From a virus (taxonomy: Duplodnaviria; Caudoviricetes), in the IMG/VR virus record IMGVR_UViG_3300017700_000830, positions 1-39,564 of that record: 39,564 nucleotides of DNA; one strand, written 5' to 3'. Positions 1 to 39,564 of the stretch are shown here, one piece after another (the first letter of the stretch is position 1; each line of letters begins with the position of its first letter). A program made the translations under genes and the position numbers. A model generated the notes under the pieces. The model did not search any database. It worked only from the letters and a program-made list of their open reading frames with translations, and was not told the DNA's origin.

Positions 1-299
1 AGTTCATCGAGACGATTCCCGATCTCAAGGTCACGGTTCGGATTCGTCAGGCCCAGCAGTGTCGCAGCCTGAGCTCTGGCTGGGTCAATCCCGTCGCTGT
101 ATTTCGCGAGGGCTTCCTTCCAGAGCATCGAACTGAGGACGTAGGTAGGGTAACGAACCTTCCCTGTGGTACAGGCCAGCTTGGCAGCGCTGGGCGAGCT
201 GTAAACCGTAGAGTGCTTGACGTTCTCCACGATCGTGTTTCGGCGTTTGAATCCGATGAGCTTGTTTCCATCATGGATTAGTACACAGTGAAAGCTCAT
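1..299 (-). CDS. Hypothetical protein, truncated at window edge (MSFHCVLIHDGNKLIGFKRR...)
   Basis: Read manually: ATG at 299 overlaps the stop of the upstream gene (ATGA); frame stays open to base 1. Not in ORF track. Confidence 0.7.
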   Translation of the reverse strand, partial: MSFHCVLIHDGNKLIGFKRRNTIVENVKHSTVYSSPSAAKLACTTGKVRYPTYVLSSMLWKEALAKYSDGIDPARAQAATLLGLTNPNRDLEIGNRLDE

Positions 300-568
300 G
301 ACGACACCTGGACACACTTAATAAAAGGCTCCTGACTCTTACACAGAGTTCGCGGTTTGCCTGCTGTGTCGACTACATAGAAACAGGAGTCAGCACCACC
401 GACCCCGATACGGGCGTTCCTGATGTCTTTACCCCGGAAGGTGAAAGTTTCCCCATCTCGTGTGTCAACGCACATCATCACTTTTCCTCGAGACTCCCTG
501 TTAGGTACTGCTTCGCCAGTGCAACCCTGAAGTAACACTAGAACTAATATGATTCTCATGTAAAACAT
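296..568 (-). CDS. Small putative lipoprotein
   Basis: MRIILVLVLLQGC signal peptide with lipobox-like Cys; GGAGG RBS upstream. Confidence 0.65.
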   Translation of the reverse strand: MFYMRIILVLVLLQGCTGEAVPNRESRGKVMMCVDTRDGETFTFRGKDIRNARIGVGGADSCFYVVDTAGKPRTLCKSQEPFIKCVQVSS

Positions 569-577
569 TTGACCTCC

Positions 578-1057
578 TTAACGGTTGTTTTCACCAGGCA
601 GTTCGGCCGTTCCTGGTCGCATACCGGTGTTCTGGCCTGTCACGTTCCGGTGCCAGTTCAGCATCGCAGCCGATGAGCTGATGATGTGATGCAAACCTTT
701 TTTGGTATCACCAAGAGTGAAAGCCTGTACAGCCTTGCCCGCCAGTCGTCCCAGCAGCCAGAACCAGTCTTCAGGATTCTTGCCCTCGTCGTGTTCAGCG
801 CCCCAACGTTCTTGCTGATGGGCTGCTTCGTAGTTCACCGCGGTCATCCAGTCATCGGTGAGTGGAGAATTGATCAAAGCTCTCAGCCTGTTCAACTCGT
901 CCCGCTCGTCCTGATCCAGTTGACCGAGTTTGTCATTACCCACCAGAATTGTTTGAACCCTGGTGAGCTGATCCTGGGTGATGGCCATTTCACCGCCGCC
1001 GCTGGATTCTTTACCAGGCAACGAAACCCAGCTCCAGACGATGCCGATGTTCTTCAT
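578..1057 (-). CDS. Hypothetical protein, possibly all-alpha NTP-pyrophosphatase (MazG-like) fold
   Basis: EAAHQQERWG..HD..K.PEDWFWLL followed by helical segment; ATGA coupling to upstream gene. Fold call is tentative. Confidence 0.5.
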   Translation of the reverse strand: MKNIGIVWSWVSLPGKESSGGGEMAITQDQLTRVQTILVGNDKLGQLDQDERDELNRLRALINSPLTDDWMTAVNYEAAHQQERWGAEHDEGKNPEDWFWLLGRLAGKAVQAFTLGDTKKGLHHIISSSAAMLNWHRNVTGQNTGMRPGTAELPGENNR

Positions 1058-1551
1058 GATCCGTCGTGCGCGTTCATCAAGGTTTCGACAGGCTCGAACT
1101 TGATGAAGCTGATCACGTCGTAGTGCTTGGCCCAGTGCTCATAGCCGTGCGGCCGGATCTGGTGATATTGACCAGTAGCAGCGTCCCGCATGATGTACAT
1201 GGTTTCGCCCCGGCGTTTGATTTCAGCCAGTGTTGCACTGTAGCTGGCACAGCCACCGGCGGTGATCAAATCCTTGGTGCCCATGATCCCCTTGGGTTTG
1301 TCATAGTGGGCATCCAGCATCTGTTGCGCCTGCTTCAGGACTTCCCTCAGGTCAGACTTGCCCCAGAAGGTAACGGCCGAGGAATCGTCGTCGCCAGGCC
1401 GGTGCATGAACGGGGCCTGATGCTGAACCCCGTTGATTGTTGCCGGCAATTCCAGGAAGAACCGGAGACCGGTGAACTGGTGGCCATCGATTTGTTTGCT
1501 GATGATTTCGATGCGGTTGGTCATCTCTTCCGCATAAACATTGACTCGCAT
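1054..1551 (-). CDS. Hypothetical phage protein
   Basis: 165-aa ORF with AAGGAG RBS, translationally coupled on both sides. Confidence 0.75.
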   Translation of the reverse strand: MRVNVYAEEMTNRIEIISKQIDGHQFTGLRFFLELPATINGVQHQAPFMHRPGDDDSSAVTFWGKSDLREVLKQAQQMLDAHYDKPKGIMGTKDLITAGGCASYSATLAEIKRRGETMYIMRDAATGQYHQIRPHGYEHWAKHYDVISFIKFEPVETLMNAHDGS

Positions 1552-1709
1552 TACGCACTCCTTAAGTTAATGATTGAATCTTTCTTGACACAGGTGTTTT
1601 CACGTTCCAGGTATTGACCTCCTTTCTCGTCACATTTTTTTCGATTATCTACGCTGATACAGAAGGACAGAATCAGCATGACTACCACGATTGCGATTCC
1701 CAGCTTCAT
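1551..1709 (-). CDS. Small single-pass membrane protein (52 aa, MKLGIAIVVVMLILSFCISVDNRKKC...)
   Basis: Read manually; fills the gap exactly with ATGA and TAATG overlaps; hydrophobic N-terminus. Not in ORF track. Confidence 0.7.
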   Translation of the reverse strand: MKLGIAIVVVMLILSFCISVDNRKKCDEKGGQYLERENTCVKKDSIINLRSA

Positions 1710-2110
1710 ATGAATTCCTTTCGTTTGCACTTACCCGGTGCACATTGCTTACCATTGAATGCTGACTGAACGCACAGGCCATTGCACTCAGTCTTTTTCG
1801 CCCAAGCTTTTAGCGCGAGGTTCGCCCTGACCACAGACTTCCGTTTGGTGCGTTTATTCGACAGCCTCAACAGTACGTCTGCATGGCACGCTGCGGGCCA
1901 ACAGAAGCAAACCAAATCTTTCCCCCTGAGTTCTTTTTTCGCGGCATCCAAGAGGGCTGGATTCGCTTTTAAATAGGCTTCGAATTTCTCAATGGTCTGC
2001 TCCCGGGTTCCGTGCCGACCGAGAATGAAAGGGTTACCCCATTTGCTGGGCCTCCCGACGAACACGGCACCTGCCGGGGCGTCTCTGTGATATTTGTTAT
2101 AGACCCTCAT
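1706..2110 (-). CDS. DUF4326 family protein
   Basis: VFVGRPSKWGNPF and LRGKDLVCFC.P..CHADVL motifs. Confidence 0.85.
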   Translation of the reverse strand: MRVYNKYHRDAPAGAVFVGRPSKWGNPFILGRHGTREQTIEKFEAYLKANPALLDAAKKELRGKDLVCFCWPAACHADVLLRLSNKRTKRKSVVRANLALKAWAKKTECNGLCVQSAFNGKQCAPGKCKRKEFI

Positions 2111-2370
2111 AACCCTGCGATTTCCTTCAGTTCCTGTATCAATGCCAGGTATTCACTGGCCTTCAGTCCCACATGGTTGGTCAGGCACTTGACCACTTTC
2201 TTGAGTCGACGATCCTGAGACCTCCGACCCCTGAGCCAGACCTGATAAGTTCGCTCAGACGCGGGCGATATGAACACGCTGTCCGGATCATTCTCGTCTT
2301 TCTGCTTCAGGTGATTGATGCCAGGCATCCCGAAGCAGCAGTCCAGTTGAAAGTCTTTCCTCAGGCTCAT
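2107..2370 (-). CDS. Hypothetical protein
   Basis: ATGA-coupled ORF in leftward operon. Confidence 0.65.
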   Translation of the reverse strand: MSLRKDFQLDCCFGMPGINHLKQKDENDPDSVFISPASERTYQVWLRGRRSQDRRLKKVVKCLTNHVGLKASEYLALIQELKEIAGL

Positions 2371-2672
2371 GGCCAGACCTTATCGCACTTCTCAAAGCAT
2401 CCTGTGGAGATCCTGGGGCACTCCCCACAATCCACATAGCCTTTGGTCTTGACCAATTCATTCAGGAGTTCCATCTGCTGAGGATCTCCAGCCGAGGGCG
2501 TAATCTGGGTATTGACTGAGACTGAAGGGTCCGGCAGAATGTGAGCTTCGACCTCAGCCCTCTGACGAACTCGAACTGTGGTCCACTCAGGATGCTGCAA
2601 ACGGATCCGCTGAAAAGCCGCCTCCCTGTCTTCCTCAGTGATTACCCCACATAGCTTGCTCATTTGATCCAT
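2367..2672 (-). CDS. Hypothetical protein with C-terminal Cys cluster
   Basis: Coupled ORF; CGECPRISTGCFEKC. Confidence 0.65.
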   Translation of the reverse strand: MDQMSKLCGVITEEDREAAFQRIRLQHPEWTTVRVRQRAEVEAHILPDPSVSVNTQITPSAGDPQQMELLNELVKTKGYVDCGECPRISTGCFEKCDKVWP

Positions 2673-3043
2673 CCTTCTTTAGATAGCTGATCCCTCAGCC
2701 AGTTGAAAATCCATTGGATCGAATTAGCTTCTACCTCATGTCCAGGTTTTGCTTCTTCGATATGTTCACAAATGTCTTGCCAGACATGCGTAGATTCATG
2801 AACGATAATTCCCAGTCGATCAGCCTGAGATAGTCGCAGAAAATCATCACCGAAATGTACTACGATGGAGATCCTTCCGTCGACTTGGAAAACACTGACC
2901 GACGCTATATCTTCGGGAAAAGGATCTTCATATCCAATTTTCTTGGTATAGGCATTCCAAGACTTGGCGTCCAGACAGAGACGAATGGAAACGGGAAATG
3001 GTCCCGGTGACATGATCAGCATGATGCCAACCTGAAAGACCAT
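2660..3043 (-). CDS. HExxH-motif protein (metallopeptidase-like)
   Basis: IVHESTH with downstream E (HEVEA). Confidence 0.6.
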   Translation of the reverse strand: MVFQVGIMLIMSPGPFPVSIRLCLDAKSWNAYTKKIGYEDPFPEDIASVSVFQVDGRISIVVHFGDDFLRLSQADRLGIIVHESTHVWQDICEHIEEAKPGHEVEANSIQWIFNWLRDQLSKEGWIK

Positions 3044-3465
3044 TCACCATTGCGATACCGGTAGACATCAGGAAGGTCTGAGGTAGCAGTCCACCGAGGG
3101 GAGATAGGCATGCGCTGACAGATCCGTTGCCGGTTCAGGTTCAGGGCCGCCGAGTCGGGAACCCATTCCTTATATGCCTGTTTGGCCACCAGCGCAGACG
3201 CCATGGGAAAGATCGGGGTGATGTTGAATCCCCGGCGTCGACATTCACTGGTCAGCTGCAGGTAGCGCTGATGCAGGTAGTGACCCTTTTCAACGAAGAA
3301 CTTGACATGGCCCTTGCCCATCGTATAGAACTGGGGCTTGTCGGAATAGTCAGTCCTGAGCTTTCCGGTCAGTATCTGATTCGGCACTCGGGTGATTTCG
3401 CGGAACTCAGCCAGCAGATGCTGATCACAGAGCTCGGCCACAGGGACGCAGTTGATTCGTGTCAT
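3016..3465 (-). CDS. denV: Pyrimidine dimer DNA glycosylase / endonuclease V
   Basis: MTRIN...EL.DQHLLAE.RE..R and GKGHVKFF match T4 endonuclease V, including catalytic Thr2 and Glu23. Confidence 0.92.
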   Translation of the reverse strand: MTRINCVPVAELCDQHLLAEFREITRVPNQILTGKLRTDYSDKPQFYTMGKGHVKFFVEKGHYLHQRYLQLTSECRRRGFNITPIFPMASALVAKQAYKEWVPDSAALNLNRQRICQRMPISPRWTATSDLPDVYRYRNGEWSFRLASC

Positions 3466-3644
3466 GTTCTCATCTCCTCGGCAATCTGTTCCAACTCTAT
3501 AGCATGGTGCATGAAATTGGATTCCACGTAACAGGGGGATTCACCCCGCACCGCCCAAATGGCATTCTCCGCTTTCATGGCTTCGATTTTGGCCTGTATG
3601 GCCATGGCCCTGACAAGTAGCATGGCGTGACGGTCAGACATCAT
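3462..3644 (-). CDS. Hypothetical protein
   Basis: 60-aa coupled ORF with AGGAG RBS. Confidence 0.65.
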   Translation of the reverse strand: MMSDRHAMLLVRAMAIQAKIEAMKAENAIWAVRGESPCYVESNFMHHAIELEQIAEEMRT

Positions 3645-5473
3645 TATTGTTTCTCCTGGTGTTTGGTGATTCCATATCGTTCCCCTTTCCTGTAGAGCTG
3701 GCCGTCCTTCAGGAGGGAATCGACGACTTTTTCTACGGTATATCGAGACATCCCGGTTTTCTTGGCCAGAGCTGCCTTGGACATCATATCAGTAGATTGA
3801 GCCAGTACGTCCATGATGTCCTGTTCGCCACCCGCGTTGCTTTTCTCAGAGTCTTCTTCTTTGTGTTCGGCGACATGGGTTTCATAGTGAGGGTCGCCAG
3901 CCTCGCCCATCGTCAGGCTGATGTCTAGTTTGCTGTATAGACCTGCCCCCCGGAACTCCCTGTCGAGGGTTACGACAGCCTTGCCGTTCTCCGGATCCTG
4001 GGCCTGGATATACCAAGCCGATTCGATCCAGCCGTGAAGGGTGGTCGAGCCCAGCATTCGTTGACCCCCGCGTTTGTCTGAGTTGCCTTTAGAGTAGTGA
4101 TGGACTAGAAGGATAGCGCAGTTATATCGCTGCTTGATGTACAGGCACCACTGCAGCACTGGCCCCAGATCCTTGGCTGAATTGACATCACCCGAGAACA
4201 TCAGGTACAGAGGATCAAGTTTTATAGCTGCTGGCCTGAGTCTCTCGATCAGTTCCTCCAGTGCTTCTTTATTAGCCGCATCGTCCAGCATGAAACCCTG
4301 CTGATTAACGAAGAACATTTCCAGATTCCTTGCCCATTCAATCCTGAGCCTGGAGCCGAGTCCTGTCTTCACGTTCCCGATTTCACCCCGGCTGAATGCC
4401 AGCTTCTCCAGCCTGTCCTTCATGATCCAGTCAGCGTTCTCATTCTGGATGATCAGGACTGGACCACCGAATTCGACGGCATACTGACCGAGGAACTTGG
4501 TGTCAGAGGCCACAGAGAACAGCATGTCCATGCCCAGTGTGGATTTGAAGGACTTAGGTTCACCGGCGATAATCCCATGAGAACCTTTCATCCAGAAGTC
4601 TCGAACCATCCAGCCGGGGGTCGAAGCCTGACTGGCCATGATGGCGCCGTAATCGATGACCTTCAGGTCGAGGGATTCAATCCGGGTCTCGGCTTTCTTT
4701 TCACCTCGATCCTCCTTGATTTTATCCATCTCCACCTGGAAACGTTCATCTTCGTCAGGTCGGCCCCTGTACTTGTTCCAATCCGTATCCCTCAGGATCG
4801 CGAATGCATCCTTCAGGGGGAGACCCAGGTCGCAGAGTTCGTGCTCCAGATACCAGAGCATGTCACTGCGCTTGCCTGTCTGAGCTGGCCCCTCGATGAT
4901 CCGCATCAGCTTCCGGGGGATAGTGGCCCGCCAGCGCTCGATCGTTGACTGTGGAACTTTCTTGAGGATTTTGTTGGTGAAGTGTTTGAGAGTGACAGTG
5001 GGCTTGGAGTTGTATTTCAGGTTCGGTGTGCCCGGAATCCTGAGAACCTGGGTGAGATCCCATCCCCCCCGATCAGCGCCGAGGTAATAAGCCATCTGTC
5101 TGGAGAGCTGTGCAGCTTCTTCAGCGGGTAGGGTCTTAGGTAACTCCCAGAGACCTTGGAAACGACCCGGGGAAGATTCCCACAGGATCGACGGTTCGCA
5201 CTTCGAATAATCACCGTCGTCAATATCACTCCAGAGCAGTTTGGACCTGACAGCGAGTTTCTTGTCTCGCTTGGCCTCACTGAATGGGAGCGGGCAGAAG
5301 TAAAGGTTCTTGGTGTGGTTAGTCTCAAGCCACTGCTTTAGATTCGATCCGAGGGAATCGTCGTAAGCAAATGAATAGTCTCGCCAGGATGACCCCTTTG
5401 CCGACAGGCAAACGAAATCCCCAGGTTGACATTGCAGAGCCCACACCTTCAAAAGGAAGGCGACTGAGTCCAT
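3644..5473 (-). CDS. Primase-helicase (RepB-type primase domain plus AAA_25/RecA-like helicase)
   Basis: WSDID, WESSPGRFQ and LRIPGT.N.KY primase motifs; Walker A GEPKSFKS; LDPL Walker B; VHH; C-terminal HTH-like segment. Confidence 0.88.
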   Translation of the reverse strand: MDSVAFLLKVWALQCQPGDFVCLSAKGSSWRDYSFAYDDSLGSNLKQWLETNHTKNLYFCPLPFSEAKRDKKLAVRSKLLWSDIDDGDYSKCEPSILWESSPGRFQGLWELPKTLPAEEAAQLSRQMAYYLGADRGGWDLTQVLRIPGTPNLKYNSKPTVTLKHFTNKILKKVPQSTIERWRATIPRKLMRIIEGPAQTGKRSDMLWYLEHELCDLGLPLKDAFAILRDTDWNKYRGRPDEDERFQVEMDKIKEDRGEKKAETRIESLDLKVIDYGAIMASQASTPGWMVRDFWMKGSHGIIAGEPKSFKSTLGMDMLFSVASDTKFLGQYAVEFGGPVLIIQNENADWIMKDRLEKLAFSRGEIGNVKTGLGSRLRIEWARNLEMFFVNQQGFMLDDAANKEALEELIERLRPAAIKLDPLYLMFSGDVNSAKDLGPVLQWCLYIKQRYNCAILLVHHYSKGNSDKRGGQRMLGSTTLHGWIESAWYIQAQDPENGKAVVTLDREFRGAGLYSKLDISLTMGEAGDPHYETHVAEHKEEDSEKSNAGGEQDIMDVLAQSTDMMSKAALAKKTGMSRYTVEKVVDSLLKDGQLYRKGERYGITKHQEKQ

Positions 5474-5649
5474 TATTTTTTGGCCTGTTGGGCTTTAGCT
5501 GCTTCGACGCTGGAGCGTTTGACTAACCAAAACCAACCTTTCTTCTGGCCTTTGAGTTTCCCTCGTTTAACACGGTTCAAAACCTGTTGATGATTCATTT
5601 CTAATTCAACCGCCGCCTCAGCGACAGTCATGGTACTGGAAGATGACAC
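5473..5649 (-). CDS. Excisionase-like (HTH_17/MerR-type) DNA-binding protein, 58 aa
   Basis: Read manually: MSSSSTMTVAEAAVELEMNHQQVLNRVKRGKLKGQKKGWFWLVKRSSV...; GTG start with GGAGA RBS; TAATG coupling to primase. Not in ORF track. Confidence 0.82.
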   Translation of the reverse strand: MSSSSTMTVAEAAVELEMNHQQVLNRVKRGKLKGQKKGWFWLVKRSSVEAAKAQQAKK

Positions 5650-5659
5650 GTTTTCTCCT

Positions 5660-5760
5660 GGATGGGGGACGCCTAATTATAGTGGGACAGAAACCATTAA
5701 ATTAAATTTGTTTTTCAGAGGTTAATCCAGGGATATAATAGCCAGGCCAAACCCATTAAC
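5660..5760. promoter_or_regulatory. AT-rich divergent promoter region
   Basis: Perfect TATAAT on minus strand (5676-5681) and on plus strand (5734-5739), between the two divergent operons; -35 boxes weak. Confidence 0.7.
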
Positions 5761-5774
5761 CAAGGACGAATCCA

Positions 5775-6296
5775 ATGATAATCGTTGAAGGCTGCGATAA
5801 CGCAGGTAAAACCACCCTTGTCTCGAAACTCTCTGCCGACCACAGGCTACTCGTACTGAATAACAGGCAGCGGCCCCTGTCACTACAGGACTCAGACGAT
5901 TATCTGAAGCTGACCATTCCGCTGGCTCAGCGGTTCAAAACTATCTTCGATCGCTGGCAGCCGATCAGTGAACCCATCTACGGCCCGATCTGCCGAAACA
6001 CCTATCTCTTCGAATCTGTTGATATTGCTTTCCAGCACAAAGCTCTACTGATGGCGAAACTTCAACCGATGGTTATTTACTGCCGACCCTCCAATGAAAA
6101 GATCCTGAACTTCGGTGATCGGGAACAGATGGACGGGGTTATCCTAAACGCAACCAAAATCATCGACGGCTACGACCGCATGATGGATTGGATTGCCGGC
6201 TACTGGTTCCCTGTTGTACGTTATGACTACGAGCACGATAACTACGACAGTCTCTCCGAGAAAGTGCTCGCCTATCACCAAGGAAAAAGCAAATGA
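5775..6296 (+). CDS. Deoxynucleoside monophosphate kinase (thymidylate kinase-like)
   Basis: IIVEGCDNAGKTTL P-loop; IFDRW...SEPIY motif. Confidence 0.85.
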   Translation: MIIVEGCDNAGKTTLVSKLSADHRLLVLNNRQRPLSLQDSDDYLKLTIPLAQRFKTIFDRWQPISEPIYGPICRNTYLFESVDIAFQHKALLMAKLQPMVIYCRPSNEKILNFGDREQMDGVILNATKIIDGYDRMMDWIAGYWFPVVRYDYEHDNYDSLSEKVLAYHQGKSK

Positions 6297-6979
6297 ATCA
6301 TCACATCACCATTCAGCTTGAATTACCAGACCAACTGTCCGAAGCCAGAACCAAGCTTTACTTGGACGACATCCGACATTCGTTGGCTAACATTTTTCAA
6401 AAACGGCTAGACCTGCCGGTCGCCAAAATCCTTCCAGGTCCCTATCACGTGGAACTGGAGGACGTGCGCAACTTCCATGAGAAATTCCAGGTTCCCATGT
6501 CCGATCAGCCGGCCCTCCTGGATGAAGCTGCTCATAACTTTCGTCGAAACTTTTTACGAGAAGAACTGAGGGAACTCGATCAGGCTTATGCCACCAAGAA
6601 CATCCATGAAGCCGGCGATGCACTGGTCGACCTGGTTTACGTCGCCATCGGTACAGCTCTGATGATGGGTCTGCCATGGCCTGAGATGTGGGCTACAGTC
6701 CAACGGGTCAACATGACCAAACGCCTGGCCAAACCAGACGGCTCGGACTCCAAGCGCAATAACCCACTGGATGTCATCAAGCCCGAAGGCTTCAAAGCAG
6801 CTGACCACTGGGAAGCACTGGGCGAACGTGCTCGTCGATCCCCTTTCTTTGACGCCACAGCCGCAGTGCTGTCCCTGGCGGAACTCCGGAAACAGTCTGT
6901 TTCTGACGTCGGGGTAAAAACTGAACCTGAAGCCTCGAACGAGTCCGCCGGTACCCCTGCACCGAGCCCGTCGGTTTAA
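6293..6979 (+). CDS. MazG/PRA-PH-like nucleoside triphosphate pyrophosphohydrolase
   Basis: FH.KF...LREELREL...DALVDLVYV...VQRVNMTK...KPEGF. Confidence 0.85.
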   Translation: MNHHITIQLELPDQLSEARTKLYLDDIRHSLANIFQKRLDLPVAKILPGPYHVELEDVRNFHEKFQVPMSDQPALLDEAAHNFRRNFLREELRELDQAYATKNIHEAGDALVDLVYVAIGTALMMGLPWPEMWATVQRVNMTKRLAKPDGSDSKRNNPLDVIKPEGFKAADHWEALGERARRSPFFDATAAVLSLAELRKQSVSDVGVKTEPEASNESAGTPAPSPSV

Positions 6980-7034
6980 AGCAATACGCAGGGCGCATAT
7001 CACTTCAGATAGGCCCTGCACAACAGGAGCTGCA

Positions 7035-7802
7035 ATGTCTATTACCAATCCAGAATTCAAACTGCCGGTTCTCGATCACGGATTCGTCGTGCTTCGGAAC
7101 CTGGCAGGCCCCACCCGTCGGATTTATGAGGAAACAGAATCCTATAAATCCATTACCGAAAAAGATTTCGATGCTTCGGATGTTGATCCGGCGAACGCGG
7201 CCCGGATGTCCTTCGGGGCTCAGGATCGCGACCGGGACTATGAAACCGAGATGAAGCTCAACCGGTATCTGATGAAAAACCGTCACATGACGCCGTTCGA
7301 AATGATCGTCGTCTGGCTCGAGATGAAACTACCCATCTTCGTGGCCCGTCAGTTCGTCAGGCACGGCACCGCCCGCCTGAATGAAATCTCCGGTCGCTAC
7401 GTAACCTTACCGGCCGAATGGTACATCCCCGAAGTGGTGGGGGCCAAGTCCGAGGACAAGAAACAGGGTCAGACACAGAACCTGGCCCCACTGATCCAAA
7501 CGGCCTTTAAATCGGACCTGGATGAGCAGTGCACGGAAAGCTATCGACTCTATCTGTCTTACATCAAGGATGGCGTAGCTCCAGAACATGCCCGCCTGTT
7601 TCTGCATCTGAACCACTACACCCACTGGCTGTGGAAACAGGACCTCCGCAATATGTTCGGCTTCCTGCTGCTCAGGGACCATGGCCACGCACAGGTCGAA
7701 GCTCAGGCCTACGCCAAGGCTATCACTGAGCTGCTCAGCCCTCACATCCCCGGCCTGATGGAGCTTTACCGAGACATCATGCGCGGTGAGGGGCTGTCAT
7801 GA
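7035..7802 (+). CDS. thyX: Flavin-dependent thymidylate synthase
   Basis: AARMSF, HMTPFE, PIFVARQ.VRH...NEISGRY, APEHAR..L, HAQ.E motifs. Confidence 0.93.
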   Translation: MSITNPEFKLPVLDHGFVVLRNLAGPTRRIYEETESYKSITEKDFDASDVDPANAARMSFGAQDRDRDYETEMKLNRYLMKNRHMTPFEMIVVWLEMKLPIFVARQFVRHGTARLNEISGRYVTLPAEWYIPEVVGAKSEDKKQGQTQNLAPLIQTAFKSDLDEQCTESYRLYLSYIKDGVAPEHARLFLHLNHYTHWLWKQDLRNMFGFLLLRDHGHAQVEAQAYAKAITELLSPHIPGLMELYRDIMRGEGLS

Positions 7803-8494
7803 TCCCCCGGGATCGCATTGTTCAACTACTGGTAGAAACCTCCGGTTCATCCCGGGAGGAATTCGCACAGCACTTGGACAACCCTGAACACTGGGCCAAG
7901 CTGGAGAAATTCGTTGAGGCAATTCTGATCGAACCGCAGCTGGGCATCCAGCTCGGTCACGATCAATTCTCGGATAACCCCCAAGGCCCAATAGACATGG
8001 TTCTGTTCTGCCCTGAGTGCGGGGCTCAGCACATTGACAGGGCAGAATTCGAACCCACCGGCCGAACAGTGGATAACTGCACCGAAGTTCGTTACACCTG
8101 GGACAATCCACCGCACAAATCCCACCTGTGTCATAACTGCGCGAATATTTGGCGACCGGCTGATGTCTGCACTAACGGGGTCGATACCACACAGACTCGA
8201 GGCGAGAAGGATACCCATCCGTTCAAGTCCCCGTATGAACAGGGAAAACGACATGTTCACGTTCTGCCGACCAAAAACTTCAACCCCGTGTTTAAGGTCA
8301 AGTTAACTGAGCGGCTACCCAGCGATGAGTTTTTGGAAGTCACCGATGTCACTGGCAAATATATCTGCGATGTTCCTTTTTATATGGACCTCAAACCTCT
8401 GTTTGGGGACCGTCAGTCGCTGTACTTCGTAGCCAAATTTATCAACGGCTTCCTGACCCTTCAGGACAACATCTCACCATCGGACTTCAAATGA
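7799..8494 (+). CDS. Hypothetical protein with Zn-finger-like motif
   Basis: FCPECGAQHID...NPPHKSHLCHNC; ATGA-coupled within operon. Confidence 0.7.
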   Translation: MIPRDRIVQLLVETSGSSREEFAQHLDNPEHWAKLEKFVEAILIEPQLGIQLGHDQFSDNPQGPIDMVLFCPECGAQHIDRAEFEPTGRTVDNCTEVRYTWDNPPHKSHLCHNCANIWRPADVCTNGVDTTQTRGEKDTHPFKSPYEQGKRHVHVLPTKNFNPVFKVKLTERLPSDEFLEVTDVTGKYICDVPFYMDLKPLFGDRQSLYFVAKFINGFLTLQDNISPSDFK

Positions 8495-9321
8495 AAGTTA
8501 CCCCTGCAGAAAGCAAAAGGCAACTGGCACTGCTCCAGGAAAAGGAAATGGGTCTTCTTGACCACTGGCGCAAACTGATCTGGAAGGCAGCTACCAGTCC
8601 AACCTTAGCAATCTCGGGGGTTCGCAAGATTTGCTCTGACATTTCATTCGAGCTACCTTGGGAGGCACTGGTCAGGTCTGAATTGACCTATCAGGACATC
8701 TGCTATACGGCCGCCAAGGGACGCCAGCTGTCCAGGAATTATTGGGATCAGGACGAGGTTGATGCGGCGGTCACGAAGCTCCTGTCCAGGAAGGGTAAAG
8801 ACCACAGCTCGGTGTCTATTCAGATGAGAGGGCAAGTCAAAGACGCCCGCAGTCAGGGATTCTGCATGCAGAACACAGTGATTACCCTGACCCCTAACGT
8901 CTGCACCCTCGACATCTACTACAGGTCAACAGAACTGGTTCAAAAGTTTCTGGCTGACCTGATTTTCTTTGGGGACAAGTTCCCCGAGATTTTTGAGAAG
9001 CTGGGGCGAACCCCAACCGTGATCAGGTTCAAGTTTGCCAACGTCTACCTGTCAGCAGTATTCATGCCGATCTTCCTCCGGTATGAAACCGACCCGGTGG
9101 CATTCTTCGAGAAACTCAGTTTCCATGACCCAAAATTTTTCCGCACATGCGGACTTGCAACCAGGAGGTTCTTCAACGAGACACATAACTACACCTATCG
9201 AACACGGGTTAAGATGTTCGAATATTGGAAGGAACACGTAGTCCCCAACAGGAAGCTGCAAAAGATGTTGGCCGGCCTGAAGGGTGAAACGGTTATTGAC
9301 GAAGAAGGAGATGACGAATGA
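8491..9321 (+). CDS. Divergent thymidylate synthase-fold protein (paralog A)
   Basis: GFC...YYRSTELVQKFLADL parallels TS PC...RSxD...N; clear similarity to 11125-11868. Confidence 0.65.
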   Translation: MKVTPAESKRQLALLQEKEMGLLDHWRKLIWKAATSPTLAISGVRKICSDISFELPWEALVRSELTYQDICYTAAKGRQLSRNYWDQDEVDAAVTKLLSRKGKDHSSVSIQMRGQVKDARSQGFCMQNTVITLTPNVCTLDIYYRSTELVQKFLADLIFFGDKFPEIFEKLGRTPTVIRFKFANVYLSAVFMPIFLRYETDPVAFFEKLSFHDPKFFRTCGLATRRFFNETHNYTYRTRVKMFEYWKEHVVPNRKLQKMLAGLKGETVIDEEGDDE

Positions 9322-10154
9322 AAGCAGGATTTTTCGATGACCAAGTTATTCCGGTTATCAAACAAGGTTTCCTCCATGCCCCTGTGGTTCACCCGCCACG
9401 CTGGCAAACAGTCGACGTGTCCAAGATGGATCACATGGCTACACACGAGCTGCTTCATCACAGTTTGCGACTGGACCTGGAAGGCGTCGAGAACCTGAAC
9501 TTCTGGCGGGATGAAATCAAGCCGAACCTGCCATGGGCAGATGATCACTTTGTGATGGAACGAGTCGGAGGCCAGCCGCTGAACCCAGGTGAACAGTGGA
9601 AGCACTGGCCCGGTGCCAAGAACGCGGCCACGCACAAGGCTCAGGGGGCCTTCTCCCACAGCTACGCCGAGCGGTTCTGGCCGAAATATGCCGGCCTGAC
9701 CGAAGGTGGAAAGCTGGACGGGGAGTCCGAGTTCAAAGTCCTGAAGAATGGTCATCACGGAATCCGGTTCGCTTATGGTGATCTGGAAACCCTGGTGACG
9801 GTTCTGGCCCACGAACCCCTGACCCGCCAGGCCTACCTGCCGGTCTGGTTCCCCGAGGATCTGTCAGCGATCCGGGAAGGGCAACGCGTACCCTGTACCC
9901 TGGGGTATCACTTCATCATGAGAAACAACCGGATCGACATTGTCTATCACATTCGCAGCTGTGATTTCATTCGTCACTTCAGGGACGACGTCTACATGGC
10001 GATCAGACTGCTCCTGTGGGTTCTTCAGCAGTGCCGACTGGCGGCCCCGAACCAAGGTTGGTCCGACGTCAGAATGGGAAGCATGCTAATGAACATTGGT
10101 AGCTTCCATATCTTCAGGGCTGACCATAAAATCCTTTTCAAGGTACGGTCATGA
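9318..10154 (+). CDS. Thymidylate synthase superfamily enzyme, dCMP hydroxymethylase-like
   Basis: TRQAY, VPCT catalytic Cys, RSCDFIRHFRDD (Asp at N177 equivalent), GSFHIF. Confidence 0.85.
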   Translation: MKAGFFDDQVIPVIKQGFLHAPVVHPPRWQTVDVSKMDHMATHELLHHSLRLDLEGVENLNFWRDEIKPNLPWADDHFVMERVGGQPLNPGEQWKHWPGAKNAATHKAQGAFSHSYAERFWPKYAGLTEGGKLDGESEFKVLKNGHHGIRFAYGDLETLVTVLAHEPLTRQAYLPVWFPEDLSAIREGQRVPCTLGYHFIMRNNRIDIVYHIRSCDFIRHFRDDVYMAIRLLLWVLQQCRLAAPNQGWSDVRMGSMLMNIGSFHIFRADHKILFKVRS

Positions 10155-11128
10155 AGCCACAGCTGGCAGAGGACGCGATCCTCGATCAAGTCATCTTCCC
10201 CTGTGGGGTTCAGCCCAAGTTCGACGGTGTTCGTGCCGGCATCTACAACCCCGGGGCCGGCCTGACAGGTCGGAGCCTGGATCCTTTCGCCGGGTATGGA
10301 ATCACCGACTACTTCAGTCGCCCCGAATGGACAGGGTTCGACGGGGAGATGGTTCTGGGGGACAACCCCTACAGCACGGACCGTCTCTGTAGCCTGACTT
10401 CAGGGGCCATGGGGAAGTTCAAGGGGATTACCCGGATGGCTGACCTGCATTGGCACCTGTTCGACCTGGTGAACGCTGAGACCGTCAAGCTGCCTTACAT
10501 TGCCAGGTACATGATGCTTCGGGATCGGCTGGCTAAATGGACCCCAGGTGGAAAACGAATTCATATCGTCCCAATGGACTTCGCACAGAACAGGAAGGAG
10601 TTGAACCGGCTGATTCAAAACCACATCGATCTGGGAGCCGAAGGAACCATCATCCGGAACCTGAATGCCTTGCCCAAGGAAGGTCGACCAACCAAGGCGG
10701 GCCAGCAACTATGGCGAGTTAAAACCTGGGTCACCGGAGAGATCCGAGTCGACGAAATCATCGAAGGAGAATCAAATCGCAACGCACCTAAAACCAACAC
10801 GCTGGGCAAAATGGAAAGGAGCAGTGCCAAAGCCGGTAAGGTTCCCAACGGTCAAATTGGTTCCCTCAAGGGACCACTCCTTGAGGACCTCATTCACCCC
10901 CACACCGGAGTATGTCTACTCAAACAGGGGACGATGGTTACAGTAGGCCGCGGGGAGATGGATGCGGACGAAGCTAAGGCCTGGTTCGAGGATCAAACCC
11001 AAATCCTGGGCTGGGCCGCCACCTTCAAATCCATGCCACACGGAATGAAGGATGTTCTCAGGATGCCAACCTTCAAATCCAAACGACTGCCGGCTGACCA
11101 GTCTCGAGTCAAGAGGAGACTGCGATGA
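10151..11128 (+). CDS. ATP-dependent DNA ligase
   Basis: QPKFDGVR (motif I), FDGE, LFD, EGTIIR, RVK, R.P.F. Confidence 0.92.
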   Translation: MKPQLAEDAILDQVIFPCGVQPKFDGVRAGIYNPGAGLTGRSLDPFAGYGITDYFSRPEWTGFDGEMVLGDNPYSTDRLCSLTSGAMGKFKGITRMADLHWHLFDLVNAETVKLPYIARYMMLRDRLAKWTPGGKRIHIVPMDFAQNRKELNRLIQNHIDLGAEGTIIRNLNALPKEGRPTKAGQQLWRVKTWVTGEIRVDEIIEGESNRNAPKTNTLGKMERSSAKAGKVPNGQIGSLKGPLLEDLIHPHTGVCLLKQGTMVTVGRGEMDADEAKAWFEDQTQILGWAATFKSMPHGMKDVLRMPTFKSKRLPADQSRVKRRLR

Positions 11129-11868
11129 TCCGTGAATATATTCTGAACCAGATGAAGCGACATGGCTTCAGGAACAGCCGAATCAAGGGACAGCATCCGG
11201 GTCATACGATCTCAGTCGGTGGCCTCTGTATTGAGTTCAAGCACACCAAGTACATGAACTATCAGCTAGGCGACATCGGGTACACCGATTCCAAGGCCCG
11301 CCAGTTGATTCGGGGTTATCTGGACAAACAGACTTACCTCGACTGGATTGCTGCCCTGAAGAAACAGCAAACCTTTGGGAGCATCGACGCTGACATCATG
11401 ATGTTTCCTGGGGGATCACACGGCCATGAGCGCGGGCCCTGTATCACCGCTATGGGGTTCCGAGACACCCGGGTTGAGATACCTACCCTGACGGTGTTTA
11501 GCCGATCCAGCGAGTTCCCGCACAAGTTCCTGGCTGACCTGTGGCTCCTGACCGGGATCGCGGAATCCATGAACCAGCTTCAGGTCATCACTCCCCGGCC
11601 GATCCAGGTTCGATGGTTCATCTCACTGACCTGGATGGACTGCCGAACCATCAACTATCTTCGGGTCATGAAAAACCCGATCTTTCCGCCCTACTCGAAA
11701 AGCGAAGAATTTGAGTTCAGGACGAACCAGCAGTGGGATACCTACATCGACTCTGACAAGGAGGTTTCGTTTTCAACCCTGCGAAACCTGAAGAAGCTGC
11801 ATCAGGGTGGAAAGAAAGTTTCAACTTTAACGCCTGGCTCTTTGGCCGGGCTGATGGGAGTTCTATGA
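11125..11868 (+). CDS. Divergent thymidylate synthase-fold protein (paralog B)
   Basis: GPCI...FSRSSEFPHKFLADL; shares DI.YT..K.RQL.R.Y.D with paralog A. Confidence 0.65.
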   Translation: MIREYILNQMKRHGFRNSRIKGQHPGHTISVGGLCIEFKHTKYMNYQLGDIGYTDSKARQLIRGYLDKQTYLDWIAALKKQQTFGSIDADIMMFPGGSHGHERGPCITAMGFRDTRVEIPTLTVFSRSSEFPHKFLADLWLLTGIAESMNQLQVITPRPIQVRWFISLTWMDCRTINYLRVMKNPIFPPYSKSEEFEFRTNQQWDTYIDSDKEVSFSTLRNLKKLHQGGKKVSTLTPGSLAGLMGVL

Positions 11869-12317
11869 GAATCAGCCGAGATGACATGCTGATGGAGATC
11901 GCGCTTATTATGGCCCGACGTTCAACCTGTAACCGGCTCCAAGTGGGGGCTGTAGTGGCTCAGGCCGGAAGGATCGTCTCCACTGGCTATGCTGGAGCCC
12001 CCGCAGGCCTGCCGCATTGCTCGTCTGAGACGTGCAACGTGTCTACCCCCTGTACCCGGACCGTGCACGCCGAAGCAGGGGCCATATCGTACGCAGCACG
12101 GGCCGGCATTTCACTTGAGGGAAGCAGCTTATACTGCACGCACTGCCCCTGCCTCGACTGCGCCAAATTAATCATCAATACAGGAATCAAACGTGTCCTC
12201 TACGACCAAGCGTACCGTAAGACGGAAGGCCTCGAGCTCCTCCAATCAGCTGGAATTGAAGTTGGACAGTGGAGTCCAACCGATCTCAGCTTTACCCGGC
12301 CTCGCCCGGGACAGTAA
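11865..12317 (+). CDS. dCMP deaminase family protein
   Basis: RSTC.R.QVGAV, HAE and PCLDC zinc motifs. Confidence 0.92.
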   Translation: MRISRDDMLMEIALIMARRSTCNRLQVGAVVAQAGRIVSTGYAGAPAGLPHCSSETCNVSTPCTRTVHAEAGAISYAARAGISLEGSSLYCTHCPCLDCAKLIINTGIKRVLYDQAYRKTEGLELLQSAGIEVGQWSPTDLSFTRPRPGQ

Positions 12318-14706
12318 CTGCGAACGTTGCTCTAACTGGGAATCAGCCGAGCACGTCTGCATGTGGGGCACAGGCCCGAAGAACGCAAAGATCATGATCA
12401 TCGGGGAAGCCCCCGGTGACCTGGAGGATCGAACCGGACGCCACTTCCAAGGACGAGGTGGCAAGCTGCTTGATCAGCTACTGGAAGCTGCCGGGGTCGA
12501 ACGCAAAGACTGCTACCTGACCAATGTAGTTAAATGCCATCCTCCTGAGGGTCGATCCCCCAGTGCCAAGGAGGTCAGTATCTGCAAAGATTACCTAACC
12601 AGGGAAATCGCTGAAGTCAAACCAGAGTTCATCCTGACCCTGGGTGCCACAGTTCTCAAGGCCCTGACGAAAAAAGCCAAGATCACCGAACTGCATGGCC
12701 AGCCATTCGCGTATATGGGCAGCACTGTGGTTCCGTCCTTCCACCCGAACATGGCCCTCAGGGATCCGACCAGACTCCCGGGTCTTACCAAGGACATCAA
12801 AAAATTCGGCCATCTGTTGGCCGGCAACGTTCCTACCAGTGCAGACATTCACTGGGAAGTCATAACAACCCTGAAGCAGTGGAATACCTTCATCGAGGAG
12901 TATGCTGCTTCTGACGAGCTGGGGGTCGACCTGGAAACCACAGGGCTGGATCCTTACGCCCCCGGAGCCATGGTTAACACCATTCAGGTCTCATTGGATA
13001 ATGACAAAAACTATGCCCTGCCTCTGAACGTCAAAGACAGCCCTTGGAAACATGACCAGAAACAACAGCAGTTCTTCATCGACACGATGGTCGACCTGGC
13101 TGAGGGTAAGGAGGTGGTTGGTCAGAACTTCAAATTCGACAACCGATTTCTCTTCAAGTGTTACGGCCGAAAATTCAAGCTTAAATTCGATGTGATGCTG
13201 GCCCACCATCTGCTGGATGAGAACAGTCCACATGGCCTGAAGGAACTTGCCAGTGAATTCCTGAACGCACCTTCCTACGACGTGCCACTTCGAATCAAGC
13301 TGGGGGACTTCAGGAACCCGACCGAGCGGGAACAATTCTACAAGTACGGCTGCTTCGATCCTCACTACACCAGGAATCTCAAACACATCTTCAAGCCGCA
13401 GCTGCTGAAGCACCCACACCTACGCCGCCTGTACTACAAATTGGTAATGCCCGCGGCCCGAATGTTCGAGAAGATCGAAACCAGTGGCCACTTTATCAAC
13501 CTGACTCGTCAGGCGGAGGTCGAGAAAGAACTGACCCTGAAGAAAAACAAAATCCTGACCGAAATGAATAAGCTGGTGGGCAGAACCTTCAGTGGGAACA
13601 CCGTCAACTGGAATTCACCCAAACAGATCGGAAAACTGTTTTATCAACACCTCAAACTTCCAATCCTAGAAAAGACTAGCACAGGAGCCGCAAGCACCGG
13701 GGAGTCGGTACTGCTCAGACTGCAACACGAACACCCTTTACCGAAGCTCCTGATGGATTTTAGGGGCATCGACAAGAACCTGAGTACATACGTTGTCGGT
13801 TGGAAGGAACTGATGCACGGCAATGAACTGTTCATGTCCACAAAGCTGCATGGAACGGTTACCGGCCGTTTCGCCAGTCGTCTGCATCAGGTTCCCCGAG
13901 ACCCGATGATTCGAAGCCTGATCGATGCTCCGCCGGGATGGTCTTTCGTCTGCGCCGATTATTCTCAGATTGAACTGCGAATCGCCGCCATGCTTTCGAA
14001 CGACGTTCGCATGAAACAGATTTTCCAAACAGGTGGGGATATTCACTCCGCAACTGCCTCGTTTATTCTAGGCAAGCCTGTTCATCTGTTGACCAAGGAA
14101 GAACGGAAGATGGCCAAGGCGGTGAACTTTGGCTTGCTGTACGGAATGGGTTGGCCGAAACTGATTATTTACGCACGTGATAATTACGGAGTCGACATGT
14201 CTGCCAAGGAAGCCCAGGCATTCCGGGTCAGGTACTTCGAGACTTATTCGGCCCTCCCCGTGTGGCACGAACGGCAAAGGCGCTGCGTCAGGGCATTCGG
14301 AGAGGTTTCCTCCCTGTCAGGACGCGTACGCCACCTGCCAGGCATCAACAGCAGCGAGAAGGGCGTCAGGGCTGAAGCGGAACGTCAGGGCATCAATAGC
14401 CCGGTTCAGGGCTTCGGATCTGGGGACATGAAAGCCATGGCAATGGTTGAAATCCATGATGAATTCAGCTGGGACCATGTTCGAATCAAGGGGGAGGTTC
14501 ACGATTCCATTCTCATGTGGGTCAGAACCTCCAGGCTCAAGCGAACCCTGCCACAAATCAAAACTATAATGGAAGGCCCAGCACTACTGGAAGACTTCAA
14601 AATCAACATGACGGTTCCCCTGGTAGCTGACTTCGAAGTAGGCCCCTGGGGCAACGGCAAAGTAGTTCTTTTCGATGACGGCAAATTCGCCGGGTTCAAG
14701 GAGTAA
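12193..14706 (+). CDS. Family A DNA polymerase with N-terminal family-4 uracil-DNA glycosylase-like domain and 3'-5' exonuclease
   Basis: CERC, GEAPG..ED, TNVVKC.P, FHP (UDG); DLETTG, N.KFD, Y...D (exo); DYSQIELR, R...K..NFG..YG, VHD (pol motifs A/B/C). Start codon less certain. Confidence 0.93.
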   Translation: MSSTTKRTVRRKASSSSNQLELKLDSGVQPISALPGLARDSNCERCSNWESAEHVCMWGTGPKNAKIMIIGEAPGDLEDRTGRHFQGRGGKLLDQLLEAAGVERKDCYLTNVVKCHPPEGRSPSAKEVSICKDYLTREIAEVKPEFILTLGATVLKALTKKAKITELHGQPFAYMGSTVVPSFHPNMALRDPTRLPGLTKDIKKFGHLLAGNVPTSADIHWEVITTLKQWNTFIEEYAASDELGVDLETTGLDPYAPGAMVNTIQVSLDNDKNYALPLNVKDSPWKHDQKQQQFFIDTMVDLAEGKEVVGQNFKFDNRFLFKCYGRKFKLKFDVMLAHHLLDENSPHGLKELASEFLNAPSYDVPLRIKLGDFRNPTEREQFYKYGCFDPHYTRNLKHIFKPQLLKHPHLRRLYYKLVMPAARMFEKIETSGHFINLTRQAEVEKELTLKKNKILTEMNKLVGRTFSGNTVNWNSPKQIGKLFYQHLKLPILEKTSTGAASTGESVLLRLQHEHPLPKLLMDFRGIDKNLSTYVVGWKELMHGNELFMSTKLHGTVTGRFASRLHQVPRDPMIRSLIDAPPGWSFVCADYSQIELRIAAMLSNDVRMKQIFQTGGDIHSATASFILGKPVHLLTKEERKMAKAVNFGLLYGMGWPKLIIYARDNYGVDMSAKEAQAFRVRYFETYSALPVWHERQRRCVRAFGEVSSLSGRVRHLPGINSSEKGVRAEAERQGINSPVQGFGSGDMKAMAMVEIHDEFSWDHVRIKGEVHDSILMWVRTSRLKRTLPQIKTIMEGPALLEDFKINMTVPLVADFEVGPWGNGKVVLFDDGKFAGFKE

Positions 14707-14710
14707 ATCG

Positions 14711-15853
14711 ATGGCAAAGAAAACCGCTCTGAAGTTGGTGGTCAATAACCAACCCAAAGCCCCGGCGATTATCAAGCGGGACAAGGTTCGAATTTTCTGG
14801 GAGGAGGTTCTACAGATCTCGCACTCCCGCCTGAAAGTGTGGAGACGCTGCCAGATGCAGCATCACTACCGCTACTACCAGGGTCTAAGAAAAGTTCGTC
14901 AGGCAACCCCCCTGTTCATTGGTACTGGAGTTCATTCGATGTTGGAAGCTCACCAGCTTCGTGGGAACTGGGCACCTGAAATGGCTGCCTTCAAAAAGGA
15001 ATTCGGAAAGATGTTCAAGGAGGAACGAGAACTTCTGGGGGATCTGCCAACGATGATCGAGGGAATCATTCAGGGCTATGTCGATAAGTACGAACAGGAT
15101 GGATTGATTTATGTTCCCCGCCATCGGGGCCTGATCGCTGAAATCCCGGTCCGTGTGGACCTCGACTCGCGAACCAGGATGATCGGGTTCATTGACAAGT
15201 TTCCACAGGATCAGGAAGGCCGGAACTGGGTCATGGATCACAAGACCTGTAAATCAATCCCAGATGAAGAAGCTCGCTACGCTGACCTCCAGCTCCTGAT
15301 GTACGTCTGGCTTCTCCCGCAGCTGGGTTATCCGAAGCCTGACGGTGTTATCTGGGACTACATCAGGAAGAAGCCACCCACGGTGCCTGAACCGCTGAAG
15401 TCCGGGGTCATCAGCATGGCAGCAAAAATCGACACCACCCCGAAGATTTATATGGAAGCTGTGATGAAGCTTCCCAAGGAAAAACGTACCCCGGCCGCAA
15501 TGGCTGAGTACACGGCATTCGCAAAGACCCTGACGGGTAAGGAGGAAAGGTTTTACCGGCGCATCTACCTGCCCAGTCCCTCGGATCGAATGGTCATGAA
15601 CGTCGTCAAGGATGTTTTGGCCAGCGCTGAAGAGATCAGGGCAATGGGTCCAACGGCCATGGTCAGGAACATGACCCGCGATTGCAAGCAGTGCTCGTAC
15701 TATTCAATCTGTCAAGCGGAAGTACGCGGCCTCGATAGTGATTTCATCCGCAAGACAGAATACACAGTGAAGGAAAAAATCGATGCTCAAGAAGAAAATC
15801 AGGCCGGACTCGCCGCCGGAGACGGTGAAGAAGACAATGGCGGGGCCGAATAA
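14711..15853 (+). CDS. PD-(D/E)xK exonuclease (Cas4/AddB-like) with 4 Cys
   Basis: SHSRL...RRC, G.ID, DHKT, Q...Y, CKQCSYYSIC; ATG 14711 follows AAGGAG. Confidence 0.87.
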   Translation: MAKKTALKLVVNNQPKAPAIIKRDKVRIFWEEVLQISHSRLKVWRRCQMQHHYRYYQGLRKVRQATPLFIGTGVHSMLEAHQLRGNWAPEMAAFKKEFGKMFKEERELLGDLPTMIEGIIQGYVDKYEQDGLIYVPRHRGLIAEIPVRVDLDSRTRMIGFIDKFPQDQEGRNWVMDHKTCKSIPDEEARYADLQLLMYVWLLPQLGYPKPDGVIWDYIRKKPPTVPEPLKSGVISMAAKIDTTPKIYMEAVMKLPKEKRTPAAMAEYTAFAKTLTGKEERFYRRIYLPSPSDRMVMNVVKDVLASAEEIRAMGPTAMVRNMTRDCKQCSYYSICQAEVRGLDSDFIRKTEYTVKEKIDAQEENQAGLAAGDGEEDNGGAE

Positions 15854-16673
15854 TTCCAAGTTCGCTTCGGTACTGGCTCAGATCAAACCCGTGACGTCCC
15901 TGGGCCTCGTTCTGGCTGCCCTGTTCTACGGAAAAGCGGGGACTGGTAAAACCACCATCGCGGCTACGTTTCCCAAGCCGCTGCTGCATTTGGACATCCG
16001 CGAGAAAGGCACGGATTCTATCTCTGACTTGAAGGACGTGGACACCCTGTCCATCGAAAGCTGGGACGCCTTCGAACAAATCTACTGGTACTTGGTTTCC
16101 AAAGAGAACAAGTACAAAACCGTTGTCATCGACGCGGTTTCACAACTTCAGGATTTCGCCCTTCTGGCGGCCCTGGAGGAAAACGGCAAGGATGAAAGTG
16201 CCCCGATCTCCAAGCGAGATTTTGGTGTCGCAGCCGGCCGTCTAAAAACCTGGATCGTGAACTATCGCGATTTAGTGGATCAGGGCATCAACGTCGTCTT
16301 CCTGGCCCATGACCGGTCCACAGATACCGAGGACGGTGAAGATGGTGAACTGACTCCGTCTATTGGCCCAAGGATGATGCCTTCTGTGGCAAGTGTCCTG
16401 ACAGCGGCCGTCAAGATCATTGGTAACACCTTTATCAAGGAGTCCATTGAGAAACTGTCAGTCGGCAAGGTCAAGCGAACCGTCACTTACTGCATGCGGG
16501 TAGGACCGCACGCGTACTACACGACCAAGGTTCGCCAGCCGAAGGGCAGCTTCACCCCTGACGTTCTCGAGGATCCAGACTATAATGATCTGGTCCTCTT
16601 GATGAAAGGGGAAATTAAACCCCCGGCCGAAAAGCCGGTTCCTGTAACCAAGAAACTTTTGAAAAGGAAATAA
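15783..16673 (+). CDS. Sak4-like AAA ATPase / ssDNA annealing protein
   Basis: YGKAGTGKTT, VVIDAVS, FLAH; lies between exonuclease and SSB-like gene. Confidence 0.85.
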   Translation: MLKKKIRPDSPPETVKKTMAGPNNSKFASVLAQIKPVTSLGLVLAALFYGKAGTGKTTIAATFPKPLLHLDIREKGTDSISDLKDVDTLSIESWDAFEQIYWYLVSKENKYKTVVIDAVSQLQDFALLAALEENGKDESAPISKRDFGVAAGRLKTWIVNYRDLVDQGINVVFLAHDRSTDTEDGEDGELTPSIGPRMMPSVASVLTAAVKIIGNTFIKESIEKLSVGKVKRTVTYCMRVGPHAYYTTKVRQPKGSFTPDVLEDPDYNDLVLLMKGEIKPPAEKPVPVTKKLLKRK

Positions 16674-16676
16674 ACC

Positions 16677-17435
16677 ATGGCTACTGCCAAACGTCCAGCC
16701 CGCGGCAACAAGAAACCCGCAGGCATCAAGGTTGACTTCAGCGACACCGAATCACAAGGCGTCATCGACGAAGGCGATGTCGGCCTCGAAGTCGTCGAAG
16801 TCGAACAGAAGACCAGTGACAACTCCGGCGGCGAATACCTGGCTCTCGAGTTCAAAATCATCGGTGGCCTGGATGACCAGTTCAATGGCCGCAAGGTTTA
16901 CCACAACTGCTCGCTCCAGCCCCAGGCCCTGTTCAACCTCCGCGGCGTCCTTGAAGCACTGGGCTTCGAAGTGCCACAGGGCGTGATGGACCTCGACCCG
17001 GCTGACATGATCGGCGAAACCTGCGGTGCTTCACTGGCCCACGAAGTCTATCAGGGCAAGACCAAGGCCCGCCCTGTCGAATTCTTCCCGATCGAAGAAC
17101 TCGAATCCCGTGGTGAAGAACCTGCTGCTCCTGCAGCATCTACCAAGGTGGTCAAGAAGGGCGCTACCAAGCCCGCAGCTGAACCGGAAGCACCGGCTGC
17201 CACTGGCCCCAAGAAGAAGGTTAAGAAAACCCCCGAGCCTGAACCTGATGCCGACGAAATCGAAGTTGGCGATGCGGTGACTTTCACCGACGAAGAAGGC
17301 GCCGAGCAAGAAGGTGAAGTGACCGAGATCGAGGGCGACGAGTACACCGTCGCGGTGACGACCGGCAAGGGCAAATCCAAGAAGACCGAAGAATGGGCAT
17401 TGGCCCTCGACGATCTGACCAAGGTGGTTGAATAA
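16677..17435 (+). CDS. DUF669-like putative single-stranded DNA-binding protein
   Basis: YLALEF...GRKVY...QPQALFNL...ALG; Lys/Pro/Ala linker and acidic C-terminal domain; context after Sak4. Confidence 0.75.
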   Translation: MATAKRPARGNKKPAGIKVDFSDTESQGVIDEGDVGLEVVEVEQKTSDNSGGEYLALEFKIIGGLDDQFNGRKVYHNCSLQPQALFNLRGVLEALGFEVPQGVMDLDPADMIGETCGASLAHEVYQGKTKARPVEFFPIEELESRGEEPAAPAASTKVVKKGATKPAAEPEAPAATGPKKKVKKTPEPEPDADEIEVGDAVTFTDEEGAEQEGEVTEIEGDEYTVAVTTGKGKSKKTEEWALALDDLTKVVE

Positions 17436-17466
17436 CCCGCCGGCCTGATCCCAGGTAAGTAACCTA

Positions 17467-17494
17467 ATCCTCCCACTTCGGTGGGGGGATTTTT
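17467..17494 (+). terminator. Rho-independent terminator
   Basis: ATCCTCCCAC-TTCG-GTGGGGGGAT followed by T run. Confidence 0.85.
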
Positions 17495-17508
17495 AGCAGG
17501 AGAATATC

Positions 17509-17823
17509 ATGGCCACCGGCAAACGACCCGACTTCAATATCGGGGTCAAGGATCCATCCACAGGTAGCACAAACAGCAACGTGGGAGCTGCCTGGAAAAA
17601 TGACGACGGAAGTATCGGGGTCAAGCTGAACCCTGGTGTCTCCCTGACCAGCAATTTGCAGATCCGTCTGTTTCCCCCAACGACCAAGAAAACACTCCCC
17701 CGGCCTGACCTGTTTGCTCAGGCTTCAGCCCCGCCGACTCAGCCCCAACGCTCGGCCCTGTTCCGTCAGCCACCGAGGCCCGCCAGTGGTTTCGATGACA
17801 TGGATGATGACATTCCTTTCTAA
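17509..17823 (+). CDS. Small protein with SSB-type C-terminal tail
   Basis: VGAAWKN..G.I.V.L core, Pro/Gln linker, ends DDMDDDIPF; AGGAG RBS. Confidence 0.75.
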   Translation: MATGKRPDFNIGVKDPSTGSTNSNVGAAWKNDDGSIGVKLNPGVSLTSNLQIRLFPPTTKKTLPRPDLFAQASAPPTQPQRSALFRQPPRPASGFDDMDDDIPF

Positions 17824-17885
17824 GGGAAATAAAAACATTTGAGAAAGTTCTGCAGCTGTAACTAAATTTAGCTTAAGATTTGATC

Positions 17886-18044
17886 ATGCCTAATATTTAC
17901 ACCAAGCAAGATTTTCTCAACGGAGTGGGAGTTCGGGAGTGGGACGAAAACTACTCCGAGTTTCTCATTCAAAAGTTCTTCAGCACAAAACCGGAACCCG
18001 TGCTTGAACTTGTCCCGATCGAATTTAAGAACACGTCAGTGTAG
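17886..18044 (+). CDS. Possible small hypothetical protein (52 aa)
   Basis: Read manually (MPNIYTKQDFLNG...); no RBS, TAAGAT lies 6 nt upstream so it may be leaderless. Confidence 0.35.
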   Translation: MPNIYTKQDFLNGVGVREWDENYSEFLIQKFFSTKPEPVLELVPIEFKNTSV

Positions 18045-18092
18045 GCATCGAGTACCACCTTAACGGACTCACATTATCAACAGGAGTATTTC

Positions 18093-19124
18093 ATGAAGAA
18101 GACTTTTTATTCGCTCATCGCAGCCGCCGTGCTGTTGGCTTCGGCCGGAGCGTTCGCAACCCCACAGAACTCGAATCCCTGTGGCAACAACGGCAACAAC
18201 TGCAACGTCGGTGGTTCGGGTGGCAACGGCGGAAACGGTGGTAACGGCGGCGCCGGTGGCCTGGGCGGTCAGGGCGGATCCGGCGGCACGGGTTACGGTG
18301 GCAGTGCCACAGCAGGTGCTGCAGCAGCCGCAACGGCCAACGCTTCCAACCGCAACGACATCCGCAACACGAACGCCCAGGGCCAGATGCAAGGCCAGGC
18401 TCAGGGTCAGCAGCAGCAAATCCGCAACTCCGGCAACAGCACCAACGACAACCGTTCCTCGGCCACCGGTGGTTCCGTCCTGGGCAGCGGCAACAGCACT
18501 GCAACTGGCGGCTCGGTCCGTGACAGCGGCAACTCTGCCAGCGTCAGCGGTTCCTTCTCCGGCGGCAACACGCAGACCAATGCAGGCAACAACTCTTCCA
18601 ACGCCGCCTCGGGCAACAGCACTTCGGTGGCTGTCGCCGGCGATGTCTATGAAGCTGCCCGCATCCCTGTCAGCACGGCCTACGCCCCCAGCATCTCGCC
18701 AACGGCAGTCTGCGCACTGAGCATGTCCGGTGGTGCACAGGGTTCGATGTTCGGCTTCTCGCTGGGCGGTTCCTACATCGACAAGAACTGCGAACACCTG
18801 GAACAGGTACGCCGTGCCAACGAGATCGGTCAGAAGGAAGTTGCTGCTGAAATGATGATGGACATCCCTGCATACGCCAAGGCTGCCCAACGCATCGCTG
18901 ACCGCAAGGCTGGCAAGGTCAGCGCTGCCCCAGCAGCCCCAGTCGCCGCCGCCCCTGTGGTTTCCCCTGGTGCTCAGACAGCGCGCCTCCTGGGCATCCC
19001 TGCTGCTCCCGTAGCCCAGGCCGCGACCGGCTCGGACTACGACCAACGTGCCTACGCCGCCAATCAGCGCGGTGAAAGCATCGACCCCATCGTTCGCAAG
19101 AACCTGGGCCTGCCTCCCCTGTAA
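18093..19124 (+). CDS. Secreted Gly/Asn/Ser-rich low-complexity protein
   Basis: Sec signal MKKTFYSLIAAAVLLASAGAFA; SGNS/ATGGSV repeats; AGGAG RBS; strongly biased codons. Confidence 0.85.
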   Translation: MKKTFYSLIAAAVLLASAGAFATPQNSNPCGNNGNNCNVGGSGGNGGNGGNGGAGGLGGQGGSGGTGYGGSATAGAAAAATANASNRNDIRNTNAQGQMQGQAQGQQQQIRNSGNSTNDNRSSATGGSVLGSGNSTATGGSVRDSGNSASVSGSFSGGNTQTNAGNNSSNAASGNSTSVAVAGDVYEAARIPVSTAYAPSISPTAVCALSMSGGAQGSMFGFSLGGSYIDKNCEHLEQVRRANEIGQKEVAAEMMMDIPAYAKAAQRIADRKAGKVSAAPAAPVAAAPVVSPGAQTARLLGIPAAPVAQAATGSDYDQRAYAANQRGESIDPIVRKNLGLPPL

Positions 19125-19153
19125 TCAGCGCAACCCGCTGAGAGCACAGCCTG

Positions 19154-19173
19154 AAGCCCCCACAAGGGGCTTT
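19154..19173 (+). terminator. Probable terminator hairpin
   Basis: AAGCCCC-CACAA-GGGGCTT with short T tail. Confidence 0.55.
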
Positions 19174-19200
19174 GGCATGTGTTTGTAACAGTTCAAGAAT

Positions 19201-19243
19201 TCTCACGGTTTGATCAAGATCTTGTTAAACTAGGTCTATCAAC
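19201..19243 (+). promoter_or_regulatory. Repeated promoter/operator, copy 1
   Basis: TCTCACGGTTTGATCAAGATCTTGTTAAACT...TATCAAC; extended -10 TGtTAAACT. Confidence 0.85.
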
Positions 19244-19264
19244 TTACCAACCGGAGAAACTGAA

Positions 19265-19480
19265 ATGACCAAACTGATCCAAATCATTCCAAGCAAAACC
19301 TACGCCACTCCCGACAACGCAATTAAAGCCGTCGAAAAGAAATTCCCGTCGACAACCCCTGAATACAGCCAACTTCGCTACATCATGCAAACTCACACCG
19401 ATGGCCGGTTCTATCCCCTGTTCATCGGGAACCAATCCATTCAGGCCGGCGTTCATTTCCACTTCAACTGCGTCAACTAA
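19265..19480 (+). CDS. Hypothetical (putative early) protein
   Basis: First ORF after promoter copy 1; GGAG RBS. Confidence 0.8.
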   Translation: MTKLIQIIPSKTYATPDNAIKAVEKKFPSTTPEYSQLRYIMQTHTDGRFYPLFIGNQSIQAGVHFHFNCVN

Positions 19481-19491
19481 GGAGCAACAAA

Positions 19492-19656
19492 ATGGCTGAA
19501 GAAAAAATCATCAACCGGGTCAAGAAAATGATGGCCTTGGCCAACGACCCGGCCGCTGACCGATCCAGCGACAAATTCAAATACGATGCCTACAGTGAGG
19601 GTCGAACCTTCAGCAGCTCTGTCAACCTGGCAGCTACCAAGAAACTGGGGAAATAA
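19492..19656 (+). CDS. 54-aa ORF resembling an internally deleted DUF2786 protein
   Basis: Read manually: MAEEKIINRVKKMMALANDPAA joined to ...DAYSEGRTFSSSVNL; AAGGAG RBS. Confidence 0.6.
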   Translation: MAEEKIINRVKKMMALANDPAADRSSDKFKYDAYSEGRTFSSSVNLAATKKLGK

Positions 19657-19657
19657 C

Positions 19658-19780
19658 ATGGGTGATTTCTTATTTCAATGGAATCAGGCCTGGGGCGGTT
19701 GGCCACTATTTTTGGGTCTGACACTGGGTGAATTCATTGTGGGGGTGGCCGTTCTTTATTTCTACACCAAGGATGAATAA
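19658..19780 (+). CDS. Small membrane protein (40 aa)
   Basis: MGDFLFQWNQAWGGWPLFLGLTLGEFIVGVAVLYFY; packs between neighbours with 1-nt gaps. Confidence 0.6.
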   Translation: MGDFLFQWNQAWGGWPLFLGLTLGEFIVGVAVLYFYTKDE

Positions 19781-19781
19781 C

Positions 19782-19997
19782 ATGAACGACGAAATTAGCC
19801 ATGTCTCCCAGTGGCACGAGCTTCAAACCCGGGCCCATAATTTCAACCTGGCCGCGGGGTTTAACGCCGAGGGATTCATGCTCTGGCGGGGTCGGCTGGG
19901 AATCGAACTCATCGGGACCTACCCGACTCTGGCTGACCTGAGGGCCGGCATCAGTGACTGGGTGGCAGAACAACGCCTGAAGGGAGTCAGGATCTAA
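19782..19997 (+). CDS. Hypothetical protein
   Basis: AAGGA RBS, tight packing. Confidence 0.65.
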   Translation: MNDEISHVSQWHELQTRAHNFNLAAGFNAEGFMLWRGRLGIELIGTYPTLADLRAGISDWVAEQRLKGVRI

Positions 19998-20152
19998 TGG
20001 CTGACTTCAGGTGGCAAATGGTTCGCGACAGAATATTCGAAGGGTGGCCTTGGATGTTCTTTCGCTTTCCCCACGTCCCGGCTGTACCCTTCGAGGTGCT
20101 GTCGGATCAATACCCGCGCCAAGCGGCTAATCAGGAGAATTTCAATGGCTGA
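19997..20152 (+). CDS. Hypothetical protein (51 aa)
   Basis: Read manually (MADFRWQMVRDR...); TAATG coupling. Confidence 0.45.
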   Translation: MADFRWQMVRDRIFEGWPWMFFRFPHVPAVPFEVLSDQYPRQAANQENFNG

Positions 20153-20504
20153 GGTTACCGGACCTATCTCATCGCTCCCAGGGGCTTCTTTTGAGCCTCC
20201 TGCTGGCACTGTCTGTGACCATCACCCAGATCAGCCGGCTGTGCGCCGGGTACAGGGCGAGACTGACTCCATGGGGTCCGAGATGCATGACCTGTGCCAG
20301 GCCTGTATCACACGGTTGAGAACAGAGAAGGCCGAACCGGCTCACTGTGACTTCTGCAAGAAGGTTGATATTCTCCGGCCCTACAGGGATTACGAGGAAG
20401 GCATGTGCGGCCCTGTCTATCAAATTTGCTGTGGTTGCAGAACCCGGCGTAACGCACAGGATCAGGCGGACTTGGACGCAGATAGTTTCTGGGACAGCGA
20501 ATGA
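20145..20504 (+). CDS. Cys-rich Zn-finger-like protein
   Basis: CDHH, CQAC, CDFC, CCGC; AGGAG RBS. Confidence 0.75.
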   Translation: MAEVTGPISSLPGASFEPPAGTVCDHHPDQPAVRRVQGETDSMGSEMHDLCQACITRLRTEKAEPAHCDFCKKVDILRPYRDYEEGMCGPVYQICCGCRTRRNAQDQADLDADSFWDSE

Positions 20505-20543
20505 CACGGGAATGAAGATTAGTTACAATTGTTTACAACTCAA

Positions 20544-20597
20544 TCTCACGGTTGCATCAAGATCTTGTTAAACTAGACATATCAACATTTCGTTGAT
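20544..20597 (+). promoter_or_regulatory. Repeated promoter/operator, copy 2
   Basis: TCTCACGGTTGCATCAAGATCTTGTTAAACT, followed by hairpin ATCAAC-ATTTC-GTTGAT. Confidence 0.85.
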
Positions 20598-20625
20598 AAA
20601 CAACTTAACTTACCTGGAGCATCAA

Positions 20626-20838
20626 ATGAACAAAGCTGACACCACCGTCCTGAACTTCCTCACTGGCCTCCGCGCTGAAGCTGTCGCCAAGGAAATCACC
20701 GCCACTGCTGCGGTTCGTCAGGCCATCGCCAAATTCCCTGCAGCCACCCGGGTCGGCGTCAAGCACGCTGCCATCGCAGTGGGCATCAACGCCCGCACCG
20801 CCCGCAACACCTTCGACCGCGTCAAGTCCGGAGAATAA
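20626..20838 (+). CDS. Small HTH-like protein
   Basis: [23 protein letters not shown]; GGAG RBS. Confidence 0.65.
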
Positions 20839-20843
20839 GCCAC

Positions 20844-21485
20844 ATGGCCACCAAGAAAATTAAGCTGGACTTCACACCCGTGAAGCCAGCTCCTAAAACC
20901 GGGAAGATCAAGCTGGACTTCCGTCCACTGGTCTTCATGCGGGACAGGACTCATTCCTACCTGTGGCTTCGTGATGGCCGGTCTTATGGTTATTTTCTGA
21001 CCATGGATTCCGGCACCATCGAAGTAGTCAAGCTGGACATCGAAACGATCTATCAGCGGGACGACAAAAACAAGATCATTGGTGAAACCAAGGTCTATCG
21101 GGTTTACGAGACCAAAGAAAAATTCTATGACCTCGAGCCCCACAACTATGACTTCAGGAAAGCCCTGGAGAAATACCACACCTCATTTATGGGCCGGTCC
21201 AACAAGGCGGAACAGGAGATGCGAATCCTGCTGGGACTGGAGCCCCTGGCGACCCTGGCAGACGATGGGGACATCAGCCCCAAGCCCCGTGCTGAACGCA
21301 CGCCTAAAGGCGAATCCAAGGCTCCTGCGGGGTATTCCCTGGCCACCCTGTGTGCCGAACTGAAGATGGATCCATCCGAAGCTCGCAAGATCCTCAGGGG
21401 CAAGAAGATCGAGAAGCCCGGGGGCAAGTGGGAATGGGCCAACGCTGAGGCCGCAGCTCACATCCGGACTGCACTGGGAGGCTGA
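20844..21485 (+). CDS. Hypothetical protein with C-terminal HTH-like domain
   Basis: SLATLCAELKMDPSEARKILR..KP..W.W; N-terminal KIKLDF.P twice. Confidence 0.75.
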   Translation: MATKKIKLDFTPVKPAPKTGKIKLDFRPLVFMRDRTHSYLWLRDGRSYGYFLTMDSGTIEVVKLDIETIYQRDDKNKIIGETKVYRVYETKEKFYDLEPHNYDFRKALEKYHTSFMGRSNKAEQEMRILLGLEPLATLADDGDISPKPRAERTPKGESKAPAGYSLATLCAELKMDPSEARKILRGKKIEKPGGKWEWANAEAAAHIRTALGG

Positions 21486-21486
21486 C

Positions 21487-21705
21487 ATGGTAGCCCGCCG
21501 CAAAATCCCACAGTTCACCAATCAGGCGGGCCAGCCGATCGAAGAAACCCGGCTCTTCCAGATGTACTGGTCGGAACGGGAGTCCGAGGCCGACGTTCAG
21601 CAGGCCATTGCCCTGATCCTCGGTCACCTGCAATTGAAGATTGTTCGAACCAACGCAACGAAGCATGGTAATACCGAGATGCGATTGCTTCCTGATCCCG
21701 ACTAG
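21487..21705 (+). CDS. Hypothetical protein
   Basis: GGAGG RBS, tight packing. Confidence 0.7.
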   Translation: MVARRKIPQFTNQAGQPIEETRLFQMYWSERESEADVQQAIALILGHLQLKIVRTNATKHGNTEMRLLPDPD

Positions 21706-21714
21706 GAGAATGAA

Positions 21715-21828
21715 ATGGTATTCCGAGACGCTGTGTGGTTTTACCTGGGGTGTCTCTGGGCCAGCCTGTTCTTCTCATTTCTCAACTACCATGGAGTCAT
21801 AGTATGGCAACTGAAATTATTCAACTGA
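21715..21828 (+). CDS. Small membrane protein (37 aa)
   Basis: Read manually (MVFRDAVWFYLGCLWASLFFSFL...); AGGAG RBS. Confidence 0.5.
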   Translation: MVFRDAVWFYLGCLWASLFFSFLNYHGVIVWQLKLFN

Positions 21829-22028
21829 AAGGCGCTGTCACCCGCCTGATCAAAGCCGAGATCGCGGCATCCTGGAAAGGCGGTGGGGATCCTGCGGACA
21901 TCCCCAGGATCGAACAAGAACTGAACAACGCCAGAACCAACTACAACTCCAAGATGGAACGGCTAGAGCGAGCACACAGTGCCGCCCTGTCTGGCCATGC
22001 TCCTGACTTCAGGGGGCTCGGATGCTGA
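21804..22028 (+). CDS. Hypothetical helical protein
   Basis: GGAG RBS before ATG 21804. Confidence 0.65.
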   Translation: MATEIIQLKGAVTRLIKAEIAASWKGGGDPADIPRIEQELNNARTNYNSKMERLERAHSAALSGHAPDFRGLGC

Positions 22029-22189
22029 TCAAGTGCCTTCTGGTCTCGTTGACCATGGCGACGGCCAAACTGCTGTTTAACCACAGCTACTCGTGGTGGG
22101 CCTGCACGGTTCCGCTGTTCTTCTACCTGATCATCTTCTGCATCGCCCTGTGGATCGGGCTCACCAAGGACCTGGACGGAAACCGATGA
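22022..22189 (+). CDS. Small two-TM membrane protein (55 aa)
   Basis: Read manually (MLIKCLLVSLTM...SWWACTVPLFFYLIIFCIALWIGL); ATGA coupling to helicase. Confidence 0.65.
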   Translation: MLIKCLLVSLTMATAKLLFNHSYSWWACTVPLFFYLIIFCIALWIGLTKDLDGNR

Positions 22190-23655
22190 TCAGACGCAAG
22201 CCCAAGTCCCTGTTGGCCAGGTATCAGGCCAGGTACGGGATCAAACAGCCCCTCCGGGGGTACCAACTCAGGGCAGCAAAAGTAGGAGTCGACAACGACT
22301 CCTTTGCCTTGTTGATGGACCCAAGACTAGGGAAGACCCGGATAGACATTGCGGTGTCGGGGTACAGGTTCCTACAGGGGCAGATTTCCAAGTGGGTTAT
22401 CATCTGCCCGTCGATCGCCAAGGATGTGTGGGCGGTAGAACTGGCTGATACCCTGAACATCCCATATGAGGTTGAAATCGTCGAAGGTAAAGCCCAGGAG
22501 CGCCGGGTTCTGCTGAAGGGATGGAAGCCTACCCCGGGAAAACTGTCCATCATGATTATTAACCATGAGGCCACCTGGAGACTCAAGAAGATTCTGTATA
22601 AGACCAACCCACAGAAGGTGACCGTGGATGAGTCTCAGAAAATCAAGAATCATGCGGCCAAGCAGTCTAAGACCATTCACATCCTGGGCCGACGAGCTAC
22701 CTATCGCACGATCCTGACAGGGACCTTTCTCTCGAAACCCACCGACGCCTTTTCCCAGTACAAGTTCTTGGATCCTGAGATATTCGGCACAGTATGGAAA
22801 CGCAGCCGGTTCAAGCGCAGTGCACCCGACGGGTTCCTGGACAGGTATGTCGACAAGTACGGGTTCGGAGGCCATAAGCCAGAAACCTTCAAGAACCTGG
22901 ATGAACTGCAGGAGAAGATTTCGTCTGTTGCTTTCCAGCTGACCCGAGCCGAAGCTGGCGGGTTCCCTGAGGAGCAGTATCAGACCATCCACTTCGAGTT
23001 GACCAACCCCGCCCTGAAGCACTACAACGAAATGATGAACCATCTGAAGACGATGGTCAAGCAGGCCGGACGGAACGAGGAAGTGATAGCGGAGATTGTT
23101 CTTACACAGGTTCTGAGGCTTCAACAGATCACGGGGGGCTTCCTGCCCGTCCGGAACCCTGACGACGACCTACAGACGAACGTAGCCCTCGGAGACGACC
23201 GTATTAGAGCCCTCAGGGGAATCGTCGATGAATACCATGTCACGGATCCGCTGGTAGTGTTCTGTCGGTTCAGGTATGAGCTGGCTGCAATTCTTGCTCA
23301 GATGAAAAAGATGGGCCGCTCTGCGAACTTTATCGCGGGCGGAATGAAGCCACAGGCTCGGGACACCGCGAAATGGGATTTCCAGAAAGGAAAGATCGAC
23401 ACCTGTGTGGTTCAGATCCGAGCCGGGGGGATCGCCATTGACCTAAGCCGGGCTGATACTGGAATTTTTTATTCAACCACCTCCAGCCTGATCGACTATG
23501 AACAGGCCAAGGCTCGAATCATCGCCAGAACTGGTGGGAAGGTTTCTCTCCTGTCATTGGCGGCCAAGGGAACCGTAGATGACGACCAGCTTGAGTCCCT
23601 GCAGGGTAAACAGGATTTGGCATCCCTGATCCTGAGACGAGTAGCTAATTTGTAA
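22186..23655 (+). CDS. SNF2-like SF2 DNA helicase/ATPase
   Basis: YQ, MDPRLGKT, VDESQ.IKN, LTGT, LRLQQI, VFC.F, QA.ARI.R; start reassigned to ATG 22186. Confidence 0.9.
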   Translation: MIRRKPKSLLARYQARYGIKQPLRGYQLRAAKVGVDNDSFALLMDPRLGKTRIDIAVSGYRFLQGQISKWVIICPSIAKDVWAVELADTLNIPYEVEIVEGKAQERRVLLKGWKPTPGKLSIMIINHEATWRLKKILYKTNPQKVTVDESQKIKNHAAKQSKTIHILGRRATYRTILTGTFLSKPTDAFSQYKFLDPEIFGTVWKRSRFKRSAPDGFLDRYVDKYGFGGHKPETFKNLDELQEKISSVAFQLTRAEAGGFPEEQYQTIHFELTNPALKHYNEMMNHLKTMVKQAGRNEEVIAEIVLTQVLRLQQITGGFLPVRNPDDDLQTNVALGDDRIRALRGIVDEYHVTDPLVVFCRFRYELAAILAQMKKMGRSANFIAGGMKPQARDTAKWDFQKGKIDTCVVQIRAGGIAIDLSRADTGIFYSTTSSLIDYEQAKARIIARTGGKVSLLSLAAKGTVDDDQLESLQGKQDLASLILRRVANL

Positions 23656-23668
23656 CAGTCAAGATGTT

Positions 23669-23711
23669 TCTCACGGTTGAATCAAGATCTCGATATATTT
23701 GACTTATCGAC
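23669..23711 (+). promoter_or_regulatory. Repeated promoter/operator, copy 3
   Basis: TCTCACGGTTGAATCAAGATCTCGATATATT. Confidence 0.85.
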
Positions 23712-23733
23712 TTACCCAACTGGAGAAACACAA

Positions 23734-23925
23734 ATGACCCTGACAGCAGCACAAACCTACGACAGCCGGTTCAACAACATTCAGGCTGAAATCGCAGTCC
23801 TCCAGAAAAAACTGGAAGCACACAATCGCAAACAGGCGATGGACCAAAAGAACTGGGGTCACGCTGGTGACCTGGCCCACGTTGAATCCCTGATGAACCA
23901 AATCAACTCTTTCCTGGGGAACTGA
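23734..23925 (+). CDS. Hypothetical protein (NWGHxGDL motif)
   Basis: GGAG RBS; first gene after promoter copy 3. Confidence 0.78.
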   Translation: MTLTAAQTYDSRFNNIQAEIAVLQKKLEAHNRKQAMDQKNWGHAGDLAHVESLMNQINSFLGN

Positions 23926-23926
23926 A

Positions 23927-24247
23927 ATGAAAGACCCGATTAAAACCGAACTGACCCTGACGGCTGACCAAGCACGTCGCCGGATTAAACGTCAGCCTGC
24001 CGGAACCCACTTCGCTGTTCACCTCAGGTCTGACGCCCCGATCGAAGGTGACCCTGGTAAGGTCTTCCCTGACGGCTGCAGCTGCTCCCTGGTGATTTCC
24101 AAGAAGCAAGCCCTGAAGCTACCGGCACAGATGCTGCATAAGGTTCTGGAAGACCGCGGTGGTCGGCTCCGGGTTCAGATCCTGGAATGGCCCGCTGATG
24201 ATGTCATCAGGGACAAGAATTCTCGCTGGGTTTACATCGGGGGATGA
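23927..24247 (+). CDS. Hypothetical protein
   Basis: Tightly packed ORF. Confidence 0.7.
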   Translation: MKDPIKTELTLTADQARRRIKRQPAGTHFAVHLRSDAPIEGDPGKVFPDGCSCSLVISKKQALKLPAQMLHKVLEDRGGRLRVQILEWPADDVIRDKNSRWVYIGG

Positions 24248-24263
24248 AACTGTTACAAGTTAA

Positions 24264-24306
24264 AGTCACGGTTTCATCAAGATCTTGTTAAACTAAATCT
24301 ATCAAC
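24264..24306 (+). promoter_or_regulatory. Repeated promoter/operator, copy 4
   Basis: AGTCACGGTTTCATCAAGATCTTGTTAAACT...TATCAAC. Confidence 0.85.
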
Positions 24307-24321
24307 CAACCGGAGCACAAA

Positions 24322-24585
24322 ATGGCACTCAACCTCATCCTTCAAGTTAACACCGACGAAGATACGATGGAAGTTTTTTCCAAGCCTGTCGGCCACACCA
24401 CCACAGACGGCATTGAAATCGTTCAGGACATCGCCAAGACCATGGGACTGACCGAGGTGGGACTGACCCGGACTCCCGGCAATGAAGAATCAGTCGGCGA
24501 CTATACCGCCCGCCTGATCGGCAACCATCCCGACGGCTACTCGGTAGTCCTGTACGTTCAGGATCTGCAAAACCTGGACTCTTGA
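24322..24585 (+). CDS. Hypothetical acidic protein
   Basis: Single gene between promoter copies 4 and 5; GGAG RBS. Confidence 0.78.
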   Translation: MALNLILQVNTDEDTMEVFSKPVGHTTTDGIEIVQDIAKTMGLTEVGLTRTPGNEESVGDYTARLIGNHPDGYSVVLYVQDLQNLDS

Positions 24586-24612
24586 AAACCGTTACAAGTT
24601 TCTTCAAGACAA

Positions 24613-24655
24613 TCTCACGGTTGAATCAAGATCTTGGTATATTTGACTTATCAAC
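24613..24655 (+). promoter_or_regulatory. Repeated promoter/operator, copy 5
   Basis: TCTCACGGTTGAATCAAGATCTTGGTATATT...TATCAAC. Confidence 0.85.
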
Positions 24656-24678
24656 TTTATTCAACCGGAGAAATTAAA

Positions 24679-24888
24679 ATGGCTTCATTCAAAAAAATCC
24701 TGGCAGCAATCGATACCCTGGAAGCTCAGCTTCTGGAAAAAGGAATCAACGTTCTGGTCTGCATGGTGGCTGACAGGATCGAAGCTACTCTGATCGACGA
24801 CAGCGGCGTCAAAGAAACCTACACCTGCTTCCCTGCTGTCAGCCTGAAACTGTTCACCGCCCCCTCCGGCAAAACCATCACCATCTAA
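24679..24888 (+). CDS. Hypothetical protein
   Basis: GGAG RBS before ATG 24679. Confidence 0.75.
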   Translation: MASFKKILAAIDTLEAQLLEKGINVLVCMVADRIEATLIDDSGVKETYTCFPAVSLKLFTAPSGKTITI

Positions 24889-24889
24889 C

Positions 24890-25201
24890 ATGAAAACCAA
24901 ATACACCCGGGCTGATAAAGCCCCCACTTGGACCTTCAGGGTTCTGAAAGCTCTTCGGGCCGCCGACGATTTTCAAAGTGTCGCACAGATCAGGGAGGCC
25001 ACAGGAGGCAGCAGCAATCAAATCACTGCAGCCCTGTGGCATTTGAAAAACAAAGCCTCAGCGGTGGATTCCGTCGAATCTGGAGGCAGTCTCTGGTGGT
25101 TCGTCACTGGAGAGGACAAACGCCCTGTCACTCGGGACGAGCGTGCCGTAGAGCCCAAAGGCAATCGAGCCCGTAGGGTCAAAACCTCAAAAGGAGCTTA
25201 A
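24890..25201 (+). CDS. Winged-HTH-like DNA-binding protein
   Basis: VLKALR..DDFQSVAQIREATG.S.NQITAALWHL followed by beta wing. Confidence 0.65.
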   Translation: MKTKYTRADKAPTWTFRVLKALRAADDFQSVAQIREATGGSSNQITAALWHLKNKASAVDSVESGGSLWWFVTGEDKRPVTRDERAVEPKGNRARRVKTSKGA

Positions 25202-25203
25202 GT

Positions 25204-25521
25204 ATGAAATATGTTGTTCTGGCAGTCACCGACCACGGGAGGTCTGGAGAGTCTGTTCGTCATGTGCCAATCATCTTTCCTGACCTGTTGGTTCACAGTG
25301 AGGTGTCTTCAGCCATAGCCCGCACGCTTCGGACGGATGCCTGGGAGAATGGAATTCGTCGGGAGGTCAAGCCCCTGTCCGCCGGATTTTTGAGCAGTAC
25401 GGTTATCTCGGCCGGCAAACCGTTCTGTCACGGTAAGAGTGAATCCCTGAACCTGCCCTCTCGGCCTGTTGAGGATTCCGCTCTGATTTCAACCTATGAC
25501 TACCTTCACGGTATTCAGTAA
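25204..25521 (+). CDS. Hypothetical protein
   Basis: AGGAG RBS; PIIFP..LVH, SAGF, GKSESL.L.SR.ED. Confidence 0.75.
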   Translation: MKYVVLAVTDHGRSGESVRHVPIIFPDLLVHSEVSSAIARTLRTDAWENGIRREVKPLSAGFLSSTVISAGKPFCHGKSESLNLPSRPVEDSALISTYDYLHGIQ

Positions 25522-25534
25522 CCAGGAGAACACC

Positions 25535-25765
25535 TTGTTTGCATTTTTCAACCAGTTCAAGGCCAAGTTAGCCAAGCCCTTCACTGCCCCTACGATCGAC
25601 GAAATCAGGGCGGGTGAACTTCAGAAAACACACATGGAGTTAATGAACGCGAACCACACGGTCATGACCCATATGTTCGTAGCGCACCTGGCCAAAGCGA
25701 AGATCCAGGCGTTACACAGTTGGGAGGAGGTCGAAAAATCACTAGGAGAAAAAAATGCGCATTAA
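25535..25765 (+). CDS. Hypothetical protein
   Basis: TTG start 6 nt after AGGAG. Confidence 0.6.
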   Translation: MFAFFNQFKAKLAKPFTAPTIDEIRAGELQKTHMELMNANHTVMTHMFVAHLAKAKIQALHSWEEVEKSLGEKNAH

Positions 25766-25766
25766 G

Positions 25767-25795
25767 TCCACGGATGATGAAAACACGGATATAAT
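25767..25795 (+). promoter_or_regulatory. Putative sigma70-type promoter
   Basis: TCCACG-N17-TATAAT, sharing the CACG -35-position element with the repeated promoters. Confidence 0.55.
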
Positions 25796-25862
25796 GGACG
25801 CTTCCGAGGCCTTAGATCTGGCCAACGAAAGAAGTCCATCAACCTTTTTATTGGAGAACCTT

Positions 25863-26183
25863 ATGACTGCAACCAAGAAAACCAAATCCACCGCCGCTGA
25901 CAAAGCCGGCGCTTCTGCTGCACCCGCCAAGAAAACCAAGGCTGCTGCAAAACCTGCTGCCAAGAAAGAAAAAGGCGTCTTCGGCCCCCGCGCTGTTCCT
26001 GAAGGCCACACCGGCATCAACGCCCTGGCCGAAAAGATCGGCATCACGCCAGCAGTCGCCCGCCGCAAACTGCGCGGCATGGAAAACATGTCCAAGCCTG
26101 AAGGCCAACACGGCTGGTACTGGAAGGACGGCTCCAAGGACCTGGCTGCCGTGACCAAGGCCCTGACCCCTGCAGCCGAGTAA
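25863..26183 (+). CDS. Histone-H1-like Lys/Ala-rich DNA-binding protein with HTH-like domain
   Basis: PAKKTKAAAKPAAKK; INALAEKIGITPAVARRKLR..KP..W.W; GGAG RBS. Confidence 0.75.
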   Translation: MTATKKTKSTAADKAGASAAPAKKTKAAAKPAAKKEKGVFGPRAVPEGHTGINALAEKIGITPAVARRKLRGMENMSKPEGQHGWYWKDGSKDLAAVTKALTPAAE

Positions 26184-26202
26184 ATCTTGGCCTCGACTGA
26201 TC

Positions 26203-26227
26203 AACCCGCTTCGGCGGGTTTTTCTTT
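26203..26227 (+). terminator. Rho-independent terminator
   Basis: AACCCGC-TTCG-GCGGGTT followed by TTTCTTT. Confidence 0.9.
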
Positions 26228-26236
26228 GCCTATACC

Positions 26237-26752
26237 ATGATTGAATCAACCCTCTGGAAACACCTCAAGCCTGAACTCAGGCGGTTGGGCAAGTTCCAAA
26301 AAATTTCAGACAGGTTCACCCCCGGGGTTCCTGATGTGCTAGGTTGCAGTGGAGCCGGCATTGCCATGGAACTGAAAGAATTCGATGGGGTTCGGGTTCT
26401 GAAGGTTAGTTTTCGGCCGGGTCAACTGGACTGGCTCAGGGACTGGTCCAAGGGTGGGGGAATCAGCTGGATCGTCGTAAGCCACAGGCAGACCGTGTAT
26501 GTGTTCCGCTGGCAGACAGGCCCGGAACTGGAGGAGGGGTGTTCTCCTGACCGTGTGGACAGGATAGCCCTTTTGAAGTTTACCAAGAACAGGGGCAATT
26601 CTTGGAAGGACTTTGTGACCCAATTAGCCGCCCTGGATGCCCGCATTGGGCCTGGCACGGTGGATCCATACCCCAGAAACGACAAAAACCCCGCCAGGAG
26701 CCGATTTGGCACTCCTGCGGGGCTTCTAAAGCTAGACTTTTCTAAGGCTTGA
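26237..26752 (+). CDS. VRR-NUC / Holliday junction resolvase-like nuclease
   Basis: ESTLW, PGVPD, MELK, RPGQ..WL, GG motifs. Confidence 0.82.
   Translation: MIESTLWKHLKPELRRLGKFQKISDRFTPGVPDVLGCSGAGIAMELKEFDGVRVLKVSFRPGQLDWLRDWSKGGGISWIVVSHRQTVYVFRWQTGPELEEGCSPDRVDRIALLKFTKNRGNSWKDFVTQLAALDARIGPGTVDPYPRNDKNPARSRFGTPAGLLKLDFSKA
26684..26722 (-). terminator. Late operon terminator embedded in the opposite-strand gene
   Basis: Minus strand CCCCGCAGGAG...CTCCTGGCGGGG-TTTTT, 20 nt after the spanin stop. Confidence 0.7.
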
Positions 26753-27266
26753 TCAGCCCCGGAACTGTCAGGGCGTCGTAATCGGCTTCACACCTGCCCC
26801 CTCGGATGTAGGCGCGGTCTGCAAATTCTGCAAGCGCTCCCGCTCTTTCGTCAATGCTGCGCTGCACGTAGGCAAGCAAATCAACGGCTTCGGTTCCTGC
26901 CTTGCGTTGCTCGTCAGTGGCGGTATTGCCGCAGGAGCGCTTCGCAGTGTCGGCGAGGTCTGTGGTGCGGTTCCGCAGCTTGACAGCAGCGCGGCCAGCA
27001 AGCTCGCCATCAGCACGTGCGGCTTGTAGTTCAGCAATTTGTTTGTCATCATTGGCTTTCTGCCGATCCAATCGGCGTTGAGTTTCCCTGGCATTGTTCA
27101 CACTGTCTTGAAGGGCCTCATTGGCTTGTCGGGCTTTGTCTTTGTCCCACAGGGACTGGATCTCGGCACGCCCGGTGTCTCGTTGGTCAGAAGCAAACCA
27201 GGCAACCGCACCGACAACTGCAGCAGCAATGGCCGCATACAAGATCAGTTTCATCCATAGAGTCAT
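26742..27266 (-). CDS. Inner membrane spanin (Rz-like)
   Basis: N-terminal TM, coiled-coil, AD......G..CE..YD.L ending; follows endolysin. Confidence 0.85.
   Translation of the reverse strand: MTLWMKLILYAAIAAAVVGAVAWFASDQRDTGRAEIQSLWDKDKARQANEALQDSVNNARETQRRLDRQKANDDKQIAELQAARADGELAGRAAVKLRNRTTDLADTAKRSCGNTATDEQRKAGTEAVDLLAYVQRSIDERAGALAEFADRAYIRGGRCEADYDALTVPGLIKP
26768..27052 (-). CDS. Outer membrane spanin lipoprotein (Rz1-like), nested in Rz
   Basis: Alternate frame; LLAALLSSC lipobox then Pro-rich mature part. Start approximate. Confidence 0.75.
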   Translation of the reverse strand: MMTNKLLNYKPHVLMASLLAALLSSCGTAPQTSPTLRSAPAAIPPLTSNARQEPKPLICLPTCSAALTKERERLQNLQTAPTSEGAGVKPITTP

Positions 27267-27275
27267 TGCGTTCTC

Positions 27276-27890
27276 CTAAATTAACGTAGCAAGTTTTTCG
27301 GTCAGGTGAACCACCTCCTTAATTCCGATCAGTCCGCCATTGACCTTCCGGCGAAGCTTTACGGTATCCCCCAGCATGGAGTCGGGGATGTCTCCCTCCC
27401 ACCAACGTCGTGCGGCCTCCAGGCCGAACCGGGGGCCTTCAATCAGGTGAGGCAGAATTACGAGATCCTGACCCATCAGATTACCGACGTGTATGTAGCC
27501 GGCCTGACCGGTCAGCATGATTGGACATCGTCCACGGAAGGTCCAGCCATCACCCGAGTTCTCGTCACCATTGCCCATGCGATTGGCATAGACCTTATTG
27601 GCGATTTTCTGAGGATTCTTGGCATATGGCAAAGCTGCAGTCACACTGGCGAACCGGCTTGGCCAGGTTTTCACCAAGCCTTCAGCGGAATAGTTAAGGT
27701 TCTCTTGCAGAGCTTCCAGCAACCCGCATTCATGAAGAATCTGTGGCAGCCAATCCAGCACGTCCTTGCGACCCTGACTGAATTTCTCGTACTGGATTTC
27801 ACCCTCAAAGGCTGGAGCCCATTTGACTGCGGTCAGATTCTTGACTCCCATCCCGGCCAGGATCCGGAGCCAATCTTTTTCGGTGATCAT
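27276..27890 (-). CDS. Endolysin, glycoside hydrolase family 19
   Basis: HEC...ENLNYS, IANKVYANRMGNG...GDGW.FRGR, VNGG..G; start at ATG 27890 (ATGA overlap). Confidence 0.88.
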   Translation of the reverse strand: MITEKDWLRILAGMGVKNLTAVKWAPAFEGEIQYEKFSQGRKDVLDWLPQILHECGLLEALQENLNYSAEGLVKTWPSRFASVTAALPYAKNPQKIANKVYANRMGNGDENSGDGWTFRGRCPIMLTGQAGYIHVGNLMGQDLVILPHLIEGPRFGLEAARRWWEGDIPDSMLGDTVKLRRKVNGGLIGIKEVVHLTEKLATLI

Positions 27891-28192
27891 GATGGATGCC
27901 TTTTCTGGAAACTTTGTGGCGGAGAGAAACGCCAGTGCGTAGCAGTGGAGATCTGAACGGCACAGAATGCCCCAAGTAAGACAATAACCACGATGTGCGG
28001 TTCGTACAGTGGAAACCACTTCCACAGGTCGTTGCCCCAGGGAGCTACACCCAGTACCAGGGAAGCCACTGCGGCACTTACCATTGAGAGTCGTATTGTG
28101 GGACGTGTCTGCCGTTCAGTCGTCTTAACAATTCTGCACCATCCCGTGAAAAGCAAAATGGCACAAAGAAGGGTATGTACTGTGGTCATCAT
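27887..28192 (-). CDS. Putative holin/antiholin (about 3 TM)
   Basis: Hydrophobic segments, adjacent to endolysin; start ATG 28192. Confidence 0.65.
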   Translation of the reverse strand: MMTTVHTLLCAILLFTGWCRIVKTTERQTRPTIRLSMVSAAVASLVLGVAPWGNDLWKWFPLYEPHIVVIVLLGAFCAVQISTATHWRFSPPQSFQKRHPS

Positions 28193-28590
28193 TTTGGTTC
28201 TCCTGGGTTTCCGTTCCGAATGAAACGAGCGACGAACATATCCATGATAGCACTGGCCCACCCCGGCCACTTGTCAGCGAGGAAGGTGATCCCGAATGCG
28301 ACAACCCCTGGCCACTTATCCGCTGGAAACCCTGTATAACGGGTAATCAGGGCCGAGGCGAAGGTGGTCAGTATCAGGGCGGTTCCAACCCAGGTCAAAA
28401 GATAAAATGCCGCCTTGATGCCGGGTCCACCCCAACCTGGCCGGGTGGCGAAGTCGATTTTTGCCACAGCATGCATAACACCGATAAGAGCACCCACTGC
28501 AATGAGTACATAGGTGCCAACATCAGGCGATAGGGCTATGGCCGTTGAGCCAACAGCAGCAACGACCAAATCCGAAGATGTAATGTTCAC
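28189..28590 (-). CDS. Putative holin (multi-TM)
   Basis: 3-4 hydrophobic segments, first gene of lysis cassette. Confidence 0.65.
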   Translation of the reverse strand: MNITSSDLVVAAVGSTAIALSPDVGTYVLIAVGALIGVMHAVAKIDFATRPGWGGPGIKAAFYLLTWVGTALILTTFASALITRYTGFPADKWPGVVAFGITFLADKWPGWASAIMDMFVARFIRNGNPGEPK

Positions 28591-28608
28591 GATTATTATC
28601 CTTTCAGG

Positions 28609-29658
28609 CTATCCGAGAAAGAGACGTACACCCGTCCCGAAGGATCCCTGCAGCACAGCTCCAGGTACACACACATCGCCATAGGTCGCCCCGGAGTGAG
28701 TGCTAACGGTCACTGCTTTTCCTGTCACCTCAAAGTGTGAACAGTTGGTGAGATTCAAATCACCGCTACAGGCGAGTCGACGAACGGTAATCTGGGTCGT
28801 ATTGGTGTTGCTGTTACCGCCGCCAGCGATGTAAAAGTTATTCCCGGAACCCAATCCTGCATAGACCCCGATGTTTTCCATGGTCCATTGCACAGCGGCT
28901 TGAATATAAATTCCGGTGTTTCTGCAACGAAACATCTGCAGATTTCTCACATCGCAAACCCGGATTCCTTGAGGCGATGTGCGGGCGGTTCCCACCGCCT
29001 GGAATCCGTCGTGCCAGTATGAGTTGCCCAAGGCGCTACAGTAGATGTCGTTGAACTCCATCTGGTCCGGCTGGAAGGTTGCGTCGCCCTGCAGGCGAAA
29101 AGCTGTCGCGGTTGAGTTGGGGTGACCGTCTTCCAGTAAGAGTCCTAAACCCTTAACCCCTCCTCCCGTATAGCCACCGGCCCCGGAGAAAGAAAAAGGG
29201 CATCCATCATCCGCGTCGTAAACGATTAGTGAGGCCATACTCCCTAGACCTTCAATCATGCAACCAGAACGTTGCGCGGCCGTGGGAGTGGTTTTCATCA
29301 ACCACGTGCCTGGAGGAACAATGACCTTGCCCCTTCCCCAAGTTGCCCTGATATCGGTAAGAGCCGCTGTCAGTGCAGGGCCGATATCAGACCCTGCCCC
29401 TACGCCAGTTCTTTTTGTCCACAGGCCAGGGCCGTACTGGGCATCCATGTAGTCCTGCAGGTTGACCACACCAGGAGAATTTGAGCCTCCGGACGGGCCT
29501 TCAGGGCCTTCTGGACCTTCAGGGCCTCTCAGCGACTCAAGCCACTCGACGACAGATCCTTCAAAGCCGTTGTCGCATGCCAGTTCATAATTGTTTTTCC
29601 CCGTAGGCAGCGCCTCGGACGGAATTGAAAAAAGTACTTGAATAGGAACGTCGCTCAT
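28609..29658 (-). CDS. Tail spike/fibre with collagen-like linker and pectate-lyase-like beta-helix
   Basis: GFEGSVVEWLESLRGPEGPEGPEGP; D.GPA.TAA...G.V.VPPGTW...IEGLG. Confidence 0.72.
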   Translation of the reverse strand: MSDVPIQVLFSIPSEALPTGKNNYELACDNGFEGSVVEWLESLRGPEGPEGPEGPSGGSNSPGVVNLQDYMDAQYGPGLWTKRTGVGAGSDIGPALTAALTDIRATWGRGKVIVPPGTWLMKTTPTAAQRSGCMIEGLGSMASLIVYDADDGCPFSFSGAGGYTGGGVKGLGLLLEDGHPNSTATAFRLQGDATFQPDQMEFNDIYCSALGNSYWHDGFQAVGTARTSPQGIRVCDVRNLQMFRCRNTGIYIQAAVQWTMENIGVYAGLGSGNNFYIAGGGNSNTNTTQITVRRLACSGDLNLTNCSHFEVTGKAVTVSTHSGATYGDVCVPGAVLQGSFGTGVRLFLG

Positions 29659-30914
29659 GCTTGGATCTCCGTGATGGTGAACATTTGTTTCGTGGCGGAA
29701 GCCGGTGCACCGGCGTTGTTCGTGGCGGCGCCCAGGCTGAAGGAACGAGCGGTCAGGGCCGAATTCGTCAATCGCGCGGTAATCGCCGCTGGGGCTTCTG
29801 ACGAAAGTGCTCCACTGGCTGTGGAGACCCCGATAGTTTGTTGATCACCGACCACCCCAGCGCCTTCCATCAATTGGTAGGTACCCACGGTGTTCGTAGC
29901 AGCCAGAATCGGTATCCGCGCTGCGAAAGTACACAGGATCACGATAATCGAGTTGGCACTTCGGGGTGTGATGGTCTTAACACTGCCACTCACATTCGTC
30001 GTGGAACCAGCAGTACTGGAGCCACCAGCATCCGAGGCGAAACTTACCATTTGCAGAACTTCTCCAGCCAGCTTGGCTGACACCATCCGCTCCACTAATG
30101 CCTGGGTGGCACTGATGAGAGTAACTCGACTTCTGTGGTTAGCCGGTATGTCATTTGCCGCGATGTTGCTGTACGTACCATCCGCATTCTCTTTGACAAG
30201 ATTCGGGGGAGTGGCAATTCCATTAAAGGCAATGGTTGGGTTGTTGCCGCTGGCCGCATTGAAATTCACGAAAATCGACATGCCAGTAGCGTAGGCCGCA
30301 TACGCAGGAACTGGAGTCACCGTATATGCCGTTGAACTTCCGCCGGTTGTGTAGACCGTGCTAGAGTTGTTTCCAAGCGATGAAACGCCGTATCCACTCA
30401 GAACAACATAGTCGGTTCCGTCGTAAATCACGTCGCTCTTGGTTCCGATCACAAGAGTTCCCGGGTTCGGAGCAGCTTTCGCCCCGCTGGGGCCATAGAT
30501 CATCAGACTTTTCGCTGTAAGCCCGTCGCGAGCAAGGGTTGGATTCACACCATTGGTAGCATGCCATTCAACCTGATAACGTTGATTCCCAGACAGGGCG
30601 GCGGCGACTGGGGTCGTCGTTAATGTGTAGGCAGTGAGCGTTCCGGCTGTAGTGAATGCCGTAGCGGCCTGGCTTTGTACGCTTGGTAGCGCCCCGTTCG
30701 ATAGTTTCAAGATATCAACCCAGGCAGTATCCGTGGAATTACGCTGCTTGAGCATATCGTTCGCCGTGTCAACCCACCACATAAAAGCGGTGGTATCAGC
30801 CGGTGCCGTAGCTCCACTGTTATTCGACCTTATGGCCGCAATGAAGTCGTTTAGGTCGCCTAAGAAGGCCAGACCATTTGCGTCATCTATCACTCCGTCG
30901 TGTTGCATAATCAA
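29655..30914 (-). CDS. Tail fibre protein
   Basis: QHD.VI...G..F..DLN...A..SNNSG..AP...WWVDT N-terminus; Thr/Ala/Gly-rich; follows J. Confidence 0.8.
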   Translation of the reverse strand: MIMQHDGVIDDANGLAFLGDLNDFIAAIRSNNSGATAPADTTAFMWWVDTANDMLKQRNSTDTAWVDILKLSNGALPSVQSQAATAFTTAGTLTAYTLTTTPVAAALSGNQRYQVEWHATNGVNPTLARDGLTAKSLMIYGPSGAKAAPNPGTLVIGTKSDVIYDGTDYVVLSGYGVSSLGNNSSTVYTTGGSSTAYTVTPVPAYAAYATGMSIFVNFNAASGNNPTIAFNGIATPPNLVKENADGTYSNIAANDIPANHRSRVTLISATQALVERMVSAKLAGEVLQMVSFASDAGGSSTAGSTTNVSGSVKTITPRSANSIIVILCTFAARIPILAATNTVGTYQLMEGAGVVGDQQTIGVSTASGALSSEAPAAITARLTNSALTARSFSLGAATNNAGAPASATKQMFTITEIQA

Positions 30915-33900
30915 TACCCTTTCGAAATATAGTCAAACACCCTTGATACCGGAACTCCAGTATCAAAGAACTCAATATCAAAGCCCCCAACCGTTTTATT
31001 GGTAATAGAGTAGTAGTCTCCCTCTCCCAGGTTTTGTGCGGTAATCCCTACGGCTGGGGCAATTACAAATGGCAATGAGTAGGTCACGGAATAAACCCCA
31101 GCACCACTCACCAAATCATTTCCCGACTCAAACCTGTCAGGCATATCCACGGTTACTCTCAGGGTGGATATCCCGATGTTATGGTTGAGGTAATTGCTGT
31201 AAAGAACAATTGAGAATTCAAAGGCTCGGCAGCGATAATCGCCGACCACGAAAGGTTGCCAATCGGTCCACGTAGGAGAACCCGTAGGGTCATCATCCGT
31301 GGTTCTGATCATGATGGTACAACCGACATCAGTGATAGGCCCGCCCAGCACTGACTCCCAGCTGGAAACCAATGGTCTAGAACTGATTAGGTCCAACGCA
31401 TCAAAGGCTCCAACAGACAGTCTAGCCGTAACCCGAGAGGTTTGAACGCTTTCAAGGTCAACACCGTTTGCGAAATAGTAAGTTCCCACAGAGCGGACTC
31501 CGCCGCCCAACAGGGACAGTAAAGGCCAGGTACTTACATTGCCAAGCTGTTGACCAATCGTTTCTATTGAGTCTAGTACCAGGTCTCCTCCAGGGGTGCG
31601 ATAGACCCCATCCTTGATTCCGGGAAATGAAGGATCCTCTATTAGTTCGGCGGTTTGGTTGAACGCTGTAACGTTCGGAGCCGTAGTACTGACACTAACA
31701 GCTTCTAGGCTTTCATTACCATTGGAATCAACCCACTTAGCCAGATAGGTACCGGCCAGTAATGGCAACACAGTATTAGAACTGTTGCCGGGAATTTGTG
31801 GGCCGATGTCAACAGTGTTGGTCCAACCCGGATCGGTTGTGAGAGACGTGTGCCGAATTCGCAGATGACCGCCAATTAACACGTCCAGATCAGTTGACGA
31901 ATCGAAGGTGATATGGGCAGCACCGCCGATGGCAGATAGATTCAAATTGGATACATTGGCTGGTCGGAGGGTTTTCCCATAAACAATTTTGGTAGCGGTA
32001 CGGGGTGGTGATCGACGGCCTAAGGAGTTCACTGCTACGAGAACGAACTCATATGTGCCCTCGGTGACAGGCTGAATGTCCACAGAAGATGACGTAGTGG
32101 TCAGTGCCAGCCAGTTACCCAACACATTCCGATATTGCAGTTCAAAATACGTAGCAACACCCAGCCACGATACAGTCAATCGAGTACCGACCAACACAGG
32201 GGTGATTGGGTACAGTGATTCGGTAACCGTAAGATCTGTGGGAGTGGGGGAATCTGGATTAACTGCTGACGTATTCAAAGGCTCCAGTACCAAGCCATTT
32301 TCGATAGCTTCGTACTTGTCTTCAAAATACGCCATGGCTGTAACTTCAGCCTGGGTTTCGTCCAACTCTTTAATAGAAATGATACGCCACGACTCGGGAT
32401 TCAAGTCAGATGCGGCTAGAACCCAGACAGCCATGGTCTGTGGGGCTGCGGAAAAGGCCGGAGTAACGCTGAGAGAGGCGGATAGTCCAGGGGAGTTGGT
32501 AACCGTTCGTTCTTCAACGGTTCCGTCTGGGAGCTTCGTCCACAGGGTGTAGGTTTTCCCCAGAACAATCTCGACTGGGGCATCCAGAGTAACCTCAAGG
32601 GTGGTAGCGGATATCAGCCTTCCCCCAAAACGAACTCCGGCCCTTACCGGATCGGAAATCTTAATGACATTTCCAGGGGCGATTGCGGCAGCGTCTAAGC
32701 CCACCCGGAAGGAAACTGCTTCCGTTTCAAGACGTTCAGAGAATAGTATGCGACGACCGAACCGATGTGCCTGGCCTCTTGAGGTACAACCCACTGCTAC
32801 GACTTGGGTTTGTATGACACCAAGTTGGGCAACCCCACTGATATCTTCCACATATTCAATTTTCTGACGGTAGCGGTCAGCGGGATCGTTCCAACTCACC
32901 AGGGCCACTGTGTGTCTAGCACGGATGCTACTACCGGCATAGCTAAAGTGTAAGCCTTCTTCATTTGCAACAGTGTTGGATGGATTGAAAAGGGCAATGG
33001 CATCAGATGGGGAGTCTTGACTAGCTACAACTGCCCCTCCTGCCCAATAGGTAATGGCACAGAAAACCGACGCCATTGCACTAATGACGTTATATGCCTC
33101 ATCCTGAGATTGTAGATAAAGACTGCAGGTAAAGCGGGGTTCTAATCCTCCAAGGCCATTGCTGACTAAAACGTCACAGTAACGACCGATTTGGTATAGG
33201 GACCATTTATCAACCTGATCCGCATTAAGGTAATCTCCCAACCCATAGCGACCGGTGGTCAGTAGGTCATAAAAACACCAGGCCGGATTGTCTGTCCAAG
33301 CGATAGAAAATGTTCCATCCCAGGATCCCGTATAAGCCCGGGTGACCGGGTTGTAGTTGCTTGGAATTCGGACCAACAAACCCTTCATTTCGAAGCCACG
33401 TCGGGGGATACTACGAAACCGTTCTGCATCAACAGCAAGGCCTACAAGGGCTGTGTTGGGATAGGTTAAACGAGCATCAATGATCTCAGTATAGCTATCG
33501 AAAAAGGTTCGATTTTGCAATGCCTGTGAAAGAGAGTTAGGGGTAATGCGGTTGACACGAACATCCCAGGGCCCCGTCCCGCTGAGTTCAATTCGATATG
33601 ACCGTTGATAGCGACTGGTAGTTTTACCCGTAATCGTATCGGTAATACGGTTTACATATCCCCCGCCGTTAGTTTGAATATCCACAGACAGAGACACGCT
33701 CGTGCCGGACACGTCTCCATTAGAGGTGTTTTGTTCACTGAGGGCAGGAATAGATACCGTGACCCGAATTGCATTGAGGTTAGGGTTGCTGATCGAACGT
33801 ACAACGGAAACCCCGGCTCGAACTTCAACCCCAACCGCGGTTTCTGCCTCAACCGCGGGAAAACCCGGAATATAAGTTTGGTTTTGTGTACCATTGCGGG

Positions 33901-34600
33901 TGTCTAGTGTGATCCCACTAAAGTTTGCAGTTCCGTCAGCGTTTTGAACGGGGGTGTCATCCAGGTAGACCGACTTTAAACCGTTTATCAAACCAACGAT
34001 TTCGCCTTCACTTACAGCATCCAAAACTCTGGCATACTGCCGAGAACGCAGACTGTCAGGAGACTCAACAGACACACGTGGAGCCCCGGAATCCTTACCG
34101 CCACCACCTCCATTGTGAACCCATATGCCATCGGCCGTATAGGTGTGAACTTCATCAACTTCAAAGTTATAGACGAAGTCATAATCAGCTCCTCGCTGAA
34201 TGCTAACCACAGCAGAGGCTTCCCCCTTCCCGGTATAAAGCATGTCTCCTGGTTGCAGTTCGTCAGCCCGGCAGAAATTAGGTTCTGCGTCGGTAGACTG
34301 TCGCGACGGGGTAAGAATGTAATGATTTCCAGTTACGTTCAGCGTACCCAGACGGTGTTGAACCTTCAACAGTGGGGAGGTGTATCCTACCTCACCGAAG
34401 GTGTGAATGAATGTTGCTGTAACCCGTTTTTCAACAACCGTCCCAGGTAATTGAGCAATTCCCTGTTCGAGTGAGATCCGGGTGGCGTATACAACGTCAC
34501 CAATACGGATATCTTCAACTCGTCGTGGCCCAATGGGGGTGCTGATAAGTGTTCCGGCTGGAAAACAGCCTCCACCACCGGACCCTTGAATTTGACGCAT
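30911..34600 (-). CDS. Tail tip / host specificity protein (lambda J-like) with N-terminal Hint insertion
   Basis: SEGEI.G, P.NYNP.TR.Y.G.WDG.F..AWTDNPAW, EPRFTC, GCTSRGQA.R; fibronectin-like C-terminal region. Confidence 0.93.
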   Translation of the reverse strand: MRQIQGSGGGGCFPAGTLISTPIGPRRVEDIRIGDVVYATRISLEQGIAQLPGTVVEKRVTATFIHTFGEVGYTSPLLKVQHRLGTLNVTGNHYILTPSRQSTDAEPNFCRADELQPGDMLYTGKGEASAVVSIQRGADYDFVYNFEVDEVHTYTADGIWVHNGGGGGKDSGAPRVSVESPDSLRSRQYARVLDAVSEGEIVGLINGLKSVYLDDTPVQNADGTANFSGITLDTRNGTQNQTYIPGFPAVEAETAVGVEVRAGVSVVRSISNPNLNAIRVTVSIPALSEQNTSNGDVSGTSVSLSVDIQTNGGGYVNRITDTITGKTTSRYQRSYRIELSGTGPWDVRVNRITPNSLSQALQNRTFFDSYTEIIDARLTYPNTALVGLAVDAERFRSIPRRGFEMKGLLVRIPSNYNPVTRAYTGSWDGTFSIAWTDNPAWCFYDLLTTGRYGLGDYLNADQVDKWSLYQIGRYCDVLVSNGLGGLEPRFTCSLYLQSQDEAYNVISAMASVFCAITYWAGGAVVASQDSPSDAIALFNPSNTVANEEGLHFSYAGSSIRARHTVALVSWNDPADRYRQKIEYVEDISGVAQLGVIQTQVVAVGCTSRGQAHRFGRRILFSERLETEAVSFRVGLDAAAIAPGNVIKISDPVRAGVRFGGRLISATTLEVTLDAPVEIVLGKTYTLWTKLPDGTVEERTVTNSPGLSASLSVTPAFSAAPQTMAVWVLAASDLNPESWRIISIKELDETQAEVTAMAYFEDKYEAIENGLVLEPLNTSAVNPDSPTPTDLTVTESLYPITPVLVGTRLTVSWLGVATYFELQYRNVLGNWLALTTTSSSVDIQPVTEGTYEFVLVAVNSLGRRSPPRTATKIVYGKTLRPANVSNLNLSAIGGAAHITFDSSTDLDVLIGGHLRIRHTSLTTDPGWTNTVDIGPQIPGNSSNTVLPLLAGTYLAKWVDSNGNESLEAVSVSTTAPNVTAFNQTAELIEDPSFPGIKDGVYRTPGGDLVLDSIETIGQQLGNVSTWPLLSLLGGGVRSVGTYYFANGVDLESVQTSRVTARLSVGAFDALDLISSRPLVSSWESVLGGPITDVGCTIMIRTTDDDPTGSPTWTDWQPFVVGDYRCRAFEFSIVLYSNYLNHNIGISTLRVTVDMPDRFESGNDLVSGAGVYSVTYSLPFVIAPAVGITAQNLGEGDYYSITNKTVGGFDIEFFDTGVPVSRVFDYISKGY
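34112..34567 (-). other. Hint domain (intein / bacterial intein-like), 152 aa
   Basis: CFPAGT.I (block A), TGNH (block B), VYNFEVDEVHTYTADGIWVHN (blocks F/G); next residue is Gly. Confidence 0.9.
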
Positions 34601-35157
34601 TAGATTTGCTCCGTGTATAAACCGGCGGAAATAACCTGTGACCCGATAATCAACGGGCCCCCATAAAAGAGCGGAACTGGGTTCCCTTGGGCGGCTGTAT
34701 TGACCGCCCCGTCAAAGGAATAGGACGGCTTGTTTTCCACACGCTCTACCCCGTTGTTGGAATTGGCGGCCGGTTTTGGAGCAAACAGAAGTTGAGCTAC
34801 TCCGCCGATAACCATGGAGAGACCAATATTCACCATCCAACCCTGACCAAAATAACTGCCAACCACAATAAGAATTGCTCCAAGCACGATATTGAGTGCT
34901 TTAGCCGATCCAGCAATGACGGGGACAATGCGAATACTCTTTTTAACCGGAACCGGATCAAGGAGATTTTCGACCGGCGTGCCTTCAGGGTCTCCGCCTA
35001 TCAAAACTCGGTATGATCCACCGTCAACAACGGCCTTTCGGAAACCGTCCAGAGTACAGGCCAAGGCGTGTACGGCTTCTGCGGGATTTTTCACATCTAA
35101 CTTATGCACCCGACCGAAGGTTTTACCCAAGTGGCCATATAGCATGATTAACATCAT
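34600..35157 (-). CDS. Tail assembly protein (lambda I-like)
   Basis: LYG.LG..FGR...L.V....EAV.AL; IRIVPVI.G; QGNPVP..YG...IGS.VISAG. Confidence 0.9.
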   Translation of the reverse strand: MMLIMLYGHLGKTFGRVHKLDVKNPAEAVHALACTLDGFRKAVVDGGSYRVLIGGDPEGTPVENLLDPVPVKKSIRIVPVIAGSAKALNIVLGAILIVVGSYFGQGWMVNIGLSMVIGGVAQLLFAPKPAANSNNGVERVENKPSYSFDGAVNTAAQGNPVPLFYGGPLIIGSQVISAGLYTEQI

Positions 35158-35870
35158 TACATCAACTCCTTGTGACGTAGAACCTTAACTGTAACCCGTT
35201 GAAGCCAACCGCCCCAAACATCACGGCTAGACAGTCTATTTGTTTGATGGTGTCCAATACATCCGTCTCCCAGGAATATGGCACCATGGTTTGGAACGGG
35301 GGATGAAACTTTCATTAGAAGTCCATCATGTTTCTGGGGAACCCCGCCCACCTGAACGAATCCCGCTTTTTCGAATCCCTCGGTGTATAGGTCAAGTCCT
35401 TTCAACCACCACTCATCGGGTCGAATAAAGTCTGGCAGAGTTATGTTTAACTCTCGTTGGTAATAGTCTTGAATGAATGTATAACAGTCCAACACCCCGT
35501 GGGAAAACTGACGACCATACAGAGGAGCGACATAGCCACTGGGCTCAAAGGTATGGGTTACTCCAGTGGGCCAGTTAACAATCAACCAGGGTAGACCAGA
35601 CCGCTCACAATTGACGAGATCAGAGTCAGATGGAAGCGGAGCAATATTTGGATGCGAATGCACCACCATCACTACCTCACCGGTATCCTCGGCATCCGCC
35701 TGTGCCTTACTGTCCATGGTAAAGTGCTCATTGCTTTCAGCCACATTTGGAATTGGCACGTATCGTTCTTTCCCCCTCACGATAAGAACAAGACCGCAAC
35801 TCTCACGCGGGTAGTCCTTCTCAGCGTGCGCACGAATCGCAGCAAGGGTATTTTCGTTAAGGGTAATCAT
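35157..35870 (-). CDS. Tail tip protein (lambda K-like; JAB/MPN plus NlpC/P60)
   Basis: YPRESCG, VHSHP...PS..D; DCY, NHGAI.LG...HH. Confidence 0.92.
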   Translation of the reverse strand: MITLNENTLAAIRAHAEKDYPRESCGLVLIVRGKERYVPIPNVAESNEHFTMDSKAQADAEDTGEVVMVVHSHPNIAPLPSDSDLVNCERSGLPWLIVNWPTGVTHTFEPSGYVAPLYGRQFSHGVLDCYTFIQDYYQRELNITLPDFIRPDEWWLKGLDLYTEGFEKAGFVQVGGVPQKHDGLLMKVSSPVPNHGAIFLGDGCIGHHQTNRLSSRDVWGGWLQRVTVKVLRHKELM

Positions 35871-36559
35871 CGGATAAGTCCTACACCTGGAAATCCACCA
35901 AAGGGGAGAGATGCGTACTGCCCGAAGCGTAACTTACAAGAGCCCAGACGCTTGCCGCACTGATCGAGTGTGGGGTCTGTGGTCGCTACGTCATTACGGT
36001 CAGCCACAGGGCCGCCAGCGTATCCGCATTCGGCACTGCGATAGCCCCAGGTACAAACGTTCTGGATACACTGGCGGCCCGGAATTTTTTTGCCTCTGAC
36101 ATCAAAGGCTGCTGCCAATTCGAATTCAACAAACAAACCATGTTCAGCAGATTTCCGATCCACAAACCACACTTCGTCTGAGAAAGCGCAGTTGGGATCC
36201 GCCTCGGGATTTACCCCTCCGGGGAAGTTAATTGGGTCAAGATATTTTGAAAATGTACGCCGACGAATAAGTTTGGCCCCCACCAGATCGTTAAGGCTGC
36301 GGGCTACAGCTCCAACCAGTCCGGTAACGTTTCCAACTCTTACTTTGGGGCGAGGCAGTGCTCCCTTGGAATTTTTCTCGAACCCCGTGGCTTCAATCGG
36401 CAGAGGACTGTAGGCATTCCCATTCCACACAATCGAATTCCCCAGCTGATTCGTGTGGTTGGCCCACCGCAGAATATCACCCCCTATGTCCGTGGTATCC
36501 AGCTCAAAAAGGTTGACCAGTTTTCCGGGGGTTAGGGTTTGGATGTCAGAGGAAATCAT
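35867..36559 (-). CDS. Minor tail protein (lambda L-like)
   Basis: PIEATGFE...G.LPRP; C.W.YR..ECGY...D.C.K....CK.RF...FGGFPG. Confidence 0.92.
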   Translation of the reverse strand: MISSDIQTLTPGKLVNLFELDTTDIGGDILRWANHTNQLGNSIVWNGNAYSPLPIEATGFEKNSKGALPRPKVRVGNVTGLVGAVARSLNDLVGAKLIRRRTFSKYLDPINFPGGVNPEADPNCAFSDEVWFVDRKSAEHGLFVEFELAAAFDVRGKKIPGRQCIQNVCTWGYRSAECGYAGGPVADRNDVATTDPTLDQCGKRLGSCKLRFGQYASLPFGGFPGVGLIR

Positions 36560-36882
36560 TCAAAGGTCTCCTCAAATGTTGCGGTAATTGTGTCATACCC
36601 GTCGTCAGATGAGCGATTCCAGGTAAGGACAATGAAGGTACCGGCTGGACCATTGGGGGGAGTCCAATCAAAAGAAAGTTCACCCTCGGTTGCTTTTAGA
36701 AAAGCATCAATGGCATCCATCTCGGCCAGGTCTAGTTTGAAGGATACGGACCATTTCCGCTTGAGGGTATTGATGCCATCACCCACACGTTGCTGGTATC
36801 CGTCTCCGAATTGCGCCCGACGAACGCGAGGCGTGTTTTCAACAGATGCCCCATAGCGTGGATTCCATGTAAAAGTGCTCAT
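36556..36882 (-). CDS. Minor tail protein (lambda M-like)
   Basis: TFTW...P.VR...FGDGYQQR..DGIN...F.WTPP...ATFE. Confidence 0.92.
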   Translation of the reverse strand: MSTFTWNPRYGASVENTPRVRRAQFGDGYQQRVGDGINTLKRKWSVSFKLDLAEMDAIDAFLKATEGELSFDWTPPNGPAGTFIVLTWNRSSDDGYDTITATFEETFE

Positions 36883-39564
36883 GACAATATTCCTCCAGGC
36901 ATCTTCTCTTCAATAAGCACGCCGCGAACGGCGTTTCCGAATTTAGTCCCAAGAGCCTTAGAGTCCTCATCATTACCCTCAGCCTGGGTACCTCGTGCAT
37001 CCACATAGACAGTCACCTGGGGAGGGGCACCGCCCACAGACTGACCTTTACTCCGGTCGATAACAGTTTCCTGTGGGTGCAGAATAGCTCGGAAGCCTCC
37101 CTTGCCGTCGACCCCACCTGTACGCGGGCCGGATCCGGTGTCCCCACCTCCGTCGAAACCTGGTACTAAGAAATCAGCTCCCATGTTACCAACACCGCCG
37201 ACCCCACCCCCAAACAGGCCCGAGAACATAGAACCCAGTCCCCCAAATCCGCCGCCACCTCCTCCCATGCCGTCGAGGAGTTTAGTAGCCGCGGCTTTGA
37301 TTTGAATGCGGATCAGGTCAGTGATGATGCTCTCAGCGAGACTACGGAAATCCAGTTTACCGGTTTTAACGAATTGAACCAGTGCGTCCTCCATCCCTCC
37401 GAAGGCCCGGGTGACCAGGTCCTGGGTCTGTTTGAAGACGTTTGCTGATTCGTCAGCATAGTTTCGCAAACCCTCCTGAGCCCCAAGCCACCAATCGCTC
37501 TCAGTAGCTGTCAGGGCATCGTAGTACCGCTTGTAGCTTTCCAAGGCCTCAGCCTGAAATCGCTTGATGCGTTCAACCTCTTCGTTGTAGCGCTCTGGAT
37601 CACTGTCGAAAGCCCCTTGACGCTTGTCACTTTCCAGCTGCAGACGTTGCTGACTGTATTTATCTTCGATCTGAGCCAGACCGGCATTGCGATCGCGGGT
37701 TTTGCTGCCCTGTCCCACACCCTGGAGTGTGCGATCGTATTGCTTGTTGACCGTGTCCAAATAAGCCCGAGCAGCTGCTTCAGCCTCGGTATAGGCAACC
37801 GTCCGCTGTTTCAAGATGACGGCTGTTTCTCCTGCTCCTTTTATCTGAGCCTGAGCGTAGTCCCTTTCCACCTCAGCCAGTTTTCCAACAATAACCTCCT
37901 GTTCCTTCTGGGAGTTCTTTTTCTGCTTCAGAAGTTCAAGTTCGGCATTCAGGATGGCAGATCGCTCCATCCAGACCTGAAATTCGTGATCCAGGCCCTC
38001 GGAAATGGCCTGTAGCTGGCTTTTTTCACCCAGTTTAACCAGGAACCCCATCTGAGTGTTGAAATCGGCCCTGCTATCCAATACTGCCTTGTCGGCATTC
38101 TTGTAAGACTGGACCTGCTCAGCCAGGTAGTCCTTGGTTGCTGCAGCTCCATCCTTTAGACCTGCACGTTCAGCCTTGCCGGCTTCAGATTTCTTGAAAG
38201 TTCTCGTGGCCAACTCGGAGACCTGAGCTATGTAATCCTTCTCCGACAGGATACCGGCTTTCTTAGCAATCTCCAATTTATTCAAATCCTTGAGATAGTT
38301 TTCATCAATTCCGGCCAACCTGGTACGAACGTCAACCAGATCTTTAGTAGCCTTGGCCTGCGCGGCTTCTTCCTGTGCGTCGAAGGTTTTACGACTGCCC
38401 TGACCCGGGAAGTTAGAACGAACATCTGGAGTAGCAGTCTTATTCTTGACATCAGACTCGGCCTTGCGGAACTGTTGTTTGGCAACCTCTAATTGTGCAG
38501 CCACAGCAGCAGTCTGAGCAGTGAACATACTACCGCCGGGGCCGGCTGACTTTTTCTTCAAGACTTCCAGTTGATTCGACAGGCTGATGACATCCCGAGC
38601 AGCAGTGCGTAATGAGCCTTGATTGTTGAATTTCTCGACATCATTGGCCAGCTGGTCCATGATCCCGGTTCCGGTATTTAGACCACCCGCGAATAGGGCT
38701 GCGATACCAGAATCACCCAGAGCAGTCTTCAAACGGAAGATTGCGGTTTCCATGCGGTTTGTTGCAGCACCAAGACGGTTGGCAGCTTTTTCCGCGCCTC
38801 CGCCAATTTCCTCTTCCAATTGTTTGGCGAATTTCGGCAGGAAGTCAGTTGCGATAACTGATCCGCTTTCAAGCAGTTTCCCGAGTTCCTGGGTGGTGAC
38901 CCCCATGGCACGAGCGGCGATCTGGAAGGCGCCAGGCAAACGTTCACCCAGCTGACCGCGAAGCTCTTCGGCCTGAACCGTACCCTTGCTAATCATCTGT
39001 TGCAAGGCAAGCAGTGCACCTGTGGATTGTTCAGATGACAGACCCATAACAGCCGAGGCCCGGGAGACTGATTCGAAAATAGCCTTGGCTCCAGCACCCT
39101 CGAGAGTAGTTCCGCGTGCCGCAGCTGCAAGTCCGGTATAAGCTGTAGCAGTGGATTGCAGAGACAGACCTAGCTTATTCGACAGGGCAGTCACGTAAGC
39201 CAGTTCTTGCACCCCCTGTCCACCTGAAGCATAGTCCAATCCGATGCGCAAACGTTCAGCCTGGACACTGGCGTCATATAAGCTTTTCGCGAGGGTGATC
39301 GGGATTGCCACAGCAGCAGCCATTGCGAAGAAAGCGATGGTGGCCATTTTGACTGACTTGGCCATCGTATCCGTCGAACTGGAAGTGCGATTGTGTGCTT
39401 CCTGGGTGCTGATGAGTTGATCCACATAGGCCCTCTGAGACCTGGTCATGCTCAGGAGGGCCGCGTCGTAGCGCATGGCCTCAGTGGTTGACTTCCCGAG
39501 CAGTGCGTTCTGACGCTCGAGACGTGCGATGAAAGAGTCAGTCGTGTTGGCAGCTTGGCCAAGA
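36879..39564 (-). CDS. Tail tape measure protein (5' end outside window)
   Basis: QM.SKG.VQAEELRGQLGERLPGA tape-measure domain; lambda-H-like C-terminus; frame open to window end. Confidence 0.92.
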   Translation of the reverse strand, partial: LGQAANTTDSFIARLERQNALLGKSTTEAMRYDAALLSMTRSQRAYVDQLISTQEAHNRTSSSTDTMAKSVKMATIAFFAMAAAVAIPITLAKSLYDASVQAERLRIGLDYASGGQGVQELAYVTALSNKLGLSLQSTATAYTGLAAAARGTTLEGAGAKAIFESVSRASAVMGLSSEQSTGALLALQQMISKGTVQAEELRGQLGERLPGAFQIAARAMGVTTQELGKLLESGSVIATDFLPKFAKQLEEEIGGGAEKAANRLGAATNRMETAIFRLKTALGDSGIAALFAGGLNTGTGIMDQLANDVEKFNNQGSLRTAARDVISLSNQLEVLKKKSAGPGGSMFTAQTAAVAAQLEVAKQQFRKAESDVKNKTATPDVRSNFPGQGSRKTFDAQEEAAQAKATKDLVDVRTRLAGIDENYLKDLNKLEIAKKAGILSEKDYIAQVSELATRTFKKSEAGKAERAGLKDGAAATKDYLAEQVQSYKNADKAVLDSRADFNTQMGFLVKLGEKSQLQAISEGLDHEFQVWMERSAILNAELELLKQKKNSQKEQEVIVGKLAEVERDYAQAQIKGAGETAVILKQRTVAYTEAEAAARAYLDTVNKQYDRTLQGVGQGSKTRDRNAGLAQIEDKYSQQRLQLESDKRQGAFDSDPERYNEEVERIKRFQAEALESYKRYYDALTATESDWWLGAQEGLRNYADESANVFKQTQDLVTRAFGGMEDALVQFVKTGKLDFRSLAESIITDLIRIQIKAAATKLLDGMGGGGGGFGGLGSMFSGLFGGGVGGVGNMGADFLVPGFDGGGDTGSGPRTGGVDGKGGFRAILHPQETVIDRSKGQSVGGAPPQVTVYVDARGTQAEGNDEDSKALGTKFGNAVRGVLIEEKMPGGILS

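What the first reader, a model, noticed from the sequence alone, without database searches (positions are those of the whole stretch)
5775..12317. Three thymidylate-synthase-fold genes plus ThyX, kinase, pyrophosphatase and deaminase: candidate new cytosine-modification pathway
Seen: one operon holds a dNMP kinase, a MazG-like NTP-PPase, ThyX, a dCMP deaminase and three TS-fold genes (8491, 9318, 11125). Counting from the RS motif, all three have Asp at the E. coli TS Asn177 position: RSCDFIRHFRD-D, RSTELVQKFLA-D, RSSEFPHKFLA-D. All keep a Cys at the nucleophile position (VPC, GFC, GPC). Established: Asn here selects dUMP and Asp selects dCMP, as in T4 dCMP hydroxymethylase; T4 pairs that enzyme with a dNMP kinase and a dCTPase. 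Inference: dTMP comes from deaminase plus ThyX, which frees the TS-fold proteins to make a modified dCMP that the kinase phosphorylates while the PPase removes dCTP. I do not know a characterised pathway using three TS-fold proteins. No glycosyltransferase is visible in this window.
Basis: partly seen in the sequence, partly recalled or inferred. Interest (0 to 1): 0.88.

Follow-up and report, generated by a model that had tools for sequence, protein, structure and literature searches.

The report
Phage triple thymidylate-synthase cytosine-modification cassette
This phage encodes three proteins with the thymidylate-synthase fold or signature: one likely makes a C5-modified cytosine nucleotide, and two belong to a widespread unannotated family predicted to carry out a second, untested reaction on that base, which would give phage DNA a cytosine derivative that needs no sugar transferase.

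Summary
Confirmed. 9318 (TSA) is a thymidylate-synthase homologue with Asp177. 8491 (TSB) and 11125 (TSC) model as TS folds (Z 13.0 and 12.1) and belong to one unannotated phage family of about 380 clusters. In 150 of 150 diverse members it keeps Cys146, Arg166 and Asp177, but lacks the folate-binding Asp169 and His207.

The core is a pair, not a trio. TSB accompanies TSA in 62 of 80 TSA-seeded loci; a third paralogue occurs in 9 of 80, and in cultured PMBT14 and Lebethron. ThyX is optional (3 of 80).

In 13 of the 18 loci without TSB, a divergent C5-methyltransferase-fold gene plus an asparagine-synthetase-like gene stands with an unchanged TSA. No record carried both partners. TSB is therefore likely a swappable second-step enzyme, not an obligate subunit.

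TSA looks non-methylating (no ThyA tail; no DHFR in 32 genomes). Glycosyltransferase matches occur in only 1 of 32 genomes.

Best reading: TSA makes a hydroxymethyl-type dCMP, and the basic TSB/TSC likely derivatise it, possibly in DNA. No chemistry is shown. The scan noted the TSA–TSB pair earlier on other DNA; ten literature searches found no study of it.

The parts
5775..6296 (+). P-loop nucleotide monophosphate kinase; likely phosphorylates the modified dCMP (substrate untested)
   Evidence: PHROG 761 E 1e-20; homologue in 48 of 80 TSA loci by single-sequence search
6293..6979 (+). MazG/PRA-PH-like NTP pyrophosphatase; likely removes dCTP/dUTP (untested)
   Evidence: PF01503 E 1.8e-12; a dUTPase_2 protein holds this place in some relatives
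7035..7802 (+). ThyX flavin-dependent thymidylate synthase; accessory dTMP supply
   Evidence: PF02511 E 2.8e-38; in 3 of 80 TSA loci
7799..8494 (+). Unknown 231-aa ORF; found only in close relatives, probably not part of the pathway
   Evidence: no Pfam hit, weak PHROG 14118 hit; homologues in L060, L062, L064, L066
8491..9321 (+). TSB: TS-fold protein of an unannotated phage family (C125, R145, E148, K152, D156, K76, Y84); predicted second-step cytosine-modifying enzyme; start may be 8548
9318..10154 (+). TSA: TS homologue with D177, D169, H207, plus family-specific R143 and H173 and no ThyA C-terminal tail; predicted non-methylating dCMP C5-modifying enzyme
10151..11128 (+). ATP-dependent DNA ligase (accessory)
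   Evidence: PF01068 E 8.6e-8; in 13 of 80 loci
11125..11868 (+). TSC: divergent accessory paralogue of TSB (about 20% identity) with C106, R127, E130, K134, D138; under purifying selection
   Evidence: TSB-family HMM E 3e-30 (the HMM includes TSC rows); fold; dN 0.13 vs dS 1.7 against L058; same TSB-TSA-TSC-deaminase order in L146
11865..12317 (+). dCMP/dCTP deaminase family; likely feeds dUMP to ThyX
   Evidence: PF00383 E 3.3e-23; in 70 of 80 loci by the window query
12193..14706 (+). Family A DNA polymerase with N-terminal uracil-DNA-glycosylase domain; would incorporate the modified dCTP
   Evidence: PF00476, PF03167, PF01612; in 70 of 80 loci

Best explanation
The cassette likely replaces cytosine in two steps: TSA (9318) is predicted to turn dCMP into a hydroxymethyl-type C5 derivative, and TSB (8491), with its optional paralogue TSC (11125), would then re-activate that base through a Cys-C6 adduct and change the C5 group without folate, possibly on DNA. 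The kinase would phosphorylate the TSA product, the pyrophosphatase would clear dCTP, PolA would incorporate the new nucleotide, and deaminase plus ThyX would supply dTMP. TSC would widen substrate or sequence coverage, as T4's two glucosyltransferases do (analogy, recalled). Shown: folds, residues, gene context, partner exclusion, selection on TSC. Inferred: every reaction, the order TSA then TSB, the DNA-level substrate and the final base. Odds: cytosine modified at all about 0.8; TSA non-methylating about 0.65; TSB a catalytic second step about 0.5; TSB acting on DNA about 0.3.
For: TSA: C146, R166, D169, D177, H207, R126 and Y94 are invariant or nearly so in 62 TSB loci and 13 alternative loci. 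Asp177 selects dCMP (PMC8670742 passages; PMC13326640). TSA ends a median 14 residues after H207, against 57 in ThyA. T4 gp42 and RB69 gp48 are also short, while Xp12's methylase keeps the tail. DHFR: 0 of 32 TSB genomes, 1 of 1 for Xp12. D169 is kept, so TSA lacks the D169N hydroxylase signature. TSB: K76, Y84, C125, R145 and D156 are conserved in 150 of 150 diverse sequences, E148 in 98%, K152 in 93%, which fits a working active site. The H207 and R126 positions are not conserved. TSB proteins are basic (median +3.9 per 100 aa, n=139) where TSA is acidic (-1.8, n=80). Partner swap: of 80 TSA loci, 62 have TSB, 13 have a C5-MTase-fold gene (Cys of motif IV kept, motif I altered, ENV to DDL/DNL) plus an Asn-synthetase-like gene, 5 have neither, and 0 have both. 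Whole records agree: TSB in 0 of 14 non-TSB records; Asn_synthase over cut-off in 0 of 46 and the MTase in 0 of 46 TSB records, positive controls 2 of 2. The TSA tree needs 3 partner changes, at least 2 forced by strong branches, and a 99-supported clade holding the window's TSA has both partner types. Both partner folds use a Cys-C6 attack on cytosine (established knowledge). GT1/GT2 matches occur in 1 of 32 genomes, far from the cassette. In a selection for modified cytosine, TS, PRA-PH, deaminase and PolA domains were the co-enriched set; I could not show that this TSA clade was among them.
Against: No enzyme assay or nucleoside analysis for any member turned up in my searches. The best structural match of TSB is the flavin-dependent hydroxylase AfhB (Z 13.0 vs 11.1 for ThyA), which fits a mononucleotide enzyme. 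TSA has Arg at 143, not the Asp/Glu tied to hydroxymethylation, so its product may be something else; Xp12's methylase also lacks Leu there (Asn). TSA's W80/W83 and E58 positions did not align cleanly for the window protein. TSB lies within 150 nt upstream of TSA in 42 of 60 loci, as subunits often do. Exclusion may reflect phage lineage or replacement of the whole downstream pathway, not like-for-like function; the Fisher p of 2.7e-11 ignores relatedness. Gordonia phage Yakult carries a C5-MTase-like gene (PF00145 E 1.2e-5), which would have little substrate if all C were C5-blocked. Palindrome avoidance gave no support, and Strzyga and PMBT14 stretches lack several C-containing 6-mers. Basic charge is common in phage proteins.
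Confidence: 0.5

Rival explanations
1. TSA and TSB form one heterodimeric enzyme that makes a simple modified dCMP (5hmdCMP or 5mdCMP); TSC is an alternative subunit.
For: Tight adjacency (42 of 60 within 150 nt, 58 of 60 within 1 kb). TSA is present in 44 of 45 TSB-seeded loci. TS enzymes are obligate dimers (established). TSB lacks the R126 that a partner subunit normally donates.
Against: TSA with an identical active site occurs without TSB in 14 loci with >=2.5 kb of upstream sequence, 6 of them in records >=90% complete. No TSA-TSB fusion was found among longer proteins (weak evidence).
Confidence: 0.15
2. TSB and TSC install the same C5 group as TSA, but on unmodified cytosines left in replicated DNA (mop-up); the MTase-fold partner does this job in the other lineages.
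For: The swapped partner is a DNA C5-MTase fold, which normally acts on unmodified C. TSB is basic and lacks the 3'-OH contacts. CmoX shows that such folds can transfer a carboxymethyl group which an Asn-synthetase homologue then amidates (PMC12783734 passages).
Against: TSB has lost the folate-binding Asp169 and shows no SAM fold, so no one-carbon donor is evident.
Confidence: 0.13
3. The two enzymes work in parallel on dCMP: TSB is a folate-independent, perhaps flavin-dependent, enzyme that makes the replacement base, while TSA makes 5mdCMP that the deaminase converts to thymidine nucleotide (Xp12 route).
For: AfhB is TSB's top structural match. Most loci have no ThyX or ThyA. The Xp12 route is documented (bioRxiv 2024.12.05.627091 passages).
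Against: TSA is kept beside ThyX here and beside canonical ThyA in Triscuit. No DHFR in 32 genomes. TSA lacks the methylase tail. TSB has Glu, not Asn, at 169. No deaminase within 6 kb in Clostridium phage D1.
Confidence: 0.12
4. No substantial base replacement: the genes only tune nucleotide pools or act as decoys, and the DNA is mostly canonical.
For: No published nucleoside data found. C-containing palindromes are still avoided in some members. One member has a C5-MTase-like gene.
Against: The invariant Asp177, the kinase-PPase-deaminase-PolA context and conservation across about 380 clusters match known replacement systems.
Confidence: 0.1

Closest known systems
T4 pre-replicative hmC pathway (gp42 dCMP hydroxymethylase, gp1 kinase, gp56 dCTPase, cd, alpha/beta-gt)
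   Same: TS homologue with Asp177, Thr147 and a short C-terminus; kinase, pyrophosphatase and deaminase beside it.
   Different: TSA has R143 and H173 where gp42 has D and G. No glycosyltransferase in 31 of 32 genomes. One or two extra TS-fold proteins of a separate family instead. PolA in a roughly 45-kb siphophage.
Xanthomonas phage Xp12 / PaMx74 5-methylcytosine pathway
   Same: Single-operon PPase, D177 TS homologue and deaminase (bioRxiv 2024.12.05.627091 passages).
   Different: Xp12's enzyme keeps G173, R127, Y209 and the ThyA tail and travels with DHFR. It is only about 23% identical to TSA over 132 aa. No TSB was found in the 50 kb of Xp12 fetched.
Flavin-dependent 5-hydroxy-dCMP synthases (HY126 AfhB, PDB 9iqc/9iqu; RB69 gp48; DLP3 gp80)
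   Same: TS fold that has left folate chemistry; top structural match of TSB (Z 13.0) and tied top for TSC (Z 12.1).
   Different: Defined by D169N; TSA has D, TSB and TSC have E. These enzymes keep R126/R127/H207 and come with glycosyltransferases and sugar-synthesis genes.
CmoA/CmoX/CmoY of Synechococcus phage S-B43 (PMC12783734)
   Same: C5-MTase-fold enzyme plus asparagine-synthetase homologue, like the partner set that replaces TSB in 13 loci.
   Different: Not encoded in this window. The passages searched have 0 mentions of 'thymidylate'. I did not test for CmoA in those loci.
MilA CMP hydroxymethylase (mildiomycin)
   Same: Best PDB sequence match of the TSA profile (E 3e-11) and best Foldseek match of TSC.
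   Different: Acts in antibiotic biosynthesis on a ribonucleotide; has Asp at the 143 position.

Membership tests
TS superfamily (TSA, TSB, TSC) | TS fold, or profile homology to it | tested here: met
   TSA profile: 123 PDB sequences at E<=1e-3. TSB and TSC models: Z 13.0 and 12.1.
TS superfamily (TSA, TSB, TSC) | Catalytic Cys146 and Arg166 equivalents | tested here: met
   for TSB/TSC the mapping rests on motif spacing and a weak hhalign (E 0.017)
Canonical ThyA (dUMP to dTMP) | Asn177 | tested here: not met
   Asp in all three
T4-type dCMP hydroxymethylase (TSA) | Asp177 with Asp169 | tested here: met
T4-type dCMP hydroxymethylase (TSA) | Acidic residue at ThyA position 143 | tested here: not met
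   Arg in 75 of 75 partner-assigned loci; criterion from PMC13326640
T4-type dCMP hydroxymethylase (TSA) | Forms 5hmdCMP from dCMP and CH2-THF | not testable with these tools
   needs an assay
Xp12-type dCMP methylase (TSA) | ThyA-like C-terminal tail, Gly173 and a co-encoded DHFR (my comparison with Xp12, not a published definition) | tested here: not met
5-hydroxy-dCMP synthase (AfhB/RB69 gp48) | D169N | tested here: not met
   TSA D; TSB and TSC E
5-hydroxy-dCMP synthase (AfhB/RB69 gp48) | Bound flavin | not testable with these tools
   needs purified protein
T4-like dC replacement system | Co-encoded dNMP kinase and dCTP-clearing pyrophosphatase | tested here: inconclusive
   Both families are present, but substrates are untested and the kinase has no significant PDB sequence hit
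T4-like dC replacement system | DNA glycosyltransferase | tested here: not met
   PF00534 over cut-off in 0 of 32 records and PF00535 in 1 of 32; divergent GTs could be missed; own record 84% complete
T4-like dC replacement system | dC absent from virion DNA | not testable with these tools
   needs LC-MS

The most novel reading that the evidence does not exclude
TSB, TSC and the related TSD are thymidylate-synthase-fold enzymes that have moved from mononucleotides to DNA. They use the Cys-C6 adduct to expel the C5-hydroxymethyl oxygen and trap a cellular nucleophile, probably one bearing a carboxylate held by the conserved lysines, giving an undescribed cytosine. Paralogue number tunes coverage, and the enzyme is interchangeable with a convergent C5-MTase-fold enzyme.
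Probability: 0.25. Interest if true: 0.9.

Novelty: new variant of a known kind. Interest (0 to 1): 0.72.

Why it matters
In the papers I read, TS homologues make the modified base as a mononucleotide and unrelated transferases then decorate it. Here an unannotated TS-fold family of about 380 clusters appears in the decorator's place, in phages of proteobacteria, actinobacteria and clostridia, most with no glycosyltransferase. If right, it is new chemistry for a textbook fold and a new DNA base that could govern restriction and CRISPR resistance. It is cheap to test, because cultured two-gene (Serbin, GTE2, Strzyga) and three-gene (PMBT14, Lebethron, Yakult) phages exist and an E. coli co-expression LC-MS assay for TS homologues is published.

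Tried and rejected
Single-protein scans of IMG/VR with TSB and TSC found nothing; alignment-based scans worked. The TSB profile against PDB sequences gave 0 hits, and TSB/TSA profile-profile matches were weak (E 0.043 and 0.017), so fold assignment rests on models. The search for fused longer forms of TSB found none (weak evidence). Palindrome avoidance was uninformative: the known 5mC phage Xp12 behaves like the rest. TSC as a recent duplicate of the window's TSB was rejected: about 20% identity and a separate long branch, though its exact place is unsure in a quick tree. TSC as a decaying pseudogene was rejected on dN/dS of about 0.08 from one pair. The idea that TSC and the ligase came from L043-type loci with the same gene order was not supported: ligase 28% and TSC 27% identical. 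The UDG domain is not a fixed part: its motif is in 8 of 55 polymerases. Cellular genomes: 1 TSB hit, on an 8-kb MAG contig. Literature: ten searches listed no study of this family. Term searches in papers on member phages found no mention of thymidylate synthase and no DNA-modification data. Supplement searches found no TSA/TSB motifs or member names. Iyer et al. 2013 was not held, bioRxiv supplements are closed, and subscription papers, including the AfhB paper, were not seen; any of these could mention the family.


Full report
Setting. The window is one tailed-phage record, estimated 84% complete, with lambda-like tail genes and a replication block. The block 5775-14706 reads kinase, MazG-like pyrophosphatase, ThyX, unknown ORF, 8491 (TSB), 9318 (TSA), ligase, 11125 (TSC), deaminase, UDG-PolA, mostly with 4-nt overlaps.

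Observation. TSA is a TS homologue by sequence. Aligned with E. coli ThyA, T4 gp42, RB69 gp48 and Xp12's enzyme, all fetched here, it has Y94, R126, C146, R166, D169, D177 and H207, with R at 143, T at 147, H at 173 and Q at 127. TSB and TSC are invisible to Pfam and to PDB sequence search but share a weak PHROG 34294 hit. Their models match TS-superfamily chains well above unrelated folds: Z 13.0 vs 5.5 and Z 12.1 vs 5.6.

Two kinds of protein. TSB heads a family of 380 clusters at 50% identity. In an alignment of 150 diverse members, K76, Y84, C125, R145 and D156 are invariant, E148 is at 98% and K152 at 93%. By motif spacing these map to ThyA C146, R166, D169 (now E), G173 (now K) and N177 (now D); the H207 and R126 positions are variable. 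TSC carries all seven residues. It is about 20% identical to TSB, sits on its own branch in a quick tree, had three close homologues in the protein search, and shows dN 0.13 against dS 1.7 with L058. It is an old, maintained paralogue.

The core is a pair. TSA is present in 44 of 45 TSB-seeded loci; the miss is cut at the contig end. In reverse, I took the best 80 of 419 TSA loci in IMG/VR (some are near-copies or repeat earlier contigs). TSB was found in 62, deaminase in 70, PolA in 70, ThyX in 3. A third paralogue occurs in 9: one TSC-like, in L146 with the order TSB-TSA-TSC-deaminase-PolA, and eight of another subfamily, TSD. TSD is also in cultured PMBT14, Almagne, Lebethron, STP12, STP9 and Yakult. 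Distant TSB homologues (E 3e-6 to 2e-3 against about 4,000 ORFs) precede TSA in GTE2, KimJongPhill, Triscuit, Shrew and Maco6 and keep Cys, Arg and Asp but not Glu169/Lys173. Relatives with 73% TSB identity lack TSC. Three TS folds is a recurring option, not the defining feature.

What TSA likely makes. Asp177 selects dCMP (PMC8670742 passages; PMC13326640 parts 1 and 4-7 of 10). TSA keeps D169, so it lacks the hydroxylase signature. It lacks the ThyA tail that Xp12's methylase keeps (median 14 residues after H207 vs 57), and DHFR is in 0 of 32 TSB records while found in Xp12. It is kept beside ThyX here and beside a canonical ThyA in Triscuit. I infer a non-reductive, hydroxymethyl-type product. 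The invariant R143 and H173 match none of the characterised enzymes compared, so a different adduct is possible.

Partner swap. Of the 18 TSA loci without TSB, 13 carry a C5-cytosine-MTase-fold gene and an asparagine-synthetase-like amidotransferase. Five carry neither, four of these with at most about 1 kb upstream of TSA. The MTase-like proteins keep the motif IV Cys, have an altered motif I, DDL/DNL for ENV, and Lys in motif X in 8 of 8 aligned (motif labels recalled; the Lys reading was prompted by earlier scan notes). The profiles were built from these same loci, which matters for presence but not for absence elsewhere. Whole-record searches found TSB in 0 of 14 non-TSB records, 6 of them >=90% complete (this profile is weak on actinophage-type TSB). 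They found the amidotransferase over cut-off in 0 of 46 and the MTase in 0 of 46 TSB records. TSA's active site is the same with either partner, and the TSA tree needs three partner changes, at least two forced by strong branches. So TSA does not need TSB, and both partners are cytosine enzymes that attack C6 with a cysteine. That C5-MTases can activate 5hmC and condense it with thiols without cofactor is recalled (Liutkeviciute et al.); my search did not retrieve it. CmoX/CmoY show an MTase-fold plus amide-ligase pair building a hypermodified C (PMC12783734 passages).

Level of action. TSB lacks the sugar 3'-OH His and the partner-donated Arg, has extra C-terminal helices, and is basic where TSA is acidic (+3.9 vs -1.8 per 100 residues). 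This fits a DNA substrate but does not show it. Its best structural match is the mononucleotide enzyme AfhB.

Against. No chemistry is known. Palindrome statistics gave no support. Yakult has a C5-MTase-like gene. Tight TSB-TSA linkage fits a heterodimer, and complex prediction could not be run. KimJongPhill has glycosyltransferase matches elsewhere in its genome.

Novelty. Replacement of C through a TS homologue is known (T4, Xp12, RB69). A second TS-fold family standing where a decorating enzyme would be was not found in ten searches, with subscription papers, Iyer et al. 2013 and bioRxiv supplements unseen. Earlier scan notes describe the pair, and separately the MTase/amidotransferase module, on other DNA; they are leads, not support. 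Established here: the accessory status of the third gene, the TSD subfamily in cultured phages, and the mutual exclusion of the two partner sets. Verdict: new variant of a known kind, interest 0.72.

Noticed in passing
L003:11619-12167 (PMBT14, MG596800.2): A TSD gene lies in another frame under the record's over-long 'dCMP deaminase' call, so the annotation hides a third TS-fold gene.
   Followed up: partly
L124:5495-7765: Three TS-related genes of another kind: a divergent TSB, then a TSA paralogue with Ile at the Cys position and Asn at 177, then an intact TSA.
   Followed up: no
L078, L082, L087, L100, L110, L113, L114, L123, L136-L139, L149: TSA with a Lys-motif-X C5-MTase-fold protein bearing a C-terminal Cys cluster and an Asn-synthetase-like gene. 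No full-length match among GenBank phages. Several also have N6/N4-MTase-like genes, fused to the C5-MTase in L149; L137's copy is intein-interrupted.
   Followed up: partly
L067:6306-7465 (Gordonia phage Yakult): TSD sits away from TSA, directly behind a short C5-MTase-like gene.
   Followed up: partly
L080: Complete 65.6-kb record with TSA but no TSB in the whole record and no MTase/amidotransferase pair within 7 kb.
   Followed up: no
window:30911-34600 (-): The central tail fibre J ORF begins with a Hint/intein-like domain (PT-HINT E 2e-8, residues 19-163).
   Followed up: no
window:12193-14706: PolA carries an N-terminal UDG domain (PF03167 E 1.5e-34); its motif is present in only 8 of 55 related polymerases.
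   Followed up: partly
window:3016-3465 (-): Endonuclease V-type pyrimidine-dimer glycosylase gene (PHROG 1183).
   Followed up: no
L052:5617-6501 (Salmonella phage SE13, Rosemountvirus): The annotated thymidylate synthase has Asp177 with Leu143, Gly173 and the ThyA tail, the pattern expected of a dCMP methylase.
   Followed up: no
L002 (Serbin), L005 (Strzyga): GATC is absent from the Serbin stretch and AATT from the Strzyga stretch.
   Followed up: no
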